From positions 10,877 to 74,876 of the IMG/VR virus record IMGVR_UViG_3300033407_000006: a DNA stretch of 64,000 nucleotides, one strand, 5' to 3'. Positions 1 to 64,000 of this stretch are shown here, one piece after another (within the stretch, counting starts at the first letter, position 1; every line of letters begins with the position of its first letter). Source of the DNA: a virus. Taxonomy: Duplodnaviria; Caudoviricetes. Both the position numbers and the translations under genes were made by a program. A model generated the notes under the pieces. That model ran no database searches and was not told where the DNA came from. It was given only the letters and a program-made list of their open reading frames with translations.

Positions 1-509
1 GCGATACGGTCCACCTTGAAGATCTCGGATTGATTGAATTGGCCGGGGATGAACGACACGATATTGCCGGTCACGCTTTGGAGCATGCCGGGCAGGATCA
101 GGGCGATCATGCGATCTCGCATCATGGCCTGGGCGCTGTCGGCGGTGTCGAGCTTTGCGCTCTCGAAGATGCCCACGCCCTTAGCGTTACCATGGGAAAC
201 CGCGATAGCGTTTTCAGTGGCGGCGTAGGCGCTCGCCAGCAGGTCGTCGGAGGGCATGCGGCCACGGGTCAGGCAGTATTGCCGCACGGCGTTGGAGTGA
301 GTCGCCTGGATAAAGGCGGCGTTGGGACCGCAGGACTCGTAAATGGTGTGCTGAGTCTCGGCCTCAAGGCGCTCGTTGCGCTTGCCGCTCTCCAGGATGA
401 ACTTGCCGTTTTGGGGGTCGATGACGGGCTCGACAATAGCCTTCTTCAGCTTGGTGGCCTTGTCGAGTACGTCGGCAACCTGATTATCGTACTGATCAGT
501 TCCGCGCAT
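1..509 (-). CDS. Major capsid protein, P1 gp23-like (5' part; runs off window)
   Basis: Not in the ORF track. Manual translation MRGTDQYDNQ...RMPSDDLLASAYAATENAI...MIALILPGMLQSVTGNIVSFIPGQFNQSEIFKV resembles P1 gp23. AAGGAG RBS upstream. Confidence 0.8.
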   Translation of the reverse strand, partial: MRGTDQYDNQVADVLDKATKLKKAIVEPVIDPQNGKFILESGKRNERLEAETQHTIYESCGPNAAFIQATHSNAVRQYCLTRGRMPSDDLLASAYAATENAIAVSHGNAKGVGIFESAKLDTADSAQAMMRDRMIALILPGMLQSVTGNIVSFIPGQFNQSEIFKVDRI

Positions 510-578
510 TGGTTTTGCTCCTTTTTCTTTGGTGGACGTTTTGCGCGGCCAACCCGCGCCACTTTACAAATCTCTTGC

Positions 579-617
579 AGCCTACAACCCGGCGGCAAAA
601 CGGATAAACAGGCGCAA
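579..617 (-). promoter_or_regulatory. Putative late promoter TGTTTATC-N18-TAGGCT upstream of the capsid gene
   Basis: Same motif occurs upstream of portal (45976-46013) and darB (54940-54970). Confidence 0.55.
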
Positions 618-682
618 ATGCAAAAGATTTCGGGCGTCTACGCGGAAAAGATCGCTGTTGCCTTCTTCTCTTCTTTTTTGTG

Positions 683-711
683 TTGACATTTATACGGTGT
701 GAGACTACTGT
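683..711 (+). promoter_or_regulatory. Sigma70-type promoter TTGACA-N17-TACTGT
   Basis: Consensus -35 with 17-nt spacer. Near-identical context at 46079-46107. Heads a plus-strand gene island. Confidence 0.7.
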
Positions 712-1023
712 TTCACCATGCGAGGCGGCAATTGGTGGGAAAGCCTACGGGCAAGTAACGCCGCGAGTTGGTGGCTCGTTAAAATCACCCGGTCTTGGGT
801 TTCGCCAGCCCTCACCGTCACAAACGCAGGCGCGTCGGGATGGCACGCACCCGCGAGATCCGGCAGGCAGCAGGGCCTTGACCCTGTTCCGTTCCCCCTG
901 CCGAGAGCCTACCCGGCAAGGGGGAGAGCGGCCCCCTATGGTCCATTGTCGGCGGGTGCAATGGACAGGAGCCCCGGAAGAGGGGAATAGAGCCCGCACT
1001 TAACTTGCACTGGCAGGGGGAGC

Positions 1024-1440
1024 ATGAACGACACACAAAGCAAAGCCGCAATGAAGATGGTTTTTGAGATGGGGATCGCCCTTGGCGCGATTAGCGGCGA
1101 CAAGCGGCTGACCCTGATACAGGACGGGAAGGGGGATGTTCGTTGGCTCATTGATAATGCAACCCGGTTCAAGGTTCCGGGCGGGTCCATCATCGAACTG
1201 ATTTGCCGCGAAGGAGAAGACCCGAAAAAGCACTTCGGCGACATCTACGAAGCCCTTGTCGCGTTCTGGCCTGTCGATAACGACTTGGCCGGATTCGAGT
1301 CTCGGGCTGCGGGGCTGTTGAGGGATCTGTGGTTGGTAGAGCGTTCGCTAGGGCTTACCGATGCCGTGCGCTTGGCGCAGGAATTGACAACGGCCCTGTC
1401 GGCCAAGCGGAAGGAGGGCAACCATGCAGCAGCCTCCTGA
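1024..1440 (+). CDS. Hypothetical protein
   Basis: 138-aa ORF with GGGGGAG RBS, first gene of the plus-strand island. Confidence 0.65.
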   Translation: MNDTQSKAAMKMVFEMGIALGAISGDKRLTLIQDGKGDVRWLIDNATRFKVPGGSIIELICREGEDPKKHFGDIYEALVAFWPVDNDLAGFESRAAGLLRDLWLVERSLGLTDAVRLAQELTTALSAKRKEGNHAAAS

Positions 1441-1627
1441 GTGCCCCGTCTGCAAGGAAGCCATGACCTTCGTTCATGGCTGCGGTTGGGACTATGACCG
1501 CTGGTTTTGTACCAATATGGTCGGCAGGTTCGAGCTTTGTTCGGAGGAAATAGAGCTTGACGAATCGACGTACCCGGAAGGCGTCGGTGACGTGTCCGGG
1601 CTTGGACCGAAAGAGCGGAGGAAATAG
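1424..1627 (+). CDS. Small Cys-rich (Zn-ribbon-like) protein
   Basis: CPVC...C...C, RBS GGAGGG, overlaps previous stop. Confidence 0.55.
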   Translation: MQQPPECPVCKEAMTFVHGCGWDYDRWFCTNMVGRFELCSEEIELDESTYPEGVGDVSGLGPKERRK

Positions 1628-1691
1628 GGGCCTCTTCGCCCTTTTGCGTATCAAAACCAGTAAAAATGAGAAACAAGGGAGGTTGTGTATC

Positions 1692-1952
1692 ATGGGTGAA
1701 GCACAAGAGACTGAAAAGACCGACACTATTTTCGTTTTGGCCCGCAATATCGCCGACGCAAAGGCCTATGCACATAAGCGCAGGTTTGGTTTTTCTAGAA
1801 TGGTTTACGTCACACGGGTGAGCAAGATGAAGTCAATCAGCGGGAAAGCGCTCCATGTCGTCAATGGGGCACAGAATCGCGGCGATTATTCTAGGCTGCT
1901 GGAGGAAGCCAGAAAACATAACATTCAAATCCGACTTGTGGAATGCCCTTAG
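1692..1952 (+). CDS. Hypothetical protein
   Basis: GGAGG RBS before ATG 1692, followed by a terminator. Confidence 0.55.
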   Translation: MGEAQETEKTDTIFVLARNIADAKAYAHKRRFGFSRMVYVTRVSKMKSISGKALHVVNGAQNRGDYSRLLEEARKHNIQIRLVECP

Positions 1953-1981
1953 ACCGATAGGGTATCTCTTTCTCTTTCCTC

Positions 1982-2011
1982 AAAGGGCCTTGCGAACAAG
2001 GCCCTTTTTTA
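1982..2011. terminator. Bidirectional intrinsic terminator
   Basis: AAAGGGCCTTG-CGAA-CAAGGCCCTTT followed by a T-run, between convergent genes. Confidence 0.8.
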
Positions 2012-2018
2012 TTCCTGT

Positions 2019-2921
2019 CTACATCGGCGCGCTCGGCGTCGAGGTCGTCCCGCCGCCGTCGCCCGTCTCCTGGTGCGTGTGCGTATTGTAAACGCCCCTC
2101 ATAGCCGCCATGGTCCCGGTCGGGTCGGAAACGCTCGTTGCCGAAGAGAGCGCCCCGGTCACAACGGCTGTCCCGGCCACGGTCAACGCTCCCTGAACGG
2201 CCAAGTTCCCGCTGCACGTTGTCTGCGGAGCCGTCAAGTTGACGCTGGTTGCCGTTACCGTGGCGGTTTCCGTGGTAACGCTTGTGCTGCCCGTGATATC
2301 CGCCGTCAAGTTGCCCGTGACGGCGGCATCCACGTTGCCGCCCACGGTAATTTCGGCGTTCCCTTCGGCTGAAGCGTACAAATCGCCTTGGCCGTGAATG
2401 ATGATGTTCCCGTCCTTGTCGATAGCGATCTCTGACCCGGTGGCCCGGTGGACGACGGAGACAGCCCCTTGCCGCTTGACCTGGATCGAAATGCCGTGCT
2501 GAGTGAAAACAACGTCCTCATGGTAGGCGCTCGGGTCCGGCGCAGGCTGGCCCCCCGTGCGCGAGTGCTCATGCGCTTGCGCCCCGGAGAACGCTTCGTG
2601 GGGAACGTCCGGCACCTTGCCCGGCGCGAAGTGCATAGAGCCGGTGATCCTCGGGCGGCGGGTATCGCCTTGGTACGGGAAATCGACCCAGATCCAATCA
2701 CCCGTTTTCACCGGGCAGAATCCGCCCTCGTTGGCCCTGGCCCCCAGGGGTAGCCGGTATTCGGCCCAGGGGAGGCCGCTCTTGGGAACGTCGTCGGGGA
2801 AGATGCCCACGGGTCGGACTTGAACGCGCAACATCCCTTCCGGGTCATCCACGCTGACCACTTGCGCCGGAACCTCGCCGAAGACGCGGCTTGTTTCGGC
2901 CTTGTCGTGCTGTTTTTTCAT
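2019..2921 (-). CDS. Baseplate central spike (gpV/Gp5-like, P1 gp5-like)
   Basis: N-terminal OB-fold (VVSVDDPEGMLRVQVR...WA...P..G..VWV.F..GD..RP), beta-repeat body, C-terminal HTH (NTHTH) metal motif. Confidence 0.85.
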   Translation of the reverse strand: MKKQHDKAETSRVFGEVPAQVVSVDDPEGMLRVQVRPVGIFPDDVPKSGLPWAEYRLPLGARANEGGFCPVKTGDWIWVDFPYQGDTRRPRITGSMHFAPGKVPDVPHEAFSGAQAHEHSRTGGQPAPDPSAYHEDVVFTQHGISIQVKRQGAVSVVHRATGSEIAIDKDGNIIIHGQGDLYASAEGNAEITVGGNVDAAVTGNLTADITGSTSVTTETATVTATSVNLTAPQTTCSGNLAVQGALTVAGTAVVTGALSSATSVSDPTGTMAAMRGVYNTHTHQETGDGGGTTSTPSAPM

Positions 2922-3886
2922 AGGACGGCCCCTTTCACCCGGCAGACGTATTTCTGCGATTGGTAATGGTGCGCCACGGACTCCACAAGCACCTTCTCGG
3001 GCACGGACTCATCCAATGGGCTATCCACACGCTCCACGGCAAAGCGAAGCGCCAGTGTCAGCCCTGGAGCAATGCCTCCGTTCCCGCTGGCGGTGAAATC
3101 GATAGCCGGGACCGGAAGGGTCCAGTGATTGTCGAGCGCAAACGGCGTCCGGCAGGGAAGGAACTCTTCAGGTTCGCCCCGGCCCTTGCTGCCCCGCACT
3201 GGCCCCCGCACCATGTCCCAGCCGATGTACTGCCGGTCAATGCGGTCCCGAATCAACGAGGCCGCTCCGGGAAGGCTGTAGTGCGCGACGGAAAGCGGCT
3301 CCCTCGGGGCGTTGTGAAAGTAGGTCATGGCGGCTTCGGCGGCGAAGAGATCCGCCAGGGCCTCGAAGTGCAGAACCCCGCGCCGGTAGAAACAAGCCGC
3401 GCCGTTTTCCGTCGCCATTTGCCTCAGCAGCTTCGTGGGCCGCATTCCTGGCAAGAGGTGATAGGTCGCCTCCGGGAAGCGCCCGGCCTGATGCTTACCC
3501 GGCACCAGTTGAGCCAGGATGGTCTTGATGGGTTTGCGGGCGAAGAGCTGCGCCTTCTTGGCCGGTTGCTTCAGTGCCCAAACGGTGCTCTCGAACCCCT
3601 GGAAGGTCACATAGTCGCCTTTGACAACCGGCGTCGTGGTCGTGAGGCTGAAAACGCGGTCAAGCTGATCCTCGCCGAAGCGGTCTGAAAGAAAAACCTC
3701 GAACTCATCCCCTGCAACGACGCGGAGATCGTCCCGGAAGAGCCGGTAGGGGTCTCTCAGGGTGAACTCGAATCTCGGCCCGGACAGATCCATGGTCTCC
3801 ACCAGCGTGAAGGAACTCAGCCACGACAGATCCAGGTCTTGCCCGCTGCGCTTATGGGTGATTCGCTGGACGAGGATGTCCGCCAT
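2918..3886 (-). CDS. Baseplate hub protein (P1 gp6-like)
   Basis: 322 aa, immediately upstream of the spike, P1 gene order 7-24-6-5. Confidence 0.65.
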   Translation of the reverse strand: MADILVQRITHKRSGQDLDLSWLSSFTLVETMDLSGPRFEFTLRDPYRLFRDDLRVVAGDEFEVFLSDRFGEDQLDRVFSLTTTTPVVKGDYVTFQGFESTVWALKQPAKKAQLFARKPIKTILAQLVPGKHQAGRFPEATYHLLPGMRPTKLLRQMATENGAACFYRRGVLHFEALADLFAAEAAMTYFHNAPREPLSVAHYSLPGAASLIRDRIDRQYIGWDMVRGPVRGSKGRGEPEEFLPCRTPFALDNHWTLPVPAIDFTASGNGGIAPGLTLALRFAVERVDSPLDESVPEKVLVESVAHHYQSQKYVCRVKGAVL

Positions 3887-4572
3887 TACCGTATGAACTC
3901 CGTCATGTTGAAGATGACCGTCACCGGGTCCGCCGGGGTCGCGCCTTCGCCGAAAATGAGCTGCGTGTTGACCGTCAAGGACGTTGAGACCATGAACAGC
4001 CGCCCCTCGCTGCGCTGCTTGCTCTCGTCGGTGAGCAATACGGCCTTGTGGTCATTGATCGCCGCCCGGACATCGAACACGTCCGCTCCCAAGCGATAGG
4101 GCACGGTGAAGGCGTCATTGAACGCGGCATGGCGATACCACGCCAAGCACAGCTTATCCAGGGAGGGCTTATCCCATGAGGCGAAGCGCAAGGTGTATTC
4201 CAGTTGACAGGGCAGGACTTCGAGCTGGTAGGCGTTGCTCAGGGCGTCGTTGTAGCCCCAGCGGCCCCGGACGTTTCCATACTGATCCCCGTTGGTCAGG
4301 CCCGGCTTGCGGGTGTAGTAGGCCAGCGGGAGATCCACGGCGTTTGTGGTCTTCCCGTCAGCGGCGCGGGCCCCGGCCTTCTGCTTCAGCACGGCCTTGA
4401 GGACATCGGCGGGCATATCCCCGTCGTAGCGGAAGATCTGCCGATTCGTGGGCCGGGCAAGAAATCCCTGCCATTCCTTCGGCCCGGTGTTCGGGTTGTG
4501 CCCGGTGAAGGCGGCGGCAATGTAAGCACCTATGGCGAAATCGACGGCCTGGAGTTCGCTGGTTTCGATCAT
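3886..4572 (-). CDS. Tail/baseplate protein (P1 gp24-like)
   Basis: DLPLAYYTRKP motif and synteny. Confidence 0.55.
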   Translation of the reverse strand: MIETSELQAVDFAIGAYIAAAFTGHNPNTGPKEWQGFLARPTNRQIFRYDGDMPADVLKAVLKQKAGARAADGKTTNAVDLPLAYYTRKPGLTNGDQYGNVRGRWGYNDALSNAYQLEVLPCQLEYTLRFASWDKPSLDKLCLAWYRHAAFNDAFTVPYRLGADVFDVRAAINDHKAVLLTDESKQRSEGRLFMVSTSLTVNTQLIFGEGATPADPVTVIFNMTEFIR

Positions 4573-5069
4573 GGCGTGTTCCTTTCACCGTCGCCGAAGG
4601 CCCGGAACGGGACGCAGAAGTGCTTTTTCCAGATATGCGGGGCGCTGCCTATGGCCTCGCTGTTCTGAACGTAGTAGTTGACGATCACGGCCTCGTCCTG
4701 GTTGACGTATTCCTCGAACTGGATAACGGTCTGCTTCGGCACGTCGTTTTCACTCAGCAGCAGGAGGATCGGCTCATCGGTCTGCCCGTCGTTTTCGTCG
4801 CCGCCGTCATCCACCAGCCCCATGGCGAAGGGAGACGGCAGGCGCACGCGCACGGCCCGCGCTTCGATGGGGTCGCGGTATTCCATGTGCCGCTCATCCA
4901 GGTCCAGCGCCCCGACGACATCGGCGTTTTCGGCCACGGTTTCGGCGGTCGAATAATCAGGAACGAACAGCAGCACCTCGAAGGCGTCCGGGTGCATGTC
5001 GATATGCGTTTGCAGGTTCGACTTTACGGCGGCTGCCGTATCGCGGTAATCCCTCGGCTTCAAGGTCAT
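4569..5069 (-). CDS. Tail protein (P1 gp7-like)
   Basis: Synteny, 166 aa, overlapping start/stop codons. Confidence 0.5.
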   Translation of the reverse strand: MTLKPRDYRDTAAAVKSNLQTHIDMHPDAFEVLLFVPDYSTAETVAENADVVGALDLDERHMEYRDPIEARAVRVRLPSPFAMGLVDDGGDENDGQTDEPILLLLSENDVPKQTVIQFEEYVNQDEAVIVNYYVQNSEAIGSAPHIWKKHFCVPFRAFGDGERNTP

Positions 5070-6262
5070 AGCAGCCCCTCATCCTTGGCTATCTGCATCA
5101 GGTCGTCTTTGGATGCCCCAGGCGTGTTCTTTACCAAGTTATCGATCATCGTCTCCAGCGGGGCCCCGGTCGCCGCCAGGGTCTTGAGAATGCCGGTCCA
5201 CTGGTTGCGGACCTGCGTTTGCAGCCGCCTGCGCTCTTCGATCTCCCTCTTCGCAACCTTCTCGGCTACGGCCCTCTCCATTTTGGCCCGCATTGCTTTC
5301 TTGTTCGCCTCCCTGAGTCGTTCCTGTGCGTCTTTGGTGGCCTTGCTCGATGCTTTCCGGGCAAAGGCCTCTTGAGCCTTCTTGTAGAGCTGCCATTCCT
5401 TTTGTGCTTCCTGCTCTTCAAACTGCTTCCGGGCTCGCTCTGTCTTCTTGACCTCATCTTTCTTGAGGTACTTGGCGACGCGCTTCGGGTCGCCGGTGAA
5501 GGAAACCGCCGCGCTCTGCTCTTCGAGCTTCTTGGCGAGAATCCCTTGGACGGACGGCGATTGCAGCATGCTGATGCACTTCAGGACGTGCTTGCAGCAG
5601 GCCCCGCGCAGCTTGGGATTTCGGATTTTCGGAAAGGCATGCTCGAAGGGCCGCAGGGCGAAGCCGCCGATGGTGGCGATGTACCGATACCAGTATTGAT
5701 GCCGCCCGCAGTCGCAGTCAAAAGAGATCCGCCCCTTGGCGACGCGCCGCGCTGCCGGAAGGGGGGCTTCGATGCCGGTCACGGCGCTGTTCCACTCTTC
5801 GAGGCGGATTCTTACCTGATGGTGACGGTGCTCGCTGCGGTCTGAGGCGTTGACCCGAAAATGCGTCTCATCCCCCCGGACGGCGTAGAGGACGGCGGTG
5901 CGGATGCCGCTGCCGTCCTTGACCCGGTTATTCGCCCTGGCGAGGTCGATAGACTGGCTGGCGGATACCAGTTGCAGCGCCGGGACGCCCTTTGTGTCTT
6001 TGCCGAACTTCTTTGCGGCGGCATCCGCCTCTTTGGCGAACTTCTGGAGATCCTGAAGGCTGTACTGAACCGTGAGCCCCTGCCGCCCGTAATCCAGCAC
6101 CAGATCTTTGCCGGACTTGAGGTGCTTTCGCAGCAGGGTCGGGGTCAGCGTCCCGACGGCCTGGGTCCGCTTCTCGCTCTTGGCGGATCGGACGGCTTTG
6201 AATTGGCGGGAGAACCGCTTGAAATCGTCCTGGGTGTATTCGCGGTTCGTCTTCAGGGCCAC
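5066..6262 (-). CDS. P1 gp25-like protein with SWIM-type Zn finger
   Basis: FDCDCGRHQYWYRY...CCKH motif and synteny. Confidence 0.7.
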   Translation of the reverse strand: MALKTNREYTQDDFKRFSRQFKAVRSAKSEKRTQAVGTLTPTLLRKHLKSGKDLVLDYGRQGLTVQYSLQDLQKFAKEADAAAKKFGKDTKGVPALQLVSASQSIDLARANNRVKDGSGIRTAVLYAVRGDETHFRVNASDRSEHRHHQVRIRLEEWNSAVTGIEAPLPAARRVAKGRISFDCDCGRHQYWYRYIATIGGFALRPFEHAFPKIRNPKLRGACCKHVLKCISMLQSPSVQGILAKKLEEQSAAVSFTGDPKRVAKYLKKDEVKKTERARKQFEEQEAQKEWQLYKKAQEAFARKASSKATKDAQERLREANKKAMRAKMERAVAEKVAKREIEERRRLQTQVRNQWTGILKTLAATGAPLETMIDNLVKNTPGASKDDLMQIAKDEGLL

Positions 6263-6265
6263 GGG

Positions 6266-6541
6266 TTATTTCCCGTCACGCTCGTAAAGCGCCTGCCTGA
6301 GATAGACGGTCAAGTCGAGGGCTTCCTGATAGGCGTCCTTGAGCACGTCGCGCCCGTTGTGGGCCCGGAGTCGAACGCCGTGCTTCTTCTCGCCCATCTT
6401 GTCGCGCTCATCGATATCTTTGAGAACGAGATCCCACATGAACGGGCTTTCGCTGGGGATGGACTTGGGCTGCTTCTCGTTGTTGCTGGAGCAGGTGCAG
6501 TTCCCGCCGCAGCCGGTGATGGGGTTAGTCAACAAGTTCAT
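6266..6541 (-). CDS. Hypothetical phage protein
   Basis: GGAGAA RBS before ATG 6541, RDVLKDAYQEALDL motif. Confidence 0.6.
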   Translation of the reverse strand: MNLLTNPITGCGGNCTCSSNNEKQPKSIPSESPFMWDLVLKDIDERDKMGEKKHGVRLRAHNGRDVLKDAYQEALDLTVYLRQALYERDGK

Positions 6542-6554
6542 TTCTCCTTCTCGT

Positions 6555-6797
6555 TCACCTTTGAGGCGTGAAGGCTTGCGTAGCACGGGCACGAAGCTGG
6601 CTCTGAACATCCGGCAGGCTCATTTGCTCCTGCGTAGGCACGACGCGCATTCTCACAGGGTTTTCCTCTTTGCTGTCCAGCGTCCACCGGCTTTCGCATT
6701 TTCGGCACCTCGCTACAACGTCAACCTTCTTTTCGCCGTAATAGTCGATCCTGCCGTCGCACAGGGCACAGCAGGGCACTTCCTTAACCTCGCCCAT
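6555..6797 (-). CDS. Small Cys-rich hypothetical protein
   Basis: CCALC...CRKC, co-oriented with neighbours. Confidence 0.5.
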   Translation of the reverse strand: MGEVKEVPCCALCDGRIDYYGEKKVDVVARCRKCESRWTLDSKEENPVRMRVVPTQEQMSLPDVQSQLRARATQAFTPQR

Positions 6798-6962
6798 GTT
6801 GCCGCAGCAGTCGTTTCCGCTGGCGCTTGCTCATGCCGTCACCGTCAGGCCGGGTCGGTATCTCAACCGATCTGGGCAGAGTCGCGGGCGGCATGGTGCG
6901 CACGGGCGGGGCCGGGTGCGCATTGGCGGCAAGGCCGATCCAGAGCATGAGGGTTGCGATCA

Positions 6963-7409
6963 TCAGAAAGCCTTTCCGTGCAGATAGGGGCGGGCCGCGT
7001 TCTTCTCGATCTTCGTCAGCAGCGCCGTTGCCAGCAGGCCGCCCTGCCCATTGCCCCCGGCATAGGAGAAGACGCGGATCAGGATGTCCGCCAGCTCTTC
7101 ATAGAGTTTTTCACGATCCGCCACGCTGGAGCCGTCGCGGTAGCCTTCGGCCTCCTTGCGATACGTCTCGAACTCCTGCACCAGCATCCGCAGCCCCTTG
7201 ATGAACGCCGCCGTTACCGGGTTCTCGGGCAGCGTCAGATGCTCCAGGGCCTCGGCAACCTCCGTAGCTACCAGCGCAACCTGTGTCCCGTGTTGGCCGG
7301 TATCGAAACCCTTGCTCTTGGCGATGCTGCCGCAGAGTTCGCACAGGTCCGAGATCTGGTAAAAGATGGACCCGAGACTTTCGGGTATCACCGCTTGTTC
7401 TTGGCTCAT
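6963..7409 (-). CDS. MazG-like NTP pyrophosphohydrolase
   Basis: TEVAEALE...EELADILIR acidic motifs. Confidence 0.75.
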   Translation of the reverse strand: MSQEQAVIPESLGSIFYQISDLCELCGSIAKSKGFDTGQHGTQVALVATEVAEALEHLTLPENPVTAAFIKGLRMLVQEFETYRKEAEGYRDGSSVADREKLYEELADILIRVFSYAGGNGQGGLLATALLTKIEKNAARPYLHGKAF

Positions 7410-7501
7410 TTTCCCCTCCGGGCTTTCTTGAGGTCACAACCGCAAGTCGGGCAAAGGCGCTTCTCCTTGGCGACCTTCTTGCTGCATTCAGGGCATTTCA
7501 C
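7406..7501 (-). CDS. 31-aa Zn-ribbon miniprotein
   Basis: Manual translation MKCPECSKK...CPTCG, AAGGAG RBS, ATGA overlap with MazG gene. Confidence 0.5.
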   Translation of the reverse strand: MKCPECSKKVAKEKRLCPTCGCDLKKARRGK

Positions 7502-7562
7502 GATGTCAGTTCTCCTTATCTAGCACAGCCGGGCCGCTGCGCGAAACAGGGCCGGGCTCCGT

Positions 7563-8459
7563 TCATTGAATCATGTGATCGATCAGGGCGAGGATCTGGC
7601 GGGCGCGGGTGATATGGGCGGGGTTGTCGGGTTCGGACATGGCGTCTTCTGCGGCCCCCTGGATCAGCCGCCAGCCGTCGCGGGCGGTCAGGTTGAGGCT
7701 TCCGATAGCTTCAGGCAGTTGCTCCACTTGGCTTTCTCGCTCAGGGCTCGCCGCTGCGGCGTGAAGTCTTCCTTCTTCACGGGTTCGTCCAGGTGATAGT
7801 CCCACTCCATCTGAACTGTCTTCCCTGTCGCATCCTTCAGCGTCATTTTGCCGTAAATTTTGAGTACTTTCCTCAATCCCGCCACTTGTCGCCTCCTGTT
7901 GTGTTGGCTTTCCTTGGGGAAGATCCCACTCCTTGACGGTTTTGCCCCCGTTCTTAACCTTGAGCGGCAACGGGCCAAGGTCAACTGCTTCCCTTTTTTG
8001 CGGCTCTATTCCGTCTTCCTCGCAGGGCAAGCAGGTCAGGCACAGGTAATCGATGACAGCTTCGTTTTGGCAGTCCGGCATAATACATTTGCCCGCTCGA
8101 CCTGCTGCTTTGTTTTTTTGCATCCGCTTATAATCCCTTGTGCGAAGGCCCATGGCGTTATGTTCCCGGTCGCATCCGCGTACTTTGCAGAGCTTGGGCT
8201 CGGCTTTCGGTTTTTCCTTGACCGGCGCTGGCTGTAGAGGTTTGACGGGTTTCTTTTCCTCGATCATTTCGGGCCGGTGAGGTGTCCCGGCCTTGCATTT
8301 CGTGGCATTGCAGCCGCCGCCGGGGAGTTGTCGGGTGCGGCATTGTTGCGCCCAGAAGTTCAAAGATCCGCGCTTCCCGCCCGATTCGGGACAGTGCATG
8401 TCCGGCTCCAGTGCGGGGAGTTGGATGTCTTGGGGCTCTCCTGTCGAGAAACTAGGCAT
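7563..8459 (-). CDS. Cys-rich hypothetical protein (start may be internal)
   Basis: CKVRGCDREH and CIMPDC motifs typical of phage Zn-binding proteins. Confidence 0.5.
   Translation of the reverse strand: MPSFSTGEPQDIQLPALEPDMHCPESGGKRGSLNFWAQQCRTRQLPGGGCNATKCKAGTPHRPEMIEEKKPVKPLQPAPVKEKPKAEPKLCKVRGCDREHNAMGLRTRDYKRMQKNKAAGRAGKCIMPDCQNEAVIDYLCLTCLPCEEDGIEPQKREAVDLGPLPLKVKNGGKTVKEWDLPQGKPTQQEATSGGIEESTQNLRQNDAEGCDREDSSDGVGLSPGRTREEGRLHAAAASPERESQVEQLPEAIGSLNLTARDGWRLIQGAAEDAMSEPDNPAHITRARQILALIDHMIQ
7688..7885 (-). CDS. Possible nested out-of-frame small gene
   Basis: AGGAGG-N6-GTG start, AGLRKVLKIYG...EWDY...SEKAKW. Confidence 0.4.
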   Translation of the reverse strand: MAGLRKVLKIYGKMTLKDATGKTVQMEWDYHLDEPVKKEDFTPQRRALSEKAKWSNCLKLSEAST

Positions 8460-8574
8460 CGTGGCGCTCCATGGGCAGGCCGCAGCAGCGGAAGGCCCCG
8501 AAGGGCTTTCCGGGTGACGGGTGATAGCGCTCTTCGCGTCCGCACTTTCGACAACGGTAAACAGGCGTTTTCAT
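8452..8574 (-). CDS. 40-aa Zn-ribbon miniprotein
   Basis: Manual translation MKTPVYRCRKCG...CCGLPME. Confidence 0.5.
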   Translation of the reverse strand: MKTPVYRCRKCGREERYHPSPGKPFGAFRCCGLPMERHDA

Positions 8575-8594
8575 GACACGCTCCACGGTGTTCG

Positions 8595-9059
8595 TCAGAA
8601 GGGAATATCATCGTCAGGGTTGAAATCGGGCTCGACGCCTGCGTACCCGCCCTGGGGCCCGCCATAGCCGCCTCTCTGCTCCCCGCCCGGCTGCCCGCCG
8701 CGAGGTTGGTTGCCGCCTCCCTGGCCCTCTTCGCGTCCGCCAAGCATCTGCATCTGGTCGGCCACGATCTCGGTGACGTACCGCTTGTTGCCGTCCTTGT
8801 CGTCGTAGGAGCGGGTCTGGATTTTACCCTCGATATAGACCTGCTTGCCCTTGTGCAGGTACTTGCCGCAGATCTCGGCCAACTGCCGCCATGCTACGAC
8901 GTTGTGCCATTCGGTTTTCTCCTGCTGCTGGCCGTCGCGGTCCTTGAACCGCTCCGTCGTCGCCATTGAAAACGTAGCGACGGCTGTGCCGCCCGGAGTG
9001 TAGCGTAATTCGGGGTCTTTCCCGAGGTGTCCTACGAGTATCACTTTGTTGACGCTCAT
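8595..9059 (-). CDS. ssb: Single-stranded DNA-binding protein
   Basis: [21 protein letters not shown]..., TEWH, C-terminal DDDIPF. Confidence 0.98.
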
Positions 9060-9177
9060 GCTTCATTGCTCCTGTTCATTGAAAACTCCCCTCCCCCGCC
9101 CGTGTCCTGTGGATTCAATGGGTCAATCCCACGGGCTGGCCGGACCACCCGGCGCGAAGGGGAGGGGGTGCTATACC

Positions 9178-9480
9178 TTACTTAAATGAATCGCTTCGCC
9201 ATTCGCCCCTGTTCAAGCCAGCAGCTCCGTTCGCCTTTTTGACAAAGCCAGTTGCCTCGAAACGGAAGAATCCGCCGAAACAATCACGCAGGCCAACACG
9301 GTCAACCTGAATAGTTTTGCCTTTGTGGCTGTAAACATTGACGACAACATCATCACCGATCTTTACAGGGGAATGCCGTTCGATTATCTCTTGTTTGTGG
9401 GCCAAGGCCCGCTGTTCCGCAGCAACAACTTCAGCCTTGAGTTCTTCGAGTTTCTTGAGGTCTTCCGAAATGCTGTTCAT
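9178..9480 (-). CDS. Hypothetical protein
   Basis: 100 aa, AGGAGG RBS. Confidence 0.65.
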   Translation of the reverse strand: MNSISEDLKKLEELKAEVVAAEQRALAHKQEIIERHSPVKIGDDVVVNVYSHKGKTIQVDRVGLRDCFGGFFRFEATGFVKKANGAAGLNRGEWRSDSFK

Positions 9481-9500
9481 TTATTCCCTCCTTTTTCACC

Positions 9501-9532
9501 ACCATAGCACCGGGAATTTATCAACCCATTCA
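9501..9532 (-). promoter_or_regulatory. Repeated promoter/operator element, copy 1 (TGAATGGGTTGATAAATTC-N5-TGn-TATGGT)
   Basis: 19-bp motif repeated at 13904-13922 and 19309-19327 with constant spacing to an extended -10. Confidence 0.65.
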
Positions 9533-9826
9533 TTATTCCGACAGCGCCTTAATTCTTTCCCGCACAAACGTCAGCGGCGGCAGGATTATCTTCACGCCCG
9601 CCTCCATGGCCTCACGGGGGTCGTCCAGCCCTGCGGCAATTCGCACCGCCCAGGCCATGTCTTCGGTGCCGTAGTGGCGGTAGGCAATCAGCTCGGGGCG
9701 CAACACCTCATCGGGCTGGATTTCTCGTTCGCGCCAGCCCACGGCCCCGGCCCGGATCTCCCGGTAAAGAGTCGCCCGCTTCAGGTCGTCGGCAATGTTG
9801 TGGGGGGAGAGTCTCGACAGGGCCAT
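9533..9826 (-). CDS. Baseplate wedge protein (P1 gp26 / T4 gp53-like)
   Basis: RPELIAYRHYGTEDMAWAV...LDDP...G..I.LP, LysM-like pattern. Confidence 0.65.
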   Translation of the reverse strand: MALSRLSPHNIADDLKRATLYREIRAGAVGWREREIQPDEVLRPELIAYRHYGTEDMAWAVRIAAGLDDPREAMEAGVKIILPPLTFVRERIKALSE

Positions 9827-9828
9827 GG

Positions 9829-10032
9829 CTATTTCGCCTTTCCAGATGCGACGCGGGCACAGTAGCGGCCAAGAAGAAACAGGCACCAATAGAGAACTGT
9901 CACCGTCACAGCAAAGGGCCAAACCATCCATTCTGAAAGAAAAAATTTCCAGACGTATGCCGCGCCCCATGCCAAAGCGACACATGCGGCAATCACCGCC
10001 ATAAACCTGAAGAACGCTCCGTTTTCCGTCAC
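9829..10032 (-). CDS. Small membrane protein
   Basis: Two hydrophobic segments. Confidence 0.55.
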   Translation of the reverse strand: MTENGAFFRFMAVIAACVALAWGAAYVWKFFLSEWMVWPFAVTVTVLYWCLFLLGRYCARVASGKAK

Positions 10033-10683
10033 CTACTTGCTCCTTTCTTCTATGCCCGCAGCCAATGCGCGGGCCCGTTGTCTCTCGCCTTCTTCCAGCG
10101 CCCGCGCAAACGCGACAGCAGGGTGCAACTCTTCGTCGTCCGGCGTGTCCAGGTAGGTGCAAAACTCATCGATAAAGCGGCGGCTGACCGGCTCCTGCAT
10201 CGCGGCCACGGCGCACATGAGCACGGCGCGGAACCCGCCATTGAAGACGCTCCAGTTGACGTTGTAGACCGTGCGGCCCTTGTCGTCCTGGCGCTTCTCC
10301 ACCTTCGCGCCCTCGCCGCCGATACGGATCGCGTACTGCTGGCAGTCGGAGTGAAGGATCACGTTGTCCAGGTCCGAAAGGGCAAAGTACCAATCCAGTG
10401 CGTCATAGAAGTTGCTTTGGCCGCTGTCGCCTTCCTCTTCGAGCAGGTAGCGGGTGCCGTGGCGGGCGATATGATCAGTCCGCTCTTCGACGAGGACGGC
10501 GAACCCGGCGTCGCGCTTCTGTTTCACTTCGTCAATGAGGGGCTGCTTCCACGTCCCGAACATGCCGGTAATGGGGATCACGTCCGTCACCATGAGCTGT
10601 CCGGCGTCGTAGACGGCGTAGGCCTTGAACTTCTTCACGGACATCAGCGATACGGTCATGATTTTCAGGGTTTTTTCTGCCAC
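10033..10683 (-). CDS. Hypothetical protein
   Basis: 216-aa ORF with GAGG RBS, operon with gp26-like gene. Confidence 0.7.
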   Translation of the reverse strand: MAEKTLKIMTVSLMSVKKFKAYAVYDAGQLMVTDVIPITGMFGTWKQPLIDEVKQKRDAGFAVLVEERTDHIARHGTRYLLEEEGDSGQSNFYDALDWYFALSDLDNVILHSDCQQYAIRIGGEGAKVEKRQDDKGRTVYNVNWSVFNGGFRAVLMCAVAAMQEPVSRRFIDEFCTYLDTPDDEELHPAVAFARALEEGERQRARALAAGIEERSK

Positions 10684-10719
10684 CGGAAACCTCTTTTTTG
10701 CGGGTTAAAAAGCCGTGTT

Positions 10720-10739
10720 GGCGGGCTAAACTATGTTAT
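10720..10739 (+). repeat. Array head site GGCGGGCTAAACTATGTTAT (attI-like, copy 1)
   Basis: Identical 20-mer at 26005-26024, ends in a GTT core. Confidence 0.65.
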
Positions 10740-10942
10740 AAGTCGCTCGTCAATTTGAAGTTGAACGGCCTCTCCGGGGTGTAGTGCTCGCGGATTGAGC
10801 GGTCACGCTCTCGCAGTTGCTCAACGATCCAGGCCTCTGCGAACTTTTCCAGCGTCGGGTAAAAGGTTCGCGTTTTCGTGCTGTCGTTGCCGGTCACGAT
10901 ATAGCCGTTATCAATGCGCTCTATCTGTACGTCAATTTCCAT
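10736..10942 (-). CDS. Cassette ORF, hypothetical
   Basis: Stop TAA inside the GTTATAA core, GGAGG RBS. Confidence 0.7.
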   Translation of the reverse strand: MEIDVQIERIDNGYIVTGNDSTKTRTFYPTLEKFAEAWIVEQLRERDRSIREHYTPERPFNFKLTSDL

Positions 10943-10963
10943 CAGTACCTCCGTTTAGGCGAC

Positions 10964-11066
10964 TCATAACCCGTCGCTGAAGACGACGCGCAATAGCTGT
11001 CGGGTTCGCGTTCGATTCAGTGGTGCGCCGTCGTCGGCGCGGCGCGTCTTACCTTTGTCGTTATGC
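10964..11066 (+). repeat. attC site A1 (103 bp)
   Basis: TCATAAC-N5-GCTGAAGA...TCTTACC-N6-GTTATGC. Confidence 0.8.
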
Positions 11067-11279
11067 GCCAGCATCACCATCCATCAGTCCACAACCAATG
11101 GCGCAATCTTCACAGTGAGGGTTTCCATCACCATCCACAATAGAGTCCTCTTCGCAGTGGCCTGTCGGCTCCTCACATTTGCTGCAAAGCTGCAAAGTTC
11201 CAGGGTAGTTATCTGCGTTCCAATGGGCGTGCTCCTCTTGCGTCATTGCATGTCTGCGTCCGCCTGGCCATGTGTTCAT
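11061..11279 (-). CDS. Cassette ORF, Cys/His-rich
   Basis: CSKC...HC...HCEDC, stop TAA within R' of A1. Confidence 0.65.
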   Translation of the reverse strand: MNTWPGGRRHAMTQEEHAHWNADNYPGTLQLCSKCEEPTGHCEEDSIVDGDGNPHCEDCAIGCGLMDGDAGA

Positions 11280-11315
11280 GGTGTTTCTCCTGTCCGCAAG
11301 ATGTTTAGCTAATTG

Positions 11316-11654
11316 TTATGCGTACAAACATTCACGCCCAGCCATCTCTGCGGAAATCCAGTCTCCATCCATCGCATTTCCATTGATGGCCTTCTCCAGT
11401 TGCCGCAGCGTGTCCCGCAAGGATTTCTCTAAATCGTTTATCCGGTCTTGCTTTATGCTCACAGTACCCTTCAGCTTCACGTTCTCGTCCCGCAGGTCTT
11501 TCAGTTCTGCGGCTATCGTGTCCAAAAAACCAACTGGATCTGCACTTGCCAACAGATTACCGCCGCTTATCATGTCGGCGAGTCTTCCAAAAGCCGCGTC
11601 AATTCTCGCCAGTTTCCCTTTCATGCTTCCCATAGTTTCCTCCAAAATTCGCAT
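11316..11654 (-). CDS. Cassette ORF, coiled-coil hypothetical
   Basis: ATG inside R'' of A2, TAA inside orphan R' at 11315. Confidence 0.65.
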   Translation of the reverse strand: MRILEETMGSMKGKLARIDAAFGRLADMISGGNLLASADPVGFLDTIAAELKDLRDENVKLKGTVSIKQDRINDLEKSLRDTLRQLEKAINGNAMDGDWISAEMAGRECLYA

Positions 11655-11716
11655 AACCAGCGGGTCAACTCGGATTGCGCAAACTGCCGCGCAACCGGTT
11701 ACCCTTGTCGTTATAA
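11651..11716 (+). repeat. attC site A2 (66 bp)
   Basis: GCATAAC-N5-GGTCAACT...GGTTACC-N6-GTTATAA, extra C in L''. Confidence 0.85.
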
Positions 11717-11902
11717 ATCTTTGTGCGAAAGAGTGGCGGCACGTACGTACTCGCTTGGAGTAATTCCTGCCACCACAGCTTTGCGCTCTACCTCATCCCA
11801 CTCTTCAGCCGTCCAGCGGGTTTGCTTAACAACGTCCCGCACAGGTTTGCGGCTGGTCGATCCTTGCGGCCTGCCCCCGCCTCGCCATCCTCCTTTAGGC
11901 AT
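11711..11902 (-). CDS. Ribbon-helix-helix (MobC-like) DNA-binding protein
   Basis: GGWRGGGRP...RWTAEEW..VERKA..AGITPSEYVR. Confidence 0.7.
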   Translation of the reverse strand: MPKGGWRGGGRPQGSTSRKPVRDVVKQTRWTAEEWDEVERKAVVAGITPSEYVRAATLSHKDL

Positions 11903-12128
11903 GGTCGCCCTCCACAAATGAGCATGGTGCATAATCAAGAGGATCTCCACCGAGCATCCCCGGCTTTATGTTCCATCCACAGCGCCAGGGGTCAATCATA
12001 CTTGCCAGCTCCGAGCGCAGTGCGTTCTTTTGCAGGACAAAGCCGGTGAATCGCTGCCGGTATCTGCACCCCGCCGCACATTCGGGCGGGGTGCCGGTAT
12101 TCGTTGGGTCTGCCGGTAGTGGCCTCAT
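11895..12128 (-). CDS. Hypothetical protein
   Basis: ATGA-coupled to the upstream ORF within the promoter cassette. Confidence 0.5.
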   Translation of the reverse strand: MRPLPADPTNTGTPPECAAGCRYRQRFTGFVLQKNALRSELASMIDPWRCGWNIKPGMLGGDPLDYAPCSFVEGDHA

Positions 12129-12313
12129 ACCCACCCCCCAGTTTCTGGGTCATATGCTTGGCGGCCACAAAAAACCGGATCAGGGCTGTGCGAAACGCGC
12201 ACCAACGAAGCAGCACCAACAAGACGGGCAGACTCGAAGCGCAGGTACGCGAGGCCAGCAAGCGGGGTGGAATCAGCGAGGGTGCCATTGATGTGAATTT
12301 CATAAGTTTCCAT
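12125..12313 (-). CDS. Hypothetical protein
   Basis: AGGAG RBS downstream of a sigma70 promoter. Confidence 0.6.
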   Translation of the reverse strand: METYEIHINGTLADSTPLAGLAYLRFESARLVGAASLVRVSHSPDPVFCGRQAYDPETGGWV

Positions 12314-12344
12314 GTTTGTTCTCCTATGTCGTTAAGTTGATTTA

Positions 12345-12373
12345 AATATATTTCAACTTTGTTTTCTTGTCAA
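12345..12373 (-). promoter_or_regulatory. Cassette-internal sigma70 promoter TTGACA-N17-TATATT with overlapping inverted repeat
   Basis: AAGTTGA (12334-12340) / TCAACTT (12352-12358) flank the -10. Confidence 0.75.
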
Positions 12374-12425
12374 TACAAAAAAACAACTAAACTATTAATT
12401 TGCCACGGAAGAGACGCCCAAAGAT

Positions 12426-12483
12426 TTATAACAAGTCAATCAACCGGATTCGCTACGCTCTCCGGTTATTTCAGTCGTTAGAT
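12426..12483 (+). repeat. attC site A3 (58 bp)
   Basis: TTATAAC-N5-AATCAACC-GGATTCGCTACGCTCTCC-GGTTATT-N6-GTTAGAT, textbook architecture. Confidence 0.92.
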
Positions 12484-12500
12484 TCTAAATCTGCGCAAAA

Positions 12501-13295
12501 TCAGACAAAGCACATGCCGCTCGAACAGTATCCGCCCGCATCGAATAGGGTCGGTTCTGCGGTAAAGTCCACCTGGTCCAGCGGTGTGCATGATCGGTGC
12601 AGCCAGGCGCACGGGTCGAACGCCTGCATTTCCCTCTCGAACGCCACCGCTTGAGCAAATTCGTCCGGTGCGTTCTCCTTCAGGTCTTTCCATTCGTCGT
12701 CGGCTTGGTTCGGGCACATCCAGCAACGCGACCTGGGCGGCTTCGGCCACCCCATCTTCTCGACTTCGCGGATTCCGTGGTGCCTCTTCATCGGCACATC
12801 GTGAATCATCGGAAACCGGATAAGCCCTTTTTCCCATTCCGGCCCCGCCATCATTCGCAAAGCCCGGCGCGTTTCGTCCATGCTGAATCCGATCCACATT
12901 TTCACCTTTGAGCGGGTCAAACCGAATGTCTTGCTCAAAAAACTCTGAATGACTCGGTTTTTCCATTTGCTTGAACAAAACCCCGGCATCTTGCCGACGT
13001 TCCCGGTCTCGTCTGTCCATGTTGGCAAAATCATGGTCTTCCCGCTCGGGTCAAGCCAGTTCGGATCTTTTGCATAATGACCGCCCCACTCATCGCAGCA
13101 CACACGATGAATTTCTACCCCTACCCCTGCCAGTGCAGGCAACGTAACGGCGTTAAGGTATTGCCACGTTGTCCCGCATTCCCGACCAGTGTCGGCAATC
13201 ACCGCAAGATCCGGCTTCGGCAGCTTTCCTTGAATTATCAGCGAAGCGATACAGTTGCTTTGCGTCCCGCCTCCGCTGCTAAAAACCTCAACCAT
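12501..13295 (-). CDS. Cassette ORF: PP-loop adenine-nucleotide alpha-hydrolase (PAPS reductase/DndC-like) family protein
   Basis: SSGGGTQS PP-loop, ADTGRE, CSSKWK, RSRCWMCP, terminal CSSGMCFV. Confidence 0.7.
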   Translation of the reverse strand: MVEVFSSGGGTQSNCIASLIIQGKLPKPDLAVIADTGRECGTTWQYLNAVTLPALAGVGVEIHRVCCDEWGGHYAKDPNWLDPSGKTMILPTWTDETGNVGKMPGFCSSKWKNRVIQSFLSKTFGLTRSKVKMWIGFSMDETRRALRMMAGPEWEKGLIRFPMIHDVPMKRHHGIREVEKMGWPKPPRSRCWMCPNQADDEWKDLKENAPDEFAQAVAFEREMQAFDPCAWLHRSCTPLDQVDFTAEPTLFDAGGYCSSGMCFV

Positions 13296-13334
13296 TTAAC
13301 CCCCTATCGGGCTGCGCCCGAGCGCAGATTTAGA

Positions 13335-13392
13335 ACCTAACCCAGCGGTGAAGCGGATTCGCTCCGCTCTCCGCTTACCTCAATCGTTACCT
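13335..13392 (+). repeat. attC site A4 (58 bp)
   Basis: ACCTAAC-N5-GGTGAAGC-GGATTCGCTCCGCTCTCC-GCTTACC-N6-GTTACCT. Confidence 0.88.
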
Positions 13393-13537
13393 TGCAAGTT
13401 CTACATTTCATAGTTGCCTCCAACGCCTCAGACCCCGGCGCACAGGGCTGCCGCCAGGGTCGCCGCTGTCCACCTCAATGGCGATCTGGTCGTAGCTGGG
13501 CCGTATCCCCGCCGCCGCCTCGCCTGGGCTGTCAATT

Positions 13538-13867
13538 TCAAAGATGATTTTCTTCATAGACCTCTCCCTCGTTCAGCTCTTTTGCCATGCCGAGCGGCCA
13601 CCAGCGGGATATACAGCCGGGGCTCCGCATTGAAATGACCATCTCGGACGCTTCGAGCTTATTTAGAAGCCTGCGCGTGTTCTCAATGCTTTTCCCGGCA
13701 ACTTCGGCGATGCTGACGGTCAACGGCCCAATATCAACGGCCACGGCGTCGCCTTTTGAAACGTAGTAGTTCATGCAAAAACTGCTTTTAGCCACATGAG
13801 TCCGGCAGCAGGCTTTGAGCGCTTCGAGAACTTTTTCTGCTTCGGCGGAAATGACTCTGTTTTTCAT
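13538..13867 (-). CDS. Hypothetical, possible winged-HTH protein
   Basis: 109 aa, GGAGGGAG RBS, LTVSIAEVAGKSIENTRRLLNKL. Confidence 0.6.
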   Translation of the reverse strand: MKNRVISAEAEKVLEALKACCRTHVAKSSFCMNYYVSKGDAVAVDIGPLTVSIAEVAGKSIENTRRLLNKLEASEMVISMRSPGCISRWWPLGMAKELNEGEVYEENHL

Positions 13868-13890
13868 GGCTCCCTCCCTTCTATGCCTTC

Positions 13891-13922
13891 AGTATCGCAA
13901 AAGGAATTTATCAACCCATTCA
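13891..13922 (-). promoter_or_regulatory. Repeated promoter/operator element, copy 2
   Basis: TGAATGGGTTGATAAATTC-CTTTTGC-GATACT. Confidence 0.65.
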
Positions 13923-13926
13923 CTAT

Positions 13927-16407
13927 TCAATCGTTCCCTGCCAAAATCTTTTTGGCCCGCTCCAGCGCCTCGTTTCTCTCCCGGTCGCTGGCCTCTTCAA
14001 CCGGCGTGTAATCGACCAAGTAGAAGAAGCAAACGGTATCGAAAAGGTCCGGGGATTTGATGCCCTGCGAGGCCATTTGATCCTTGGGAAGGATGGAGTA
14101 GCGGCCCTTTTCGTCCATCTTGTAAGGGATTTTGCTGCCCTGCTCCACGATCTTCTTGTTGCGGGGGATATGAATGCGCTGCTGCCTTAAGGCCTCCCTG
14201 GCCTGATACGAGGCGTAGGCCCGCAGGTTCTTGTATCGGCGCTTGTCGGTCTCCGAAAACGGCGGAAGGCCCCAATGGATTGTTTCGCACGGAACGCCCA
14301 GCTCTTCGAGCGTCAGGATGACGGTGCGACCCGGCCCGTCGCCGTCGATTGCAACGGTGATGTTGGGGAAGTCTTGAACCCGCTGATAGATCTCTCGGGC
14401 AAAGGCCAATTCGTCCTTGTCCAGGTATTCGACCGTCTCCACGATATCGACCTTGCGATCCGGGCCGTAGCCGCTCACTTTGGCGATGGACCAAACGGAC
14501 GAATCCCGGAACTTCCCTTCAGCAACGTCTGCGGTCAGAATCCAGCCCCAGGCCTCTTTGTGCTCAATCTGATTGGTCTGCGCATCCTCAAGCCATGATT
14601 TCGGAATGAGAAAGCCGCTCATGTTGTCGGGTAGCCGCCCCAGAACCTTGATCTGGTACTCAGGGCTGTGGTGCCCGCCGTACTCAATCAGCTTCATTTC
14701 GATGAATTCGCGGGTGACAAGCGGACTTTCTTCGGAGTTGAGATTCAACGTCTTGTAAAGACTGGAGTTTTGCCCCCACGCGTCGGCAAAGTGACCGTTT
14801 GCCCGCGTCGGCTGCGAGACCATGATATATCGGTTTCCGGCTTGGGTCAGGGCGCCGCGCAAAACGCCGTGAATGACATCATCCACGCCCGAGGCCTCAT
14901 CCACCACGCACAGGTAATTTTCGTTGTGCTGGCCCGCCAGTGATTCCGGCTTGGACTTCGAGGCGGTACGGGGGATGACGTACCACGAATCTTTCCAGTG
15001 CTTGTTGAAGTACCGCTTTGTTTCCTTGACGAAGTGGCCCCGCTGGTAAGGGTTGATAGCCTCCACGTCGGCGATGACCTCATCCATGTACTTCCATACG
15101 CCCGTGCGGCACTGGTCGATGCTGTTTGCGGTCAATAGGGCGTTGCTCAAGGGGTAAACGCGAAGATGCCAATCGAAGAGCCAAGCGAGCAGAAAGGTCT
15201 TGCCGGTATTATGAAGAACGGTGAAGTCTCCACCAAGAAATTTGCTGTTTCCGTCGAGGATGAAGCCGTAATAGTCACCTTCGCCTAGTGGAGCGCAGCT
15301 TCTTATCCCGAAATTAAGGTTGGGCCGGTTCTTGTTTCTATCTATCGGTTTCCTTCTTTCTACTCGGACAGGTATCTTGTCGATATTTCTGCCTATGTTG
15401 ATCCGCCAATAATCTCCCACCGCTCCGGTGTTGCAGCATTTTTTTCGAGTCTTATTAACTGTAGCATGACAACCAATCGATTTAGCCAGCCACACAATAT
15501 CTCTTGCGAATCTTTCGCTCTTTTGAACAACGTCGAATGCTGTGCCCGCGCTTGCTAAAAACCCATCAGTATCAATAATGCCAGCCAAAAGCTCTAGCCT
15601 GTCTTGGTATGGCGCAAGCAAGTATTTTTTAGGTATGTGCAGTTCATCTGTTAAACCATGTGCTCGAAGAGTTTCGATGAATGGATTGGCCCTCCCTTTT
15701 CCTATCCCAATGTGCCACATCCTGGCTTTGCCGCTCGCCCCCCAATAGGTAAGCCTGTAGCCCTTAGAAACTGCATACCGGCCCCATGCCTCGCTTACTT
15801 CTCTATCTGGTGTCGTTATCGTTGGCGTGTGAATATGTCCATCTCCTAGCCAGAGTCCGAGTATATATGCCGGGATCGGTAGCTCTTCGGGCTCCCAGCC
15901 GAAATCATTTACACTCGCCCTGTAGACAGCATGGCAACGCTTTCTATCGGCTCCCCATTGCAGCCAATCCCTAACCGTCACCTCAGTTTTCTCTCCAGAC
16001 TCTCTGCGGCCTTTTGAGTTTGTTGCGACAAGGCAAAGGATATGACTTTCGTTGAAGACGTGGCTAGACCCGTCGTTGTAGGTGAAGCGATACAGCGCCT
16101 CCCGGCCACGTTTTAGCGCCAAGACGTTTCGCGGCGTACCGTCATCGCCCATAAGGATGTCGCCCACATTCACGCTCTCAACCGGCTTTATCTCGCCGCT
16201 ATGCAGCATGATTTCGGTTCCAAGGCCGAAGCAGCCGTGCCCGGACGCTACCGCAACCTGGGCCCCGTGCTCCTGCGCCAAGCGAATGAAATCCTCCTGC
16301 TGCCAGGACATCCGCTGTCGACAATGGTGATCGACGTAATCCATGAGGTTGTTACGGTAGCGGGCGCAGAAATCGATGTAATCGGGATTGGAAAAGAGGG
16401 TGCTCAT
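13927..16407 (-). CDS. terL: Terminase large subunit (P1 PacB-like) with intein
   Basis: SGHG|TGKT Walker A split by the intein, VVDEASGV Walker B, TADVA nuclease motif. True start ATG 16407 is coupled to the upstream stop. About 484 aa after splicing. Confidence 0.93.
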   Translation of the reverse strand: MSTLFSNPDYIDFCARYRNNLMDYVDHHCRQRMSWQQEDFIRLAQEHGAQVAVASGHGCFGLGTEIMLHSGEIKPVESVNVGDILMGDDGTPRNVLALKRGREALYRFTYNDGSSHVFNESHILCLVATNSKGRRESGEKTEVTVRDWLQWGADRKRCHAVYRASVNDFGWEPEELPIPAYILGLWLGDGHIHTPTITTPDREVSEAWGRYAVSKGYRLTYWGASGKARMWHIGIGKGRANPFIETLRAHGLTDELHIPKKYLLAPYQDRLELLAGIIDTDGFLASAGTAFDVVQKSERFARDIVWLAKSIGCHATVNKTRKKCCNTGAVGDYWRINIGRNIDKIPVRVERRKPIDRNKNRPNLNFGIRSCAPLGEGDYYGFILDGNSKFLGGDFTVLHNTGKTFLLAWLFDWHLRVYPLSNALLTANSIDQCRTGVWKYMDEVIADVEAINPYQRGHFVKETKRYFNKHWKDSWYVIPRTASKSKPESLAGQHNENYLCVVDEASGVDDVIHGVLRGALTQAGNRYIMVSQPTRANGHFADAWGQNSSLYKTLNLNSEESPLVTREFIEMKLIEYGGHHSPEYQIKVLGRLPDNMSGFLIPKSWLEDAQTNQIEHKEAWGWILTADVAEGKFRDSSVWSIAKVSGYGPDRKVDIVETVEYLDKDELAFAREIYQRVQDFPNITVAIDGDGPGRTVILTLEELGVPCETIHWGLPPFSETDKRRYKNLRAYASYQAREALRQQRIHIPRNKKIVEQGSKIPYKMDEKGRYSILPKDQMASQGIKSPDLFDTVCFFYLVDYTPVEEASDRERNEALERAKKILAGND
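15208..16233 (-). mobile_element. Intein with LAGLIDADG homing endonuclease (342 aa)
   Basis: Starts CFGLGTEI, ends VLHN followed by T. LLAGIIDTDG motif. Lower GC than flanks. Confidence 0.93.
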
Positions 16408-16691
16408 AGATGCAGCCAAGGCTTTGCGGCGATATCGGGGATCAACTCCAGAAGCTCCCCTTCGGTTGCGATTGAAGCCTCGAACGATTCTCTTCCGGCA
16501 TGGACGGCAACGCCCCGGCCCCCTTGCCGGTGATGTGCCGGGCAAAGGGGGATTCTCGGGGCGTTGCCGCGCTTTGAGCCACCGCGCCGGATATGGTGAA
16601 TTTCAGCCGGTGACGTGCCGTAGCCGAGGCGGTGACAGGCCATGCAGCCGAACGAGGCGAGTTGCGAATCGGTGAAGTCTGTGTCGGTCAT
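16404..16691 (-). CDS. Ref-like HNH nuclease
   Basis: GCMAC...EIHH...IPLCPAHH...VHAG, like the C-terminal domain of P1 Ref. Confidence 0.75.
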   Translation of the reverse strand: MTDTDFTDSQLASFGCMACHRLGYGTSPAEIHHIRRGGSKRGNAPRIPLCPAHHRQGGRGVAVHAGRESFEASIATEGELLELIPDIAAKPWLHL

Positions 16692-17320
16692 GTCGCGGCG
16701 GGAATATCTGCCAGGGCGAAGACGATCCCCCGGCAGAATTGTTCATCCTCTTCCACGATGATAAAAGTTTTGTGAGGGATATCGGTCTCGAATTCCCAAA
16801 AGGGATCACCCAGGTCGTTCCAGATAGCCTTGATCTTGGCCGCTTCTTCTTTCTGGCGGGAATACTGGCGGCACTCAGGGTTATGGCACTCGTTTCTGAG
16901 CAAGCCCTTGTCGGTCACAAAGATTTCGGTGCCGTTGTAGGCGTCAACTTCGTCATCGATTGCTCCAAGGAGCCGGACAAGATCGTCGCTGTCGCCATGG
17001 ACGATGACGATCCCGGCCTGCTTGGCCGCATCGATAATGAATTGCGGAACCATGTCGCGCCCGTATTCTGCGCCATAAAGATATCCTGCGATTTCCGTTG
17101 TGGTCATTGAATCCCCCCCCGCCCCGTAAGGCGCTCCGAGTTTGGAAGCAGCGGCATCCATCCTGCGCAGGTGCGTTTGCTGTTTTTTTTGCAGTTGGTT
17201 TATCACGCCAGAAGTGCCCTTGACCCGCTCAAGCAATTCTATGGCGGCATGGGTCAATTCGAAATCTGTGTGTGCGCGTTGGAATTCAATGAGATGCTTT
17301 CTTCGCGTCTTAGCGTCCAT
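16688..17320 (-). CDS. Hypothetical phage protein, possibly two fused ORFs (internal start 17107)
   Basis: G-rich RBS before internal MTTTE. C-terminal half has the GDSDDL...DE...FCRGIVF pattern. Confidence 0.65.
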   Translation of the reverse strand: MDAKTRRKHLIEFQRAHTDFELTHAAIELLERVKGTSGVINQLQKKQQTHLRRMDAAASKLGAPYGAGGDSMTTTEIAGYLYGAEYGRDMVPQFIIDAAKQAGIVIVHGDSDDLVRLLGAIDDEVDAYNGTEIFVTDKGLLRNECHNPECRQYSRQKEEAAKIKAIWNDLGDPFWEFETDIPHKTFIIVEEDEQFCRGIVFALADIPAAT

Positions 17321-17329
17321 CGTCTCCTC

Positions 17330-17617
17330 CTAGATTTTCCGTTTCAACTCAATATCGAGAAGCCCCTTTTGATAGGCCTCCCGGATCTGTGCCGTCACCT
17401 CCTCGCGGCCCATTTCGACCGCAGAGACCCATGACGGTGTTGTTCCCATAGCCTTTGCCAGCTCCCGGACGGTCACATCCTCGGCTTCCCGCAACTTCGC
17501 CAGGACTTTGCCGTCGCTGTAATGCGGGCCGCGAGATATGGGCAGTTGCCCATACTTTTGCTCATATTGCTCATGGGTGAGGAATTCGTGCTTTCCGTCT
17601 TTGTTGACGTGGGTCAT
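17330..17617 (-). CDS. XRE-family HTH protein
   Basis: LREAEDVTVRELAKAMGTTPSWVSAVEMG. Confidence 0.75.
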   Translation of the reverse strand: MTHVNKDGKHEFLTHEQYEQKYGQLPISRGPHYSDGKVLAKLREAEDVTVRELAKAMGTTPSWVSAVEMGREEVTAQIREAYQKGLLDIELKRKI

Positions 17618-17746
17618 GACCTCACCTCCATCAGCTTGCCGCAGCACTTCGGCGCTGTGCTGTCCTGAAAATACGGTATCCACGCCTTGCGAGTGCCGCA
17701 CTTGGGACATTCGTACTCCTTGGGGCCGGTCAGGATTCCCACTTTC

Positions 17747-18022
17747 CTACTCATGGCTGGCCTGCGGCTGGTCCGTGCCGCCCTCTTCATGGCGCAAGAC
17801 CTCTTCGGCCCGCGCCATGAAGTCGGCCATCATCTCCATGGTTTGCCGTGCCAGCCTGGGGTCTACGGGCAGTTGCACCCGGATCACCTTCTCACTCGCA
17901 AGGTTGTGGATAAGCGCCTGCCGTCTCATTCCTGCGGCAACGCCGACGTTGTAGGCCGTCACCACAAGGCCGATCAGGGCCACTACTGGAACTACCCAAG
18001 GTAAACAATTCATGGTCTTCAT
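17747..18022 (-). CDS. Membrane-anchored hypothetical protein
   Basis: N-terminal hydrophobic helix. Confidence 0.55.
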   Translation of the reverse strand: MKTMNCLPWVVPVVALIGLVVTAYNVGVAAGMRRQALIHNLASEKVIRVQLPVDPRLARQTMEMMADFMARAEEVLRHEEGGTDQPQASHE

Positions 18023-18065
18023 CACTTCCCCTTGTCTGAATGCGTCTCGAACCGTGCCGGAATAC

Positions 18066-18296
18066 TCACAAGCTATCAGAACCTTTGCCACTTTCTTCCC
18101 CTCCCAATACGTCGAAAATGCTCAACTGATTCAGGCCGTCGTTTATGCCGCCGCCGATCTTGGCCCTGCCGACACTCCCGCGCCGCCTCTTGGCGAACTC
18201 TCCGTGGGCCTTGAGCCAGCAGGTGCGGCCATAGCCCCGCTTGATGCTCTCGGCGTCCTTCAGCTCCCGGTGACAGAGATGACAACGCGGCTTCAT
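18066..18296 (-). CDS. DUF6011-like Zn-finger protein
   Basis: CHLCHRELKDAESIKRGYGRTC. Confidence 0.7.
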   Translation of the reverse strand: MKPRCHLCHRELKDAESIKRGYGRTCWLKAHGEFAKRRRGSVGRAKIGGGINDGLNQLSIFDVLGGEESGKGSDSL

Positions 18297-18577
18297 CCCG
18301 GATACCTCCGGAGTTGCCCGTCGTCCGCTTCAGCTTTGGCGATCCGGCGGCTCAGGTAGGCATCTAAAGGAAGAGTCAAAGGAAGCAAGAGCAGATACAG
18401 CAACCAGAGAGCCGCCCGAGTAAAGCCGAGCCCGGCGCAGGACAGGCCGGCGACGACATCGCCCGCGCCCGCCAGCGCATCCTTGCCGCCGCTGAAGAAC
18501 CAGATCCGCAGGCATTTACGGGCATGCCACCGCAGGGGCTTGGCCGCGAGTTGTTTTGTGGTGAGATACTGCGCCAT
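18293..18577 (-). CDS. Small membrane protein
   Basis: Hydrophobic segment, GGAG RBS. Confidence 0.55.
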   Translation of the reverse strand: MAQYLTTKQLAAKPLRWHARKCLRIWFFSGGKDALAGAGDVVAGLSCAGLGFTRAALWLLYLLLLPLTLPLDAYLSRRIAKAEADDGQLRRYPG

Positions 18578-18586
18578 GGCTCCCTC

Positions 18587-19273
18587 TCAGTGGAAAAGTT
18601 GACCCTGTTTCAATTCGTCTTCGATCCGCTTGCATGCCAAATCGAACGCCACCCGCCGGATCTCGCAGCCGATGAACTTTCGCCCGTTGGTCACGGCGGC
18701 AACGCCTGTTGTCGCCCGGCCCATGCAGGGGTCAAAAATGGTTTCCCCCACGTCGGTGAAGTCGTGAACGAAGTGGCTCAGGAGAGACAGCGGTTTCTCT
18801 GTCGGGTAGAGCGCTCCCCTGGCGACGGGTACGCTCCAGGTTCCCGCCTTGCCGCCACCGTTCCACCGCTTGCGGCCTTCCCGATGCAGGATTGCCACGG
18901 CCTCGAAACCTTGGCCCGGCCTGTCGCCGGAAATTTGCGGCGTCGGATTCGGCTTGACCCAGATCCCGTGCCGGACAAACTCGGGCCAATCGTACAGCAG
19001 CGGGATATGTTGGAAGTCGCAGGTGGAAACCACCCACCGCAGAGACACCCGCAGGAACTCCGCAAAGAACGTGGCGAATTCTTCGCCGCTGATGGAGCTA
19101 AAATCGATGAATTCCTCGGCCCCGGCCTTATTGGTCTTGGCGTTACTGTGCGTCCTGTTGTGGTACGGCACGTCGGTGATGATGTGATCAACGCTACCCT
19201 CTTCCCATGACGCCATCAGCTCCCGCGAGTCTCCCAGGTACAGCGTTGCGTCTCCGATAATTTCCTTTTCCAT
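18587..19273 (-). CDS. DNA N4-C/N6-A methyltransferase (variant motifs)
   Basis: LYLGDS, TDVPY (motif IV), YPTEKP, FDPCMGRATTG (motif I), FIGCE. Confidence 0.85.
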   Translation of the reverse strand: MEKEIIGDATLYLGDSRELMASWEEGSVDHIITDVPYHNRTHSNAKTNKAGAEEFIDFSSISGEEFATFFAEFLRVSLRWVVSTCDFQHIPLLYDWPEFVRHGIWVKPNPTPQISGDRPGQGFEAVAILHREGRKRWNGGGKAGTWSVPVARGALYPTEKPLSLLSHFVHDFTDVGETIFDPCMGRATTGVAAVTNGRKFIGCEIRRVAFDLACKRIEDELKQGQLFH

Positions 19274-19295
19274 GTTCCCTCCTGTCGGTCCAAAC

Positions 19296-19327
19296 ACCTT
19301 AACATTGTGAATTTATCAACCCACTCA
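19296..19327 (-). promoter_or_regulatory. Repeated promoter/operator element, copy 3
   Basis: TGAGTGGGTTGATAAATTC-ACAATGT-TAAGGT. Confidence 0.65.
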
Positions 19328-19361
19328 CTAAACGATGTCAGGAGAGAAAAAACAAAAAAAA

Positions 19362-19727
19362 TCAGGCCCGATACCATTTGCCATCCCGCCAATGAAAAGG
19401 GGCCGGGGCCGTGCCGCCGCGCTTGGCCTTGTCCACCCAGCGGCGATGCACGGCGCTACAGGTTTTGCACATGCGATATCTGGAGTTCCCGTCGAAGAAA
19501 TCCCCGTCGCAGCCGACAACGGTGCAGGGCGTCATCTGCATGCGGCTGATGGAGCCGAAAGTGACTTCCCGCGTCATCTTGCTGGAGACCTCCTGCTCCA
19601 CGCGCCAGCTACAGAGGCGGCAGCGCACGACTCGCACCAGAATCATCGCTTCGGTCAGGTAATCGTCTTCCACCACAAGGTTTGACCCTGGGGCCCGGCA
19701 TTTACCGCAAGCGCAATCACCGGCCAT
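19362..19727 (-). CDS. Multi-Zn-finger hypothetical protein
   Basis: CGKC, CRLC, CTVVGC, CKTC. Confidence 0.6.
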   Translation of the reverse strand: MAGDCACGKCRAPGSNLVVEDDYLTEAMILVRVVRCRLCSWRVEQEVSSKMTREVTFGSISRMQMTPCTVVGCDGDFFDGNSRYRMCKTCSAVHRRWVDKAKRGGTAPAPFHWRDGKWYRA

Positions 19728-20637
19728 CGCCTTCCTCCCATTGCTCAGAGTCTTTGAGGCGGGCCTTGCTCTCTTCGATTTCGGCCCGGCGCTGGGGTAC
19801 AAACTGCTCCCGCTGCTCTTCGCGGGCCTTTCGCATCTCGGCAGCCCGGCGCTCCAGCTCTTCCGTTGAAGGCGGCTTGGCGAACCTGTCTTCGAGGCCT
19901 TCTTCCTTCATGATCGCCAGTTCCAGCACCTTGGGCAGGGGCAGCCCCAGGCAAGCGAACTCGAAGCCGCCTTCCTTGGCCGTGATCTCCCCGCTCTGAA
20001 CCCGTCGCAGGATCTTGGCCTGGGCATCGGTGACGCGCTGGTGCGCCTCGCTGAAGAGCTTCTGATACCGACCCATCATCTCGCGGGCCTTCTGAACGTC
20101 GTGGGCCTTCACCTTGACTTTGCGGACCCGGCCCAGGACGGGATTGCCTTCGGCGTCGGTGTCGATTTCCTCCAACACCTCTTCCACGTCGATTTCCCGG
20201 ATCTGGGCAAGCTGGTCCGGGGTCGCCTTCTTCAGGTTGAGGATCGGCATGCCGCGCTCGTCCACGTCGAAGAAATCGAACATGCTGGCCCGCGCCGTAT
20301 TGGAAATCAGGCGCAAATTCTCATCAATGGTAAGAATCGCCTCTTTTTCCCGCCCGGCTATCAGTTCTTTCATGAGTTCTGCAACTTGAACCTTTTTAAA
20401 CAAGGCGCTGGCCTTGGTCCCGGCAGAGCTTTTGGAGTAGTTGGTGTAGATTTTCAGATAAGCGTTGGTCATGGAAAGCGTCGGATCTTTGACGCGCTCC
20501 ATGACGACAAGCCAATCCTTATGGGTAAGGCCGTAGCTGTTGCGTTTTACTGTAGGCTCTCGTTTTTTCTGGGTTTTTTTCTTCGCGGCAGGTTTTTTAG
20601 GCGCTGGTTTCGTGGCCCGTGCTTTCTTTTCAGTCAC
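19717..20637 (-). CDS. terS: Terminase small subunit (PacA-like)
   Basis: Basic N-terminus, SMTNAYLKIY...AGTKASALFKK, KVKVKAHDVQKAREMMGRY, P1 PacA-like C-terminal GLPLP. Confidence 0.75.
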   Translation of the reverse strand: MTEKKARATKPAPKKPAAKKKTQKKREPTVKRNSYGLTHKDWLVVMERVKDPTLSMTNAYLKIYTNYSKSSAGTKASALFKKVQVAELMKELIAGREKEAILTIDENLRLISNTARASMFDFFDVDERGMPILNLKKATPDQLAQIREIDVEEVLEEIDTDAEGNPVLGRVRKVKVKAHDVQKAREMMGRYQKLFSEAHQRVTDAQAKILRRVQSGEITAKEGGFEFACLGLPLPKVLELAIMKEEGLEDRFAKPPSTEELERRAAEMRKAREEQREQFVPQRRAEIEESKARLKDSEQWEEGDGR

Positions 20638-20830
20638 GGGCCCCTCCATCCACAAAGTCGAACCAGTTTTCTTTCCAGCGGTCCAGGTCCGTGACGCGCC
20701 CGCACCAGTGCCCTCCGATTTTGACGATGGGGATGTCGAGCCGCGCCTTCCACTTCTTGACCCAAGTGGGGGATCTGCCGATATGGTCGGCGATTGCCAC
20801 CATTCCCCAGATTTTGCCGTCGCGTGTCAT
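20630..20830 (-). CDS. Excisionase-like/HTH DNA-binding protein
   Basis: IWGMVAIADHIGRSPTWV...IPIVKIGG. Confidence 0.6.
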   Translation of the reverse strand: MTRDGKIWGMVAIADHIGRSPTWVKKWKARLDIPIVKIGGHWCGRVTDLDRWKENWFDFVDGGARD

Positions 20831-20874
20831 GCCTTCCTCCTTTTAAAGCCTTATTGCTGAATAACAATGAAAAA

Positions 20875-21072
20875 TCAAGCACTTTTCCAGATTGAAATAA
20901 CGCGGCGGTGCGCCAGCTTCCGTGTTGCTTTGCGGTATCCAATGCGGCGGATGATGCCCATGTGAGAGGCGGCAATGAACAGGCCGCCCCATGCGTTCGG
21001 GTGCGGCGGGTCGCCAACATTTCCTGCAATTTGCCATGAGCTACCCCCCTTTAGTCCGCGTTTTCGTACCAC
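20875..21072 (-). pseudogene. Possible C-terminal remnant of a phage protein
   Basis: PPHPNAWGGLF...GY.KA.R..AH.R motif without an N-terminal domain. Confidence 0.35.
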
Positions 21073-22115
21073 ACTATGACGGGCAGCATCGGACTCGGTG
21101 CCGTGGTTCTGTATTCCAGAAACCTCTTGAACTTCTCGCGGAAGAGGTTGAGGCCGGTCTCGATAAGCGCCAGCTTCTCGGTGCAGACCGCCAGCCGCTC
21201 AAGCTCTTCGTCGTCAGCGGCCTTGTCGAGCACGACAGAAGGGGTCTTCATGCTCTTGATGTCGAAAGTTTCTGCGTCCAGGTTGAAGGACCAGACATCT
21301 TCCCCTTTTTCCATGACGATGTGCGCTTCGACAATCGACTTGCCCGCCAGGAGGGCAGACTTTATTTCGGTGAAGCTGAACTCGGGTCCACTCACGGCGA
21401 CCTTGCCGCCGTCGTCTTTGAGGACCACCTTTTCGCAGATGTACGCAGAGCCGTCGTTGTCGGTGTCCGTCTTCCATGCCAGCCACTTCAGGAACTCTGC
21501 TCCGAGGTTCGAGTTTTGAGAGACGCGCAGCAGGTAATCATCGTCCTTGCTCCCCTCGTCCAGCCCGGCGGCTTTCTCGCCGAGCAGCTCGTAGGCGATA
21601 TCAATCGGCGCGATGGGAACGAATCTCAGGCCGGGCGCGGTCAATCGAAAGAGATCCGTCACCGTGTCGCACTCCCTGGCGGACGAGGTGAAAATCATGG
21701 CTGAAGTGCTGGAGATACAGAACTGCGTGACCTTCGCAATGGGGTAGGTTTTCGGCAGCAGTTCGGCGATCACCGCTTCGAGCATCGCCTCCTTCTTCCC
21801 CTTGGGAACACGCTTGAGGCCGGGGTGTTCTGCCAGGAAGGCCGCGCTTGCAGCCGCAAGGTGCCGCTTGACGACCGACGGGGGGATTTTCCGCCGGTCC
21901 TGGCGCATGGCGAACAGCCTGTTGTCTTCGTGGGTCAACCTGCTGAGTTCCGTGAAGCGCTCAGGGTCGAGCGGATCGACGAACCCGACGGATTCGGCTC
22001 TTGCCACCTCATCGATGGGCTGGAATGCCAGTTGGGTGATGTTCTTGCCCTCCTGGGCATCTTCGGCGACGACGCGGTATTGCTTGATTGCAGTTTTGCT
22101 TTTGAACAGGCTCAT
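21051..22115 (-). CDS. rdgC: Recombination-associated protein RdgC (P1 HrdC-like)
   Basis: AFQP.....SVGFVDP...FAMRQDRRKIPPSVVK, LGAEFLKWL. Confidence 0.8.
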   Translation of the reverse strand: MSLFKSKTAIKQYRVVAEDAQEGKNITQLAFQPIDEVARAESVGFVDPLDPERFTELSRLTHEDNRLFAMRQDRRKIPPSVVKRHLAAASAAFLAEHPGLKRVPKGKKEAMLEAVIAELLPKTYPIAKVTQFCISSTSAMIFTSSARECDTVTDLFRLTAPGLRFVPIAPIDIAYELLGEKAAGLDEGSKDDDYLLRVSQNSNLGAEFLKWLAWKTDTDNDGSAYICEKVVLKDDGGKVAVSGPEFSFTEIKSALLAGKSIVEAHIVMEKGEDVWSFNLDAETFDIKSMKTPSVVLDKAADDEELERLAVCTEKLALIETGLNLFREKFKRFLEYRTTAPSPMLPVIVWYENAD

Positions 22116-22127
22116 TTCTTCCCTCCG

Positions 22128-22463
22128 CTACACGGTTTTGATGATGACAGGGTACAGGTCTTCTACCTGGGCCCGCTTGAGTTTGAAGGTTTCGGTCTCA
22201 AATCCCTTGGTATCCACGAAATGAACGGTGCCATCCGCGTGAAACTCTTGGAAATCGATGACGTACCGGATATTCCCCGGTAGATGAAAAGGCACTTGCC
22301 GCAGGAAGAAAAGAACCTCCCCGGCCTTCTGTCTTAGCTTCAGCTCGCTGTAGTACCGCGCCTCTTTCTTGGAATCGAAGCGGATGCCGTCAACGACAAC
22401 GGCCTGTGCGGCGTACTTGCTTTTCTTCTGGCCCGTGAATTTGTGCCGGACGATTCTGGTCAC
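22128..22463 (-). CDS. DUF1064 family PD-(D/E)XK nuclease-like protein
   Basis: SKYAAQAVVVDGIRFDSKKEA...YVIDF...VDTKG. Confidence 0.85.
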   Translation of the reverse strand: MTRIVRHKFTGQKKSKYAAQAVVVDGIRFDSKKEARYYSELKLRQKAGEVLFFLRQVPFHLPGNIRYVIDFQEFHADGTVHFVDTKGFETETFKLKRAQVEDLYPVIIKTV

Positions 22464-22475
22464 TTGAGCTGCCTT

Positions 22476-22859
22476 TCAGTGGATTGTCTTCGATTGTGGC
22501 ACATTGAATTTGTCATCCCATTCACTAAAATCGTGGTCCCTCGACAAATCTGCGCCGCGATTGATGCCGAAGTGCTCCGACGAATGGTATTTGCCGCGCC
22601 CGAGGAAAAAGCCGTTGAGCCCCTGGGTCTGGAGCTTGCGGAAAAACGTGGGGTAGGGCACGTCCATCAACTCCGCAGCCTTGCGGCGGGAATAGCCCTG
22701 TTGGGCGAGTTCCTGAACGGCGTCTTTATCCAGCAGCCGGGAAGCCTCCAAGCACTCGCGGGAACAATAGCGCTGGTGCATCCGGCTTTCGGTGACGTGG
22801 AATTTCTGCCTGCATCGCTCGTTCTCGCACTCAACGGCGTACCTTGTGTGTCTACGCAT
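22476..22859 (-). CDS. Zn-finger/HTH protein
   Basis: CENERC...YCSREC, YSRRKAAELMDV. Confidence 0.6.
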   Translation of the reverse strand: MRRHTRYAVECENERCRQKFHVTESRMHQRYCSRECLEASRLLDKDAVQELAQQGYSRRKAAELMDVPYPTFFRKLQTQGLNGFFLGRGKYHSSEHFGINRGADLSRDHDFSEWDDKFNVPQSKTIH

Positions 22860-23136
22860 CTCCCTGCCCCCTTCTGGTTTTCATGGACGCTGCCGCGCCG
22901 CGCCGGGCGTAGGTTCTCAGGGACGTTGCCCATTTGCGGCCCGCTGGCTTCGATGACTTCTTCGCCAGCTTGTCCATGCTCTGCGCCTGGGTGCATCCGG
23001 CGCACAGCTCTCCGTTGTCTCCGTTGCGGTACTGCTCGCAGGCGAAGGGGGCGATCCTGGCGTTGTGCAGATCGCACTTGACCGCGTTTTTCTCCAACCA
23101 TTCCTCCTGGTGCGTCTTGTCCATGGTTCCCTCCAT
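22852..23136 (-). CDS. Cys-rich hypothetical protein
   Basis: KC...AC...CAGC. Confidence 0.55.
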   Translation of the reverse strand: MEGTMDKTHQEEWLEKNAVKCDLHNARIAPFACEQYRNGDNGELCAGCTQAQSMDKLAKKSSKPAGRKWATSLRTYARRGAAASMKTRRGQGDA

Positions 23137-23259
23137 GTCAAAGTTTTGAAATTTCAGTTTTAAGGCCGATATTTTTTTCGGGCCCTTGCCTTGGTATGTC
23201 TTCCTCGGCCTTTTGCGGCCCTAGGGGTCATTCTGTGCCGACTGCGTTGATTTACGGTC

Positions 23260-24063
23260 TTACTCTGTGAGGGCTGAAGATAATTTTTTTTGCAAATCGG
23301 ACTTGAGCTTCTCTTTCCGGTCTCGGATTTGAGCTATTTCCTGCCTAAGCTCTTCGTCCTTCATCCGCCGCTGCTGTTCATCACGAATTCTGCCCTTCTC
23401 TTCCAGGTCTTCGCGCAGCTTGCGAAGTTTCGCCAGAAAGACCGGCTTCAGGTTTTCAGTGGGTTGTTCAGCCCCGGCCACCATGGAAATGAGAGCCCGG
23501 CCTTCCGCAGTCGTATCCTGTTGCAGCAGGTTGGAGACAGCGGCCCTGGGCAAAATCCCTTGTTCAACCGCCTCCCGCGCCACGGCTGCGCGGTGTTCCG
23601 GGTCAAAGCCTTCGGAGAGATACCAGCGAGCCAGCCCGCCTCGTTCTTTTGCGCGAGCAACCGCCCGGTCGTATGCGTCCCGAAAGCAAACCCTCGCCCC
23701 AACCTCATCCCCGCTCTGAAAAATCGCCCGGCATGCGCTCCAGGCTTCCAAAATCTCCGGGCAGATGACGGCACTCTTGCTCTCGTCCGACAAGCCGAGC
23801 GCCTTTGCCCAGGCCTCGTTGCCGGACAAAAAGCCGTCAGGGTTTTCGGCTTCAATCGCTTCGATGAAATCGGCGGGGAGGGGGAAAGTCCGAAACTTGT
23901 GAGTTCGGCTCACCCTCTCTATCGCCCGAAAAACTTTGTCCTTGCCGTAGGGGGCCAGAATGTCCTCATAGGCCCGGATTTTGGTTGCAGAGACATCAAC
24001 GCTGATTAACTCCGACAAGGCAAAGAGTCTGCACCCTATCGCCTTCCTGGTTTCCTCGTTCAT
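23260..24063 (-). CDS. Replication helicase loader/accessory protein (lambda P-position)
   Basis: Follows the initiator, FPLPADF, EAWAKAL, ARVCFRDAYDR. Confidence 0.6.
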   Translation of the reverse strand: MNEETRKAIGCRLFALSELISVDVSATKIRAYEDILAPYGKDKVFRAIERVSRTHKFRTFPLPADFIEAIEAENPDGFLSGNEAWAKALGLSDESKSAVICPEILEAWSACRAIFQSGDEVGARVCFRDAYDRAVARAKERGGLARWYLSEGFDPEHRAAVAREAVEQGILPRAAVSNLLQQDTTAEGRALISMVAGAEQPTENLKPVFLAKLRKLREDLEEKGRIRDEQQRRMKDEELRQEIAQIRDRKEKLKSDLQKKLSSALTE

Positions 24064-24998
24064 CGGCCCTCCATGTATCGCCGGAACTCTTCCCGGTTCC
24101 GATCCGTCGTTGTGGCGGCGCGGCCTGCGTTGTTTTTAGCGCCACCACGGTCCTGCTCCCTTGAAAGCCAATTGACAAGGAACGCCTTGATCCCGCTTTT
24201 GGTTTTCCGACGCTTGGGGTTCGCGTCCGACCATGCCGCTGCCTTGCGAAGCTCCTGCAACACATCGACCGCCGGGAAAAGCTGCGTCCACTGGTCAATG
24301 TCCGACTGCGGGACGTGGTGCGCCTCGCCCCCTACCAGTGGGATCTGAATCACTGATCCGCCCTCGGGGGGCAAGACTTCGATGGTCGGCTCTGAGTTTT
24401 GCTCAGAGCAAGAATCTTCGTAAGAAGATTCCTCTCCTTTTGTTTTTAAAGGAGAAGGAGAAGGAGAAGGAGAAGGAGAAGGGGTTCGGTCGAACGTCCG
24501 AACGCTGCGTTCGGGGTTGTTCGATTTTCGTTGCGTAACATCTTGATTTTTACGGCTTTCTGTTTTTGCTTCGTTCGGGCTGTTTTTGGTGGTCGTTCGG
24601 GAGCCGTTCGGGAGAGGTTGCGCGGTCCCTTTTTGTGCCTTTCGAGCCGCCGCACTTGCCTTCCCGGCCTTCCTTGCAGCCGCCTTTCTTTGCTCACCGT
24701 TTACCGCCCAAGGCTGGTGTTCTTCCCAATCTTTCGGGGCGTACCCGTTGGGTGTTTCGATCAGGAACTTTGCTTCGAGCATGCCCCTTACGAACACGCC
24801 GGGCTCCCCTTCCCAGCCAGCAACGTCTTCAATGTCTTCGTTCGACCACCCGTTCAACACTCCGTTCGGGCGTTGTTCGGCAACTGTGGTCCAGAAGCAG
24901 ATCAGGTTTTCCATGGCGGTGGGGCCCACCATGCGTCGCAATCGCTTGAATTTCCTATGTCTCGGCAATTTCACGTCTATGCGAATGTCAGTGTTCAT
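24060..24998 (-). CDS. Phage replication initiator
   Basis: HRKFKRL...LICFW N-terminal wHTH, PS linker, C-terminal FPAVDVLQELRK..AW..ANP.RRKT..G...F..NWL. Confidence 0.8.
   Translation of the reverse strand: MNTDIRIDVKLPRHRKFKRLRRMVGPTAMENLICFWTTVAEQRPNGVLNGWSNEDIEDVAGWEGEPGVFVRGMLEAKFLIETPNGYAPKDWEEHQPWAVNGEQRKAAARKAGKASAAARKAQKGTAQPLPNGSRTTTKNSPNEAKTESRKNQDVTQRKSNNPERSVRTFDRTPSPSPSPSPSPLKTKGEESSYEDSCSEQNSEPTIEVLPPEGGSVIQIPLVGGEAHHVPQSDIDQWTQLFPAVDVLQELRKAAAWSDANPKRRKTKSGIKAFLVNWLSREQDRGGAKNNAGRAATTTDRNREEFRRYMEGR
24450..24482. repeat. (AGGAGA)5 tandem repeat encoding a PSPSPS linker
   Basis: Direct inspection. Confidence 0.9.
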
Positions 24999-25020
24999 TG
25001 GCTCAACCTAGTGCCTGGAG

Positions 25021-25218
25021 TTATTTCAAATCTGCATACCCTGGAACCTTCTTTGCTTCTTCTTCAAGTTGGCGGATTTTCTTGCGGTGCGCTGTTTGCG
25101 GCTCATGGTTTTCATTCTCCCATGTCCGCCAGGTGTTGCGGTGAACTTTAACCCTGGAAGCGGCTTGCTCCTGCGTCAATTCCAGCGCTTCCCGGATAAG
25201 CTCAAATCGGTTTTTCAT
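25021..25218 (-). CDS. XRE-family HTH protein
   Basis: IREALELTQEQAASRVKVHRNTWRTWE. Confidence 0.8.
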   Translation of the reverse strand: MKNRFELIREALELTQEQAASRVKVHRNTWRTWENENHEPQTAHRKKIRQLEEEAKKVPGYADLK

Positions 25219-25314
25219 GGCTTGGCCTTTCTTTTATTGTTGTTCTTTTTCTTACACTGTAAGGCGCACGAATGCCAGCCGTCAATCCCTTTTTCGCAAA
25301 AACGCGAAAAGGTC

Positions 25315-25662
25315 TCAGCTCATGCCGTAGCCGCGCTGCTCAGAGCGCCTGCTTGCCTCTCTGGTGCGCAGCAACTCCGCTTCGAGGCTCACTCCCTCCA
25401 TGCGGACGCGCAGCGACTCATAGGCGATTGTGGCCCGCTCCAAGTCGTCCAGATAGACCATGTACCCGTCACTGGCGTAGGCCTCCCGCTCCTGTGCCGC
25501 CGCTGTCTTGTGGCCCTCCTTCCCGGCTTGCACCATTTCGAGCGCAAGCCGGGTTTTTTTCATCTCTTCGAGCTTCTTCATGCGGGCTTTGGCAACGGGG
25601 ATTTCGGCGGCGCAGCGGCGATACTCCGACATCAGCCTTTCAATTTTTATGTCAAGATCCAT
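25315..25662 (-). CDS. Coiled-coil hypothetical protein
   Basis: 115 aa, helical. Confidence 0.65.
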   Translation of the reverse strand: MDLDIKIERLMSEYRRCAAEIPVAKARMKKLEEMKKTRLALEMVQAGKEGHKTAAAQEREAYASDGYMVYLDDLERATIAYESLRVRMEGVSLEAELLRTREASRRSEQRGYGMS

Positions 25663-25665
25663 GCG

Positions 25666-25761
25666 TTACCGGCACGGGCTGTAGCCGCAATGGGGGTAGA
25701 TAGGGCACCCTCCTTGCGGGATCATTTTGTTGCCGCAGTCGGGGCAGGTTGTAGCCTTCAT
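25666..25761 (-). CDS. 31-aa Zn-ribbon miniprotein resembling the class II RNR C-terminal tail
   Basis: Manual translation MKATTCPDCGNKMIPQGGCPIYPHCGYSPCR, GGAGGAAG RBS. Confidence 0.45.
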   Translation of the reverse strand: MKATTCPDCGNKMIPQGGCPIYPHCGYSPCR

Positions 25762-25958
25762 TCGTCAACTTCCTCCTTCATAAATTCATGGTACGGGCTG
25801 CCATTGATGAGTCCGTGCATGGCGTCTTCCCTGGCACCTTCTGAGCGGTAGCGTCTGAAGACAATCCATTCGTCGCCGTAGAGGCGTTGCCCGTTTTTGT
25901 CCGGCTTGCTCCGGTACAGAATCGCATAGGGCTTTCGATGTTGAGGGCGGTAGGCCAT
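25758..25958 (-). CDS. Hypothetical protein
   Basis: 66 aa, AAGGAG RBS. Confidence 0.6.
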   Translation of the reverse strand: MAYRPQHRKPYAILYRSKPDKNGQRLYGDEWIVFRRYRSEGAREDAMHGLINGSPYHEFMKEEVDE

Positions 25959-26004
25959 AAGGCTCCTTCATTCTTGGTTTGGACCGGAATTAGACGGCCA
26001 GATC

Positions 26005-26024
26005 GGCGGGCTAAACTATGTTAT
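26005..26024 (+). repeat. Array head site GGCGGGCTAAACTATGTTAT (attI-like, copy 2)
   Basis: Identical to 10720-10739. Confidence 0.65.
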
Positions 26025-26257
26025 GCCTTAAAGCCGTACGATTTACGGCCCCTCCCAAAAGGTCCGGCATTTATCCTCTCCTCCCCTGCTCGCGCTGTCC
26101 ACTTCGCCTTCCAAATTTTCTTCCCAGGCTCGGTATCTTGTGTTCCCTCAATGACATCCCCACCCCAAGCTTTTTCGATAGCCTCGGCTTCGGTGGCTGC
26201 CTCAACGCAACACATTGTTTGGGTGCTTTCGTAGCCTTCCACGTAAAAAATAGGCAT
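26021..26257 (-). CDS. Cassette ORF, hypothetical
   Basis: ATG in R'' of B1, TAA in the head-site core. Confidence 0.65.
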   Translation of the reverse strand: MPIFYVEGYESTQTMCCVEAATEAEAIEKAWGGDVIEGTQDTEPGKKIWKAKWTARAGEERINAGPFGRGRKSYGFKA

Positions 26258-26311
26258 AACCAATCCTTTCAGCGGACTCGCTCCGCTCGCGGCTGAAGTC
26301 AGTTGTTAGGC
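26254..26311 (+). repeat. attC site B1 (58 bp)
   Basis: GCATAAC-N5-CTTTCAGC-GGACTCGCTCCGCTCGCG-GCTGAAG-N6-GTTAGGC. Confidence 0.88.
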
Positions 26312-26634
26312 AGCCCCAACAGTTGCCGAGCCGCCGCAATGTCGGCAGCGGTCACGCCGGTCGGCACGCTCTTGTACTCAAGGTCGCGCTTCAAGCCGTC
26401 CCATGCTTTGTGTAGCGCCATCACGCCTTCATGGTGTTCTTGGCTCAGGTAGCAGCAGCCAGGCGCCGAGAAACCCCCTCCGTCAGCCACCAGCGTTTCG
26501 AGATCAATCCGCTCGCGGTTGTCGAGTTGAGCCCACTTGCGGCCGACCTTCGTCACTGTCACTTCTCGTGGCAGCGCGTGCCGCTGGCTTTGCGGCACCC
26601 ACCAAAGTATTTGCCCTTCCGTCAGTTTTTCCAT
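26299..26634 (-). CDS. Cassette ORF, hypothetical (beta-barrel-like, VTVTKVGRKW)
   Basis: 111 aa between B1 and B2. Confidence 0.7.
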   Translation of the reverse strand: MEKLTEGQILWWVPQSQRHALPREVTVTKVGRKWAQLDNRERIDLETLVADGGGFSAPGCCYLSQEHHEGVMALHKAWDGLKRDLEYKSVPTGVTAADIAAARQLLGLPNN

Positions 26635-26645
26635 TCTCCGATCCC

Positions 26646-26737
26646 TTCTAACTTATCGTTGCAGGCGACCGCCGAACAGCCGCCTATAGCTTCCTCTTGC
26701 GCTCCTGCGCGGCGTCGCCTGAACTCAGACGTTATCT
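26646..26737 (+). repeat. attC site B2 (92 bp)
   Basis: TTCTAAC-N5-GTTGCAGG...CCTGAAC-N6-GTTATCT. Confidence 0.85.
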
Positions 26738-26935
26738 GCTCAGTGCCTCACCGATAGCGGTTACCAAATTACTTTGATCTTGGCTTTTGCACTCAATGTG
26801 TGGCAGCGCATCGGTCAGCATTTTTCTAAGGGTTTCGTTTTCTTCCCTCAACTCATCCGAGCAGGCCCGCGACATCCGCAGGTGCATTTCAATGTCGGTG
26901 ATTTTGTCTACTAACTCTCTTTCTCGTTTGTCCAC
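26732..26935 (-). CDS. Cassette ORF, coiled-coil hypothetical
   Basis: GGAGG RBS with GTG start, stop in R' of B2. Confidence 0.6.
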   Translation of the reverse strand: MDKRERELVDKITDIEMHLRMSRACSDELREENETLRKMLTDALPHIECKSQDQSNLVTAIGEALSR

Positions 26936-26948
26936 TTTTGACCTCCGC

Positions 26949-27013
26949 AGATAACCAATCGTTGCAAGCGGACTCGGCAAACTGCGCCGAGCCCTTGACC
27001 TCAGTCGTTATGC
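26949..27013 (+). repeat. attC site B3 (65 bp)
   Basis: AGATAAC-N5-GTTGCAAG...CTTGACC-N6-GTTATGC. Confidence 0.85.
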
Positions 27014-27276
27014 AACTCGTCACCGCCCCACGGCGCTCCCGACTCCCGCAACGCCAACTTGAGCGGCAGAAGCGTGCATACATCACCGTCGGCCAGGTGG
27101 CCGTTTGCGTCGAGCGTCTGGCAAATTGCGGCGCGCAGCCTTTCAACTTCCGCCGAAAGAATCTCGGCAATATCCACACTGCCGTAACCGCTGCCGGTCA
27201 TGTCGTCATCTTCGTCGGTCGGCCCGGCTATCTCGTAGCAAAGGCGCCTCGCCAAATCTATGCTGCCTCGTTTCAT
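27001..27276 (-). CDS. Cassette ORF, hypothetical
   Basis: GGAGG RBS, ENGHLADGDVCTL-type motif (ANGHLADGDVCTL). Confidence 0.65.
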   Translation of the reverse strand: MKRGSIDLARRLCYEIAGPTDEDDDMTGSGYGSVDIAEILSAEVERLRAAICQTLDANGHLADGDVCTLLPLKLALRESGAPWGGDELHND

Positions 27277-27291
27277 TTCTCAACCTCCGTT

Positions 27292-27359
27292 GCATAACCC
27301 GGCAGTCCACCTGACCTGCCGCATAAAGCCGCGTCAGTCAGGTGACTTTTGCGTTAGGG
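27292..27359 (+). repeat. attC site B4 (68 bp)
   Basis: GCATAAC-N5-AGTCCACC...GGTGACT-N5-GTTAGGG, extra C in L''. Confidence 0.85.
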
Positions 27360-27548
27360 TGCTTCGGGGCGGCTCTGTTTTGCGTACAGCTCCAGCCACG
27401 CAAAAGCCAAACCCGGCGGGCGTCTCCCGCTCGGCCCGTCATCTTCCCAACTCTGCCAAGTGCGGTACGGTGTCCCCGTCAACCTGGCCGCTTCTGCCAT
27501 AGAGAGACCCGACTTCTGCCGGGTCTCTCTCAGTTCCTTGGCAGTCAC
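27354..27548 (-). CDS. Cassette ORF, XRE-family HTH protein
   Basis: ELRETRQKSGLSMAEAARLTGTPYRTWQSWE. Confidence 0.8.
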   Translation of the reverse strand: MTAKELRETRQKSGLSMAEAARLTGTPYRTWQSWEDDGPSGRRPPGLAFAWLELYAKQSRPEAP

Positions 27549-27781
27549 TGGTTGCCATCCGGACGGACGATTTCTGCCCCTTCCTCGACAAGACGGGAGC
27601 AAAGGTCAATACACTCCTGACTTCCTACTCCATAGCCAATTTTTCCGCGCAGTTCGTCGGGGACAGGACAGGCCGCGACCCCTTCGTCACTCATTGGATC
27701 GCCGTCGTAACTTTTGACCTGTTCCGCATTCGCCGGCCAGCAGAATTGTCCGTCATTCATTACTACGTATTTGCTTTTCAT
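27545..27781 (-). CDS. Cassette ORF, hypothetical, coupled to the HTH gene
   Basis: AAGGAG RBS downstream of a promoter. Confidence 0.65.
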   Translation of the reverse strand: MKSKYVVMNDGQFCWPANAEQVKSYDGDPMSDEGVAACPVPDELRGKIGYGVGSQECIDLCSRLVEEGAEIVRPDGNQ

Positions 27782-27830
27782 GGCTGTACTCCTTCTGGTT
27801 TGGGTTATTTGTTCCGCTTTCTTGATTCTA

Positions 27831-27880
27831 ATTATATGCACATTGTGACTGATTGCAAGTAAAATAATTCACTTTGTGCA
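27831..27880 (-). promoter_or_regulatory. Cassette-internal promoter TTGCAA-N16-TATAAT with operator-like inverted repeat
   Basis: TGCACATTGTGA (27837) / TCACTTTGTGCA (ending 27880). Confidence 0.7.
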
Positions 27881-27905
27881 TTTTTATTTGAGCGGCGCAA
27901 AATCA

Positions 27906-27974
27906 CCCTAACCAGTCGGTCAATCGGACCGTCGCGAAAGTGCCGCGCCGATCCGCTTACCTTTATCGTTAGTT
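27906..27974 (+). repeat. attC site B5 (69 bp)
   Basis: CCCTAAC-N5-GGTCAATC...GCTTACC-N6-GTTAGTT. Confidence 0.85.
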
Positions 27975-28220
27975 TGCTTGTGGCACTTCCAGCGGCCCGT
28001 ACCACTTCCCACCGATCTTATTGACACGCTCGCGGTAGCCGGTAAGCGGGCGGCACCCAACAAAACCACACGCGGCTTTAATGACTTGGTAAATTTCTAC
28101 GCTGTTCGCCCTTCCTCCGCCGTCATCGTTCCAATAAAAACCTTCGGCGGTCGGTTCCTCTTTCGACCAGCGCAAACTAACACCAGTTTCGAGCGGACGG
28201 TTTTCACTTTCCGTTTCCAT
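27969..28220 (-). CDS. Cassette ORF, hypothetical (WSKEEPTAEGFYW...WYGPLE.P)
   Basis: Starts inside the B6 stem, stops in R' of B5. Confidence 0.65.
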   Translation of the reverse strand: METESENRPLETGVSLRWSKEEPTAEGFYWNDDGGGRANSVEIYQVIKAACGFVGCRPLTGYRERVNKIGGKWYGPLEVPQAN

Positions 28221-28260
28221 GGGTTGCGGCCTCCTCCGCCGCTCAAACTAAACGTTAGGC
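28175..28260 (+). repeat. attC site B6 (86 bp)
   Basis: AACTAAC-N5-TTTCGAGC...GCTCAAA-N6-GTTAGGC, extra C in L''. Confidence 0.9.
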
Positions 28261-28325
28261 CAGATATTCAGCTTCTCAAGGGTTTCACGATCTTTGAGCC
28301 TCTCGTAAATCACTCCCACCTCCTC

Positions 28326-28577
28326 CTACCAAGCCAACCCCTTGACGCTGAAAAACTCGCCGCACCCAGAACACCGAACGCTTTTCACTTCAAACTTTTC
28401 ATGCGCTTCGAGCCAATGCCCCTGATAAGGGCAGGCCTGCTTGATAATAGCGCCATCTTCGTTCAAATCCTGGTGCGCGGTATCGTCCGTATCCAGCAGG
28501 TTCAAATACTTGTCGCAATGAGGGCAGTCAACGACTACTTCGATAATGAGGTTTGCTTCAACTGTTTTGCCTGCCAT
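28326..28577 (-). CDS. Zn-ribbon protein
   Basis: CPHC...CSGC. Confidence 0.65.
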   Translation of the reverse strand: MAGKTVEANLIIEVVVDCPHCDKYLNLLDTDDTAHQDLNEDGAIIKQACPYQGHWLEAHEKFEVKSVRCSGCGEFFSVKGLAW

Positions 28578-28580
28578 ATA

Positions 28581-28826
28581 TCAATCTCCATTGCTTTTTG
28601 CTGATTTAAGTTCTGATTCGGCTTTCTTTAGCGCCTTGAGCAGATCTCTGCAAAGAGAATCAAGACCAACAAGGCTGGTCTTTGCCTCCATAAGGTTGTA
28701 TTGGTCTCCAAGGCTAATGTTATAATCTTCTTCTTTTGCGATGCCACTCAATGCACTTGCAAGCATTTTTGTGTCATCAAAGTTTTTATACACGTTCAAG
28801 AGTTGGTCGTAGTTGGGCTTGCTCAT
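28581..28826 (-). CDS. Hypothetical protein
   Basis: 81 aa, low GC. Confidence 0.55.
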   Translation of the reverse strand: MSKPNYDQLLNVYKNFDDTKMLASALSGIAKEEDYNISLGDQYNLMEAKTSLVGLDSLCRDLLKALKKAESELKSAKSNGD

Positions 28827-28845
28827 ATCAGACTCTCGCTTTCTC

Positions 28846-28883
28846 GCCGTATGTTCCCGAAATCTGTTTCGGGAACATACGGC
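28846..28883. repeat. Perfect 17-bp inverted repeat with 4-nt loop
   Basis: GCCGTATGTTCCCGAAA-TCTG-TTTCGGGAACATACGGC. Confidence 0.9.
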
Positions 28884-28895
28884 AAATAGTTGTTT

Positions 28896-31331
28896 TTATT
28901 GGATAGTCACGCCACCTCGATCGAGGCGGATGCAGGCGTCGGCAGCTTCGATCAGCTCCGGGGTCTGCGTGATGAAAAACTCCCGGCTGTGCGTCCCGAT
29001 TTCCTGCGCCCGGCGCTTGATGGCGATGAATTCGACCTTGCGATCCGCGTCAAGAGCGCCGTCTTTTTCGTCGGTGAACAGCGTCTCGAATGGGCGGCTT
29101 GTGCGGCTCAGGGAAACCAGAGCAAAGGCCCTGGTGATAGCGTCTTCAATAATGGTCACTTCCCCGCCGGACATATCCCGGATGCTCTTCTCTTCGTTGC
29201 GCTCCCCATCGTAAACGGTGATGTCGAAAGTCTCCTTCAGGCCACCGTCAACTTTCTCCTTCTGGGTCTCCAGCCGCACCGAGAACCGGGGGCCGTAGCA
29301 GGACCGAAGCAGGTCGTTTGTGAGGCTGGAGATCATCGGCCCGGAATCGTCGATTTCGAGCTGGATGATTCCGTCGTTGCTGCATGCCTTCGCCAGCACT
29401 TTCCAGCCGGTCATTTCGTCGTTCAGTCGCTCAATTTCTTCCGCGATGATCTGGGCCTTCTCCCGCTTCTCCTTCAGCGCTTCAATGCGGCCACGAATGG
29501 AGCCGAGGCGTTCCGAAGCCGCTTTCAGCTCGGCCTCTTTCCCGTCGAGGGCGATGGTGCGGAAGCGGCGCTTTTCCTTGAGTTCGGCCAGGGTCTTTTC
29601 CATGTCGCCGCTCAGGGTCGCTTCGAGCTGGGAGATCTCCACCTTCAGTTCAGCGATGACCGCTTCCGCCGCAGCCAGGAGCTTGACGGCCTCGCGTTCC
29701 ACGATCTCCTTTTCATTTTCGGATTGTCTCGACTCGGCCAAGAACTCGGTTTCCGCTTTGGAGTAGCGATCCTTTGCCCCGTCAAGATCCGCCTGAATCT
29801 CAGCGATGCGCATTGAGGCGCTTTCCAACTCGGGCAGCTTCGCCGCCAGGGCTTTGAGCCGGTTCGCCCTGCTGGTTGTCTCTTCGAGAGTTTGCCGCAG
29901 CTTTGCCCCGTGGGCTTCCAGCCGCCGCAGCTCTTCGGTGAGCGAGGGCAGCTCTTCGAGCTTCAGGGCATGGCCGCTGATTCGCTCCTGAATGACGGGA
30001 ATCAGCCCCTTGGCCTCCACGGCGTCCTTGAGCAGGGGGCATGCCTCGTTGACCCATGAACTGCCGTCAGCGCGGCAATCCAGCGCACCCAGCGCGGACA
30101 CGCGACGTTGCAGCGAGGCGAGTTCGACCTGCGCCGTCTCCATGGCAGCCTTGATGCCGCTCAGGGCCGTCACCTTCTCCCGTGCCTCCGAATAGGCGCT
30201 ACGGGTCGCCTCAAGCTCGGCCTGCGTCGTCTGGATATCGGACTCGCACTTTGCGAGGGCCTGCGCCGCGCTGCGGATGTCCTCGCACATGGCAACGATG
30301 GCGTCCAGTGTCTTGGCGCGAGCCTCCAAGGTAGTGACCGTGTTTTCGAGTTCGGCCTTGGCCGACGTGTACTTCCGACTCAGCGCTTCCGCTTTGGCCG
30401 CATACTCCCGCCGCTTCTTTTCGAGCTGACCGTTCAGGGCGGCGGCGTTGTCCTTTGCCTTGTCCAGCGCCCGGCGCTTATCGTCAAGGCGATTCCTGGA
30501 GACGGCTTCGGCGGCGTTGGTAAGCTCCACGTCGCGGATCTGGCTGTCCATTGCCGCAACCGCGTCGCGCAGGGCCGCGATGTCGGATGCTCCGACTTCC
30601 AAGGCCGCAACAGCTTCGGCTTCCTGCTGGGTGAGTCTGTCGAAAATGGACGTCTCGGCTTCGATGGCGTTCAAGTCCCGTGTCCGGCTGACTACCTGAT
30701 CGGCGAGGTGGTTCACGACGCCCTGGGCCTTTTCGCCCTGCTGCCGGATGTGATCCAGATCGAGCAGCTCGGTGACGATGCCGAGGATTTCAGAGCGGGG
30801 GTAGCTGGAGAGCTTGCGGGCCTCCTGGGCCCTGAAAACGCTGGTGAAGAACAGCGACGGAGAGCCCACCAGCTCTTCGATGGCGGCGTCATAATCGCGG
30901 GTCTTGCCGTCCTTGACCGATTCGTTGTAGGGAACCCAAGCGGACTGGTTGGGGTTGTTCCACTGAAGGCCGGATTCGTCCCGGAACAGGTAGCACTCCT
31001 GCTTGCGCTTCTCTGCGTCGATCAGCAGCAGGGAACGATAGACGCAGCCGCCCACCTCGAAAATCAGTTCCTTCATGGCGTCGCGGCCATAGCACTGATC
31101 GTAGTAGCTGAAGGCGTTCGGGCTCCAGTCTTTGCTTTCCCGCAACTTGTAGGGCATCAGACGGTAAGGGTGCAGGTTGTCGGTGATGGTCGTCTTGCCG
31201 CTGCCGTTGCTCCCGCAGATGGCAATCAGCCCTTTGGCCGGAAGCGTTGTCAGGTCCAGGACGAGTTCTTCCAGCCCCATCCCTGCGCGGATACCCTTGA
31301 ATCCTCGAAGCGTCAATTTAATCGGTTTCAT
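28896..31331 (-). CDS. sbcC: SbcC/Rad50-like SMC ATPase
   Basis: GSNGSGKTT Walker A, long coiled coil, MSGGE signature, FTDEKDGALD Walker B/D-loop. Confidence 0.93.
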   Translation of the reverse strand: MKPIKLTLRGFKGIRAGMGLEELVLDLTTLPAKGLIAICGSNGSGKTTITDNLHPYRLMPYKLRESKDWSPNAFSYYDQCYGRDAMKELIFEVGGCVYRSLLLIDAEKRKQECYLFRDESGLQWNNPNQSAWVPYNESVKDGKTRDYDAAIEELVGSPSLFFTSVFRAQEARKLSSYPRSEILGIVTELLDLDHIRQQGEKAQGVVNHLADQVVSRTRDLNAIEAETSIFDRLTQQEAEAVAALEVGASDIAALRDAVAAMDSQIRDVELTNAAEAVSRNRLDDKRRALDKAKDNAAALNGQLEKKRREYAAKAEALSRKYTSAKAELENTVTTLEARAKTLDAIVAMCEDIRSAAQALAKCESDIQTTQAELEATRSAYSEAREKVTALSGIKAAMETAQVELASLQRRVSALGALDCRADGSSWVNEACPLLKDAVEAKGLIPVIQERISGHALKLEELPSLTEELRRLEAHGAKLRQTLEETTSRANRLKALAAKLPELESASMRIAEIQADLDGAKDRYSKAETEFLAESRQSENEKEIVEREAVKLLAAAEAVIAELKVEISQLEATLSGDMEKTLAELKEKRRFRTIALDGKEAELKAASERLGSIRGRIEALKEKREKAQIIAEEIERLNDEMTGWKVLAKACSNDGIIQLEIDDSGPMISSLTNDLLRSCYGPRFSVRLETQKEKVDGGLKETFDITVYDGERNEEKSIRDMSGGEVTIIEDAITRAFALVSLSRTSRPFETLFTDEKDGALDADRKVEFIAIKRRAQEIGTHSREFFITQTPELIEAADACIRLDRGGVTIQ

Positions 31332-32539
31332 ACCTTCCCTCCCCTGGTCATCTCAATCAGCTCTGCGTGTTCGCGGCCCTCAATCACTTCGGCGATCTCC
31401 AGCGTTGCCGCCGGGATCTCAATCGCGTTTGCCTCGCCCCATCGCCGGACCTTCTCGGGCAAAGAAGACATCTGCGATATCCCCGCCGCCCGTTGCCGGG
31501 TCACGGGAATGATGGTCATTTCGATTTTCACACTGCGGGCTCCGGCCTGAAGCAATTTCGCCTCGAAAGCCTCGCGGTCAACCTTATGGCGCTCTTCGTC
31601 GGGGATGCTGTACCGCACCCGAACCGTTGCGTTGTCCACGCCGTCCATGATGGCCTCAGCGACGGCTATTTCGATACGCTCCCAGGCGTCTTCAATGGTC
31701 AGCAGGCGGCGGGCCGGGGTTTTGTGGAAAGTGGAAGCCTTTACTTCGCCGATCTCATGCAGGAAAAAGCCTTTCTCTTCCGCCTCGCCGAAATTCAACC
31801 GCCCAGGGCTGCCGCTGTAATGGATGTTGCCGGGGAAGGATTGCATCTTGTGAACGTGGCCGAAGCAGGAAACGTCACAATGCGCGGCCTGAATATCGGA
31901 CACCGAAAACTCGAAATCCTCCCCGGTCGCGGTCACGCCGCCGTAGGCCGCGCCCGTGATCATTCCGTGGGCAACAAGAACCGTCGGGCGGTTGGTGACG
32001 GCATTGGCCGCTCCGAACGCCGCCAGCACGTCGCCGATAGCTTCCCGCGCCAGCATGGATGTCACCTTGCGGGACTCGCCGCCGAACTGTGCGATCAGAT
32101 TCGCTTTGTCGGGGCTGGGGATGCAGGTGAAGACCGCAGCGGGGGCGATAGAGATGGTTCCGGGCTCCACGAACTCCGCGCCGCCGACGTGCTGATGCAG
32201 TTCGACCTGCTCGATCTCTGTTGCGACGTGGATGGGAAACTTCGAGCGCAGCGCCCGGAAGATGTACGGAGCTTCCCGGTCGTGGCTGCGGGTGCCGCGC
32301 ACGATGAGGACCGGGCAGATATCGGCCAGCGCGGACACGAACCGGATCGCGGCCCTGGCGGCGTCCGAATCCAGCCGGATCGGGCCGTCGTGTTCGTCTA
32401 CGGTATCCCCGGCCAGAACGGAGACATCCGGTTCCAGATTCGCGGCCTGCTTCAGAATGTAATTTGTGACGGTGATGGTCTCTGCCAGTTTCTCGGGCTT
32501 ATTCGAGAAGTGCAGATCGGCGGTGTGCAGGATTTTCAT
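31328..32539 (-). CDS. sbcD: SbcD/Mre11-like metallophosphoesterase nuclease
   Basis: HTADLH, AGD, GTRSHD, AHG, FGHVH, YSGS motifs. Confidence 0.93.
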   Translation of the reverse strand: MKILHTADLHFSNKPEKLAETITVTNYILKQAANLEPDVSVLAGDTVDEHDGPIRLDSDAARAAIRFVSALADICPVLIVRGTRSHDREAPYIFRALRSKFPIHVATEIEQVELHQHVGGAEFVEPGTISIAPAAVFTCIPSPDKANLIAQFGGESRKVTSMLAREAIGDVLAAFGAANAVTNRPTVLVAHGMITGAAYGGVTATGEDFEFSVSDIQAAHCDVSCFGHVHKMQSFPGNIHYSGSPGRLNFGEAEEKGFFLHEIGEVKASTFHKTPARRLLTIEDAWERIEIAVAEAIMDGVDNATVRVRYSIPDEERHKVDREAFEAKLLQAGARSVKIEMTIIPVTRQRAAGISQMSSLPEKVRRWGEANAIEIPAATLEIAEVIEGREHAELIEMTRGGKV

Positions 32540-32724
32540 TTTCCCTCCAAAATATCGGTTACAGGAACCAGATCAAGGGCCGGGGGCAACTCGACAAGTT
32601 TAATTCCCCCGCCGCAAGCGGCGGCGATCATAGCTACCAGCGCGTTTATACTGACAGTGCCAGTATCGACAAGGTAATTCTTGCCTTCGCTTGTCATGTA
32701 GATGGTGACATTCTCGACGTTCAT
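32536..32724 (-). CDS. Hypothetical protein
   Basis: 62 aa, GGGAGGG RBS. Confidence 0.55.
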   Translation of the reverse strand: MNVENVTIYMTSEGKNYLVDTGTVSINALVAMIAAACGGGIKLVELPPALDLVPVTDILEGK

Positions 32725-32733
32725 TCCCTCCCC

Positions 32734-33963
32734 CTATTCCGTCACGCCGAACTCTTCGGCTCTCGCTTTGACTGCTGCCCCGAAACCCTCGGGGTTTGTG
32801 CGCACTTCCTCGCGGATCTTGTTCGCCAGCGCCCTGAGTTGGTCCAGGGGAAGATCCGAGACGGAAACGCCGTCGGTTTCGTCCAGCGCCGCCCATGCGA
32901 CGAGCTGCTGATAGCTGACACCGATATGCTTTGCAGCTCCGGTCATGTAGCTGTGAATTCTGGCCCTTGCCTCTTCTTCCGTGGGCCCTGTGTCAGAAAG
33001 GCGTTCCTTTGGTGCAGGCTCGGCTTCCTTGACGGCGGGCTTCGCGTTGAAGACCTTGGCGGCTTTCTGCCCTCGCTCGGCGCGGCCTTCGGCGTACCGG
33101 GCCAGCTCCATGGCATCGATGGACAGCTCCAACAGCGGAATCCACTGAGTCTGTTTTTTCCCCTCGGGCGTCGTGACCTCTTCGGGGCTCTTGACGATCT
33201 CCAGGTATGATTCGCCGCCAAGCAGCCCGTCGAACCGCCCGAGAATGGACCGGATGCGGCGCAGCAACGCCACGCTGTAGCTGAAGCCGTACCAGCTCTT
33301 CGAGGGGATCATGATTTCGTCCAGGCCTCGCAGCCCGGCGACGTGGAAACGGTAGATGCCGCCGAACTGCATGACGCGGCCCGTGGGGTCCACCGGCTTT
33401 TCAGGGTTGAGCGGCGCAACCTTCCAATCGTCCTTGGTCGCACGTCCCTTGTGGCCCTTGGGCAGGTAGCGCACCATGAGCTTCGATCCCTCGTAGAAAC
33501 TCGCGGCTTGAACGCTGCCGCTGCCGTCGAAGGCCTTGAATCCGTGATGCAGGGCCTTTTCCAGCTCCCCGACGGACAACCAGACGGGAATGCGCCGAAC
33601 ATGCCCGTCCGGGTCGGCATAGTTTCCCCGAATGAACTGAGCATCGGCGGGCCGCGTGAAATCGCAATCCCGAATCACGAAATGATCCGCGTTCTTCGGG
33701 TAAAGCTTCGATGTCCGCGTCTTGGGCGCTCCCCCCAGGGCCCGGTCGATCTCGTCGTAGGGCATGCCCTGGGCTTCCAGTTCCTTGAACTTGGCGAGTT
33801 CCTGGGTACTGAGGCCCTGCTTCGGCACCTTGACGCCCGTGCGGATGATCCCCCCGCAACGAACGCGGTCCTTGTGGCCCAGGAGAAGCGCGACTTCCTC
33901 TTCATCGCCTCCTTCGATGGCGTATGCCATGGCCGTGTTGTGGTCCAAATTTTCTTCCATCAT
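32734..33963 (-). CDS. Putative recombination protein (Gp3-like/RDF-like family)
   Basis: YPKNADHF, G...F...L.G, SKSWY pattern, directly upstream of sbcDC. Confidence 0.5.
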   Translation of the reverse strand: MMEENLDHNTAMAYAIEGGDEEEVALLLGHKDRVRCGGIIRTGVKVPKQGLSTQELAKFKELEAQGMPYDEIDRALGGAPKTRTSKLYPKNADHFVIRDCDFTRPADAQFIRGNYADPDGHVRRIPVWLSVGELEKALHHGFKAFDGSGSVQAASFYEGSKLMVRYLPKGHKGRATKDDWKVAPLNPEKPVDPTGRVMQFGGIYRFHVAGLRGLDEIMIPSKSWYGFSYSVALLRRIRSILGRFDGLLGGESYLEIVKSPEEVTTPEGKKQTQWIPLLELSIDAMELARYAEGRAERGQKAAKVFNAKPAVKEAEPAPKERLSDTGPTEEEARARIHSYMTGAAKHIGVSYQQLVAWAALDETDGVSVSDLPLDQLRALANKIREEVRTNPEGFGAAVKARAEEFGVTE

Positions 33964-33983
33964 TCCCTCCCGTTTCTGCCCCT

Positions 33984-34184
33984 TCAGGGCTTCTTTGCCC
34001 GGCGGCGCTCCGCCGTTCTTTTTTTGATTCGCTCCGCATTCGCGGCCACCGGGTCCGCTGAACCCAAGATGCTTACCATGGCTATTCCGCCCGCCGGTTC
34101 CGGCTGGGCCTTCTCTGCGCGTAAGAGACCCACCTCACGACGTAAGGCCCTCAGCTCCGACAAAATGACATCAGCTTTTTCCAT
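33984..34184 (-). CDS. Hypothetical protein
   Basis: 66 aa in the early operon. Confidence 0.5.
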   Translation of the reverse strand: MEKADVILSELRALRREVGLLRAEKAQPEPAGGIAMVSILGSADPVAANAERIKKRTAERRRAKKP

Positions 34185-34322
34185 GCACCGGCCCCATGGA
34201 GATTTCGCCGCGCTTTTCCGCCTCGGATACCGGCAAACCGTCCGCCCAGCGGCCCACGCAAAAGCTGAAACTCAGGATGAACACCAAGATAGAAACCCCG
34301 TAACAAAATACGGCAACGATTT

Positions 34323-34514
34323 TCATAGCAATCCATCCTCCCTGAGCTTTGCGAGCACCTGCTCGGTTGTTGTTCCCTTGCGGACTCCGCTGATCGCAGC
34401 GTAAACCGAGGACCGTTTGAACCCGTTCTTCTCGGCCCAGACAGGGACCGTGAGCCCCTTGGCCGTCATTTTTGCGCGGACCCTTTGAGAGACATTTCTT
34501 TTTTGCGTTGACAT
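34323..34514 (-). CDS. Cro/Ner-like HTH repressor
   Basis: GLTVPVWAEKNGFKRSSVYAAISG, divergent from the CI-like gene. Confidence 0.75.
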   Translation of the reverse strand: MSTQKRNVSQRVRAKMTAKGLTVPVWAEKNGFKRSSVYAAISGVRKGTTTEQVLAKLREDGLL

Positions 34515-34621
34515 GCTATTTCCTTTCTGTAGTGTGGACGAAGTTCACGCTGTTCCGTGTATTTCGTCCACGGGTAAGGAATATTCCACAGCGTAAAAAC
34601 ATTGTCAACGGAGATTTTACG
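34515..34621. promoter_or_regulatory. Divergent cro/cI control region
   Basis: Minus-strand TTGACA at 34603-34608, inverted repeat GTGGACGAA (34534) / TTCGTCCAC (34563). Confidence 0.55.
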
Positions 34622-34957
34622 ATGTCGGATGTTTTGGCCGTTATCGACCGGATGAAGCGAGCCCTTGGCGTTGATACGGACTCGCAAATGCTCGAAACCC
34701 TTAAACTTTCTTCCGGGGCTGCGGCTCAGTGGAAAAAGAGGGGGAAAGTCCCGAGGCCTTACGTCCAGCTCGTCAGCGAGCGCACAGGCTACCGAGAGCA
34801 ATGGATCGAAACAGGTAGCGGCGAGGTCCGGTTTGAGCGCAAAAAAAGGGCGCTGGATTCGCTGCCGAAGGGGCGGGCCACCAACGCTTGCGCCATGATG
34901 TTTAAAAGGTTTAAGGGCCGGACGAAAAGCCTAAGACGAAACACGGATTACCACTAA
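34622..34957 (+). CDS. CI-like repressor (HTH only, no peptidase domain)
   Basis: VIDRMKRALGVDTDSQMLETLKLSSGAAAQWKKRGKVP...WIETGSG. Confidence 0.75.
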   Translation: MSDVLAVIDRMKRALGVDTDSQMLETLKLSSGAAAQWKKRGKVPRPYVQLVSERTGYREQWIETGSGEVRFERKKRALDSLPKGRATNACAMMFKRFKGRTKSLRRNTDYH

Positions 34958-35016
34958 GGTAAGAGTCGCAAGACATTAACCATTGATTCGTAAGTGAAAA
35001 TCAGCTCGATTCGTTT

Positions 35017-35062
35017 ACTGAAAATCCTCGTGTCGGCGGTTCGATTCCGTCTCTGGGCACCA
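35017..35062 (+). other. attP-like core: 3' half of tRNA-Phe(GAA)
   Basis: ACTGAAAATCCTCGTGTCGGCGGTTCGATTCCGTCTCTGGGCACCA (anticodon loop, T-arm, CCA). No D-arm or 5' acceptor strand upstream. Confidence 0.85.
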
Positions 35063-35067
35063 AAAAC

Positions 35068-35103
35068 AAAGGGATTCCGGCCGCTTGTCGGAATCCCTTT
35101 TTC
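35068..35103 (+). terminator. Intrinsic terminator after the tRNA fragment
   Basis: AAAGGGATTCCG...CGGAATCCCTTTTT. Confidence 0.8.
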
Positions 35104-35139
35104 TTCGCCCTCGCCTATGGCTTACCACGGCTTACCACT

Positions 35140-35673
35140 TCAGCCGATGCGCTGATACAGGTCGATTACCGGCTGATCCGCCGTCACCAACTGGTTCGGA
35201 AAGGCCTTGCTCGAAAGCGTGTAGCAGCCGCCGCGCACCACGTCGAACGTGGCGACTCCGCCAGCGTCCGTCGTCACCTCGAATTTGCCGGGATGCAGCA
35301 CGGACGCCGCCGCCAGGGTCGGATGGTCCTGGAGCGTCACGGCGATCTTGACCCCGGCAGCCGGGGCACCGCTGATGTGCCGCACCGTGACGGTCAAGGT
35401 CGAAAGATCCGGGTCCGCCGGGGCTGGAACGATCCCCCTCGAATCTCCTTCGACCTCCACGGCACCGACGACGCGCACGAACGACAGCCAGGAGTATTGA
35501 GCCGGGTCGGCGGCGGCTTCGGCGAGGATTTTTTTTCCCGCGCCGTCATCTGGCAGGGCATCAACGTCGGTGTCCGTGCCGACAATAGATCGTGCGCCGT
35601 CCGCCGTGGCGCTTTGCCGCAGCCGGACGAACAGCCCGGCCTCTGCCGGGGGAGTGAATTTGAACGTGAGCAT
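35140..35673 (-). CDS. Virion-associated hypothetical protein (Ig/CarboxypepD-reg-like C-terminus)
   Basis: TLTVTVR...G.PAAGV.I...VTTDAGGVATF. Confidence 0.6.
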   Translation of the reverse strand: MLTFKFTPPAEAGLFVRLRQSATADGARSIVGTDTDVDALPDDGAGKKILAEAAADPAQYSWLSFVRVVGAVEVEGDSRGIVPAPADPDLSTLTVTVRHISGAPAAGVKIAVTLQDHPTLAAASVLHPGKFEVTTDAGGVATFDVVRGGCYTLSSKAFPNQLVTADQPVIDLYQRIG

Positions 35674-35682
35674 TTGCAGCCC

Positions 35683-35865
35683 CTATCCGTATACGAGGTT
35701 TTCAACGGGCGGAACGGTCAGAATCTCAAGCCCCTGGGGCGTCTCCGGCGATGCTTGTGCGGACCCCGAGAGCGTTCCGGTCAACTCATCAAAGTCGCCA
35801 TAGACGACGCCGGACTGAACGGCGCTTTCCTGCGGATAATTGCCCACAAAGCCGACGGAAAACAT
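35683..35865 (-). CDS. Hypothetical protein
   Basis: 60 aa, coupled to upstream stop. Confidence 0.5.
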   Translation of the reverse strand: MFSVGFVGNYPQESAVQSGVVYGDFDELTGTLSGSAQASPETPQGLEILTVPPVENLVYG

Positions 35866-36311
35866 TATTCGACGTTCCTCTTCAGGTGCGGCGACAGCAG
35901 CAGGTCGCGGGGCGTGATCCGGCTCAGGCTACCAAAATTGAGCAGCCCAGGTAAAGCATGCGCAGCCAGCTCCGAACAGACCCAAGCCGAAGGATCTTGC
36001 CAGTGCCGATGGAAAAACAGAAACCCGCCAATCCAGCGGACATCGTAGGGGCGTCCGATCTGCCGATTCGCCCTTTTAAATGCTTCTTCGCGCTGCTGTT
36101 CGGGTAAATCGATCCGATACCGCTCCACCCTTGTTCCGGGCGAAAACGTCCGGTCAAACCGGCGGACCACGCCATAGGGCCAAAGGGATTCGATCATGCT
36201 CCCGTCTGAGAGTTCAAGCAAAACATGGGATGACCAATGGATCGTTGCGAGCCTGATTGCCACGGCTCCGATCTCGCGGCTTCCGATGAAAATCAAGTTC
36301 TCGACTCTCAT
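35865..36311 (-). CDS. Permuted papain-like amidase (YiiX/YaeF-like)
   Basis: WSSHV His near N-terminus, QIGRPYD, WVCSEL Cys near C-terminus. Confidence 0.8.
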   Translation of the reverse strand: MRVENLIFIGSREIGAVAIRLATIHWSSHVLLELSDGSMIESLWPYGVVRRFDRTFSPGTRVERYRIDLPEQQREEAFKRANRQIGRPYDVRWIGGFLFFHRHWQDPSAWVCSELAAHALPGLLNFGSLSRITPRDLLLSPHLKRNVE

Positions 36312-36952
36312 GGTCTCAGTGCCTCCAGTGCGGCAAGCGCCGTTTCCCTGGCAGTATCCATGTCGGCCTTGTCCTGCGCGGCTGCAACGGCGATTTTGCC
36401 GCTTCTGCGGTACAGTTCGATCTGCGCTGCAAGCTGAACCCATTGATCCCTCTGGGCAAGAATGATGTCACAAGCTACTTGGCCTGTAACGCCTTGGGTA
36501 GTAGCCTCTGCGTTCACCATAGGGTAGCTGGCAATTTCCGCTTCAGGATACCCTGTGGACTTGAAAGCCTCGCACTGGGCTTCCTTGATTTGGTAGGTTA
36601 CTTCCTGCCCCGGAGACACGGTAATATATATACTACGAATCTCACCTGCTTTAGCATCAATCTCTTGAGAGGCTGCTGCTTTGAGCGTTAGAAGCTCTTC
36701 TGGTGTAGGCTCCGGTATGAGCACCGCAGGCACTCTCAGGATATGGCCCTCGACGATACCGTCCTCGATGCTGCCCCGCTGCTCACCTGCTGCCGGGGTG
36801 TCGTGCTGCACCTCGTAGATGCGGCGCTCGATGAGTCCGGCAGGGGTGAGGCGTCCGGGCTGTGTGCCCCAGGCTTGAGTCGTGGTGGAGCATCTTTTGG
36901 TTTCGATGTTGGTCGTTGCCGGATAGCCCGGCAGGTATGCGTAGGTTTTCAT
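36308..36952 (-). CDS. Tail fibre assembly/chaperone-like protein
   Basis: EIDAKAGEIR...GQEVTYQIKEAQ, follows fibre genes. Confidence 0.65.
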   Translation of the reverse strand: MKTYAYLPGYPATTNIETKRCSTTTQAWGTQPGRLTPAGLIERRIYEVQHDTPAAGEQRGSIEDGIVEGHILRVPAVLIPEPTPEELLTLKAAASQEIDAKAGEIRSIYITVSPGQEVTYQIKEAQCEAFKSTGYPEAEIASYPMVNAEATTQGVTGQVACDIILAQRDQWVQLAAQIELYRRSGKIAVAAAQDKADMDTARETALAALEALRP

Positions 36953-36955
36953 TTA

Positions 36956-37561
36956 CTATACCGCTCCTTTCGGCCACCCTGGAATAAACCCCTCAATTGG
37001 GTACTTTAGGGGGGTTGCTCCTGCATTCACTCTCAGCCCCAACCCACCCAAGTAAAGCGAGATAGCCGGGCTGAAGTATCTATTCGTCATAGTAGTCCAA
37101 GTTTCAGTGAACGACAATGTTCCGTTTATGTAGGCATGGTATGCAATAGCGGCCAAGTCTATACCTATTGTCAGGGTATCCCCAACCTGTGCAATTGGCC
37201 TATTTCTATATTGTGCACCGTTATAATAAAATCTACCTGCGTGTACCATCCACGACCCGTTAGGGTATTTCCTTTGGTGATCATCGTAGTTACCAAAAAA
37301 GACGCCATACTCCCCTACTCCCACCATGCAAGCATTAGTGTCTAGCAGCTCAACCTCGAAAATCATTTTTCCGGGGTTATTTTGTGGTGTGTATATGTCA
37401 TCTGCAAACGCAGTTGCCCACCCATCCGGAGCGAGCTTTGTCAGCATTAAACCGCTTTCTGATACCGTGATATTTGGGCTTTTTATTGTCGTAAAGACAG
37501 TACCATCTATACCTTGTGCCACCTGCGGCCTATGCACCCGTCTCAATCCACAAGCCTTCAT
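36956..37561 (-). CDS. SPRY/B30.2-like domain protein
   Basis: GKMIFEV, MVGV, GDTLTIGIDL...YING, YFSPAIS, low GC. Confidence 0.7.
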   Translation of the reverse strand: MKACGLRRVHRPQVAQGIDGTVFTTIKSPNITVSESGLMLTKLAPDGWATAFADDIYTPQNNPGKMIFEVELLDTNACMVGVGEYGVFFGNYDDHQRKYPNGSWMVHAGRFYYNGAQYRNRPIAQVGDTLTIGIDLAAIAYHAYINGTLSFTETWTTMTNRYFSPAISLYLGGLGLRVNAGATPLKYPIEGFIPGWPKGAV

Positions 37562-39996
37562 GGCGCGGCCACCTGCACCAGATATGGCTGGTCCACAATC
37601 GACCAGTAGGCGCTCCCAGCAATCCTCGCCCAGCTCACCACCTCCGTCTCCCCTGCTGCCGTAGCAGCCCATTCAGACGGGGCCTCGATGTTCGCGGTGT
37701 TGATTCCAATAGCATGAGGTCCGCCTGTGTGAGTGATTGACACCACCACCTGTATTTCCTCTCCGGCACTCAGGGAGTCCAGAATGTCATTGATGGTAAA
37801 TGCTCCATTGGCGTCTATATGCACCCTGGCAGCTTTGCCTGTTGCTGCGCCGGTTGCGTCGATATCAATACTGCCCGTTGGGTTAGCGATGGTCTGAAAC
37901 TCCCATTTGGGGCTGCGAAAGAGGGCATTCAGCACGGCTGATTTTATAGCCTGCCAAACCCGCACAACGCTCCAACTCCGCAGTGCAACCTCCGTCCCGG
38001 CCTCGGCTTCTCCTTGCGTTACCGCAGTAGGGTTAGCCTCGGCATTGCTAGGAGCATGGGCTGATTGGCTGTGCGCCAGGGCCGCAGCCAAGTCAGCCGC
38101 CTCCTGAACCGTCAGGAATGAGCTTGGCTTGCCGGTGATGTTGCTCCAATCGACGACGATATCCAGCCCTTCCTGTTCGCTGAGCTTCACCCAGGACGGA
38201 TTCACCCAGCGGTAAATCGCCCATCCGCTATCCACGGTCGCGTCGGCGCTGGCATCGGCAACAAACACATGTGGGTACTGCGCCCCGTCCAGCAAATCTC
38301 TGGCGGCGATGTCGAGGACACCCAGGGCGGGCTGGCGGGACTCGGGCGGCAGTTGGGAAAGCGGAACCAAGCCGCCCACCAGATCCGCCTTTGCATTCAA
38401 GGCCGCCTGCTGCGCCGTCGATACCGGCTTGTCCGCGTCCGCCGTGTTGTCCACGTTGCCGAGGCCGATATCGGCCTTTGTCGTGCCATGCGGGTTTCCG
38501 GTCACGTCCCGGTGCGCGTTGTTGGCGGTGATGTCGGCCTGCTCCTGCGACGTGGTGCCGTGCTGCGTCCCTGCGAGGTGCGCCGCAACGGCCCCTTGCG
38601 CCTCGAAAGCTCCCCGGCTCCCGTCCGCGAGGGCGTATTGCGGGTGATCATCGTCAGTCAGCCCCGTAGAGCTGCCATGGTCCTGTTGGGCGGACTGCGT
38701 GATGCTGGCCCGGCTTCCGACGACCTTGACCAGCCGGACAATCGCCGCCCGGATGCTGTTGGTGTAGGCTTGGGGAGCGTTTGCGTTACGGCGCAGCGTC
38801 ACCTGAGCAATCGGGGCCATTTCCTGAAACGGCAATTCATCCCAGGTGATGTTTGCCACCGTCTCGGCATGAGCGGCCTCCGGTGTTGCGAAAACCTGTT
38901 GCCCAGGAACGATGACGATTTGCCGGGTTGCTGCTGGCGTCGGGGTAATGGCCGTCGTCGGCAGGGCCGGGAGGGCGAAAACAAAGACGTTGCAGTAATT
39001 GTCTTCAGGCACGGCGGTGCGCTGCCAGGTCGCGCCCGTGAACTGGTTGTACTGAAGCAGGTTCCCGCTGTAAAGACAGGGCAATGCCTGATTCGGCGTG
39101 AGAATCCAGGTGCCGTCCGCCCCGGCCCGCTCGGCCAGCATGTAGGGGCCACCCACCGGCAGCGCCTCGGTGACAACCGAGATGTCTTCGTCCACCACCG
39201 TTCCAGAGGCCACGGCAAACGTCAGCGCCGCGTCGCTGGCTCCGTCGTCAAGGACGTACCCACTGACGCCGAAACCCTCGTAGCTCATGGTCCCGTCAAG
39301 CAGGTGCAGGCGTTGATGCAGCCATACGTCGCGCCCGGCATGGTGCAGCTCGAAGAAGGGGATCGCCACCGAGTTCGTCATGCACCACATGACGTAGGAG
39401 ACCGGCGCGGTCTGAGGCAGATACCAGACGGATTGAGATGTCACCAGCGACCCTGTGTTGTCCACATAGATGAAGTGTCCGCCCTGCGTCGCCGGGTGCT
39501 GAATGGATCGCGCCCCGGTAAAGACATACTCCGTGCCGTCCACGAAGACGCTGAAGGTCGCTCCCGTGGGCGTAATGGTCAGCGTTCGAGTCGTTTCGTT
39601 GTAGTTCAGCGAGACGAAATAGTTGCCCTCGGCATCCGCCGGGAAGCCGCTCAACCTCGCCCGTGCTGAAATGGCCGCAGCCGTCGCTGCCGCGTCGGCT
39701 TTGTCCGCCGGGTCGATATGGGTCTGGTATTTCAGCCAAATTCCGGCCCCGCCGTTGTACGCGGCATCCGCAGGAAGCCCGCCGATCCGCAGGTGATAGA
39801 CGCCGGTGTCCGCCCGGTGAAAAAGCTCGCCGTCCTCCGGGGCCGGATACGGATTCGGCAGCGGGTTGCCGTCCACGTCGGCAATGGCCGCCAGGGTGCC
39901 CGTGTTGGTCCCGTGGTCAAAGCCTTGCGCCTCGTAGACGGCAATGCTTGTCCCGGCTGGAAACGGCGCGATGCGGACGTTCTGCGCGGCTTCCAT
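37558..39996 (-). CDS. Tail fibre protein 2 (812 aa)
   Basis: N-terminus shared with the 40730-41833 fibre, NPHGTTKADIGLGNVDNTADADKPVSTAQQAAL fibre motif. Confidence 0.85.
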   Translation of the reverse strand: MEAAQNVRIAPFPAGTSIAVYEAQGFDHGTNTGTLAAIADVDGNPLPNPYPAPEDGELFHRADTGVYHLRIGGLPADAAYNGGAGIWLKYQTHIDPADKADAAATAAAISARARLSGFPADAEGNYFVSLNYNETTRTLTITPTGATFSVFVDGTEYVFTGARSIQHPATQGGHFIYVDNTGSLVTSQSVWYLPQTAPVSYVMWCMTNSVAIPFFELHHAGRDVWLHQRLHLLDGTMSYEGFGVSGYVLDDGASDAALTFAVASGTVVDEDISVVTEALPVGGPYMLAERAGADGTWILTPNQALPCLYSGNLLQYNQFTGATWQRTAVPEDNYCNVFVFALPALPTTAITPTPAATRQIVIVPGQQVFATPEAAHAETVANITWDELPFQEMAPIAQVTLRRNANAPQAYTNSIRAAIVRLVKVVGSRASITQSAQQDHGSSTGLTDDDHPQYALADGSRGAFEAQGAVAAHLAGTQHGTTSQEQADITANNAHRDVTGNPHGTTKADIGLGNVDNTADADKPVSTAQQAALNAKADLVGGLVPLSQLPPESRQPALGVLDIAARDLLDGAQYPHVFVADASADATVDSGWAIYRWVNPSWVKLSEQEGLDIVVDWSNITGKPSSFLTVQEAADLAAALAHSQSAHAPSNAEANPTAVTQGEAEAGTEVALRSWSVVRVWQAIKSAVLNALFRSPKWEFQTIANPTGSIDIDATGAATGKAARVHIDANGAFTINDILDSLSAGEEIQVVVSITHTGGPHAIGINTANIEAPSEWAATAAGETEVVSWARIAGSAYWSIVDQPYLVQVAAP

Positions 39997-40727
39997 CAGG
40001 CAAAGGCTCCTGCGACAAGGGCGTCAATTTCTTCCCTTGTGGCCGTTTCCGGCAGAGCCGCAAGGGCATCAAGCGCGGCCTGCTGTTTGCCGAGAATCGC
40101 CCCGGAAGCGGCCTTGAAGGCGTTCGCGTTCGCCAAGATCTTCCCGGCAAGTTCGGCCTTGGAGATGCCGCGCCCGGCGGCGAGAGCGTCAAGCATCGGC
40201 GTCTCAGCGGAAGGGTCGGCAAGGTGCGCCCTGGCCTCTGCCTGCTGATCGGCCCAGGTCTCGCGCTCTTCGGGGCGATAGGGGGTTGCCAGCGCCTTCA
40301 GCCGATTTGCCCCTTCGCCACGGACGCGCTTTTTTGCGAGTTCGAGCAGTTGGGCCACGGTCAGCGGATCGGGATAAACAGCAACGGGAAAGCCGTTTTC
40401 ATCGGGCTGAATCGTCGCGCCGAGACTTTGCTCTTTCAGAATCTCCGCATGCCGTTCTTCGGTGATCTCTACGGCGTCATCCGGGATCGATGAGGCCAGA
40501 TTCGGGATATCCACCGTGGGCGGCTGAACGGAAAAGTCCGGGACGGAAACCGTGACGGTCTCTTCCGTGTCGTTGCGGCGCTCTTCACCGTGGACCGTGA
40601 CGGCCTCCCCAGGCTCCAAGCTGAACTCCACCATGGGCCTTACCCAATCAGGATCTTGGACCGTGAGCTTTTTCGCGCCATGGATGTCGTCTCGATAAAA
40701 CCCAGCCTTGTAATAGATTTTTCCCAT
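39996..40727 (-). CDS. Tail fibre assembly chaperone
   Basis: KIYY...GFY..DIHG, DAVEIT.E.H, Y...ERETWADQQAEA...PML..LA..RG. Confidence 0.8.
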   Translation of the reverse strand: MGKIYYKAGFYRDDIHGAKKLTVQDPDWVRPMVEFSLEPGEAVTVHGEERRNDTEETVTVSVPDFSVQPPTVDIPNLASSIPDDAVEITEERHAEILKEQSLGATIQPDENGFPVAVYPDPLTVAQLLELAKKRVRGEGANRLKALATPYRPEERETWADQQAEARAHLADPSAETPMLDALAAGRGISKAELAGKILANANAFKAASGAILGKQQAALDALAALPETATREEIDALVAGAFA

Positions 40728-40729
40728 CG

Positions 40730-41833
40730 CTATCTCCCTATCGCAAGCCAGAAAAAACCGTAGCCGGTCTTGTCGGAGTCCGCATTTGCGTCATGGACTT
40801 TGTAAGTGAAGCTGGCAAGGTCGTTGTTGGCAAAATCGACTACCTCGGTGAACGTGTCCCAGTTGACGGTTGAGGCAGTCCGCTTGTTGGTGATCTGGAT
40901 ATTGTCGCAGGAGGCCGTAAATTGAACGGGGAAGTTGATGGTCGCGTCATAGAAATCGGAGAACTCGCCGATAGTGACGAACCCCCACTGGATGATCGTC
41001 CTGGCGTCAGGCAAGCCAAACCCTGCCGGGAGGATCTGGTATCCGCTTGTTCCGCCGTGGACGCTGTGGAATGCGGCGCTGTATCGGTGCAGAACGCTCC
41101 CGCCCGTCAATGCCCATGCCGAACCCGTGAAGGTGAATGTCGCGGAATCCCCGATCTCCAGGATCACCCCGCTGGTAACTCCGCTGTCCGGAGGGACCAG
41201 CATGTTCGATCCGGTCAGTTGCAGGTAGTCGCTTCCGTGGTTGACCACTTCAATTTTTTGCCCGGCGGACAAGGACGCCGTTGGCGGCATGGCAACCGTG
41301 CTTGCAGAGTCTATGGCTACCCGGACGGTTTTGCCGACGTGCGTTGCGTCCAGGTCGCCTCCGCTGGTTTTGGTGACGTACCCGCTACGCAGACCCACGG
41401 CGGAAACGGCTCCGGGCAAAACAGCCGGGGTCATTACCCTGGCCGCGTCCGTCAGTGCGTTGGCCTCGGCTTGGGTCGCCAGTTCCACCACGCCCGCCGC
41501 TTCCGTCGTGGCCGCGCCCGCTGCCGCAGGAATATCCGCCGGGTCGAAGTGGGTCACGAAGAGCATCCAGGCACCAGCCCCGCCGTTATAGGCGTTGTCC
41601 GCCGCGCTGCCGCTTCCGCCGATCCGCAGATGGTAGATGCCCGAGGCGGCCCGGTGAAAAAACTCGCTGTAGGCCGTCGTTGCGTAAGGGTTCGCCAGGG
41701 CGTTGCCGCTGGCGTCGAAGATGCTGGAGAGCGTTCCCGTCTTGGTTCCCAGGTTGAAGCCCGCGCTATTGTAGACCGCGACGGTAACGCCAGCAGGGAA
41801 AGGCGGGACGCGAAGGTTCTGAATCGCTTCCAT
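40730..41833 (-). CDS. Tail fibre protein 1 (367 aa)
   Basis: AGVVELATQAE, C-terminal IIQWG...INFP..F...FFWLAIG. Confidence 0.85.
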   Translation of the reverse strand: MEAIQNLRVPPFPAGVTVAVYNSAGFNLGTKTGTLSSIFDASGNALANPYATTAYSEFFHRAASGIYHLRIGGSGSAADNAYNGGAGAWMLFVTHFDPADIPAAAGAATTEAAGVVELATQAEANALTDAARVMTPAVLPGAVSAVGLRSGYVTKTSGGDLDATHVGKTVRVAIDSASTVAMPPTASLSAGQKIEVVNHGSDYLQLTGSNMLVPPDSGVTSGVILEIGDSATFTFTGSAWALTGGSVLHRYSAAFHSVHGGTSGYQILPAGFGLPDARTIIQWGFVTIGEFSDFYDATINFPVQFTASCDNIQITNKRTASTVNWDTFTEVVDFANNDLASFTYKVHDANADSDKTGYGFFWLAIGR

Positions 41834-41847
41834 GGTTGGTCCTTGTG

Positions 41848-42126
41848 TCAGCAGTTGTTTTTAAGTTCGCACTTTGTCTCGACTTTTTTTAGACGTTCCC
41901 GGAGATCGCTGTTTTCGTCTTTGAGCGTGTCAATGCGGGCATGGAGTTTCGCGTTTTCCGCTTCCATTTTTTTCATCGACCGTTCGACCACTTCACCATG
42001 CTCATCGATGGTCCGCTCAAGCCGTTTGAAGTAGTCTTTCCAGGACTTAAAAAGCAGCCCGACGGCGGCAACGAACAAGGCCAAAAGGATATCAGTGTGC
42101 TCTGTCAGGCTCCCCGGATTCGTCAT
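41848..42126 (-). CDS. Small membrane/coiled-coil lysis-region protein
   Basis: One TM segment followed by a coiled coil. Confidence 0.55.
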   Translation of the reverse strand: MTNPGSLTEHTDILLALFVAAVGLLFKSWKDYFKRLERTIDEHGEVVERSMKKMEAENAKLHARIDTLKDENSDLRERLKKVETKCELKNNC

Positions 42127-42343
42127 TGGTCGCGTCCTTCTCTAGTTTTTGAAGTCTTTCTTTCCGACGCGCCAAAGTCTCTTCCCGTTTTTTACAGAGG
42201 CGGCGCAAGTCCCACCATGCTTTCGCCATCAACGCAACAAGCATGATCCCGATTACGATAACCAAGGGAACGCCTAAGTAACAAAAAACGCAGGCGAGAC
42301 AAGCAGAACCGGCGGTATGAGGGTCAGGTAGTGTGCTAATCAC
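42092..42343 (-). CDS. Small membrane protein
   Basis: One long hydrophobic helix, basic C-terminus. Confidence 0.5.
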   Translation of the reverse strand: MISTLPDPHTAGSACLACVFCYLGVPLVIVIGIMLVALMAKAWWDLRRLCKKREETLARRKERLQKLEKDATNDESGEPDRAH

Positions 42344-42828
42344 TTACCGCCCCCTTTGCTCTCCATGAGCTTGATGATCAGCGGCATGACGTTTTTTACG
42401 GCCCGCTCACCAAAGAGGAAGCCCAGGACCAGGATATTGATGATGATCAAAGCGTTCTCTTGCTTCACGGTAAACGTGCCACCGGAAAAGAACCATTGGC
42501 AGTCAATCCAGAAAGTTCCGAACCCCCACACAATGCGCTGAGAGCCCCGAAAAAACAGCATCAGCGGCCCGAAGAACCTGATCTCCTTTAGGTCGGAAGC
42601 CGTTCCCTCCATCTCTTTTGTCCGGTCGTTGAACTGCGCCGTAGCCTCATTGACGAGTTGCTGTGTCTGCAAATCCCTGGCGGCTTCGGCGTCCTTGATC
42701 TTGATGGACAACTCCGCTTTTTCTTTTTCGGTCATGGACGGGGGGAAGTATTTCGTCACCGTGTCCACGATGGAACTCCCGCCGCCCAGGAAAGATGTGA
42801 CGGCCTTCCCGATACTCAAAATATCCAT
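42340..42828 (-). CDS. Holin-like protein (3TM/GTA-holin-like)
   Basis: TEKEKAELSIKI...SQRIVWG, VLGFLFGERAVK. Confidence 0.7.
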   Translation of the reverse strand: MDILSIGKAVTSFLGGGSSIVDTVTKYFPPSMTEKEKAELSIKIKDAEAARDLQTQQLVNEATAQFNDRTKEMEGTASDLKEIRFFGPLMLFFRGSQRIVWGFGTFWIDCQWFFSGGTFTVKQENALIIINILVLGFLFGERAVKNVMPLIIKLMESKGGGK

Positions 42829-42832
42829 GGTG

Positions 42833-43279
42833 CTACGCCTCCACGATTTCGATAGTGACTTCTTCGCCGCGCTCCAGCAGGGCCAAAGCTGCCAGTTGGT
42901 AGAGTTCGGTGTAGGCCTCCACGGAACGCCCGACGGAAAACTCGTTGTCCGTGCAGATCCCCGTGAAGCCCACCAGCAAACAGCCCTCGGTATGCTTTTC
43001 GGTGTTCCCGATATGCAGATAGATGTACTCGAAACCCGGCACGTCGCGCAGCCAGAGCATGCCCTTGTGAAACGGAAACCGCTCGGCGTATTTCTGCGTC
43101 ATGCCGCCTTCGGTTCTCAGCGTGATTCGGTACGTCCCGGCGGGGATGCGGGTCTCCCCGGCCACCTTCACGGCCCGCGCCTCATCCTCGCAGACGTGGC
43201 AGAAGAAAACGCCGTTGACGAACAGGAGCGATCCGGTTGAGTTCTTGCCGTGTCCGTAGCGGTAGAGCCTCAGTTTCAT
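42833..43279 (-). CDS. DUF5675-family putative endolysin
   Basis: STGS.LFVNG...GETRIPAGTY...LHIGN....TEGCLLVG, next to the holin. Confidence 0.75.
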   Translation of the reverse strand: MKLRLYRYGHGKNSTGSLLFVNGVFFCHVCEDEARAVKVAGETRIPAGTYRITLRTEGGMTQKYAERFPFHKGMLWLRDVPGFEYIYLHIGNTEKHTEGCLLVGFTGICTDNEFSVGRSVEAYTELYQLAALALLERGEEVTIEIVEA

Positions 43280-43286
43280 GGCGGCC

Positions 43287-44297
43287 TCAGATCAGGGTGT
43301 TGGGGTCGGAGAACTCGGGGGCGCTGTTGGCCCGCCCGAAGTGGACATCCTGCTTTTTCGTTTCGGTCGTCTTCGACAGGTAGATTGCCCGGCTTTCACC
43401 GATAGGCAGACCCGAGATATTCACCGTTTTCGCGCTCTCGAAGAAGCCGACAAGGGTGTTGAAATCGTCTTCCCCGGCCATGCTGATAATGGCCTTGACC
43501 ACTTTGTCGGGAACAACGACGGGGCTTTTCTTGGCGGCCTCGAAGATCATCTGTTCCCGTAGAGACTGAGATGCTTTCCCGTTCTTCAGCGCCTCCAGTT
43601 CGCGGCGGGCGGCGGCGAGGTCATCGCGCAAGGCGCTCTCCAGAATGGCGGCTTCTTCAAGGTGTCCCTGCATTTCAATGGCGCGGACGTGCTCGGTTGC
43701 CGCCCAATACTGAAGGTAGCCCTCGGCCTTGCCTTCCTTGATTCCGGCGGACTTGCAGATGCTTTCCAGGATCAGATCGTGGACCTTGCCCCCGTCTCCG
43801 GCGCTCTCCAGGATGTAGCCGCGATTCAGCGCGAATCCGGGGTTCATCACATAGTCGAACCCCTGGATTTCGGTGATCTTGGTCGCACCCATCGCGCCGC
43901 CGTCGCTGCCGCCGCAGGCCCAGGAAAACCCGCCCACGCGAGACTCATTCAGCGCCTTGACGACCTTGCCCGGCTCGGTGTTCATGATCTCCTGCGTGTG
44001 CGTGACGTTGCCGTTGTCGTCGATTTCCAGTGCGGTCGTGACGTTGGAAGGCACGTTTTCCACCAGCAACGGCGCTCCTGTGGGGCCCTTGATGATCTCC
44101 ACCTCGGAGACGGCCAGCTTGCGGGCGATTTCGCGCCGCCCGTGCCCGAGATACCCCAGGAGTTCCCGCAGCCTCATCGCCTCTCTCGTTTCGGGGGCGT
44201 AACAGGCTTTGCGGGCGTTCTCCAGGATGTACTTTCGATGGTGCCCGGTGTACTTCCGGCCTTCCTCGAACAGATTGAATCTGCACTCAATTTTCAT
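43287..44297 (-). CDS. pro: Prohead protease (P1 Pro-like)
   Basis: ERRKYTG pattern (GRKYTGHHR), YLGHGRR, GGFSWA, GFDYVMNPGF, follows the portal. Confidence 0.8.
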   Translation of the reverse strand: MKIECRFNLFEEGRKYTGHHRKYILENARKACYAPETREAMRLRELLGYLGHGRREIARKLAVSEVEIIKGPTGAPLLVENVPSNVTTALEIDDNGNVTHTQEIMNTEPGKVVKALNESRVGGFSWACGGSDGGAMGATKITEIQGFDYVMNPGFALNRGYILESAGDGGKVHDLILESICKSAGIKEGKAEGYLQYWAATEHVRAIEMQGHLEEAAILESALRDDLAAARRELEALKNGKASQSLREQMIFEAAKKSPVVVPDKVVKAIISMAGEDDFNTLVGFFESAKTVNISGLPIGESRAIYLSKTTETKKQDVHFGRANSAPEFSDPNTLI

Positions 44298-44300
44298 CGT

Positions 44301-45947
44301 TCAGTCCTTTCCCTCGTACAGCCGGTCAAGGTAGTCATTGACTGACCTGTCCAGCGCCGATTCAAACATGGCATCATCTTCCGGAGGTTCCTCGCCGCCC
44401 TCTTCCTGGGGGGCTTCGGCTTTCTTCGCCGGGAAAATCTGCGCGTATTTCTCTTCGGGAACCTTCATCACGTCGGTCCACAAGTAATTGTGGAGAGCGG
44501 GCCGGTCCACGGTTTGAAATTCGGGGTCCGTGGTCTGGATGAGCTGCCCCATCATGGTTGCGAACGTGGCCCGGCTTTCCATGTTCTCCTGCTCCTCGCG
44601 CTCCATCGCCGTCGAGACGCTGTTGAAGACGATGCGCCAGGGGCGTTCGTTGGGCAGGAAGACCTTGCCGTATTTGTAGGCGACGTGAATGTCGCACAGC
44701 CGCATTGCCGCGTCGGATACGGCCTTTCGGAGCATCTGGGCCTTGATTGCCGCCTGAATGGAGAGGCGGAAGAAGCCCCCGTCGCCAAGCCCGCCGGAGA
44801 GCAGTTCCCCGAAGCCAAGCAGCGCCGGATCGATGCCGACGGCGGACCCGAGGCGCTTGACGTGAAACTCGATATCCGCCAAGGCCTCGATATTCGGCGT
44901 CCCCTCAATAGCGTTGATGTCCAGCCGGGCCCGCCCGTCGCCGAAGATGGGGATCAGGTGATTCACGACGGTTTGAACGAAGCCCCGCTTCAGGCTGCGC
45001 TCTGCGTCCGCCTTGTTGGCGTTGTGGATCTGCTTCGCCACCACGTTGAGATATTCGGCGGCCTTGCGCGGGTCCAGCTTGCCGGTGTTGACGCCCACCA
45101 TGCGCTCCAGGCGGCTGGCATTCTTCCGGCTCATGTTCAGCGACACGATTGCGTCCTGAAGGTCCATCCACGGGACATAGGCCGTTTCAATAAGGCTGGT
45201 TCCGTAATTCTGGCTTTCGTGGATCGGCTCGTTGTCGAGGTCTTCCGAAGAGAGGTCGAACAGGTTTGCATCGATGCGCAACGGCTCAACGTCCGGCGTC
45301 TGCCAGAGCGGGATGCGAATCGGGATCAGCTTCCAGGGCTCCAGCAGTCTCAAGCCCCCGGCCTGGGCCTGCTGATAGGTGGAGACGTAGCCTACGATCT
45401 GCCCGCCGCGCTCATAGGCGGCAATGTTTTTCGGGTGCGTGTAGAAGTCGCTGCGGACGTTGGTGATGCCCTTTCCACGGTCGCCATAGACGCGGGCGAA
45501 GTAGCTGCCATACAGGGCCGCGTTGTAGGCCCAAAAGTGGCAATTACTGTTCAGGATGTCGGCAAGGGCGTTGCGCAGCTCAAGGACGATGGGGTTCTTT
45601 TCGTCGCCGATGGATTCGATAGCGATGATCTCGCCGGTGTCTTTCCGGGGCGAGAGTGCCTCGGTGACGTGCATCTTCAGGGCGCTGTCAATCGTGGGGT
45701 CTTCGGCCATGGCCCGGTAGATGCCGTAGCGCTCAAGACGGGATTTTGGCAGCTCGTAAATGGCCTTGCCGTCGCTGTCCTTCGCCGTCGTCGCCAGCGC
45801 CGACTGAATACCGCCGCCCAAGAAATCCTCATAGGCCGTGGCGGGGGGCGCTATCGCCGATGCGGCAAGGGCGCTCGATTGGTGATCGGTGCTGGTCGTC
45901 CCTGGGAAGAGCTGGCCCCAGATCGTTTTTTTCTTTTTCTCAGCCAC
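44301..45947 (-). CDS. prt: Portal protein (P1 Prt-like)
   Basis: MAEDPTIDSALKMH, YGTSLIETAY, LGFGELLSGGLGDGGFFRLS, W...FNS.STA. Confidence 0.85.
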   Translation of the reverse strand: MAEKKKKTIWGQLFPGTTSTDHQSSALAASAIAPPATAYEDFLGGGIQSALATTAKDSDGKAIYELPKSRLERYGIYRAMAEDPTIDSALKMHVTEALSPRKDTGEIIAIESIGDEKNPIVLELRNALADILNSNCHFWAYNAALYGSYFARVYGDRGKGITNVRSDFYTHPKNIAAYERGGQIVGYVSTYQQAQAGGLRLLEPWKLIPIRIPLWQTPDVEPLRIDANLFDLSSEDLDNEPIHESQNYGTSLIETAYVPWMDLQDAIVSLNMSRKNASRLERMVGVNTGKLDPRKAAEYLNVVAKQIHNANKADAERSLKRGFVQTVVNHLIPIFGDGRARLDINAIEGTPNIEALADIEFHVKRLGSAVGIDPALLGFGELLSGGLGDGGFFRLSIQAAIKAQMLRKAVSDAAMRLCDIHVAYKYGKVFLPNERPWRIVFNSVSTAMEREEQENMESRATFATMMGQLIQTTDPEFQTVDRPALHNYLWTDVMKVPEEKYAQIFPAKKAEAPQEEGGEEPPEDDAMFESALDRSVNDYLDRLYEGKD

Positions 45948-45975
45948 GTTGCCCCCGCTTTTCGGATTCTGCAAC

Positions 45976-46013
45976 AGCATAGGAGAGGGACAAGGGTAGA
46001 TAAACAAGCGCAA
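45976..46013 (-). promoter_or_regulatory. Putative late promoter TGTTTATC-N17-TATGCT
   Basis: Shares TTGCGCYTGTTTATC with the capsid promoter. Confidence 0.55.
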
Positions 46014-46078
46014 GGCGATTGAAAACATTGCGCTTTCCCGGCTACGGCCCCGGTTTCTCTTCTTGTATCTTTTTTGTG

Positions 46079-46107
46079 TTGACAGATATAGGATGTGAGA
46101 CTAGAGT
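46079..46107 (+). promoter_or_regulatory. Sigma70-type promoter TTGACA-N17-TAGAGT
   Basis: Twin of 683-711. Confidence 0.7.
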
Positions 46108-46176
46108 TTCACCATGAAAGGCGGCGCGGGGCTGCCGGGGCGGACAAGCCGACTCAGGGAGAGGGAGGAAATAGTC

Positions 46177-46419
46177 ATGGGTGCTCAGTTGGTAGAATCG
46201 ACATGCTCTTACTGCAAAGGTAGCGGAAAGGCTGAGAGATTGATGGAACAAAACTTCACCGGGGATTGGGTTCCTAACACCATACTAGGGCACGACATTG
46301 CAGACGCATGGATCGCCGAGGACAATCAAGCCCCGATACGCTGGGAGGATTGCGAGTGTCCGATTTGCGCAGGTGTTGGTAAGTATGAGCTGGAGACAAC
46401 GCCTTGCCGGATATTTTAA
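46177..46419 (+). CDS. DnaJ-type Zn-finger protein
   Basis: CSYCKGSG and CPICAGVG, GGAGG RBS. Confidence 0.65.
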   Translation: MGAQLVESTCSYCKGSGKAERLMEQNFTGDWVPNTILGHDIADAWIAEDNQAPIRWEDCECPICAGVGKYELETTPCRIF

Positions 46420-46468
46420 CAACTTGAAGCTACGGGAAACCGGGCTGCCCAACAAAAAGGAGGCAATC

Positions 46469-46999
46469 ATGAGCACATATCGCGTGAGAATCCACGAACT
46501 TTCAAGACGCGAGGACGCGGTTGATTTGACAACCAACGTCCGCGCCGAAGACCGCAAGGAAGCTGTCGAAAAGGCTACCAAGAAGCTCTTTGGGAAAAAC
46601 TGCTTCTGGTTCCCGGACAGCGGCCTCGGCTTCTTTTACGGCCAAGTCTTCAAGCCCGTGTCGCAGAAGCTCGGGGGCGGAAACTCGTCTCAGACCTGCC
46701 GGGCCCGCGCCTACGTGGAAGCGGTCGGCTTCGAGTCGGTTTGGTATTCGCCGCGCAACTTCAACAACGAGGGCTATTATATTTACGGGTCCGCAGGCGA
46801 GATCCACGCCTTTTTCAAGGAAAAGGTTGCCGGAGACGCGGATTCGGGATGGGGCATGCACCGGGACCACCGAACCCTTGAGGGGGCCAGGAACCGGGCC
46901 GAAAAGTCCGCACGAAGCGACAATGCCGGACACATCCGTTGCGGAGAGATTGCCTGTATCTCTGCGGTCCACGTCTCGGAGATTTGGGAGGGAAAATGA
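46469..46999 (+). CDS. Hypothetical protein
   Basis: AAGGAGG RBS, 176 aa. Confidence 0.65.
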   Translation: MSTYRVRIHELSRREDAVDLTTNVRAEDRKEAVEKATKKLFGKNCFWFPDSGLGFFYGQVFKPVSQKLGGGNSSQTCRARAYVEAVGFESVWYSPRNFNNEGYYIYGSAGEIHAFFKEKVAGDADSGWGMHRDHRTLEGARNRAEKSARSDNAGHIRCGEIACISAVHVSEIWEGK

Positions 47000-47331
47000 A
47001 AACCTATCGTTTTGACGGTAACAGCCATTGTGCCCCGGCCTATACATGCAGCATCCCCGGCGACAACTCCGGGGATTACCTTCGTCTTGAAGAGGTAGAA
47101 GAGGTCATGGCTGCCGAGATCCTGCGGCTGGAAGAAAAGGGGCTCCATGCCGCCATGAATCTGGGAATTGGCGCCCAGGTAGCGATCCACGCCGATGAAA
47201 GAGCGGCGCGGTTTCATTTCGCACTGGTGACAGGGACCGCAGTTTCTGGACATCACCTTGAGGAACGCCTTGCAAAAGCCAAGGCACGGGTCAGGGCGAA
47301 GCAGGAGGCAAATCGTGTTCGTGGTGGTTGA
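46996..47331 (+). CDS. Hypothetical protein
   Basis: ATGA coupling, GGAGGG RBS. Confidence 0.6.
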   Translation: MKTYRFDGNSHCAPAYTCSIPGDNSGDYLRLEEVEEVMAAEILRLEEKGLHAAMNLGIGAQVAIHADERAARFHFALVTGTAVSGHHLEERLAKAKARVRAKQEANRVRGG

Positions 47332-47553
47332 TACGGCGGAACAGGGCAGCGGCTACCTGGGCCGGATCTTGTCGCAGCATCGCAGTATCGCAGTTGCGGA
47401 AAAGCACCGGCCCGATGCACAGGGTATCCGCGTTGTGGAGACATGTTGTTTACTCAGGCGCGGCGAGAAGCTGCATTGGACGGAAGTGAAAGCGTAGAGG
47501 GTGCGGAATCGAGACTTTTTTAAAGCGGCCATAACGGCCAAAGGAGAACACCA

Positions 47554-47730
47554 ATGCCAAAACACGAAATAAAACATACCTCTGGTGGAAGTGCCGAAAT
47601 GAGCTGGATTCAACCTGTTTGTTCCTGTGGCTGGGTCGGGTCGAAACGCTACGGCTACGAAGATTACCAGTACGCATTGGTCAAGCAACAAGAAGCGGCA
47701 CACCTTGCAAGACCGGACCAGTCGCCGTAA
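47554..47730 (+). CDS. Small hypothetical protein (CSCGW motif)
   Basis: AAGGAG RBS, manual translation. Confidence 0.55.
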   Translation: MPKHEIKHTSGGSAEMSWIQPVCSCGWVGSKRYGYEDYQYALVKQQEAAHLARPDQSP

Positions 47731-47775
47731 AACGAATCTCGTTCATTGAACGAGATTCTTCACATTTCAACGCAT

Positions 47776-47809
47776 AAAAAAAGGCCCCTCGTTTCCAAGG
47801 GGCCTTTTT
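47776..47809. terminator. Bidirectional intrinsic terminator
   Basis: AAAAAAAGGCCCCT...AGGGGCCTTTTT between convergent genes. Confidence 0.8.
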
Positions 47810-47832
47810 CGTGCACCGATAGGGAGGGAGGT

Positions 47833-48258
47833 CTATCGGTACAGCTTCCGGGCAATCGAAACGCGCTCTGCGTCGTCGTCGGTAAGCGTATAGCTGAGAG
47901 TTTCGCCGCCGTCAATCTCGAAAGTGTGAACAACCCGGTTGCGGTCGATCTCGAACATGACGTTGTAATAGCTCATGGCGGCAAGTAGGTTCGTGGTTTC
48001 ATCGCCGTAATCCAGGGCGGCGAAGGCGGCGTCATCGATATCTTCGCCGAAGTCGAGAGTCCCACGGTCAATCAGGGCCTTCTTCACCAGCCACCAGTAA
48101 GGACCGAAGGCCCGGTAATGGTCGGGGTTCCTGATCAGATACCGGGTCATGGTTGCGGTGAATTTGTTTGCCCAATCCTCGGGCTTGATCTTGGCCGTGG
48201 CCTGCAACAGCAGGGGGGCAAGCTCTTCCTTGGTCGGTTTGCGGATTCGCTCTATCAT
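47833..48258 (-). CDS. ulx: Ulx-like protein (DarB packaging factor in P1)
   Basis: KP.K..L...RNPDHYRAFGPYWWLVKKALIDRG..FG matches the recalled P1 Ulx pattern, downstream of darB. Confidence 0.7.
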   Translation of the reverse strand: MIERIRKPTKEELAPLLLQATAKIKPEDWANKFTATMTRYLIRNPDHYRAFGPYWWLVKKALIDRGTLDFGEDIDDAAFAALDYGDETTNLLAAMSYYNVMFEIDRNRVVHTFEIDGGETLSYTLTDDDAERVSIARKLYR

Positions 48259-48497
48259 AGCAGGGCCTCTTTCAAAAGTTGCTCGCACAAGGGGGCGAGT
48301 TCGTGGTTTTGTTCGCTCAGAACCTTCAGCGCCTTCTCCAGCGCCGCCGTTTCGTGAAAGCGGGTCTCTTTCATCCCGGTGACTTCCGCCGCGAACTGGA
48401 AGACCTTTTTTGCGTCCGCGCTGATGCGGTAATGAACGTGCTCTCGCCGTCCACCTCGGGGAACCTTGAATTTTCCGTACTTTCCGGCCTTGGGCAT
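48255..48497 (-). CDS. Ribbon-helix-helix DNA-binding protein
   Basis: EHVHYRISADAKKVFQFAAEVTGMKETRF. Confidence 0.6.
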   Translation of the reverse strand: MPKAGKYGKFKVPRGGRREHVHYRISADAKKVFQFAAEVTGMKETRFHETAALEKALKVLSEQNHELAPLCEQLLKEALL

Positions 48498-48551
48498 TTG
48501 CTACCTCCTTGTGAAGAAGGTAGCAAGCCCATCTTTTTTGTCAACACAAAA

Positions 48552-51500
48552 TTACGACAGGATTTCGTACAGGTCTTCGAGGTTGACCGTCGAAGGCACA
48601 TGCCACCAAGAGCCCTTGAACTCTCCGGGTTCATCAGAAAAGTACTTGGCATCGTAGCGGGCTTTAAGGGTTTCTTTCCGCGCTCTCAGGTTCCCGTTCC
48701 ATCCCTTTGTATCCTGAATCAGCAGGCGGCTGAACGGGGCGAAGGTCTTGCGGGAAACGACAAGGTTGCCGGTGTTGATTTTCACGATCATGCCGATTTT
48801 ACGGAAAGCCTCAACGATGTTTTCGGGCACTTCCTTGTAATTCGGGTCGGCCTTCAGGGCTTCCTGCTTGGCCAGCTCCGCTTCTTCCTGCTCGGCCCTG
48901 GCGATCCGCTCGGCCTCTTCCTTGATGGCCTGGGCCCGCCCGTCGATTTCCGACTTCTTGGCCTTCATGAAGTCATTCGCCCATTGCTGGATTTCGGCCC
49001 GGTTGTCTCCAAGCGCGAAGCCAGCGCTTTGAAGCGCGGTTGACCAACTCCCCACCGAACGCCAGGGCCCGTAATAGCCCCCGTTGTTGATGGCCTCCTT
49101 CAGGATCGCGTCCGTCCAGGGACCGGACGTGTTCGCCGCCTTGGCCGATTCGACAAAGGCTTCATGAGCGGACGCCAGCGCCTCCAGCACGTCGCCTTGC
49201 GTTGCTCTTGTCCCGTACTCGACAGCCTGGGTCTCAAATCCGGCCCCGAAAAGTTCGGCCATGGTCCGTTTGACGGCGTAGAGGCTTGATGCTCCCGAAC
49301 GGACCATGCCCAGGTAAAACTTGAAAGCGATCTCTCTGAACGAGGAATCGTTTTTGTCCGGGTAAAGCAGGGTGTTTTTCTCCCGGTCGAAGTAATCGAA
49401 CGCGACGCCTCCATCAGGGTTGCGAACGAAAACAGGGTTGTAGACCTGGACCTTCACCTTGTCGTAATGCTCCAGAAAGGTTTCCTTGTCGATTCCGGCA
49501 GCCAAGTCCGCATAGGCAAACTCGGTATTGAGCACCTTCACCAGATTGAGTTCGGCCTCGGAGTAAGTGACCTGCATCGCCTCTTCACGGTCAAGCGTCC
49601 GAATCTCGCGCCAGCCGTGGACCGTCTTGCCCTCGAAGTCTTTCGCGTACTCGAATTTCGTGGCGGGCAGCGAATTGCCGATGATCATCTCTGCGGTGAA
49701 GCCGCGCAATTCGTGGTTCACCTCCTTGATTTTGAAAATGCGCGTCGTGCTGCTATCGGCCCGATATTCCCAGGTATCGCCCACGGCAACCAGCTTCCCG
49801 CCTGGCGTCGATAGGACTTCCCCGGCCCGCTCTATCAGCTCGGCATCGAATGGCAGGTCGTTCTTCGCCGCCTTGGCCTTCAGTTCGAGCTTTGTCCGGG
49901 TGATCTTGGCCGCCAGATCCGTCTTCTTGGCGTCGAAGCGAACGTCAAGCGTTGCCAGCAGGTTTTCGGCCTTCTTGAGGTTGTCCTGCTTTTTCCCGAT
50001 TTTGGACCCGATAGATTTCCGCTCGTCGCCGGTTGCGCTTTGGCCTTTGGTTTTCAGGGCGTCGATTTCCAGGGTCAGAGTGCGGATCTCTTCGGCGAGG
50101 TTCTTGCGCTGCTCTTCACGGCCTGCTTCCAGCTTGGAGAGCGCCGCCTCGTTGGATGCGAGTACCTGGAGTTTGTTGACCGATGCGGCCCGGCTGCGCT
50201 CCCGGTCTTTTTCCTCCTTGGCCTTCCTGATTTCAGCGAGCTTTTGCTTTGCCGCCTCGGGGTCCGCCTCGAACATCAGCATGAGTTCGTCGGTGTCCGT
50301 GGCGTTGGCGTTCTTTGCCGTGGCCTCGCCGTTTTTGCTGAACAGTTCGTTGAGCCAGCCCTTCTTGGTGTTGAGCGTGTTCAGCCGGTAGCTGTCGAAA
50401 CTGCGCTTGGCCTGATAGTAGTAGATTCGGACCTTGCCCGCCGTGTTGCCCTGGCGCAGGCCGCGCCCGTTGCGCTGGGTGATGCTTGCCGGGGTCCAGG
50501 GGAAGGTCAGGTGGTGGATTCCCGTCGTCCCCTTCTGGAGATTCAGGCCCACCTCGGCCTTCTTGTTGGCGATGACGATGCGGACGGAACCGGAGTTGTA
50601 CGCCGCCGCGATTTGCTGAACCACATCGTCCTTGGCTTCGTCGGCATTGATGATGGCGATCTTGGTTTCGTCCATGCCGAGATTGTGCGCCAGGATGCGC
50701 CGCAGCTTGCCGTGCTGGGTCTTCTCGTCGGTGAAGATGATTTGCTTTCCGTTCGCCTCCACCTCCGTGCGGCAATTCTCTACCAGCTTGGCGTACTTGG
50801 GGGTCAGGGGGTGCGATACCGATTGAGGGTCGATTTTGAATTTGCCGAACTTCTTGACGATCTCGCCCTCGTAGCCCTGATTGACCGTCACGATGTAGGT
50901 TTCGCCGGATTCCTTTTTCACCAGTGCGTCAGCAAGGCGAATGGTGCGCTTGATGGCTTTTTGAGGCTTGCCCTGCTCCGAAAGATCCTCGTTGAAGTCC
51001 GGGTCTCCGATCCGGGGGGTGACGCTGATTTCAATCGACTCCTTTTGAGCCGCGAGCAGGGCATCCACCTTGCTCTTTTCGGACGCCTGAAAATGGAAGG
51101 TGATAACGCCCCGGAAAAGATCCATGTCGGTCGTCACCGTCTCCATGTCGCGCATGATGGAGAAGATCGGCCTGGGGTTCGCGCTCGGTACGCCCTTGAG
51201 CATGTCGGACGCTTCGCGGCGCAGGCGTTCGTAGTTGGTCTCCTGCTCCGGGGCCATGCCCACTTCTTCGTTCAGCTCTTCGCCTTCTGGCAGCTCCAGC
51301 CCTACATCGTTGGCGTTTTTGAGCGTCGCGTATTTGTTGAACAGCGCCCGCAGGCCGTCAAGGTTCTTGAAGCCGACAAGGCCCTCCTTGGTGACGGTTT
51401 CGGCGGCAACGGTCAGCTTGTCCACCATGGCCGTCTCCCCGAACTCGCGCATGAAATCGTCGGGGTTGGAGATGCCCCTCGCCTCGAATTCCTCGAAAGG

Positions 51501-54500
51501 AATCACCTGGGCCAGGGAGTTGAAGATCTCCAGCGGGGAGTTGGTCACGGGGGTTGCCGAGAGCTGATAGACGCCGCGCCCGCCGTTCATCTCCCGGATG
51601 ACATCGGCCTTGAGCTGCATGTCAAGGCCGCGCTGAGAGGGGTTGATCTGGGAGACGAAAGCGAGGCTGCTGGTTTTCTCCCCTCCGGCGAAGCTGTTCT
51701 TGAACGCATGGGATTCGTCGGTGATGATGTCAGTAAAGCCCAGATCTTCCAGGTAGGGGAGCTGGTCTTTTTTGTCTCCGATGTTCGAGAGGTCTCCCTC
51801 CAGCCGCTCGGCCTTTACGGCATCGCCGTAAGAAACCTTGTCGTTCTTCTCGGCATCTTTCAGGGTTTTTTCGTCCATCAGGCCGCGCTTCGTCCATTTA
51901 TCGACGAAGGCGCTCATGGTTGCGGGCTTGACGGGGATATCCTTGAGCTTTTCGTGTGTCATGACGATCAGGGAGTAGTTCGACTGCGGAATCCTCCACA
52001 TATCCCGAAGCACGTCTTCCCGGTCGTTCCGCACGATGAGCCGATCCCGCCACATGGGATTGCCGTTCTTGTCCGTGGCCTGATTGCCCTCTTCGTCAAG
52101 AACGGGCTCCTGCATGACGGTTCCGTCTTTGCCGAGTTCGGGCTCCAGCCCGACGAAAAGAACCTGATCCATGTTGCCGAGGAAGGTCTTGGATTCGTGA
52201 TACCAGTTCGACAAGACTGAGTTGGGAACGGCGATGCAGGTTCGCTTGGAGCGTCCCATCTGCTTGTTGTAGGCGTAGAGGCCCAGGGCGGTGAACGTCT
52301 TGCCCACGCCGACATCGAAACCGATAAGACCGCCGCCCATTTCGGAGCGGTTGCGGATCTCTTCGTTCTGGTGAGGCTTCAGCGTGATTTGCCCCGAGAC
52401 GTTTCTCAGCCCCAGGTCTTCGCCGCTGTGCTCGAAGGGCAGATACCCGTTGTATTTACGGTCGTAGGCGTCCAGAACGTCGGATATGTCGCCGTGGCTC
52501 TTCATCCAGGCGTTGAACTGCTCTTCGATCCCCTGGATATACTCGAAGTATTCCGTTTTCGCCTCAGAAGCGGTTGCATCGGCCCGGTTGCCCCCGCGCA
52601 CGTTGTCACCGTTGAGGTACTTCTCGAACTGGTTGCGCTCTTTCTGGAGCGACTTTCCAGCCTCAAGCTGCCACTCACCGAAGGGGTTGTCCGTGTTCTC
52701 CACAAACTGTTTTTTCTCTTCGGTCTGCCCGTTGTAGGGGTTCTCCGTCGTCACCAGCTCAACGGCCCCGTAGCGGGCCTTGGGGAATCCGAATTGACGC
52801 AGGAACGCCAGGGGATACTTCTTGTCGATCCACTTGGAACGCAGGGAGAATGTCAGGCGCTCGGGGTCGATGCGGGGGCGCAGTTCATCGATCCGGCGGA
52901 CCTGTGACAGGAATTTCGCCCGAAGGCGTTCGTCCTTTTCCGAAGCCGCAGCGTCGTACAGGGCCGCGATCTTCGGGAAGATATCGCCGCTGCAATACCG
53001 CCCCATGGGTTCAATCATGCCGCCGGGGGTAATGGCGATACCCTCCACGTCCGCCAGATCGGCCATGGATTCGATTTTGCGCCCGCCGGTATAGAGATCC
53101 TTGATGGTCTCCAGGTCGATTTCCGTGATCCCTTCGCGGACAAACAAATGCTCCACGATGGCCTGAACGTCGTCGGTCGCAAATTGCAGCGTCCGCCCCG
53201 TACCTTCCAGCGTCCCGGCCAACAGGTCCGAGAATGCGCCGTTTCTGTCCACGCTGGCGGCGAAGGCCCCGAATGCCCGGGAGGAGCTGCCGGTCACGTT
53301 CAGCTTCTTGTTGTTGGCCGGGTGCCCGTAGCGCTCGATTTCGGCAACGATGAGTTCCTGAAGGGCAAGGCGCTCCGACTCGTCACCCGCCCCGTCGGAG
53401 ACGGCATTTTGATAGCGCCCGATCATGCCGCCGATGATGGACCCGCGCCAAAGCTGTTCACTGAGCTTGGGGTTTTGGCTCATGGCAAACTGAATGGACT
53501 CGGAAGCCAGTGCGCCCATTCGGTCGCCATAGGCCTTGAAGGCCCTCCATGCCTGGGCGGCGGTGAGCTTGAGGCAGGTTCTCGGGTTGTTCAGGATGTC
53601 CAGCAGCTCTTCCACGGTCCCGGCTCCGAACTGCTCCCGGTCAATCGGGTGATCGGGGTCCGCTGATTCCAGCCGGGTCCAGCCGTTTTCGCCGAACTCA
53701 TATTCGATGCCGTTGATGGTCTTGCGGTCTCCGGGGGCGTAGTTCTTCGCTTCGGGTTCCACCAGTTCCAGCGCCGCCCAATCGATGCGGCTCGCAAACT
53801 TCTGAGCCAGCCGCGCCTTGAGCCCGGCGTCGTCCACGTCACCGTCTACGCGCTCGCGGCTCCAGCGGTCTCCGTCCACCTTGGGAAAGTATTGGCCCAT
53901 GATGAACCGCTTGCCCTCCCCCAGCCAGTACCGGCCCTCAATGAACTCATCGAAGAAAACGCGGGTAGATTCGAGCGTGTCCTTGTCCAGCTCTTCGAGC
54001 TTGGCCGCCACCTCCGCAATGTGCTTGCGCAGAACCACAACGTCCGTGACGGTATCGGTGCCCTGGCTCGCAAAGGTCTTGCTGGGCAGCTTGTGCGCCC
54101 CGAGGAATTCGGCCTTGCGGCTGATGCCCCGCCGCCAGTTCTGCCATGCCGCCTGTTTGTTGCCGACAACCGACGTGGGGCAGATGAGTACCGCCAGCCC
54201 GCCCGGCTTGATCTTGTCCAGGATGCGGGTGATGAAATAGCGCTCCAGACTGCTCTCGTTGCGGAATGCCTTGTCGATATGCCGGGAAGCGCCTCGGGCG
54301 TTGCCAAAAGGCACGTTGGTCACGCAGGAATCGAAGGTGCCGTCGGGCGTGTCCATGACAAGCTGCTCGAACGGCTTGTTGCTGATCTTGTCCTCGGGGT
54401 TGAGCAGGGCGGCAATCTGGCTGCCGTCCTTGTCGATATCGCAGCCGGTGACGATGACATCCCCTTTAGGCTTCGTCGCGCTGAACATCCCGTGTCCGGT

Positions 54501-54905
54501 TGACGGGTCCAGGACGTTGCCGTTGACGAAGCCATTGGCCTTCAGGGCGTCCCAGACGCCTTCGGCGACATGCTTGGGGGTGTAATATTCGTACTGGCTG
54601 TTCTGGGTAAGCCCACCGCGTCCGCTGTATTGCTTCAGGGTTTCAATCTGCTCCGGGGTCAGGTCTCCGGGGCGGGGGTTGCTGTCCAGAATCTTGCGGG
54701 CCTCCTCGTTGATGCGCTCGCGGGTTTTGATGCCGCTGGCCTTGAGGCCGTACTCGCTCGTCTCGTCCTTGTAGCTGGTCCGGTTCTCGGGCTGCTTCGG
54801 CTTCACGGACAGGCCGAAGATAGCCGAAAACGACTCCTTGACCTCCCTGATGCTGGTTGCGCCACGGATTGCCGCCAGGGCTTCGGCGCGGGTCATGTTG
54901 GGCAT
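48552..54905 (-). CDS. darB: DarB-like N6-methyltransferase/SNF2 helicase (2117 aa)
   Basis: VLDPSTGHG, TNVPFG, GFDVGVGKT, ITDESH, LSATP, EVGLNLQ, QRNGRGLRQGN. Confidence 0.92.
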   Translation of the reverse strand: MPNMTRAEALAAIRGATSIREVKESFSAIFGLSVKPKQPENRTSYKDETSEYGLKASGIKTRERINEEARKILDSNPRPGDLTPEQIETLKQYSGRGGLTQNSQYEYYTPKHVAEGVWDALKANGFVNGNVLDPSTGHGMFSATKPKGDVIVTGCDIDKDGSQIAALLNPEDKISNKPFEQLVMDTPDGTFDSCVTNVPFGNARGASRHIDKAFRNESSLERYFITRILDKIKPGGLAVLICPTSVVGNKQAAWQNWRRGISRKAEFLGAHKLPSKTFASQGTDTVTDVVVLRKHIAEVAAKLEELDKDTLESTRVFFDEFIEGRYWLGEGKRFIMGQYFPKVDGDRWSRERVDGDVDDAGLKARLAQKFASRIDWAALELVEPEAKNYAPGDRKTINGIEYEFGENGWTRLESADPDHPIDREQFGAGTVEELLDILNNPRTCLKLTAAQAWRAFKAYGDRMGALASESIQFAMSQNPKLSEQLWRGSIIGGMIGRYQNAVSDGAGDESERLALQELIVAEIERYGHPANNKKLNVTGSSSRAFGAFAASVDRNGAFSDLLAGTLEGTGRTLQFATDDVQAIVEHLFVREGITEIDLETIKDLYTGGRKIESMADLADVEGIAITPGGMIEPMGRYCSGDIFPKIAALYDAAASEKDERLRAKFLSQVRRIDELRPRIDPERLTFSLRSKWIDKKYPLAFLRQFGFPKARYGAVELVTTENPYNGQTEEKKQFVENTDNPFGEWQLEAGKSLQKERNQFEKYLNGDNVRGGNRADATASEAKTEYFEYIQGIEEQFNAWMKSHGDISDVLDAYDRKYNGYLPFEHSGEDLGLRNVSGQITLKPHQNEEIRNRSEMGGGLIGFDVGVGKTFTALGLYAYNKQMGRSKRTCIAVPNSVLSNWYHESKTFLGNMDQVLFVGLEPELGKDGTVMQEPVLDEEGNQATDKNGNPMWRDRLIVRNDREDVLRDMWRIPQSNYSLIVMTHEKLKDIPVKPATMSAFVDKWTKRGLMDEKTLKDAEKNDKVSYGDAVKAERLEGDLSNIGDKKDQLPYLEDLGFTDIITDESHAFKNSFAGGEKTSSLAFVSQINPSQRGLDMQLKADVIREMNGGRGVYQLSATPVTNSPLEIFNSLAQVIPFEEFEARGISNPDDFMREFGETAMVDKLTVAAETVTKEGLVGFKNLDGLRALFNKYATLKNANDVGLELPEGEELNEEVGMAPEQETNYERLRREASDMLKGVPSANPRPIFSIMRDMETVTTDMDLFRGVITFHFQASEKSKVDALLAAQKESIEISVTPRIGDPDFNEDLSEQGKPQKAIKRTIRLADALVKKESGETYIVTVNQGYEGEIVKKFGKFKIDPQSVSHPLTPKYAKLVENCRTEVEANGKQIIFTDEKTQHGKLRRILAHNLGMDETKIAIINADEAKDDVVQQIAAAYNSGSVRIVIANKKAEVGLNLQKGTTGIHHLTFPWTPASITQRNGRGLRQGNTAGKVRIYYYQAKRSFDSYRLNTLNTKKGWLNELFSKNGEATAKNANATDTDELMLMFEADPEAAKQKLAEIRKAKEEKDRERSRAASVNKLQVLASNEAALSKLEAGREEQRKNLAEEIRTLTLEIDALKTKGQSATGDERKSIGSKIGKKQDNLKKAENLLATLDVRFDAKKTDLAAKITRTKLELKAKAAKNDLPFDAELIERAGEVLSTPGGKLVAVGDTWEYRADSSTTRIFKIKEVNHELRGFTAEMIIGNSLPATKFEYAKDFEGKTVHGWREIRTLDREEAMQVTYSEAELNLVKVLNTEFAYADLAAGIDKETFLEHYDKVKVQVYNPVFVRNPDGGVAFDYFDREKNTLLYPDKNDSSFREIAFKFYLGMVRSGASSLYAVKRTMAELFGAGFETQAVEYGTRATQGDVLEALASAHEAFVESAKAANTSGPWTDAILKEAINNGGYYGPWRSVGSWSTALQSAGFALGDNRAEIQQWANDFMKAKKSEIDGRAQAIKEEAERIARAEQEEAELAKQEALKADPNYKEVPENIVEAFRKIGMIVKINTGNLVVSRKTFAPFSRLLIQDTKGWNGNLRARKETLKARYDAKYFSDEPGEFKGSWWHVPSTVNLEDLYEILS

Positions 54906-54939
54906 GGCATTGCTCCTGAAAGTGAAAGTTGGATGTCAC

Positions 54940-54970
54940 ATTGTAAGGGGGCGGGGCGCAGCGATAAACA
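54940..54970 (-). promoter_or_regulatory. Putative late promoter TGTTTATC-N17-TACAAT upstream of darB
   Basis: Third copy of the motif. Confidence 0.6.
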
Positions 54971-56104
54971 TCAGTTTGCGGTCTTCTCTTTTTCCCTGCG
55001 GTATCGGTTGAGGAAGACATCGGCTTCGGCCTGCCTCAGCTTGTGCAGATCGGCCACCACGGCAACGCCCCGGCGAAGGGCGACCTCAACCACGATGGTC
55101 ACGTTCTGCATGGCGTCTGCTGCCGAAAGCAGGATTGAGGCGTCGCGGCGATTGGCTTCTGTCGGCAAGATTTCCGCCGGGTTCGCAATGGCCTCGCGCA
55201 TGGTTTCGGCGTCGCGCTTGTAGAGGCGGTCCCGGTACTTCTTCGCGGCATTGGCCGCCGCGTTGGCGTCAAGGACAACCGCCTGATCCCCGAATTCGAG
55301 TCCCATGGCCGCGACCTCTTCCAGGACGCGCCCGCGCAAGCGACCGATCACGGACGGCCCCGCATTCCATGGGAGTTGATTCGGCAAAGAGGGCAGGGAC
55401 GCGGCGGATTCAAAAATCCCGTACTCGGCAGGCTTTGAGGTGTCGCCTTCCTTGGCCCAGCGCTTGAACTGTTCGATGCTCATGGAGACGGTTTCGCCCA
55501 TGGTCCAGCCCTCTGCGTAATTGGCCTTGTACCCTTCGATAGCCTCTTCACGGTAGCTGAAACCCAGCATGACCTTGTGCTCGTCGAACTGCCCGTCTTC
55601 GTCCACCTGATTCACGATAAAGACAAGCCCTGAGTCATGGTGCGGCCCGATGAATACGTCCAGGTGATCCTTGTCCTTGCCCACGGTGCCCTTGATGTAA
55701 CCGTAATGGTGCGCCATGACGGTTTCCCACGGGGTTCCGTCCGGTGCCGTCCCGCTGCGGACGCTTCCGGCGGGGTTTTCGATGGAGATATCTAGGCCGT
55801 AAAGGCGCACATGCCCCATTTTGTACTGACCCGATAGCTTCTGGGCTTCGGTCGGCTCCGAATAAGCGTTGTGAGGGGAAGTCGCGGCTTCATGGGCCGC
55901 TGCATCCAAGGCCGTTGCGCTCTCCATGATCCCCATGCTGCGCTTGAAAACGCCGGTCACATAGCGCCAGAACTCTTCGCCGTCCGCCTCCGTCTTGCCG
56001 GTTTCCTCTTCGGCGATCTCCTTGGCCTGCTTCCAGCGCTTTTCGGCCTCAAGGAAACTCAGATCCGCCCGCCGCGCAAACGCCTTGACCAAATCACTCG
56101 GCAT
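54971..56104 (-). CDS. Polyvalent-type protein: inorganic-pyrophosphatase-like domain plus possible PBECR-like C-terminus
   Basis: ISIENPAGSVRSG...HYGYIKGTVGKDKDHLDVFIGP...FDEHKVMLGF. Confidence 0.75.
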   Translation of the reverse strand: MPSDLVKAFARRADLSFLEAEKRWKQAKEIAEEETGKTEADGEEFWRYVTGVFKRSMGIMESATALDAAAHEAATSPHNAYSEPTEAQKLSGQYKMGHVRLYGLDISIENPAGSVRSGTAPDGTPWETVMAHHYGYIKGTVGKDKDHLDVFIGPHHDSGLVFIVNQVDEDGQFDEHKVMLGFSYREEAIEGYKANYAEGWTMGETVSMSIEQFKRWAKEGDTSKPAEYGIFESAASLPSLPNQLPWNAGPSVIGRLRGRVLEEVAAMGLEFGDQAVVLDANAAANAAKKYRDRLYKRDAETMREAIANPAEILPTEANRRDASILLSAADAMQNVTIVVEVALRRGVAVVADLHKLRQAEADVFLNRYRREKEKTAN

Positions 56105-56426
56105 CGTCTTCTTCCTCTTCTTCCTCGAACAGGCCCCAGGGATCGTCTTCGTGGGGGACATAGCCCAGCACGGCAAGATCGGTGATGCGCCCCTGATGGG
56201 CCAGCATCGTCAAAGCCTCATGAAGCTGCCTGGGGCTGGCGCTGTTCACATCGATGATCTTGCCGTCCGCGTCGGTCTGGTCCCGCAAAAGATCCTGAAT
56301 GTGTGCCGGGTAGAAGCCGCTGTAAAAAACCGTCGAAGTCTTGTTCCAAGGGGAGATGACGGTGACGGTACTCAGGCCGTAAGGGCTGGAGAAATTGAAA
56401 TAGTAGGGGAGTTTCGGATAGTTCAC
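56094..56426 (-). CDS. Acidic small protein (P1 hxr position)
   Basis: 110 aa, directly after the ddrB-position gene. Confidence 0.5.
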   Translation of the reverse strand: MNYPKLPYYFNFSSPYGLSTVTVISPWNKTSTVFYSGFYPAHIQDLLRDQTDADGKIIDVNSASPRQLHEALTMLAHQGRITDLAVLGYVPHEDDPWGLFEEEEEEDDAE

Positions 56427-58243
56427 AGCGGGCCTCCTGCGAGAATGGAATCGGCATTATCAAGGACTTCCTGGGGCAGCTTCTTGGCGTAAGACAGGTT
56501 CATCAAGGAAAGAGGGCCGGTGCCGGGCTGCCCTGCGGCGATGTGAATCCACAAGATCCGCCTCAGCGCCTTTTCCGAGGTAAAATAACCAGACATTGAG
56601 CGTCTCCCGTTTTCGTTCTCTGGGCCATAGGCGTAGTACATGGGCGTCTTGCGTCCGTAACGCCGATATGTGTCCATCAGAAACCCGCGCTCGGTCCAGA
56701 AGTCGCCAGCCGCCGCGATTTTCTTTTCAAGCTGCTTCTCGAAATCAACCTTCTTGCCTTCCGTCTCAATCGCTTGCGCCTGCGCCGCTTGCTGCGCCTG
56801 AACCTTGTCCTCATCCGGGACCGGCGGCGTCGCGACGAAACCCAGCATGAAATTGAAGTGGTCCGGGTCTCTTTCCGCCAGCGTCATAAGACTGCGAGGA
56901 TCGGCAAAATACTGAAGCCCCATGGAAAAAACTTCGGTGATCCCGTTCGGGTAGCTCTTGCCGACATAGGGGTTGATAAAGCCGCCGTCCCATGCCCGCT
57001 CGCCGGGCTTGTAGTTCGCCCCGGTCATGGCCTTGAGGCCCTGGGCCCTCTTGCCCTCTTTGCGCCCGGTCCTGCGGTCAAGAAACTCGTTGGAAGCGGC
57101 CTTGTTGCGTTCATCGTCTTCGAGGACGTGGGCGAGTTCATGAAACAGGGTTGCCTTGCTGAACTCCCCGGCGACGTAGACCACGCCGGTCAAAGGCTGC
57201 GCCGCCGCCCGGCCACCACCCTTGAGGTCAAAGGAGATGCGGGACAACCGGCCCCCGGTCAGCCGGTAGAACTCGGTCATGTCCGACTTGAGCTTGCCGG
57301 TGTCATACCCTCTGCGCTTGAGCGCCGTCATTGAACGCTTGTCGGCCAAAACCATTGTGTCGAACCACTGATCGGCCTGTTCCTGGGAAACCTGCGACTG
57401 TTCTGAAATGGACTTCAGCAGCTTCTCCCCTTCAAGGGCCAGGGCAAGGCTCAACTCGAAAGCGGCAACTTTGGCCCGCTCCTGCGCTTCCGTTTGCTTG
57501 GCCGCCTGCTGCTCGAACCGCTCCCTCAATCCGTCGTTGACCTTGTAGGTAACTTGGTTCAACTCTTCGGCGGCTTTGTCCCTCGCCGCTCTCAGCTCCG
57601 GGCCGGGGTCGGCTCCGGTGCGGTCAAATTCCGCGTAAAACCTTTTCGCGGCCTCTTCATATCGCTGCTCTGCCGCCGCGTAGCCGTGCTTTTCTTTGAG
57701 TTCAGCTTGCGCTGCGGCAAAGTTGTACCTCCCGCCTTCTTGGGCCCGTTCGGCCCGAATTTTTTCCGCCTCGGCCCTGATCTCTGCTTCCGCCGCCGCC
57801 TTTCTGGAGAGTGCCGCGTCAATCGCCGTCCGGTTAAAACTGTGCTGCTTCATCAGTTCTTCACCCTTGGCCTTGAAGCTGTCCAGCGCGGCCTTGGCGT
57901 AGTCAGCCAGTGCCAGATATTTTTCCTTTACTCCGGCGGCCTCAAGCACCCTGTCGCCGTCGAATGTTCGCGCACCTCCACCGTTGATTTTCTTCTGGAG
58001 AATCCACTGTTCATCCAGGCCAAGGTCAGGATCGGCCAAGCGTCGGGCCAGCGGCAAGCGTTCCTTGATGACCTGAACTTGCGACGCAACGTAGTCGCCG
58101 AAGGTTTTGATAAAAGCGTCTTCGATGTCCGCCAAGGTTGCCGCCTGCACCAGCAATGCGGAAGCCTTGTCCGCTCGCGGCCCCGCCTCGAATATCGCCA
58201 CCAGCCCGCGCCAATCGTGGGCTTCCTCATAAATCGGGTCCAT
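56423..58243 (-). CDS. DdrB-position protein with zincin-like HExxH metallopeptidase domain
   Basis: LFHELAHVLE, YVGK.Y....TEVFSMG. Confidence 0.7.
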   Translation of the reverse strand: MDPIYEEAHDWRGLVAIFEAGPRADKASALLVQAATLADIEDAFIKTFGDYVASQVQVIKERLPLARRLADPDLGLDEQWILQKKINGGGARTFDGDRVLEAAGVKEKYLALADYAKAALDSFKAKGEELMKQHSFNRTAIDAALSRKAAAEAEIRAEAEKIRAERAQEGGRYNFAAAQAELKEKHGYAAAEQRYEEAAKRFYAEFDRTGADPGPELRAARDKAAEELNQVTYKVNDGLRERFEQQAAKQTEAQERAKVAAFELSLALALEGEKLLKSISEQSQVSQEQADQWFDTMVLADKRSMTALKRRGYDTGKLKSDMTEFYRLTGGRLSRISFDLKGGGRAAAQPLTGVVYVAGEFSKATLFHELAHVLEDDERNKAASNEFLDRRTGRKEGKRAQGLKAMTGANYKPGERAWDGGFINPYVGKSYPNGITEVFSMGLQYFADPRSLMTLAERDPDHFNFMLGFVATPPVPDEDKVQAQQAAQAQAIETEGKKVDFEKQLEKKIAAAGDFWTERGFLMDTYRRYGRKTPMYYAYGPENENGRRSMSGYFTSEKALRRILWIHIAAGQPGTGPLSLMNLSYAKKLPQEVLDNADSILAGGPL

Positions 58244-58298
58244 GATTTCCCCTGCTATGAAAAAGCCCGCCCCGGTGAAGGGCGGGCCGTGTTCGCCG

Positions 58299-59669
58299 TT
58301 ACGCTGCCCCGCAGAGCATCGCGGTGATGGATTCGAGGATGATGTCGCCCTCGTTCGCCTCGATATAGGAGATCGCGGCGGGAATCAGGCTCTTGACCTC
58401 GCCGGTGATTTCTGCGGCCTCTTGGAACAAGGCGAGGAACTGAGCCGGGGTCTTGTCGTTGTGCTTTCCGCTCAAGAGATCGGTGATACGGGGGTCTTGC
58501 TTGGGAGGAAGGTGCCTGCGGATCGCCGCAACAATGTCGGCAACCGTTCCACCCTTGGCAAGCTCCACGACGGCTGCCCCTGCTGGCGCAGAACTACTCG
58601 GATTGTAAACCGTCACGTCAGAGCGATTGGAAATCTTGATCTCCAGTGCAGACCCGTCCACTGTGAGTTTGGCCTCGTCCCAGAAATCCGAATCGCCATT
58701 CATCTTCCCCCACTGGCCCAGCTTGCCGCCCACTTCTTCGGCAGCCTTCTCGGCGGCCTTTCGGGCCTCTTCTTTCAGGGCGTTTTCTTTGGAATCCTCT
58801 TCGCCCTTGCCCTTCAAACTCCCCAGCGTCTTCGGCTCAAAATAGAAATCCAGCTCCACGCCGTATTTCAGCAGCTCCTTGATGCTGATGTACCCGAGTT
58901 CGGCGTTTTGCTTGTCGCCATTCAGGACCGCATAGCCGAAGGCCTGAAGCTGCTCGGCTTCGCTATCCTTCTCGGTGATGTACCAATCGGAACTGTTTTT
59001 GAAGTAATGCAGGAAGACCTTCGCCTTGTCTCCGAGGCCGTCCTGTCCGTAAACCTTCGGCATGGTGCGGATTCGCTCGGCAAGCTCGGCCATTTTATCC
59101 AGGAAAAATTGGCCCTCTTCGCCCCGGATTCCCTGGGCAACGGCCTCAATCTGGCTGGTGCCCATGAATTCCTTGAGAACGGGCAGATCGCGCTTGATGA
59201 AGGTGTCGCGGGTGTTGACCTGCGGCTCGACCTTGGCCGGGGCTTTGCCCTGAAGCGTCGAAACTCCGGTACTGACCTCCTTTTGCTTGGCCCGCTTCTC
59301 GGCGAAACTCAGCTTGCCGCGCAGGGCCGTCACGCCTTCGCGCACGGTCTTTTGAAGCTGCCGCTTCTCGCCGAAGGAAAGAGCGGACTCCAGCAACATC
59401 CCCCATCGCTGGTTCAGGATGTCGTACTCCTTCATGAACCGGATCGCCGTCTTCTGGGCATCCTGCGGCCCGGCCACGTCTTCATGGTAGAGCACCTTCT
59501 TCGCCTTCTGGGCCAGAACGCGGAAGCCGTTGGGAAGCGCCATGACCGTGACGTATTCATTGGCCTTGCGCTCATAGGTCTTGCGGTTGTCGGGTTGCGC
59601 GACCGCAGCCCCCCGGAGTGTCCAGGGGGCGGGGATTTTCATGTCGGGGATCTGGGCCACCATTTTCAT
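58299..59669 (-). CDS. Dar-operon protein with DUF2958-like domain
   Basis: HYF..SSDWYITE.D....AFG.......AELGYISI.EL....ELDFYF. Confidence 0.7.
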   Translation of the reverse strand: MKMVAQIPDMKIPAPWTLRGAAVAQPDNRKTYERKANEYVTVMALPNGFRVLAQKAKKVLYHEDVAGPQDAQKTAIRFMKEYDILNQRWGMLLESALSFGEKRQLQKTVREGVTALRGKLSFAEKRAKQKEVSTGVSTLQGKAPAKVEPQVNTRDTFIKRDLPVLKEFMGTSQIEAVAQGIRGEEGQFFLDKMAELAERIRTMPKVYGQDGLGDKAKVFLHYFKNSSDWYITEKDSEAEQLQAFGYAVLNGDKQNAELGYISIKELLKYGVELDFYFEPKTLGSLKGKGEEDSKENALKEEARKAAEKAAEEVGGKLGQWGKMNGDSDFWDEAKLTVDGSALEIKISNRSDVTVYNPSSSAPAGAAVVELAKGGTVADIVAAIRRHLPPKQDPRITDLLSGKHNDKTPAQFLALFQEAAEITGEVKSLIPAAISYIEANEGDIILESITAMLCGAA

Positions 59670-59682
59670 TGTGTCGTCTCCC

Positions 59683-61215
59683 TTATACGTTCGCGGCTTC
59701 TTCGGCCAGCTTCTCGGTGAGATAGTCCGCCGCTTCATTCAGGAGGTCGTCGTACTGCTCCATCAGGCCAGCGGCTTCCAGCGCTGCGGCGGCCTCGTCA
59801 AGGGCTGCGTCGATTTCGTCAATGCTCTCGTAACGCCCGTCGAGAATATCCCTGAGAATGCCGACGCCGGGGGAGAAGGCCGGGGCTTCACTCTCCTTGC
59901 CAGCCTGAGCCGCCCGAAGCTGAAGCACATATTCCGTCTTGTACGCGATGTCGTGGGGCGTGAGCTTGTGAAATTCGGCGTTGTCGATAATCGCCTGTTC
60001 GCCGTCCGCAAGCTCTCGGATCTGATCGGCGGAAAGCTCTTCCATCGCGGACTTGACATCCCACTGGATCGATTTCTTGTCCGATGCACTGAGAGCCACG
60101 GGGCCCGCCTGCTTACTCACCGGCACGAACTCGCTTCCGTTGTCGGTGTAGTCGATAACCTTCTGGTCCTGGTCCCGGACAACGCGGACGTTTGCGAATT
60201 TGCCGTATGCCTGCTGCATCCATCCGTCAAGTTCGTCCTGGCCCAGGGTTTCCTTGTTCGACAGGCTTCCGTCCAGGTTGCGCTTGTAGACGGTGTAGGT
60301 GTAGGGGCCGTTTTTGCCTCCGGCTGCCCCGCCTTTGCCCTCGTTCCCGGTCTGCTTCGCCTGGAGCGCCGCCAGCTCGTTTTCGAGTTCGGCGTTTCTG
60401 GCCTTGAGCGCGTCAAGGTCGGCCTGCGCCTTCCGGATCTGCTCATCGATGGCCGCCAGGGTTGCGGCGACATCGTTGGCGCTGTTCACGCGGGTTTCGT
60501 TGGCTTCCTGCTCCTGGGCAAGAACGGTGTCAAGTTCGGTGAGCTTGGCCTTCTGCTCAAGGACTTCCTGATTGCGCTTCTGGAAGCGGCTGCTGTTCTT
60601 CTCCGCCAGCATGGCAACGCGCTTGCCCACCTCCACAAGGGAAACGTCGCCCTCGCCCTCGGGGGAGACGGCAACGGTGATATCCCGCTTGTTCAGCAGC
60701 CACCGGAACGCGAGAATTTCATCGTCCGGCATGATCTTCATCTTGTTGTTGTCGGGGCTGTGGAACACGATGGAAACAACCTGCCCGTCCGAAAGGGGAA
60801 GCTGCACGGTTACGGTTGCGAACAGGCCGGTTTTGCGGGGCTTGCCGATAAGGGGCTCTCCCACGGTGATGCCGCTGTCGGCAAAATGGCGGCTCATGGC
60901 CCGCTTGAGCGCCGTCATGGTCTGCATCGTCCTGGAGTATTTGCGCACCCGCACGGCCTCGAAGATCATTTCTTCGGTGTAGAGCCTGCCGGTGTCGATT
61001 CCCATCATGTCAGCGGCATCCTGAGCGGACATGACTTCGCCGGGGTTGTAGCACTCTTCGATCTCTTCGATACCAGCGCATTCGCAGATCATGTGCGCGT
61101 CGCGCTTCGCCATGATCAGACCGGCATAGGCCTTGTCGAGCCCCGCCGGGGTAAAGCCTTTGGCGTAAGGGTCTTCCCCCAGGTGATAGCGCTTGCCTTC
61201 GTGGATCTTGTTCAT
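59683..61215 (-). CDS. darA: DarA-like defence-against-restriction protein
   Basis: VQLPLSDGQVVSIVFHSP...AFRWLLNKRDIT..VSPE...NS.RFQ, follows hdf. Confidence 0.85.
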   Translation of the reverse strand: MNKIHEGKRYHLGEDPYAKGFTPAGLDKAYAGLIMAKRDAHMICECAGIEEIEECYNPGEVMSAQDAADMMGIDTGRLYTEEMIFEAVRVRKYSRTMQTMTALKRAMSRHFADSGITVGEPLIGKPRKTGLFATVTVQLPLSDGQVVSIVFHSPDNNKMKIMPDDEILAFRWLLNKRDITVAVSPEGEGDVSLVEVGKRVAMLAEKNSSRFQKRNQEVLEQKAKLTELDTVLAQEQEANETRVNSANDVAATLAAIDEQIRKAQADLDALKARNAELENELAALQAKQTGNEGKGGAAGGKNGPYTYTVYKRNLDGSLSNKETLGQDELDGWMQQAYGKFANVRVVRDQDQKVIDYTDNGSEFVPVSKQAGPVALSASDKKSIQWDVKSAMEELSADQIRELADGEQAIIDNAEFHKLTPHDIAYKTEYVLQLRAAQAGKESEAPAFSPGVGILRDILDGRYESIDEIDAALDEAAAALEAAGLMEQYDDLLNEAADYLTEKLAEEAANV

Positions 61216-61228
61216 CGGTCAATCTCCT

Positions 61229-61825
61229 TTACGCTGCCTTGAGGGCGTCGATTTGATTTTGCAGTTCTTCGCCGCGCTGCTGCTCGCTGCGGATCTGTCC
61301 GTTCAGCTCCGTCAGCGTTGCGTCCTTGGTGCTGGCCTCGGATTGGAGATCCGTCAAGCGGCGTCCGGCCTCTTCATTGTCCGCCTGGAGCTGCGCCAGG
61401 GCCGCGCTCTTGGCGTCAATCTGCTCCTGGAAGGAAGAGCTGCCCCCCTTGAGAGACGGAAGGGCGACGCGGGCCTTGCGGACGGCTGCGCGTTCGCGGT
61501 TCTTGGCGAAGCTCGGGGCGTTCTGGGTGATGTAGTCGGCGACTTCCTTCATGAAGGTGTCGGGCTCATGGTACTTCTTGATCGCCAACAGCTTGTTGTT
61601 CAGCTTGGCCTGATACAGGCTGCCCTCGGCCTTCACCTTCAGCTCCAGGACTTGACCGTCCTCGAAGGTCAACTTGGCGGCCTTGATGGGATACCCGGCT
61701 TCGCGCTTCTGGGTGTTGTTGGCCTCGATATCCGATACCTTGTGCCCCTCCCCCTTGAGGAAGGTCACGACGGACTTGAGCCCGGCCTTGTCGAATTTGC
61801 TGTAGTCGATTTTTACCTTTGCCAT
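61229..61825 (-). CDS. hdf: Hdf-like protein
   Basis: KREAGYPIK...FEDGQ.LEL.VK..GSLYQAKLN.K, coiled-coil C-terminus. Confidence 0.8.
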   Translation of the reverse strand: MAKVKIDYSKFDKAGLKSVVTFLKGEGHKVSDIEANNTQKREAGYPIKAAKLTFEDGQVLELKVKAEGSLYQAKLNNKLLAIKKYHEPDTFMKEVADYITQNAPSFAKNRERAAVRKARVALPSLKGGSSSFQEQIDAKSAALAQLQADNEEAGRRLTDLQSEASTKDATLTELNGQIRSEQQRGEELQNQIDALKAA

Positions 61826-61852
61826 GTTGGGGCTCCTTTGGGGCTATTTGTT

Positions 61853-62974
61853 TTACGAGAGGTTCCAACCGGAAACTTCGAGTCTTCCTGATGCGTTGCT
61901 GCCAGCACCGACAACTGTGCCGTCCGATTTGAGACCTATCGCGTGTAAGTCTCCAGCAGAAATGGCAACAATGTCGATCCATCCAGACGTGTCTATTGTT
62001 CCATATACCTCAAGTGCCGTTGAAACCAGAACAGTTCCATCCTGCTTGAGTCCGAGAACATACGATTGTCCAGCAGATATAGCAACGATCTCTGTCCACC
62101 ATGAGACATCTAAAAAATCAAAGCCCCAAGCGTCTTTACCGCACGTTACCGCCGTTCCATCAGACTTTAACCCGACAGAAAATGACGAGCCTGCGGCAAC
62201 TGACACAATATCTGTCCATGCAGAAACATCCAATTGACTAGAGGAGTTGTTCCCGGCTCCAATAACAGTGCCGTCAGACTTGACCCCCAAAGAAACTTCG
62301 TATCCGGCAGATATAGAAACGATTCCGGCCCACCCAGAAACATCTATCTGACCGAAATAGTTTGATCCCGTTCCGATAACAGTGCCGTCAGATTTAAGCC
62401 CAATGGAGTGGTAGTCTCCAGCGGAAATGGCAGTAATGCCCGTCCATTCGTTCGTGTTGATTTGGGCCGACGAGTTGTCTCCGATGGCCAAAACTGTTCC
62501 ATCGGACACAAGGCCCAGCGAGTGAGCATACCCGGCAGATAGTGACACGAGACCGGACCACCCGGATACACCTGTTTGCCCCAAAGCGTTGTCTCCCACC
62601 GCAAGGACTGAGCCGTCCGATTTAAGCCCGAGGGTATGATCTCCCCCCGCAGCTATTCTGTATGCCACGCTAACCCCACCAGACTCGACAATAACCATAA
62701 AATCCGAGATCTTTCCTTCCGGGCTCGTTAGCCTCAAAACACCTCCCGGCTCCTGCATCCCGGTCAGAACGGCCCGGTTCAGATCATCGGTTGTAACCGT
62801 TGCCCATCCGCCCACGGCCTCCCAGGCAAACAGGGCCCGGTTCGGCCCGGCCCCTGCCCCCCACTTCCAGAGAATGTCGAACACGCCGGGGGAAACCTCG
62901 AAAATAGAAAAGAAACCGGCCCCTTTCCGGGCCTTTTCGGGGTTCATCGCTATGCGCCCGAAGCCGTTTGCCAT
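61853..62974 (-). CDS. RCC1/BLIP-II-repeat beta-propeller protein
   Basis: Seven ~38-aa repeats (ISAG..HS.GLKSDGTV...G.N..GQ.DVS.W), lower GC in the repeats. Confidence 0.9.
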   Translation of the reverse strand: MANGFGRIAMNPEKARKGAGFFSIFEVSPGVFDILWKWGAGAGPNRALFAWEAVGGWATVTTDDLNRAVLTGMQEPGGVLRLTSPEGKISDFMVIVESGGVSVAYRIAAGGDHTLGLKSDGSVLAVGDNALGQTGVSGWSGLVSLSAGYAHSLGLVSDGTVLAIGDNSSAQINTNEWTGITAISAGDYHSIGLKSDGTVIGTGSNYFGQIDVSGWAGIVSISAGYEVSLGVKSDGTVIGAGNNSSSQLDVSAWTDIVSVAAGSSFSVGLKSDGTAVTCGKDAWGFDFLDVSWWTEIVAISAGQSYVLGLKQDGTVLVSTALEVYGTIDTSGWIDIVAISAGDLHAIGLKSDGTVVGAGSNASGRLEVSGWNLS

Positions 62975-62983
62975 GGGATTATC

Positions 62984-64000
62984 CTAGAGGGTGTCCAGAT
63001 TGCACATTTGGACCTTGAAGTTCATGACCGTTTGCGCGGCCTTGGTTCTGGGCTCGATATGCTTGATCGCCAGCATTTGCCCGAAGGAGTCGAAGAGCCC
63101 GATCTCGGAAACGTCCACGCCGTCCAGGTCGCTGTATCCGATCTGCCCGGTCACTTCCAGGGTGTTCGCATCAATGACCCTGTTGGCGAAGACGCGAACA
63201 CGCAAAAGCTCGTTGCTCAGGCCGGTCGCCGCGCTGTTTTCCGGGTCCGGCGTCCCGCCCGTGTGCCCGCCGTCGCCGAAGGCCATGAAGAACGGGACGG
63301 GGAAGGGCTCAGTGACTCCAACGGGCGATGAAAAGGCGTATTCGTCGTATCCGTCGCCAAGGGCCAGAACCGTTGCGTCGAAAGGATAGCTTAATTTGTA
63401 AGCCGCGATAAACCCTGTAAAAAAGTCGGTCAGGACGCTGCACCCGGCCCGGTAGATGTTGCGGTATCCACCAAGGACAATATGCAGCGGCTTGACGGCC
63501 AAGACGCGCTCTTCGATCTCCGCAAGGTCAACGGCCCCGTCCGTCACATCCACTTCGATAACGCCCCTGGAAGTCAGCGCCACGTCAACAAGGCCAGGAT
63601 TCTCCACGTCGAAGCCCATGGTCAGCAACTCCGAAGCCGTCAGGCAATCGTCGGGATAAGTGCCGCCGTCCATGAGGTAAAGCGGGGCCCATTCGCTCGT
63701 TTGGAATCCGGCCCGGCGAAGCACCCGCTCCATGGGGATGAATGTCTCTTTTTGCAAAACCTCAATTCGGCGCATCGCAACGGCCATTTGCCGGTTGCCT
63801 TCGGTCAAGGCCTGCTCGTAATAGCCCCCCAGCTCCTTGACGATCTGGAGCTGCCCGTCTTCGTCCGCCGTGTAGATGGAGCGAAGCGCGACGGCGCGGT
63901 CGAACTCGGGGTAAAATTCCTGCTCCCAAAGTTCTTCGTTGGCCTCTGCCAGCTCTTGCCAGCGGTCGCTTTCCTGCCGGAACTTGGCGAGTCGTTTTTT
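62984..64000 (-). CDS. P1 gp16-like baseplate protein with C-terminal tail-collar (gpR-like) domain, 5' end beyond window
   Basis: Frame is open to base 64000 (KKRLAKFRQES...). TSRG and KPLHIV motifs, EIGLFD...LA C-terminus. Confidence 0.7.
   Translation of the reverse strand, partial: KKRLAKFRQESDRWQELAEANEELWEQEFYPEFDRAVALRSIYTADEDGQLQIVKELGGYYEQALTEGNRQMAVAMRRIEVLQKETFIPMERVLRRAGFQTSEWAPLYLMDGGTYPDDCLTASELLTMGFDVENPGLVDVALTSRGVIEVDVTDGAVDLAEIEERVLAVKPLHIVLGGYRNIYRAGCSVLTDFFTGFIAAYKLSYPFDATVLALGDGYDEYAFSSPVGVTEPFPVPFFMAFGDGGHTGGTPDPENSAATGLSNELLRVRVFANRVIDANTLEVTGQIGYSDLDGVDVSEIGLFDSFGQMLAIKHIEPRTKAAQTVMNFKVQMCNLDTL

Follow-up and report, generated by a model that had tools for sequence, protein, structure and literature searches.

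Integrons are usually seen as devices by which bacteria capture genes, with the cassettes expressed from an integron promoter, and phages have recently been added as occasional carriers. Array B, a 2.2-kb stretch of phage DNA (26005-28260), raises the question of what such an array is when it has a phage platform, an attI-like head, no enzyme and every gene antisense to its site. The array is part of the IMG/VR record IMGVR_UViG_3300033407_000006 (Duplodnaviria; Caudoviricetes), which is 74,876 bp long, has a terminal overlap of 127 bp and appears complete. Unless a contig is named, positions refer to the window, the stretch of 64,000 nt that was analysed (record positions 10,877 to 74,876). 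Within this ~75-kb tailed phage, array B occupies the early/replication region.

Overall layout of array B

Array B begins with an attI-like head, after which come six cassettes, c1 to c6, each closed by its own attC site, B1 to B6. The six attC sites are co-oriented within 2.0 kb of an integrase-free replicon, the arrangement known as a CALIN, an attC cluster without intI. TIGR02249, PF00589 and PF00239 have zero matches in any frame of the whole 74,876-bp record, and no intI adjoins array B as it would in a complete integron. Nor do its genes lie as expected downstream of a Pc promoter, the supported ones all being antisense to the top strand. Transcription must therefore come in from the distal end. 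Taken together, array B is probably a true integron-type gene-cassette array, serviced by an integron integrase of the host.

Architecture, strand and folding of the attC sites

All six attC sites of the first-pass annotation are present at exactly the coordinates it gave: B1 at 26254-26311, B2 at 26646-26737, B3 at 26949-27013, B4 at 27292-27359, B5 at 27906-27974 and B6 at 28175-28260 (58, 92, 65, 68, 69 and 86 nt, respectively). Each reads nnnTAAC, a 5-nt spacer, L'' with one extra base past 3 bp, a variable centre, L', a spacer of 5-7 nt and GTTAnnn. Four sites have a 3' spacer of 6 nt; that of B4 measures 5 nt and that of B3 7 nt. The central stems had been said to differ, and indeed the centres are unrelated in sequence over this 58-92 nt range of lengths. 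The TAAC and GTTA cores are invariant in all ten sites of the window, including the six of array B, while the outer three core positions vary and pair with the end of the neighbouring cassette. The first base of R'' is sometimes not the purine expected from RYYYAAC. In alignment A1 the L helix comprises three pairs, one extra base and then seven pairs; over the ten sites of the window it is 89% paired with compensatory changes at 6 of 10 pairs, compared with 23-44% pairing in slid controls.

Two covariance models were used to compare these sites with known attC. R1 was made from the phage's own attC sites, and R2 from 124 attC of other contigs plus that of R100, with none from this phage. On the 64-kb window R2 recovers the six array B sites (37.6-55.1 bits) together with another four, at 10964-13392; all lie on the + strand, and the ten span 37-59 bits. 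There are no further matches above 10 bits in the window, and the reverse strand scores 11 bits or less. In the other direction, the aadA1 attC carried by plasmid R100 scores 46.5 bits with R1 on the sense strand of aadA1 and 12.4 bits on the other. The sites of phage TJE1 score 22.6-32.3 bits with R1 on the gene strand, which reproduces their published sense orientation. An earlier alignment, A2 (array A, aadA1 and TJE1), was discarded for its inconsistent L' register, and R2 was used in its place.

The R100 aadA1 attC, phage TJE1 and one IntI-bearing contig served as orientation calibrators, and calibration of R1 on the first two confirms the earlier assignment of the top strand to +. Genes normally precede their attC, which would favour the - strand as top strand. 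This assignment was rejected on the asymmetry of spacers and bulge and on the model calibration. It is also at odds with the hairpin-less head at the left and the full attC at the right, and it is contradicted by the unit common to two other phage arrays described below.

A check had also been suggested of whether the bottom strands fold into attC-type hairpins with extrahelical G or T. The full attC hairpin is the minimum-energy fold of the bottom strand in three sites and is not in the other three. The extra base of the bottom strand is the canonical G in B4-B6, C in two sites and A in one. Fold z-scores of the bottom strands range from -1.0 to -3.4, only a modest gain over shuffles. With inverted cores, an L''/L' stem carrying an extra base, a variable centre and strand-specific similarity to the models, the array B sites are, as judged from sequence, attC in the strict sense, and their bottom strands are predicted to be recombined by an integrase.

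Cassette boundaries and genes

Cassette c1 (285 bp, 26021..26305 on +) ends in B1, which scores 56.9 bits with R1 and 44.5 bits with R2. Its 78-aa gene (26257-26021, - strand) starts with an ATG inside R'' and stops at the TTA of the head core; the protein has no family match. Cassette c2 (426 bp, 26306..26731 on +) ends in B2 (R2, 47.4 bits) and carries a gene for a Phage_ProQ_C_like protein of 111 aa (26634-26299, - strand; PF24203, E 1.1e-15 over residues 3-106), the last two codons and TGA stop of which run over the junction into the B1 spacer. In c3 (276 bp, 26732..27007 on +; B3, R2 37.6 bits) a 67-aa gene (26935-26732, - strand) begins with GTG after GGAGG and ends at the core TTA. An acidic protein of 91 aa is encoded by c4 (346 bp, 27008..27353 on +; B4, R2 55.1 bits), with a GGAGG ribosome site ahead of the gene (27276-27001, - strand) and a TGA stop within the B3 spacer. 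Cassette c5 (615 bp, 27354..27968 on +) ends in B5; related cassettes that share its ends occur in other viral contigs. Finally, c6 (286 bp, 27969..28254 on +; B6, R2 38.2 bits) holds an 83-aa gene (28220-27969, - strand) that has both its ATG and its GGAGG within the attC centre and again stops at the core TTA; no word-sharing relatives of its protein were found.

The supported units thus read, in the sense direction, attC, ribosome site, gene and stop, the reverse of bacterial cassettes. Placement of the genes on the - strand is backed in most cassettes by family matches (PF24203 and an HTH family) or ribosome-binding sites, and none of eight + strand ORFs that were checked has a Pfam match. 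The crossover-core TTA serves as stop codon in 4 of the 6 cassettes, and the genes of c2 and c4 extend two codons beyond the crossover, so modularity is imperfect.

The start of each cassette is complementary to its own R'' over 9, 5, 9, 10, 9 and 10 nt (c1 to c6), as compared with at most 7 nt for non-cognate pairs of ends. No similarity was found among the six cassettes. Mutually unrelated cassettes, cognate ends in five of six and the occurrence of c5 relatives elsewhere bear out the first-pass view that the cassettes had independent origins and did not arise by tandem duplication.

An attI-like head shared by two arrays

The left end of array B is a 20-mer (26005..26024 on +) with an L-box-like left half, CTAAAC, a 3-nt spacer and G|TTA. 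It has no hairpin partner and carries the first GTTA core. Its layout (AAAC, 3 nt, GTTA) is that of the attI1 simple site as read from R100. The likely crossover lies between 26020 and 26021. The 20-mer recurs identically at 10720-10739, at the start of array A, and the surrounding DNA is dissimilar. The head is a putative insertion point for cassettes. Searches of viral, genome and metagenome collections with its 17/18-mer gave only chance matches in coding sequence, none adjoining intI, and no host integron linked to it was found in the genome and metagenome collections.

Array A (10720..13392 on +) has its genes on the - strand and four attC sites on + (10964-11066, 11651-11716, 12426-12483 and 13335-13392), recognised by both R1 and R2. 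Its cargo includes a NikA-like protein (2.7e-8) and a PAPS-reductase-like protein (phrog_424, 3.9e-27).

The c5 module and its recurrence

Cassette c5 holds two coupled small genes behind a promoter-like site (27858-27831, - strand; 10 of 12 positions match). The first gene (78 aa, 27781-27545, - strand) has no toxin family match, and the second (64 aa, 27548-27354, - strand) encodes an HTH protein (HTH_31, 5.8e-5) and overlaps the first at GTGA. The HTH protein has 33 homologues of 59-83 aa. Searching for cassettes with the same ends in other contexts, as had been suggested for each cassette, recovered the c5 family from 8 or more other viral contigs. In L105/L164 the family has the same first cassette bases and a related attC at the end, beside different neighbours, and seven further contigs share the geometry. 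Throughout the family, attC is always antisense and lies ~360-735 nt upstream of the HTH gene, and the HTH stop codon is the TAA of a TAAC box in 7 of 9 other loci. Complementarity to its own R'', and the same ends beside other neighbours elsewhere, are the marks of a mobile cassette, and in array B the recurrence comes from c5, the other five cassettes lacking relatives for this comparison.

Sedentary chromosomal integrons contain reversed, promoter-bearing two-gene cassettes encoding toxin-antitoxin pairs, although reversed cassettes are the exception there. Cassette c5 resembles these in being antisense to its attC, in having its own promoter-like site and in coupling two small genes, the second of XRE-type HTH. 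It differs in that its first gene lacks a toxin family match, and array B differs in that all six cassettes are reversed. In relatives of c5 the first gene is swapped for unrelated small, mostly acidic ORFs. The c5 proteins have no match to an anti-defence family; from its organisation, however, the module looks more like an operon of a putative anti-defence gene and an Aca-like regulator.

Reversed cassettes in other phage contigs and the source of the recombinase

Cassette exchange is seen in two other phage arrays. Positions 2750-3587 of contig L120 and 6790-7627 of contig L057 are 95% identical across a full 838-bp cassette, with unrelated flanks. The homology stops at G|TT on both sides, and the shared unit consists of an antisense ORF with an attC on its start side. 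A cassette has been exchanged precisely between the two arrays, and the breakpoints at G|TT lend indirect support to recombination of the folded bottom strand by an integron integrase. Among the callable viral cassettes 44 are antisense and 18 sense, a further 58 being ambiguous, and antisense cassettes form the majority at 20 loci compared with 6; this tally covers 37 loci retrieved by a pattern derived from this phage and is biased accordingly. It suggests that the reversed layout is the commoner one on viral contigs with attC of this type. No literature description of reversed polarity or of a repeated head site was found.

Such a frequency of reversed cassettes, even from biased retrieval, could also reflect a dedicated recombinase of the phage world rather than a classical IntI, either a small Xer-like tyrosine recombinase of related phages or an unrecognised enzyme of this phage, which would make the arrays a phage counterpart of the integron. 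The phage-type cargo and the numerous phage genes without an assigned function agree with this idea, which is nonetheless unlikely. Neither a tyrosine nor a serine recombinase is encoded in six frames of the record, and of 25 viral records with arrays, 19 lack a tyrosine recombinase, among them 8 of the 9 with a completeness of at least 90%. The sole tyrosine recombinase close to an array head (~1 kb, in L114) was considered as an IntI and rejected, as it is of a generic type without the IntI signature. A true IntI does adjoin a sense-type array in L110. Moreover, the sites are near enough to classical attC for R1 to recognise that of aadA1 at the score given above.

The second alternative is an inactive relic, in which illegitimate recombination on one occasion brought in part of a bacterial integron or CALIN, by now no more than ordinary phage DNA. 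Besides the absence of an integrase and of any direct sign of turnover in this phage, its distant relatives speak for such a relic. Two proviruses related through the SbcC-like protein (33-37% identity) and one contig related through the portal (52%) have no attC. The portal is ~35% identical to that of P1-like phages, and a blastn search of isolated phages with the array DNA gave no match. With R1 at default filters, attC were absent near 27 PAPS-reductase loci and 2 ProQ_C-like loci, in part a failure of sensitivity. With R2 filters off and a structural scan, the closest PAPS homologue (L013/L169) proved to have an antisense attC 34 nt upstream, and the remaining PAPS-reductase and ProQ_C-like loci look attC-free near the gene. 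In other phages the majority of these homologues are not cassette-borne.

The state of the arrays makes a relic quite improbable. The identical head stands at two separate arrays, all ten sites are full-length, and cognate ends of 9-10 nt are intact. The genes are all co-oriented with phage transcription with nearly no spacer DNA between them, and the cargo (ProQ_C-like, PAPS reductase) is of phage type. The c5 family, in addition, lies beside different neighbours in several other phages.

Least probable is that the hairpins are kept mainly for a role in RNA or transcription (message stability, punctuation, ribosome sites, stops) with recombination a thing of the past. Every hairpin does lie, in the sense direction, shortly upstream of a gene; in c1 and c6 the start codon or ribosome site comes from R'' or the attC centre, and the core provides four of the six stops. 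Such a role, however, leaves unexplained why the spacers are asymmetric (5/6 nt), why there is an extra base, why the cores are invariant and the cognate ends complementary, and why inter-array homology breaks exactly at G|TT. Terminator-like T runs are also absent after the stems.

In the preferred reading, that of a cassette array worked by a host enzyme, each cassette would have come in whole, with strands exchanged between G and TT of the GTTA core. Cassettes would be gained, lost and exchanged through a host-supplied integron integrase acting on the folded bottom strand, which in array B is the coding (non-template) strand. Expression would come from phage read-through from the right, to which c5 would add its own promoter. 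The acting enzyme is likely to be a host IntI and array B likely to be still active. Counting against this reading are the chance-only matches of the head, the canonical extra G in just three of six sites, the modest bottom-strand folds, the imperfect modularity of c2 and c4, and the cargo homologues that lie outside cassettes in other phages.

Relation to known integron systems

In attC architecture, array B agrees with class 1 integrons as represented by the aadA1 attC of R100/In2, even in how long the spacers are and where the extra base sits. Also shared are the G|TT crossover, a cassette's own attC at its 3' end (top strand) and the cognate R' at its start. Array B differs from class 1 integrons in lacking intI and Pc, in having its genes on the bottom strand with attC before the gene, and in its phage platform.

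Phage CALINs have already been published: a survey of 10,705 phage genomes found 17, all of them with two or more sites (Qi 2023, PMC9892861). Like array B, they are attC clusters without intI inside phage genomes. Their cargo often includes DNA methyltransferases, and IntI1 recombines the bottom strands of phage attC into attI1 (PMC9892861). The phage described here differs from the published cases in having ten sites in two arrays with an identical attI-like head at both. In TJE1, the best-studied published case, the genes have the normal sense orientation, whereas those of the array B phage are all antisense. The first-pass annotation mentioned neither the antisense layout of the genes nor the prior publication of phage CALINs.

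The closest precedent for two arrays in one phage genome under the same attI-type site is the Shewanella prophage M16-3, in which one complete integron and one CALIN both begin with the same attI (Qi et al. 2023). M16-3 has its own integron integrase and the attI of a known Shewanella integron, while the present phage has no integrase and a head site unmatched in the collections searched. Integron integrases can also insert cassettes outside att sites (attG insertion, SALINs), seeding them at GWT sites of any replicon and in either orientation (Loot et al., bioRxiv 10.1101/2022.09.11.507474). By analogy, attG insertion could be the origin of arrays in phage genomes. Such insertion leaves the orientation of a gene relative to its own attC unchanged, and reversed cassettes are therefore not explained by it; it also fails to account for the conserved head site.

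A possible pool of reversed phage cassettes

A wider reading, which we offer tentatively and lean slightly against, is that phages may keep a pool of reversed cassettes of their own on integrase-less platforms with attI-like heads, traded via whatever integron integrase a host supplies. Its cargo would be mostly counter-defence (DNA methylases, anti-defence/HTH modules and DNA-modification enzymes), and array B would be a well-preserved member of an undescribed class. Reversed cassettes, if this is true, would be silent upon capture by a bacterial integron and, in the phage, more prone to folding during transcription or lagging-strand synthesis. A distinct reversed pool rich in anti-restriction and anti-defence genes would amount to a new route of phage-to-phage gene flow. 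Any gene in such a cassette would become a candidate counter-defence gene, and the pool itself a new test case for how genes get joined to attC. For annotation, integron finders that assume sense-strand genes may miscall reversed cassettes.

attC sites of array B and their orientation

The six attC sites that the first-pass annotation placed in array B (26005-28260) are present in the sequence at exactly those positions, 26254-26311, 26646-26737, 26949-27013, 27292-27359, 27906-27974 and 28175-28260 (B1-B6). Read on the + strand, each site begins with a 7-mer with a TAAC end and a 5-nt spacer, continues through a stem of three pairs, one extra base and at least seven pairs, a centre of variable length and the complementary arm, and closes with a 5-7 nt spacer followed by GTTA and three variable bases. 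In a structural alignment of these six sites with four from a second cluster (10964-13392), the inner helix is 89% paired, with both-side changes in 6 of 10 pairs; in the control, with partner columns slid, pairing is 23-44%. A covariance model built from these ten sites (R1) matches just those ten in the whole window, all on the + strand, and none in the genome's other 11 kb. Because testing R1 on its own sites is circular, a second model (R2) was built solely from 124 R1 matches in plasmid R100 and in viral contigs other than this one. R2 retrieves the same ten sites at 37-59 bits (37.6-55.1 bits for the six of array B), never exceeds 11 bits on the opposite strand and gives nothing above 10 bits elsewhere in the 64 kb.

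Since attC sites are near-palindromic, the strand call was calibrated in three ways. On the aadA1 attC of R100, R1 scores 46.5 bits on the aadA1-encoding strand versus 12.4 bits on its complement. In phage TJE1, where experiments established the attC sites as IntI1 substrates (PMC9892861), R1 finds three sites, each at a gene's 3' end, on the strand that carries the annotated genes. In the viral contig L110, a true, divergent integron integrase (468 bits) adjoins the R1 sites in classical geometry. The claim that every top strand lies on + is borne out by these calibrations, and the window's + strand is therefore the canonical top strand. Array B also opens at its left end with a hairpin-less head and closes at its right end with a full site, an arrangement consistent with integron organisation only when + is the top strand.

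Cassette genes run antisense to their attC sites

All supported ORFs of array B lie on the - strand. The c2 product is a full-length Phage_ProQ_C_like protein (PF24203, 1.1e-15); that of c5 is an XRE-type HTH protein, for which 33 similarly small homologues were found. In addition, c2, c3, c4 and c6 have strong GGAG-type ribosome sites ahead of their starts. The NikA-like and PAPS-reductase-like genes of array A (10720-13392) are likewise on -, and a Pfam scan of eight + strand ORFs gave no match. With the supported ORFs all on -, the order of a cassette in the sense direction is attC, ribosome site, gene and stop. For c1, c3, c5 and c6 the crossover core itself supplies the stop, as its TTA read on the opposite strand; the c2 and c4 frames continue for two more codons and end at a TGA inside the neighbour's spacer. 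At the other end, the c1 ATG falls within R'', and the c6 ATG and ribosome site within the attC centre. Cassette c5 has a sigma-70-like promoter sequence (10/12 positions) and a GTGA overlap that couples its two genes.

Cassette ends and the head site

If crossover splits each core as G|TTA, cassettes c1-c6 measure 285, 426, 276, 346, 615 and 286 bp. Five of these cassettes begin with 9-10 bases that are perfectly reverse-complementary to their own R'' region at the far end; the match spans just 4-5 bases between the two cores of a single site and no more than 7 between non-cognate pairs. Strand exchange inside the core during insertion of circular cassettes gives this pattern.

Array B opens with a core that lacks a hairpin. 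Its first 20 bases (26005-26024) are identical to 10720-10739, the start of array A, in otherwise dissimilar surroundings, and left of the crossover this head ends in AAAC, 3 nt and G, the same layout as the attI1 simple site of R100. The array ends with a complete attC (B6). Just outside it, a possible 23-codon ORF with a GAGGAGG ribosome site (28263-28325, -) runs across the R' core of B6 and ends in the spacer of that site. In array A the identical 20-nt head is followed by four full attC sites, and a GTTA junction near 11315 lacks a hairpin. The array carries NikA-like, coiled-coil and PAPS-reductase-like cargo, and its longest end complementarity is 14 perfect bases.

Cassette mobility between phages

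An 838-bp antisense cassette with a 247-aa ORF (no Pfam match) is 95% identical between two viral contigs, L120 (2750-3587) and L057 (6790-7627), whose flanks are otherwise unrelated. Homology runs from the TT after the preceding site's G to the G of the cassette's own site; given these bounds, comparison of the two sequences proves that an attC travels with the gene whose start it adjoins. Recurrence of cassettes in other contexts with the same ends, which the first reading proposed as a check, was found for c5, a relative of which has different neighbours in L105/L164. There, identity to c5 begins with the first bases of the cassette: it is 76% across the HTH gene and 86% across the promoter and the R''/L'' part of the attC, with the first gene replaced. 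Of 12 viral loci with HTH-gene homologues, eight have attC matches, 18 in all and every one antisense to the gene. Each of the eight has an attC about 360-735 nt upstream of the HTH gene, and three have another immediately after its stop; in 7 of 9 other loci that stop is the TAA of a TAAC box. One L105 attC is 94% identical to the window site at 12429-12480, so the two phages draw on related sites.

Among the PAPS-reductase homologues, only the closest (61%) has an antisense attC ahead of its start, at a distance of 34 nt; none was seen at the other 26 loci. The 57-kb viral contig that carries this homologue in an antisense cassette (L013/L169; IMGVR_UViG_3300044673_000155) also has a c5-family HTH cassette and further attC sites. 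This contig, which is not among the relatives retrieved by SbcC-like or portal searches, appears to share a cassette pool with this phage.

Arrays in other viral contigs

Scanning IMG/VR with a gapped pattern from three window sites yielded at least 80 loci, and those listed hold at least 186 R1 sites, mostly in co-oriented arrays. Cognate end complementarity among the matches listed is typically 8-13 nt. Polarity was called from the longest ORF on either strand for 120 cassettes in 37 non-redundant loci among these matches: 44 are antisense, 18 sense and 58 undecided, with an antisense majority in 20 loci versus a sense majority in 6, in a survey biased by seeding with this phage's own site type. 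Pfam backs the antisense call for seven of the listed cassettes on six contigs (two N6/N4 methylases, two C5 methylases, a D12 methylase, a DHH protein and an HTH protein), and eight sense-strand ORFs of such cassettes gave no Pfam match; one sense call (L061) was confirmed. The neighbours of antisense arrays are phage genes, including terminase and portal, Mu-type transposase, primase and replication genes. No IntI was found in ten antisense-array records, and tyrosine recombinases of any kind are absent from 19 of the 25 array-bearing records among the matches listed.

Related C5-methylase cassettes (72-75% nucleotide identity) occur in four viral arrays (L100, L086, L064 and L049), which suggests a circulating anti-restriction cassette family; the two ORFs scanned against Pfam, in L064 and L049, are antisense to attC. 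Head sites seem to fall into families. Many (L071, L055, L086, L120, L114, L097, L081, L065) show a 6-13 bp hairpin followed by a CTAC/CTAA-like box, which lies about 7-10 nt ahead of the first GTT; a second type is common to L064 and L108, and a third to L074 and L053.

Genome context and a model for cassette exchange

This is a tailed phage, with genes for a distantly P1-like portal, tail proteins, small and large terminase, SSB, an SbcCD-like nuclease and a replication initiator. Six-frame searches of the record found no integron integrase, other tyrosine recombinase or serine recombinase. Array B is part of a long transcription unit that runs leftward; it is flanked by the replication initiator (24063-24998) on one side and the SbcCD-like genes (from 28896) on the other.

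Integron-type recombination at G|TT is indicated by the sites and their polarity, by the split cognate cores and by the precise exchange between other arrays. Given that this and most similar phages lack a recombinase and that IntI1 accepts phage attC sites (PMC9892861), a host integrase is the simplest model. Such an enzyme would act in trans while the phage infects its host or, should this be a phage-plasmid, while the host carries it, with the head site as receptor for new cassettes and attC x attC exchange deleting or reordering them. With genes on the bottom strand, the recombinogenic strand would be the non-template strand of transcription and, if genes follow the fork, also the lagging-strand template; by extension from published integron biology, both should favour folding. 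A platform so oriented would express only reversed cassettes, which would separate a phage-specific pool from the bacterial one. The nameable cargo (ProQ_C-like, HTH modules with variable small acidic partners and PAPS reductase here, methylases in other arrays) leans towards nucleic-acid handling and counter-defence.

Qi et al. 2023 described 17 phage CALINs (attC clusters without an integron integrase) among 10,705 genomes, noted methyltransferase cargo and ran IntI1 assays; the arrays are typical and sense-oriented (TJE1, PH101), with some divergent sites, and in one prophage the same attI heads two arrays that adjoin its own integrase (PMC9892861). In the literature searched, we found no description of reversed polarity as a phage-array feature, or of integrase-less arrays with a repeated attI-like head. 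The attG pathway (10.1101/2022.09.11.507474) can account for cassette seeding in phage but leaves the reversal of genes relative to their own attC unexplained.

Other features of the record

The 74,876-bp record has an exact 127-bp terminal overlap (1-127 = 74750-74876), which suggests an assembler k-mer overlap from a circular or complete genome and may not be a true packaging repeat. By eye, the translated large terminase ORF (13927-16545, -; 872 aa) appears to be broken up by an intein-like insert that starts with Cys, resembles a homing endonuclease in its middle and ends in HN. Three copies of a repeat of about 54 nt with a conserved 19-nt core (9485-9538, 13875-13928 and 19280-19333), each directly upstream of a gene block in the - sense, may be phage promoter or regulator sites. 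A 58-nt direct repeat (672-729 and 46068-46125; 86% identical), with a TTGACA-type box followed by ATG, may be a repeated promoter/leader.

Follow-up and report, generated by a model that had tools for sequence, protein, structure and literature searches.

Reversed integron cassette arrays without an integrase gene in a tailed phage genome

Integrons are the textbook bacterial device for gene capture and expression, and a central rule of these systems is that bottom-strand recombination orients the cassettes for expression from Pc. The DNA analysed here, a window of 64,000 nt taken from a tailed phage record of 74,876 bp (IMGVR_UViG_3300033407_000006), contains two clusters of attC-like hairpins separated by small ORFs on the opposite strand. 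This raises the question of whether these clusters are integron cassette arrays and, if so, how their genes are oriented with respect to the recombination sites. All coordinates are those of the window.

Anatomy and polarity of the attC sites

To begin with, full attC anatomy was found at ten sites in two clusters, four of them in array A (10964-13392) and six in array B (26254-28260). In each site, the left half consists of a TAAC-type R'' box, a 5-nt spacer and the 3-bp start of L'', followed by an extra base and the stem, while the right half consists of L', a spacer of 5-7 nt and a GTTA-type R' box, with the inverted core boxes (RYYYAAC ... GTTRRRY) lying around an imperfect palindrome. 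Besides these ten, one truncated site, of which the L'/R' half alone is recognisable, and two lone GTT head sites were found. The elements of both arrays are listed below, where the scores in bits are those of R1, a covariance model built from seven class 1 attCs, five of which are closely related.

10720..10741, + strand: array A head site, a solitary GTT box lacking a hairpin partner; predicted crossover 10735/10736
10736..11060, − strand: cassette A1, ORF 10736-10942 (68 aa) and attC 10964-11066 (18.5 bits on +)
11061..11315, − strand: cassette A2, Cys-rich ORF 11061-11279 (72 aa) and truncated attC ~11290-11321
11316..11710, − strand: cassette A3, coiled-coil ORF 11316-11633 (conserved start) and attC 11651-11716
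11711..12477, − strand: cassette A4, NikA-like RHH ORF 11711-11902 and attC 12426-12483 (34.3 bits on +)
12478..13386, − strand: cassette A5, PAPS-reductase-like ORF 12501-13295 and attC 13335-13392
26005..26026, + strand: array B head site, again a solitary GTT box; predicted crossover 26020/26021
26021..26305, − strand: cassette B1, ORF 26021-26257 and attC 26254-26311 (36.2 bits on +)
26306..26731, − strand: cassette B2, ProQ_C-like ORF 26299-26634 and attC 26646-26737
26732..27007, − strand: cassette B3, ORF 26732-26935/26980 and attC 26949-27013
27008..27353, − strand: cassette B4, ORF 27001-27276 and attC 27292-27359
27354..27968, − strand: cassette B5, ORFs 27354-27602 (HTH-like) and 27545-27784, and attC 27906-27974
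27969..28254, − strand: cassette B6, ORF 27969-28220 and attC 28175-28260 (17.5 bits on +, 12.2 on −)

Both arrays start on the left with a lone GTT box and are closed on the right by a complete attC, that of cassette A5 in array A and that of B6 in array B. The 20-mer of the head site is identical in the two arrays (26005-26024 in array B), and the head site of array A is similar to the L-box/N3/GTT core of attI1 as found in L018. A search with this 20-mer allowing up to four mismatches gave nothing beyond one weak resemblance, 115 nt ahead of intI in contig L211, which was kept as a lead. A 16-mer of the head site matched 14 viral contigs, none of them with an attC, and these were treated as chance matches.

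The extra-helical bases of attC sites lie on the R''-L'' arm and direct the choice of strand (Bouvier 2009, PMC2727003). Unpaired bases were located on the left (+) arm in 10/10 sites, which is also their place in seven authentic class 1 attCs when these are read in the sense of the genes, and arm alignments showed that the spacer geometry (5/6 nt) and the unpaired central spacer of the phage sites are those of the same seven attCs. In the attC of cassette A3, the extra bases on the bottom strand are G, +4 and +8. Moreover, R1 matched nine of the ten sites on the + strand, with scores from 36.2 down to 10.1 bits, while no match was reported for site 11651-11716. The E-value was ~1e-6 at two sites and ≤0.06 at six, the three others being weak, and several matches had 10-14 bits with E > 0.5. 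The sole match on the − strand (28175-28261, 12.2 bits) overlaps a stronger one on the + strand. Two other R1 matches (20355-20413 and 50336-50385) were rejected for lying inside genes and having no TAAC/GTTA boxes. Five lines of evidence confirm that the top strand of the attC sites in the window is the + strand, namely the left-arm bases, the R1 matches and the array ends, together with the position of intI in related phages and the limits of a shared cassette, both described below.

A CALIN is defined as a group of at least two attC sites that share a strand, are spaced by <4 kb and have no intI nearby (Cury 2016, PMC4889954). The two clusters have 4-5 and 6 such sites, and no TIGR02249 match appeared anywhere in the 74,876-bp record. 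A complete integron has intI and attI beside the array, whereas the lone head boxes are merely attI-like.

Coding strand, gene ends and gene starts

Homology matches on the − strand were obtained for three cassette ORFs, namely 26299-26634 (Phage_ProQ_C_like, 1e-15), 11711-11902 (NikA-like, 1.5e-8) and 12501-13295 (PAPS reductase phrog_424, 4e-27). Furthermore, a codon model with an accuracy of 92.5% on held-out 80-codon pieces indicated coding opposite to the attC in 11/11 cassettes. The canonical organisation, with the ORF on the top strand and the attC 3' of it, was therefore absent, all 11 cassettes coding on the bottom strand. The preliminary description of this DNA had placed the attC top strands on + and all the cassette ORFs on −, and the left-arm bases, R1, the Pfam/PHROG matches and the codon model agree with it. 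Of the two outcomes that it had named as contrary, neither occurred, as the attC model puts the top strand on + and the translated strand is −.

It had also proposed that the core boxes supply stops and starts. The TTA of the GTTA box is indeed read as TAA at the end of eight ORFs (those at 10736, 11061, 11316, 11711, 26021, 26732, 27354 and 27969), so that 8/11 terminal ORFs end in the R' TAA compared to the 1/3 expected (p = 0.009). In ORF 26299-26634 (B2), the GTT core is read as an in-frame Asn codon and the stop is a TGA in the neighbouring spacer, and in ORF 27001-27276 (B4) an in-frame Asn at the GTT core is followed by Asp and then TGA. As for R'' as the source of an ATG, the proposal stood for 26257, where the ATG is within R'' with AAGGA six bases upstream, but not for 11654. 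The latter ATG is not conserved, since the homologue from phage contig L197 has an 11-nt insertion by which this ATG falls out of frame, and a GGAGG plus the ATG at 11633 are kept in both copies of A3. The start of ORF 27969-28220 within the attC of B6 was borne out, the RBS and the first 15 codons lying inside 28175-28260. Finally, good sigma-70-like promoter candidates were detected in two cassettes, A4 (12373-12345) and B5 (27858-27831), and no enrichment of terminator-like sites was found.

Mobile units, related phages and orientation survey

Cassette A3 (11316-11710) recurs in contig L197 (11331-11739, 77% nucleotide identity), beside an intI remnant. The homologous stretch opens at G|TTATGC and closes at GTCG|TT, its limits coinciding exactly with the two G|TT points of the + strand, so that the ORF moves together with the attC located 5' of it. 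Similarly, a homologue of B5 in contig L060 starts precisely at G|TTAGGG, a left boundary common to both, and the PAPS-reductase family of A5 is also present in a cassette of a phage integron (L196, 13007-13846). The nearest ProQ_C-like homologues showed 60-68% identity, and homologues of this gene appeared in 22 other phage contigs with no attC nearby, and some of the cassettes may thus have begun as resident phage genes and gained their attCs afterwards. For the neighbouring SbcC-like gene, the closest IMG/VR relatives were only 33-37% identical and had no arrays.

In four phage contigs, an encoded IntI exceeds the TIGR02249 cut-off with 372-401 bits, and intI is located 20-90 nt past a lone CATAA|C box. 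In 4/4, intI diverges from the top strand of the attC sites and runs in the direction of the cassette ORFs, and the lone box, in the attI position, is the last element ahead of intI, downstream of all cassette ORFs. This geometry fits the earlier suggestion for the window that new cassettes enter at the end distal to the promoter. The viral IntIs clustered together in a tree built by a quick method with narrow sampling of bacteria. In the window, the bottom-strand ORFs are likewise co-directional with the flanking phage genes and the lone box is downstream; in contrast to these relatives, the intI after the lone box is missing.

The survey of ORF orientation proposed in the preliminary description was run in two ways, assigning the ORF strand by a codon statistic rather than by homology-based gene calling and with 'first cassette' intervals that may hold more than one unit. 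When seeded by motif, it gave 36 phage arrays with ORFs opposite to the attC and 1 with the same strand, compared to 2 and 17 bacterial arrays, respectively (p = 3e-11). When seeded by IntI, with one pipeline for both groups, 41 phage arrays were opposite and 4 the same, compared to 1 and 49 in bacteria (p = 4e-21). Class 1 control arrays had the ORFs on the attC strand in 6/6. Hence, phage arrays are nearly all reversed and bacterial ones nearly never. The reversed layout was present in dozens of further phage contigs, many of which encode an integron integrase themselves, and the phage contigs of the survey carry portal, terminase and tail genes. This bias and the recurrence of A3 in L197 support the phage-adapted cassette pool that had been suggested. 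Among cultured phages in GenBank, no clear reversed example appeared, Virus Rctr41k having marginal attC matches only, and no published description of the reversed phage layout was found.

Interpretation and relation to known integrons

Both clusters are very probably true arrays of integron cassettes that have no integrase (CALINs), carried by a tailed phage in a reversed layout of phage type. The recombinogenic bottom strand of each attC is the − strand, which is the coding strand, and a cassette read in the sense direction runs from the attC hairpin to the RBS, the ORF and the crossover point. The crossover is predicted to be canonical, with the G of R' parted from the TT on the + strand; it would read AA|C on the coding strand, which would be why most ORFs end in the R' TAA. 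At the downstream end of each array, following phage transcription, the identical 20-bp lone GTT site may act as attI or derive from one, and a complete attC forms the upstream end. Since the window phage has no intI, IntI would have to act in trans, its likely source being either the host or a co-infecting phage or prophage similar to the relatives that encode it. The cassette genes are likely to be expressed with the surrounding − strand phage genes by read-through transcription across the arrays, and not via a Pc promoter.

It could be argued that the strands were misassigned and that these are ordinary cassettes with the top strand on −, their own attC after each ORF and TAAC as the usual R'' stop. 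The succession of ORF, stop in TAAC, hairpin, GTTA, RBS and next ORF seems canonical on the − strand, attC sites are near-palindromic, and one weaker − match exists. However, this reading is already contradicted and barely credible, given the extra bases on the left arm in all ten sites, the nine R1 matches on +, the position of the lone box at the left (adjoined by intI in relatives) and of the complete attC at the right, and the A3 homology, which includes the attC 5' of the ORF and excludes that 3' of it. Boundary repeats are known in phage genomes, and the hairpins might also be phage intergenic repeats (regulatory, terminator-like or substrates of another recombinase) that merely resemble attC, the modules being exchanged by homologous recombination at conserved boundaries. 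The lack of IntI in the window genome and the weakness of some sites by R1 agree with such repeats, which are nevertheless very improbable, as the class 1 attC model matches two sites with E ~1e-6, the same attC family is found in IntI-bearing bacterial integrons, the arrays of related phages abut bona fide IntI genes, homology breaks exactly at G|TT and not within conserved sequence, and terminator-like sites are not enriched.

Compatible with the interpretation as CALINs, a particular origin can be considered, in which attCs or cassettes insert at antisense GTT secondary sites made by TAA-C stops and ordinary resident phage genes become reversed cassettes. IntI inserts cassettes at GTT attG sites genome-wide (bioRxiv 10.1101/2022.09.11.507474), the R' TAA ends 8/11 terminal ORFs, and the cassette genes belong to typical phage families, with ProQ_C-like homologues elsewhere having no attCs. 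Against it, neither array has a gene stop at its right flank, the cassettes move as units of ORF and attC with exact boundaries, the arrays of relatives start at attI beside intI, and the TAA rule is equally explicable by compaction, so that this origin is regarded as unlikely.

Compared to classical integrons (class 1 and the sedentary chromosomal ones of Proteobacteria), the arrays share the R''/L''/L'/R' boxes, the extra-helical bases, the unpaired spacer, the G|TT crossover of R' and a terminal lone box; intI of the phage relatives also diverges from the top strand of the attC sites and has the attI position next to its 5' end. By contrast, the phage cassette genes are on the bottom strand, so the attC comes before the gene and not after it, the genes run towards intI and not away from it, Pc-type expression is impossible, and the window phage has no intI. 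Clusters of attC without integrase are described in virulent and temperate phages, some of their sites being recombined by IntI1 (Qi et al. 2023, PMC9892861); the passages of that paper on TJE1 and PH101 call their cassettes typical of bacterial arrays and do not report the ORF strand relative to attC polarity. The complete phage integrons described there differ in being of host type, and Shewanella phage M16-3 showed the canonical orientation when checked here. In the inverted integron-integrase group (Treponema and others; Cury et al. 2016, PMC4889954), intI and the cassette genes are co-directional as well, but in the phage type intI is opposite to the attC and the genes are reversed within the cassettes; the window has no intI, and in its relatives intI is opposite to the attC. 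Cassettes A4 and B5, with their candidate promoters, resemble promoter-bearing toxin-antitoxin cassettes. Some of the latter are found in reverse orientation within the array. Toxin-antitoxin cassettes with their own promoter occur in chromosomal integrons, and a figure legend lists the orientation of each system (Richard et al. 2024, PMC13108822). They are exceptions in canonical arrays, whereas all the cassettes of the window phage are reversed and most of them lack a dedicated promoter.

On balance, we favour the view that phages keep a large integron system of their own that mirrors the bacterial one, with chemistry and attC polarity unchanged and the genes on the bottom strand, and therefore with cassettes read towards intI from phage promoters. 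The window phage would be an integrase-less client of this pool, with two docking sites of one common 20-bp attI-like sequence. If so, orientation would insulate the phage and bacterial pools, a cassette of one being silent in the other, and the recombinogenic strand would be the non-template strand of active phage transcription. The reversed layout indicates that the recombination machinery is separable from the expression logic, and surveys that assume an ORF followed by its attC will mis-delimit phage cassettes. A distinct pool of small accessory genes, open to shuffling and probably with host-takeover and anti-defence functions among them, seems to exist in phages, and its reversed layout offers a concrete test of how phage and host cassette pools stay apart or exchange.

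Polarity of the attC sites

By reading both array regions and scanning for TAAC...GTTA hairpins, ten complete attC sites were found in the window (four in array A and six in array B), together with one truncated site and two identical 20-mers, each enclosing one lone GTT box.

Recombination sites of arrays A and B (window coordinates)
10720-10739, 20-mer with a lone GTT box, left end of array A
10964-11066, attC, array A, top strand +
near 11290-11321, truncated attC site
11651-11716, attC, array A, top strand +
12426-12483, attC, array A, top strand +
13335-13392, attC, array A, top strand +
26005-26024, 20-mer with a lone GTT box, left end of array B
26254-26311, attC, array B, top strand +
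26646-26737, attC, array B, top strand +
26949-27013, attC, array B, top strand +
27292-27359, attC, array B, top strand +
27906-27974, attC, array B, top strand +
28175-28260, attC, array B, top strand +

The whole finding depends on which strand is the attC top strand, and this was tested in five ways: by the extra-helical bases, a covariance model, the array ends, the position of intI in relatives and the boundaries of shared cassettes. Extra-helical bases lie on the R''-L'' arm and direct the choice of strand (Bouvier et al. 2009, PMC2727003). In the class 1 integron L018, the aadA1 attC, which is present unchanged in 1962 plasmids, directly follows the 3' end of aadA1 on the strand of the gene, and the attCs of estX, psp, aadA2, cmlA1 and qacL are placed in the same way. 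In the arm alignments of such authentic sites, a left spacer of 5 nt was followed by three base pairs, one extra base, a further six or seven pairs and a second extra base, and the right spacer was one base longer than the left; all ten phage sites showed this geometry when read on +. Moreover, the covariance model R1, built from seven authentic attCs and run over the window without filters, matched nine of the ten sites on + (36.2 to 10.1 bits), site 11651-11716 being absent from its matches; the − strand, whose assignment as top strand would have refuted the preliminary description, gave a single match, a weaker overlap of a + match. Both arrays have the lone box as their left end and a complete attC as their right end, as expected from growth by attI x attC recombination if the top strand is +.

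The opposite polarity, with the top strand on −, was weighed against cassettes shared among viral loci (blastn). Window 11315-11712 matched a 17-kb phage contig (L197) at 77% identity, the similarity starting exactly at G↓TTATGC and stopping exactly at GTCG↓TT between unrelated flanks. Thus, what moved was a − strand ORF together with the attC 5' to it, cut at the usual crossover point in the R' boxes of +, whereas a top strand on − would have the ORF move with the opposite attC. Cassette 27354-27968 likewise recurs in another contig (L060), where the similarity sets in precisely at G↓TTAGGG. The assignment of the top strand to + at every site, made in the preliminary description, was therefore upheld by the extra bases, R1, the array ends, the intI of relatives and the cassette boundaries.

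In L060, the promoter region of the shared cassette was about 90% conserved (window 27790-27900 against L060 about 1010-1146), the upstream gene corresponding to 27545-27784 was divergent or replaced, and the attC core was different; the two-gene cassette looks like a toxin-antitoxin-like module exchanging parts.

Coding strand and codons within the boxes

The − strand carries nearly all window genes, which include those for a portal protein, tail-fibre-like proteins and SbcCD-like proteins; a 2117-aa ORF (48552-54905) matches DarB-like antirestriction, methyltransferase and helicase PHROGs. The − strand cassette ORFs are real: 26299-26634 matched Phage_ProQ_C_like (1e-15), 11711-11902 a NikA-like protein (1.5e-8) and 12501-13295 the PAPS reductase phrog_424 (4e-27). 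Furthermore, a codon log-likelihood model trained on 164 long ORFs, which chose the sense strand correctly in 92.5% of held-out 80-codon pieces, placed all 11 window cassettes opposite to the attC top strand, in agreement with the earlier reading that every cassette ORF of both arrays lies on − and against translation of the + strand. Strong promoter-like sites on − were found in two cassettes (12373-12345 and 27858-27831), and terminator-like sites showed no enrichment.

The R' box had been described as supplying the stop of eight terminal ORFs (10736, 11061, 11316, 11711, 26021, 26732, 27354 and 27969), and all eight do end at a GTTA box whose TTA is read as TAA, a frequency above the one-in-three expectation (p = 0.009). 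In ORFs 26299-26634 and 27001-27276, the GTT core is read in frame as an Asn codon, and the stop, a TGA contributed by the conserved right-spacer TCAG, follows one or two codons later, so that their C-termini depend on the neighbouring cassette. ORF 12501 stops 18 nt inside its own cassette. On the coding strand, the conserved TCAG of the L'-R' spacer (26299-26311 and 27001-27013) supplies a TGA, so that an ORF running into the attC end meets a stop in either of two frames, at the TAA of R' or at this TGA after an AAC (Asn) codon. An identical or similar motif is present in the class 1 attC spacers TCAGGC and TCAAGC.

Of the two start codons attributed to R'', that at 26257 lies within the box with AAGGA six bases upstream, while that at 11654 was not conserved: an 11-nt insertion in the L197 homologue breaks the frame to it, and GGAGG with an ATG at 11633 is kept in both copies instead. 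ORF 27969-28220 starts inside the B6 attC as proposed, its ribosome-binding site and first 15 codons lying within 28175-28260.

Phage relatives and the orientation survey

No integron integrase was found in the whole 74,876-bp IMG/VR virus record of which the window is a part and which has direct terminal repeats. A variable-loop motif common to three window attCs was used as a search seed and retrieved 34 viral loci, many with arrays; four of the phage records carried an IntI that scored 372-401 bits, over the TIGR02249 cut-off, and a further one had a remnant. In each IntI-bearing record, intI diverges from the attC top strand, as in ordinary integrons, and its start codon is preceded at 20-90 nt by a lone CATAA↓C box, while the cassette ORFs point towards intI on its own strand. 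A PAPS-reductase cassette resembling that of the window is present in one of these phages, which is 43 kb long with terminal repeats.

The attI1 core of L018 is similar to the 20-bp head site, a putative attI. A weak likeness was also seen at L211 5866-5885, 115 nt before the start of an intI, with 16 of 20 bases in common (GGCGGGC plus the ATAAC-N3-GTTTA core), a possible hint at the cognate integrase family.

Phage CALINs have already been published (Qi et al. 2023, PMC9892861), the strand of the ORFs relative to attC not being addressed in the excerpts of that paper. In the inverted integron-integrase group, by definition, intI and the attC sites point the same way (PMC4889954), an arrangement different from the reversed cassettes of phages, and a full-text search of one library gave no account of phage integrons with reversed cassettes. 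L201 (a Thermoanaerobaculia MAG) and L216 have the known inverted-integrase layout, with the array on the intI strand and 3' of that gene, ORFs on the attC top strand and the attC loop family of the phage sites.

The survey of ORF orientation against attC, suggested in the preliminary description, was run for all sets through one model and one pipeline, and the calls were mostly opposite in phage arrays and mostly same in bacterial ones. With the loop-motif seed, opposite to same calls were 36:1 in phages and 2:17 in bacteria (Fisher p 3e-11), and with the IntI seed 41:4 and 1:49 (Fisher p 4e-21); the class 1 control array was same in 6 of 6. The IntI-seeded phage set comprised the best 80 (L204-L283, 45-100% identical to a phage IntI) of at least 504 IMG/VR contigs with IntI relatives (E at most 1e-3), the weaker matches possibly being other tyrosine recombinases. 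Three of its four same calls came from one contig with the inverted-integrase layout and the fourth from a class 1 integron. The corresponding bacterial set covered 20 IntI places in genomes of one class, with cassette calls from 15 loci and three stretches outside the result as too short or not searched; three genomes flagged as unpublished contributed nothing to it.

Genes for portal, terminase, protease and tail proteins are present in the surveyed phage contigs, and in two of them (L222 and L228) a portal or terminase gene immediately follows intI. In the deposited uncultured Caudoviricetes Virus Rctr41k (KX853513), an IntI-like gene annotated xerD (42% identity to a phage IntI) has co-directional neighbours throughout, and the attC matches, all of them marginal, lie downstream.

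Viral IntIs clustered strongly in a quick tree with midpoint rooting (5 label changes, where shuffling gave an expectation of 18.7), in which the class 1 IntI1 (L018 and the identical L265) nested inside a well-supported clade whose other members were 19 viral IntIs; given the narrow bacterial sampling, this position is only a lead on the possible relatives of IntI1.
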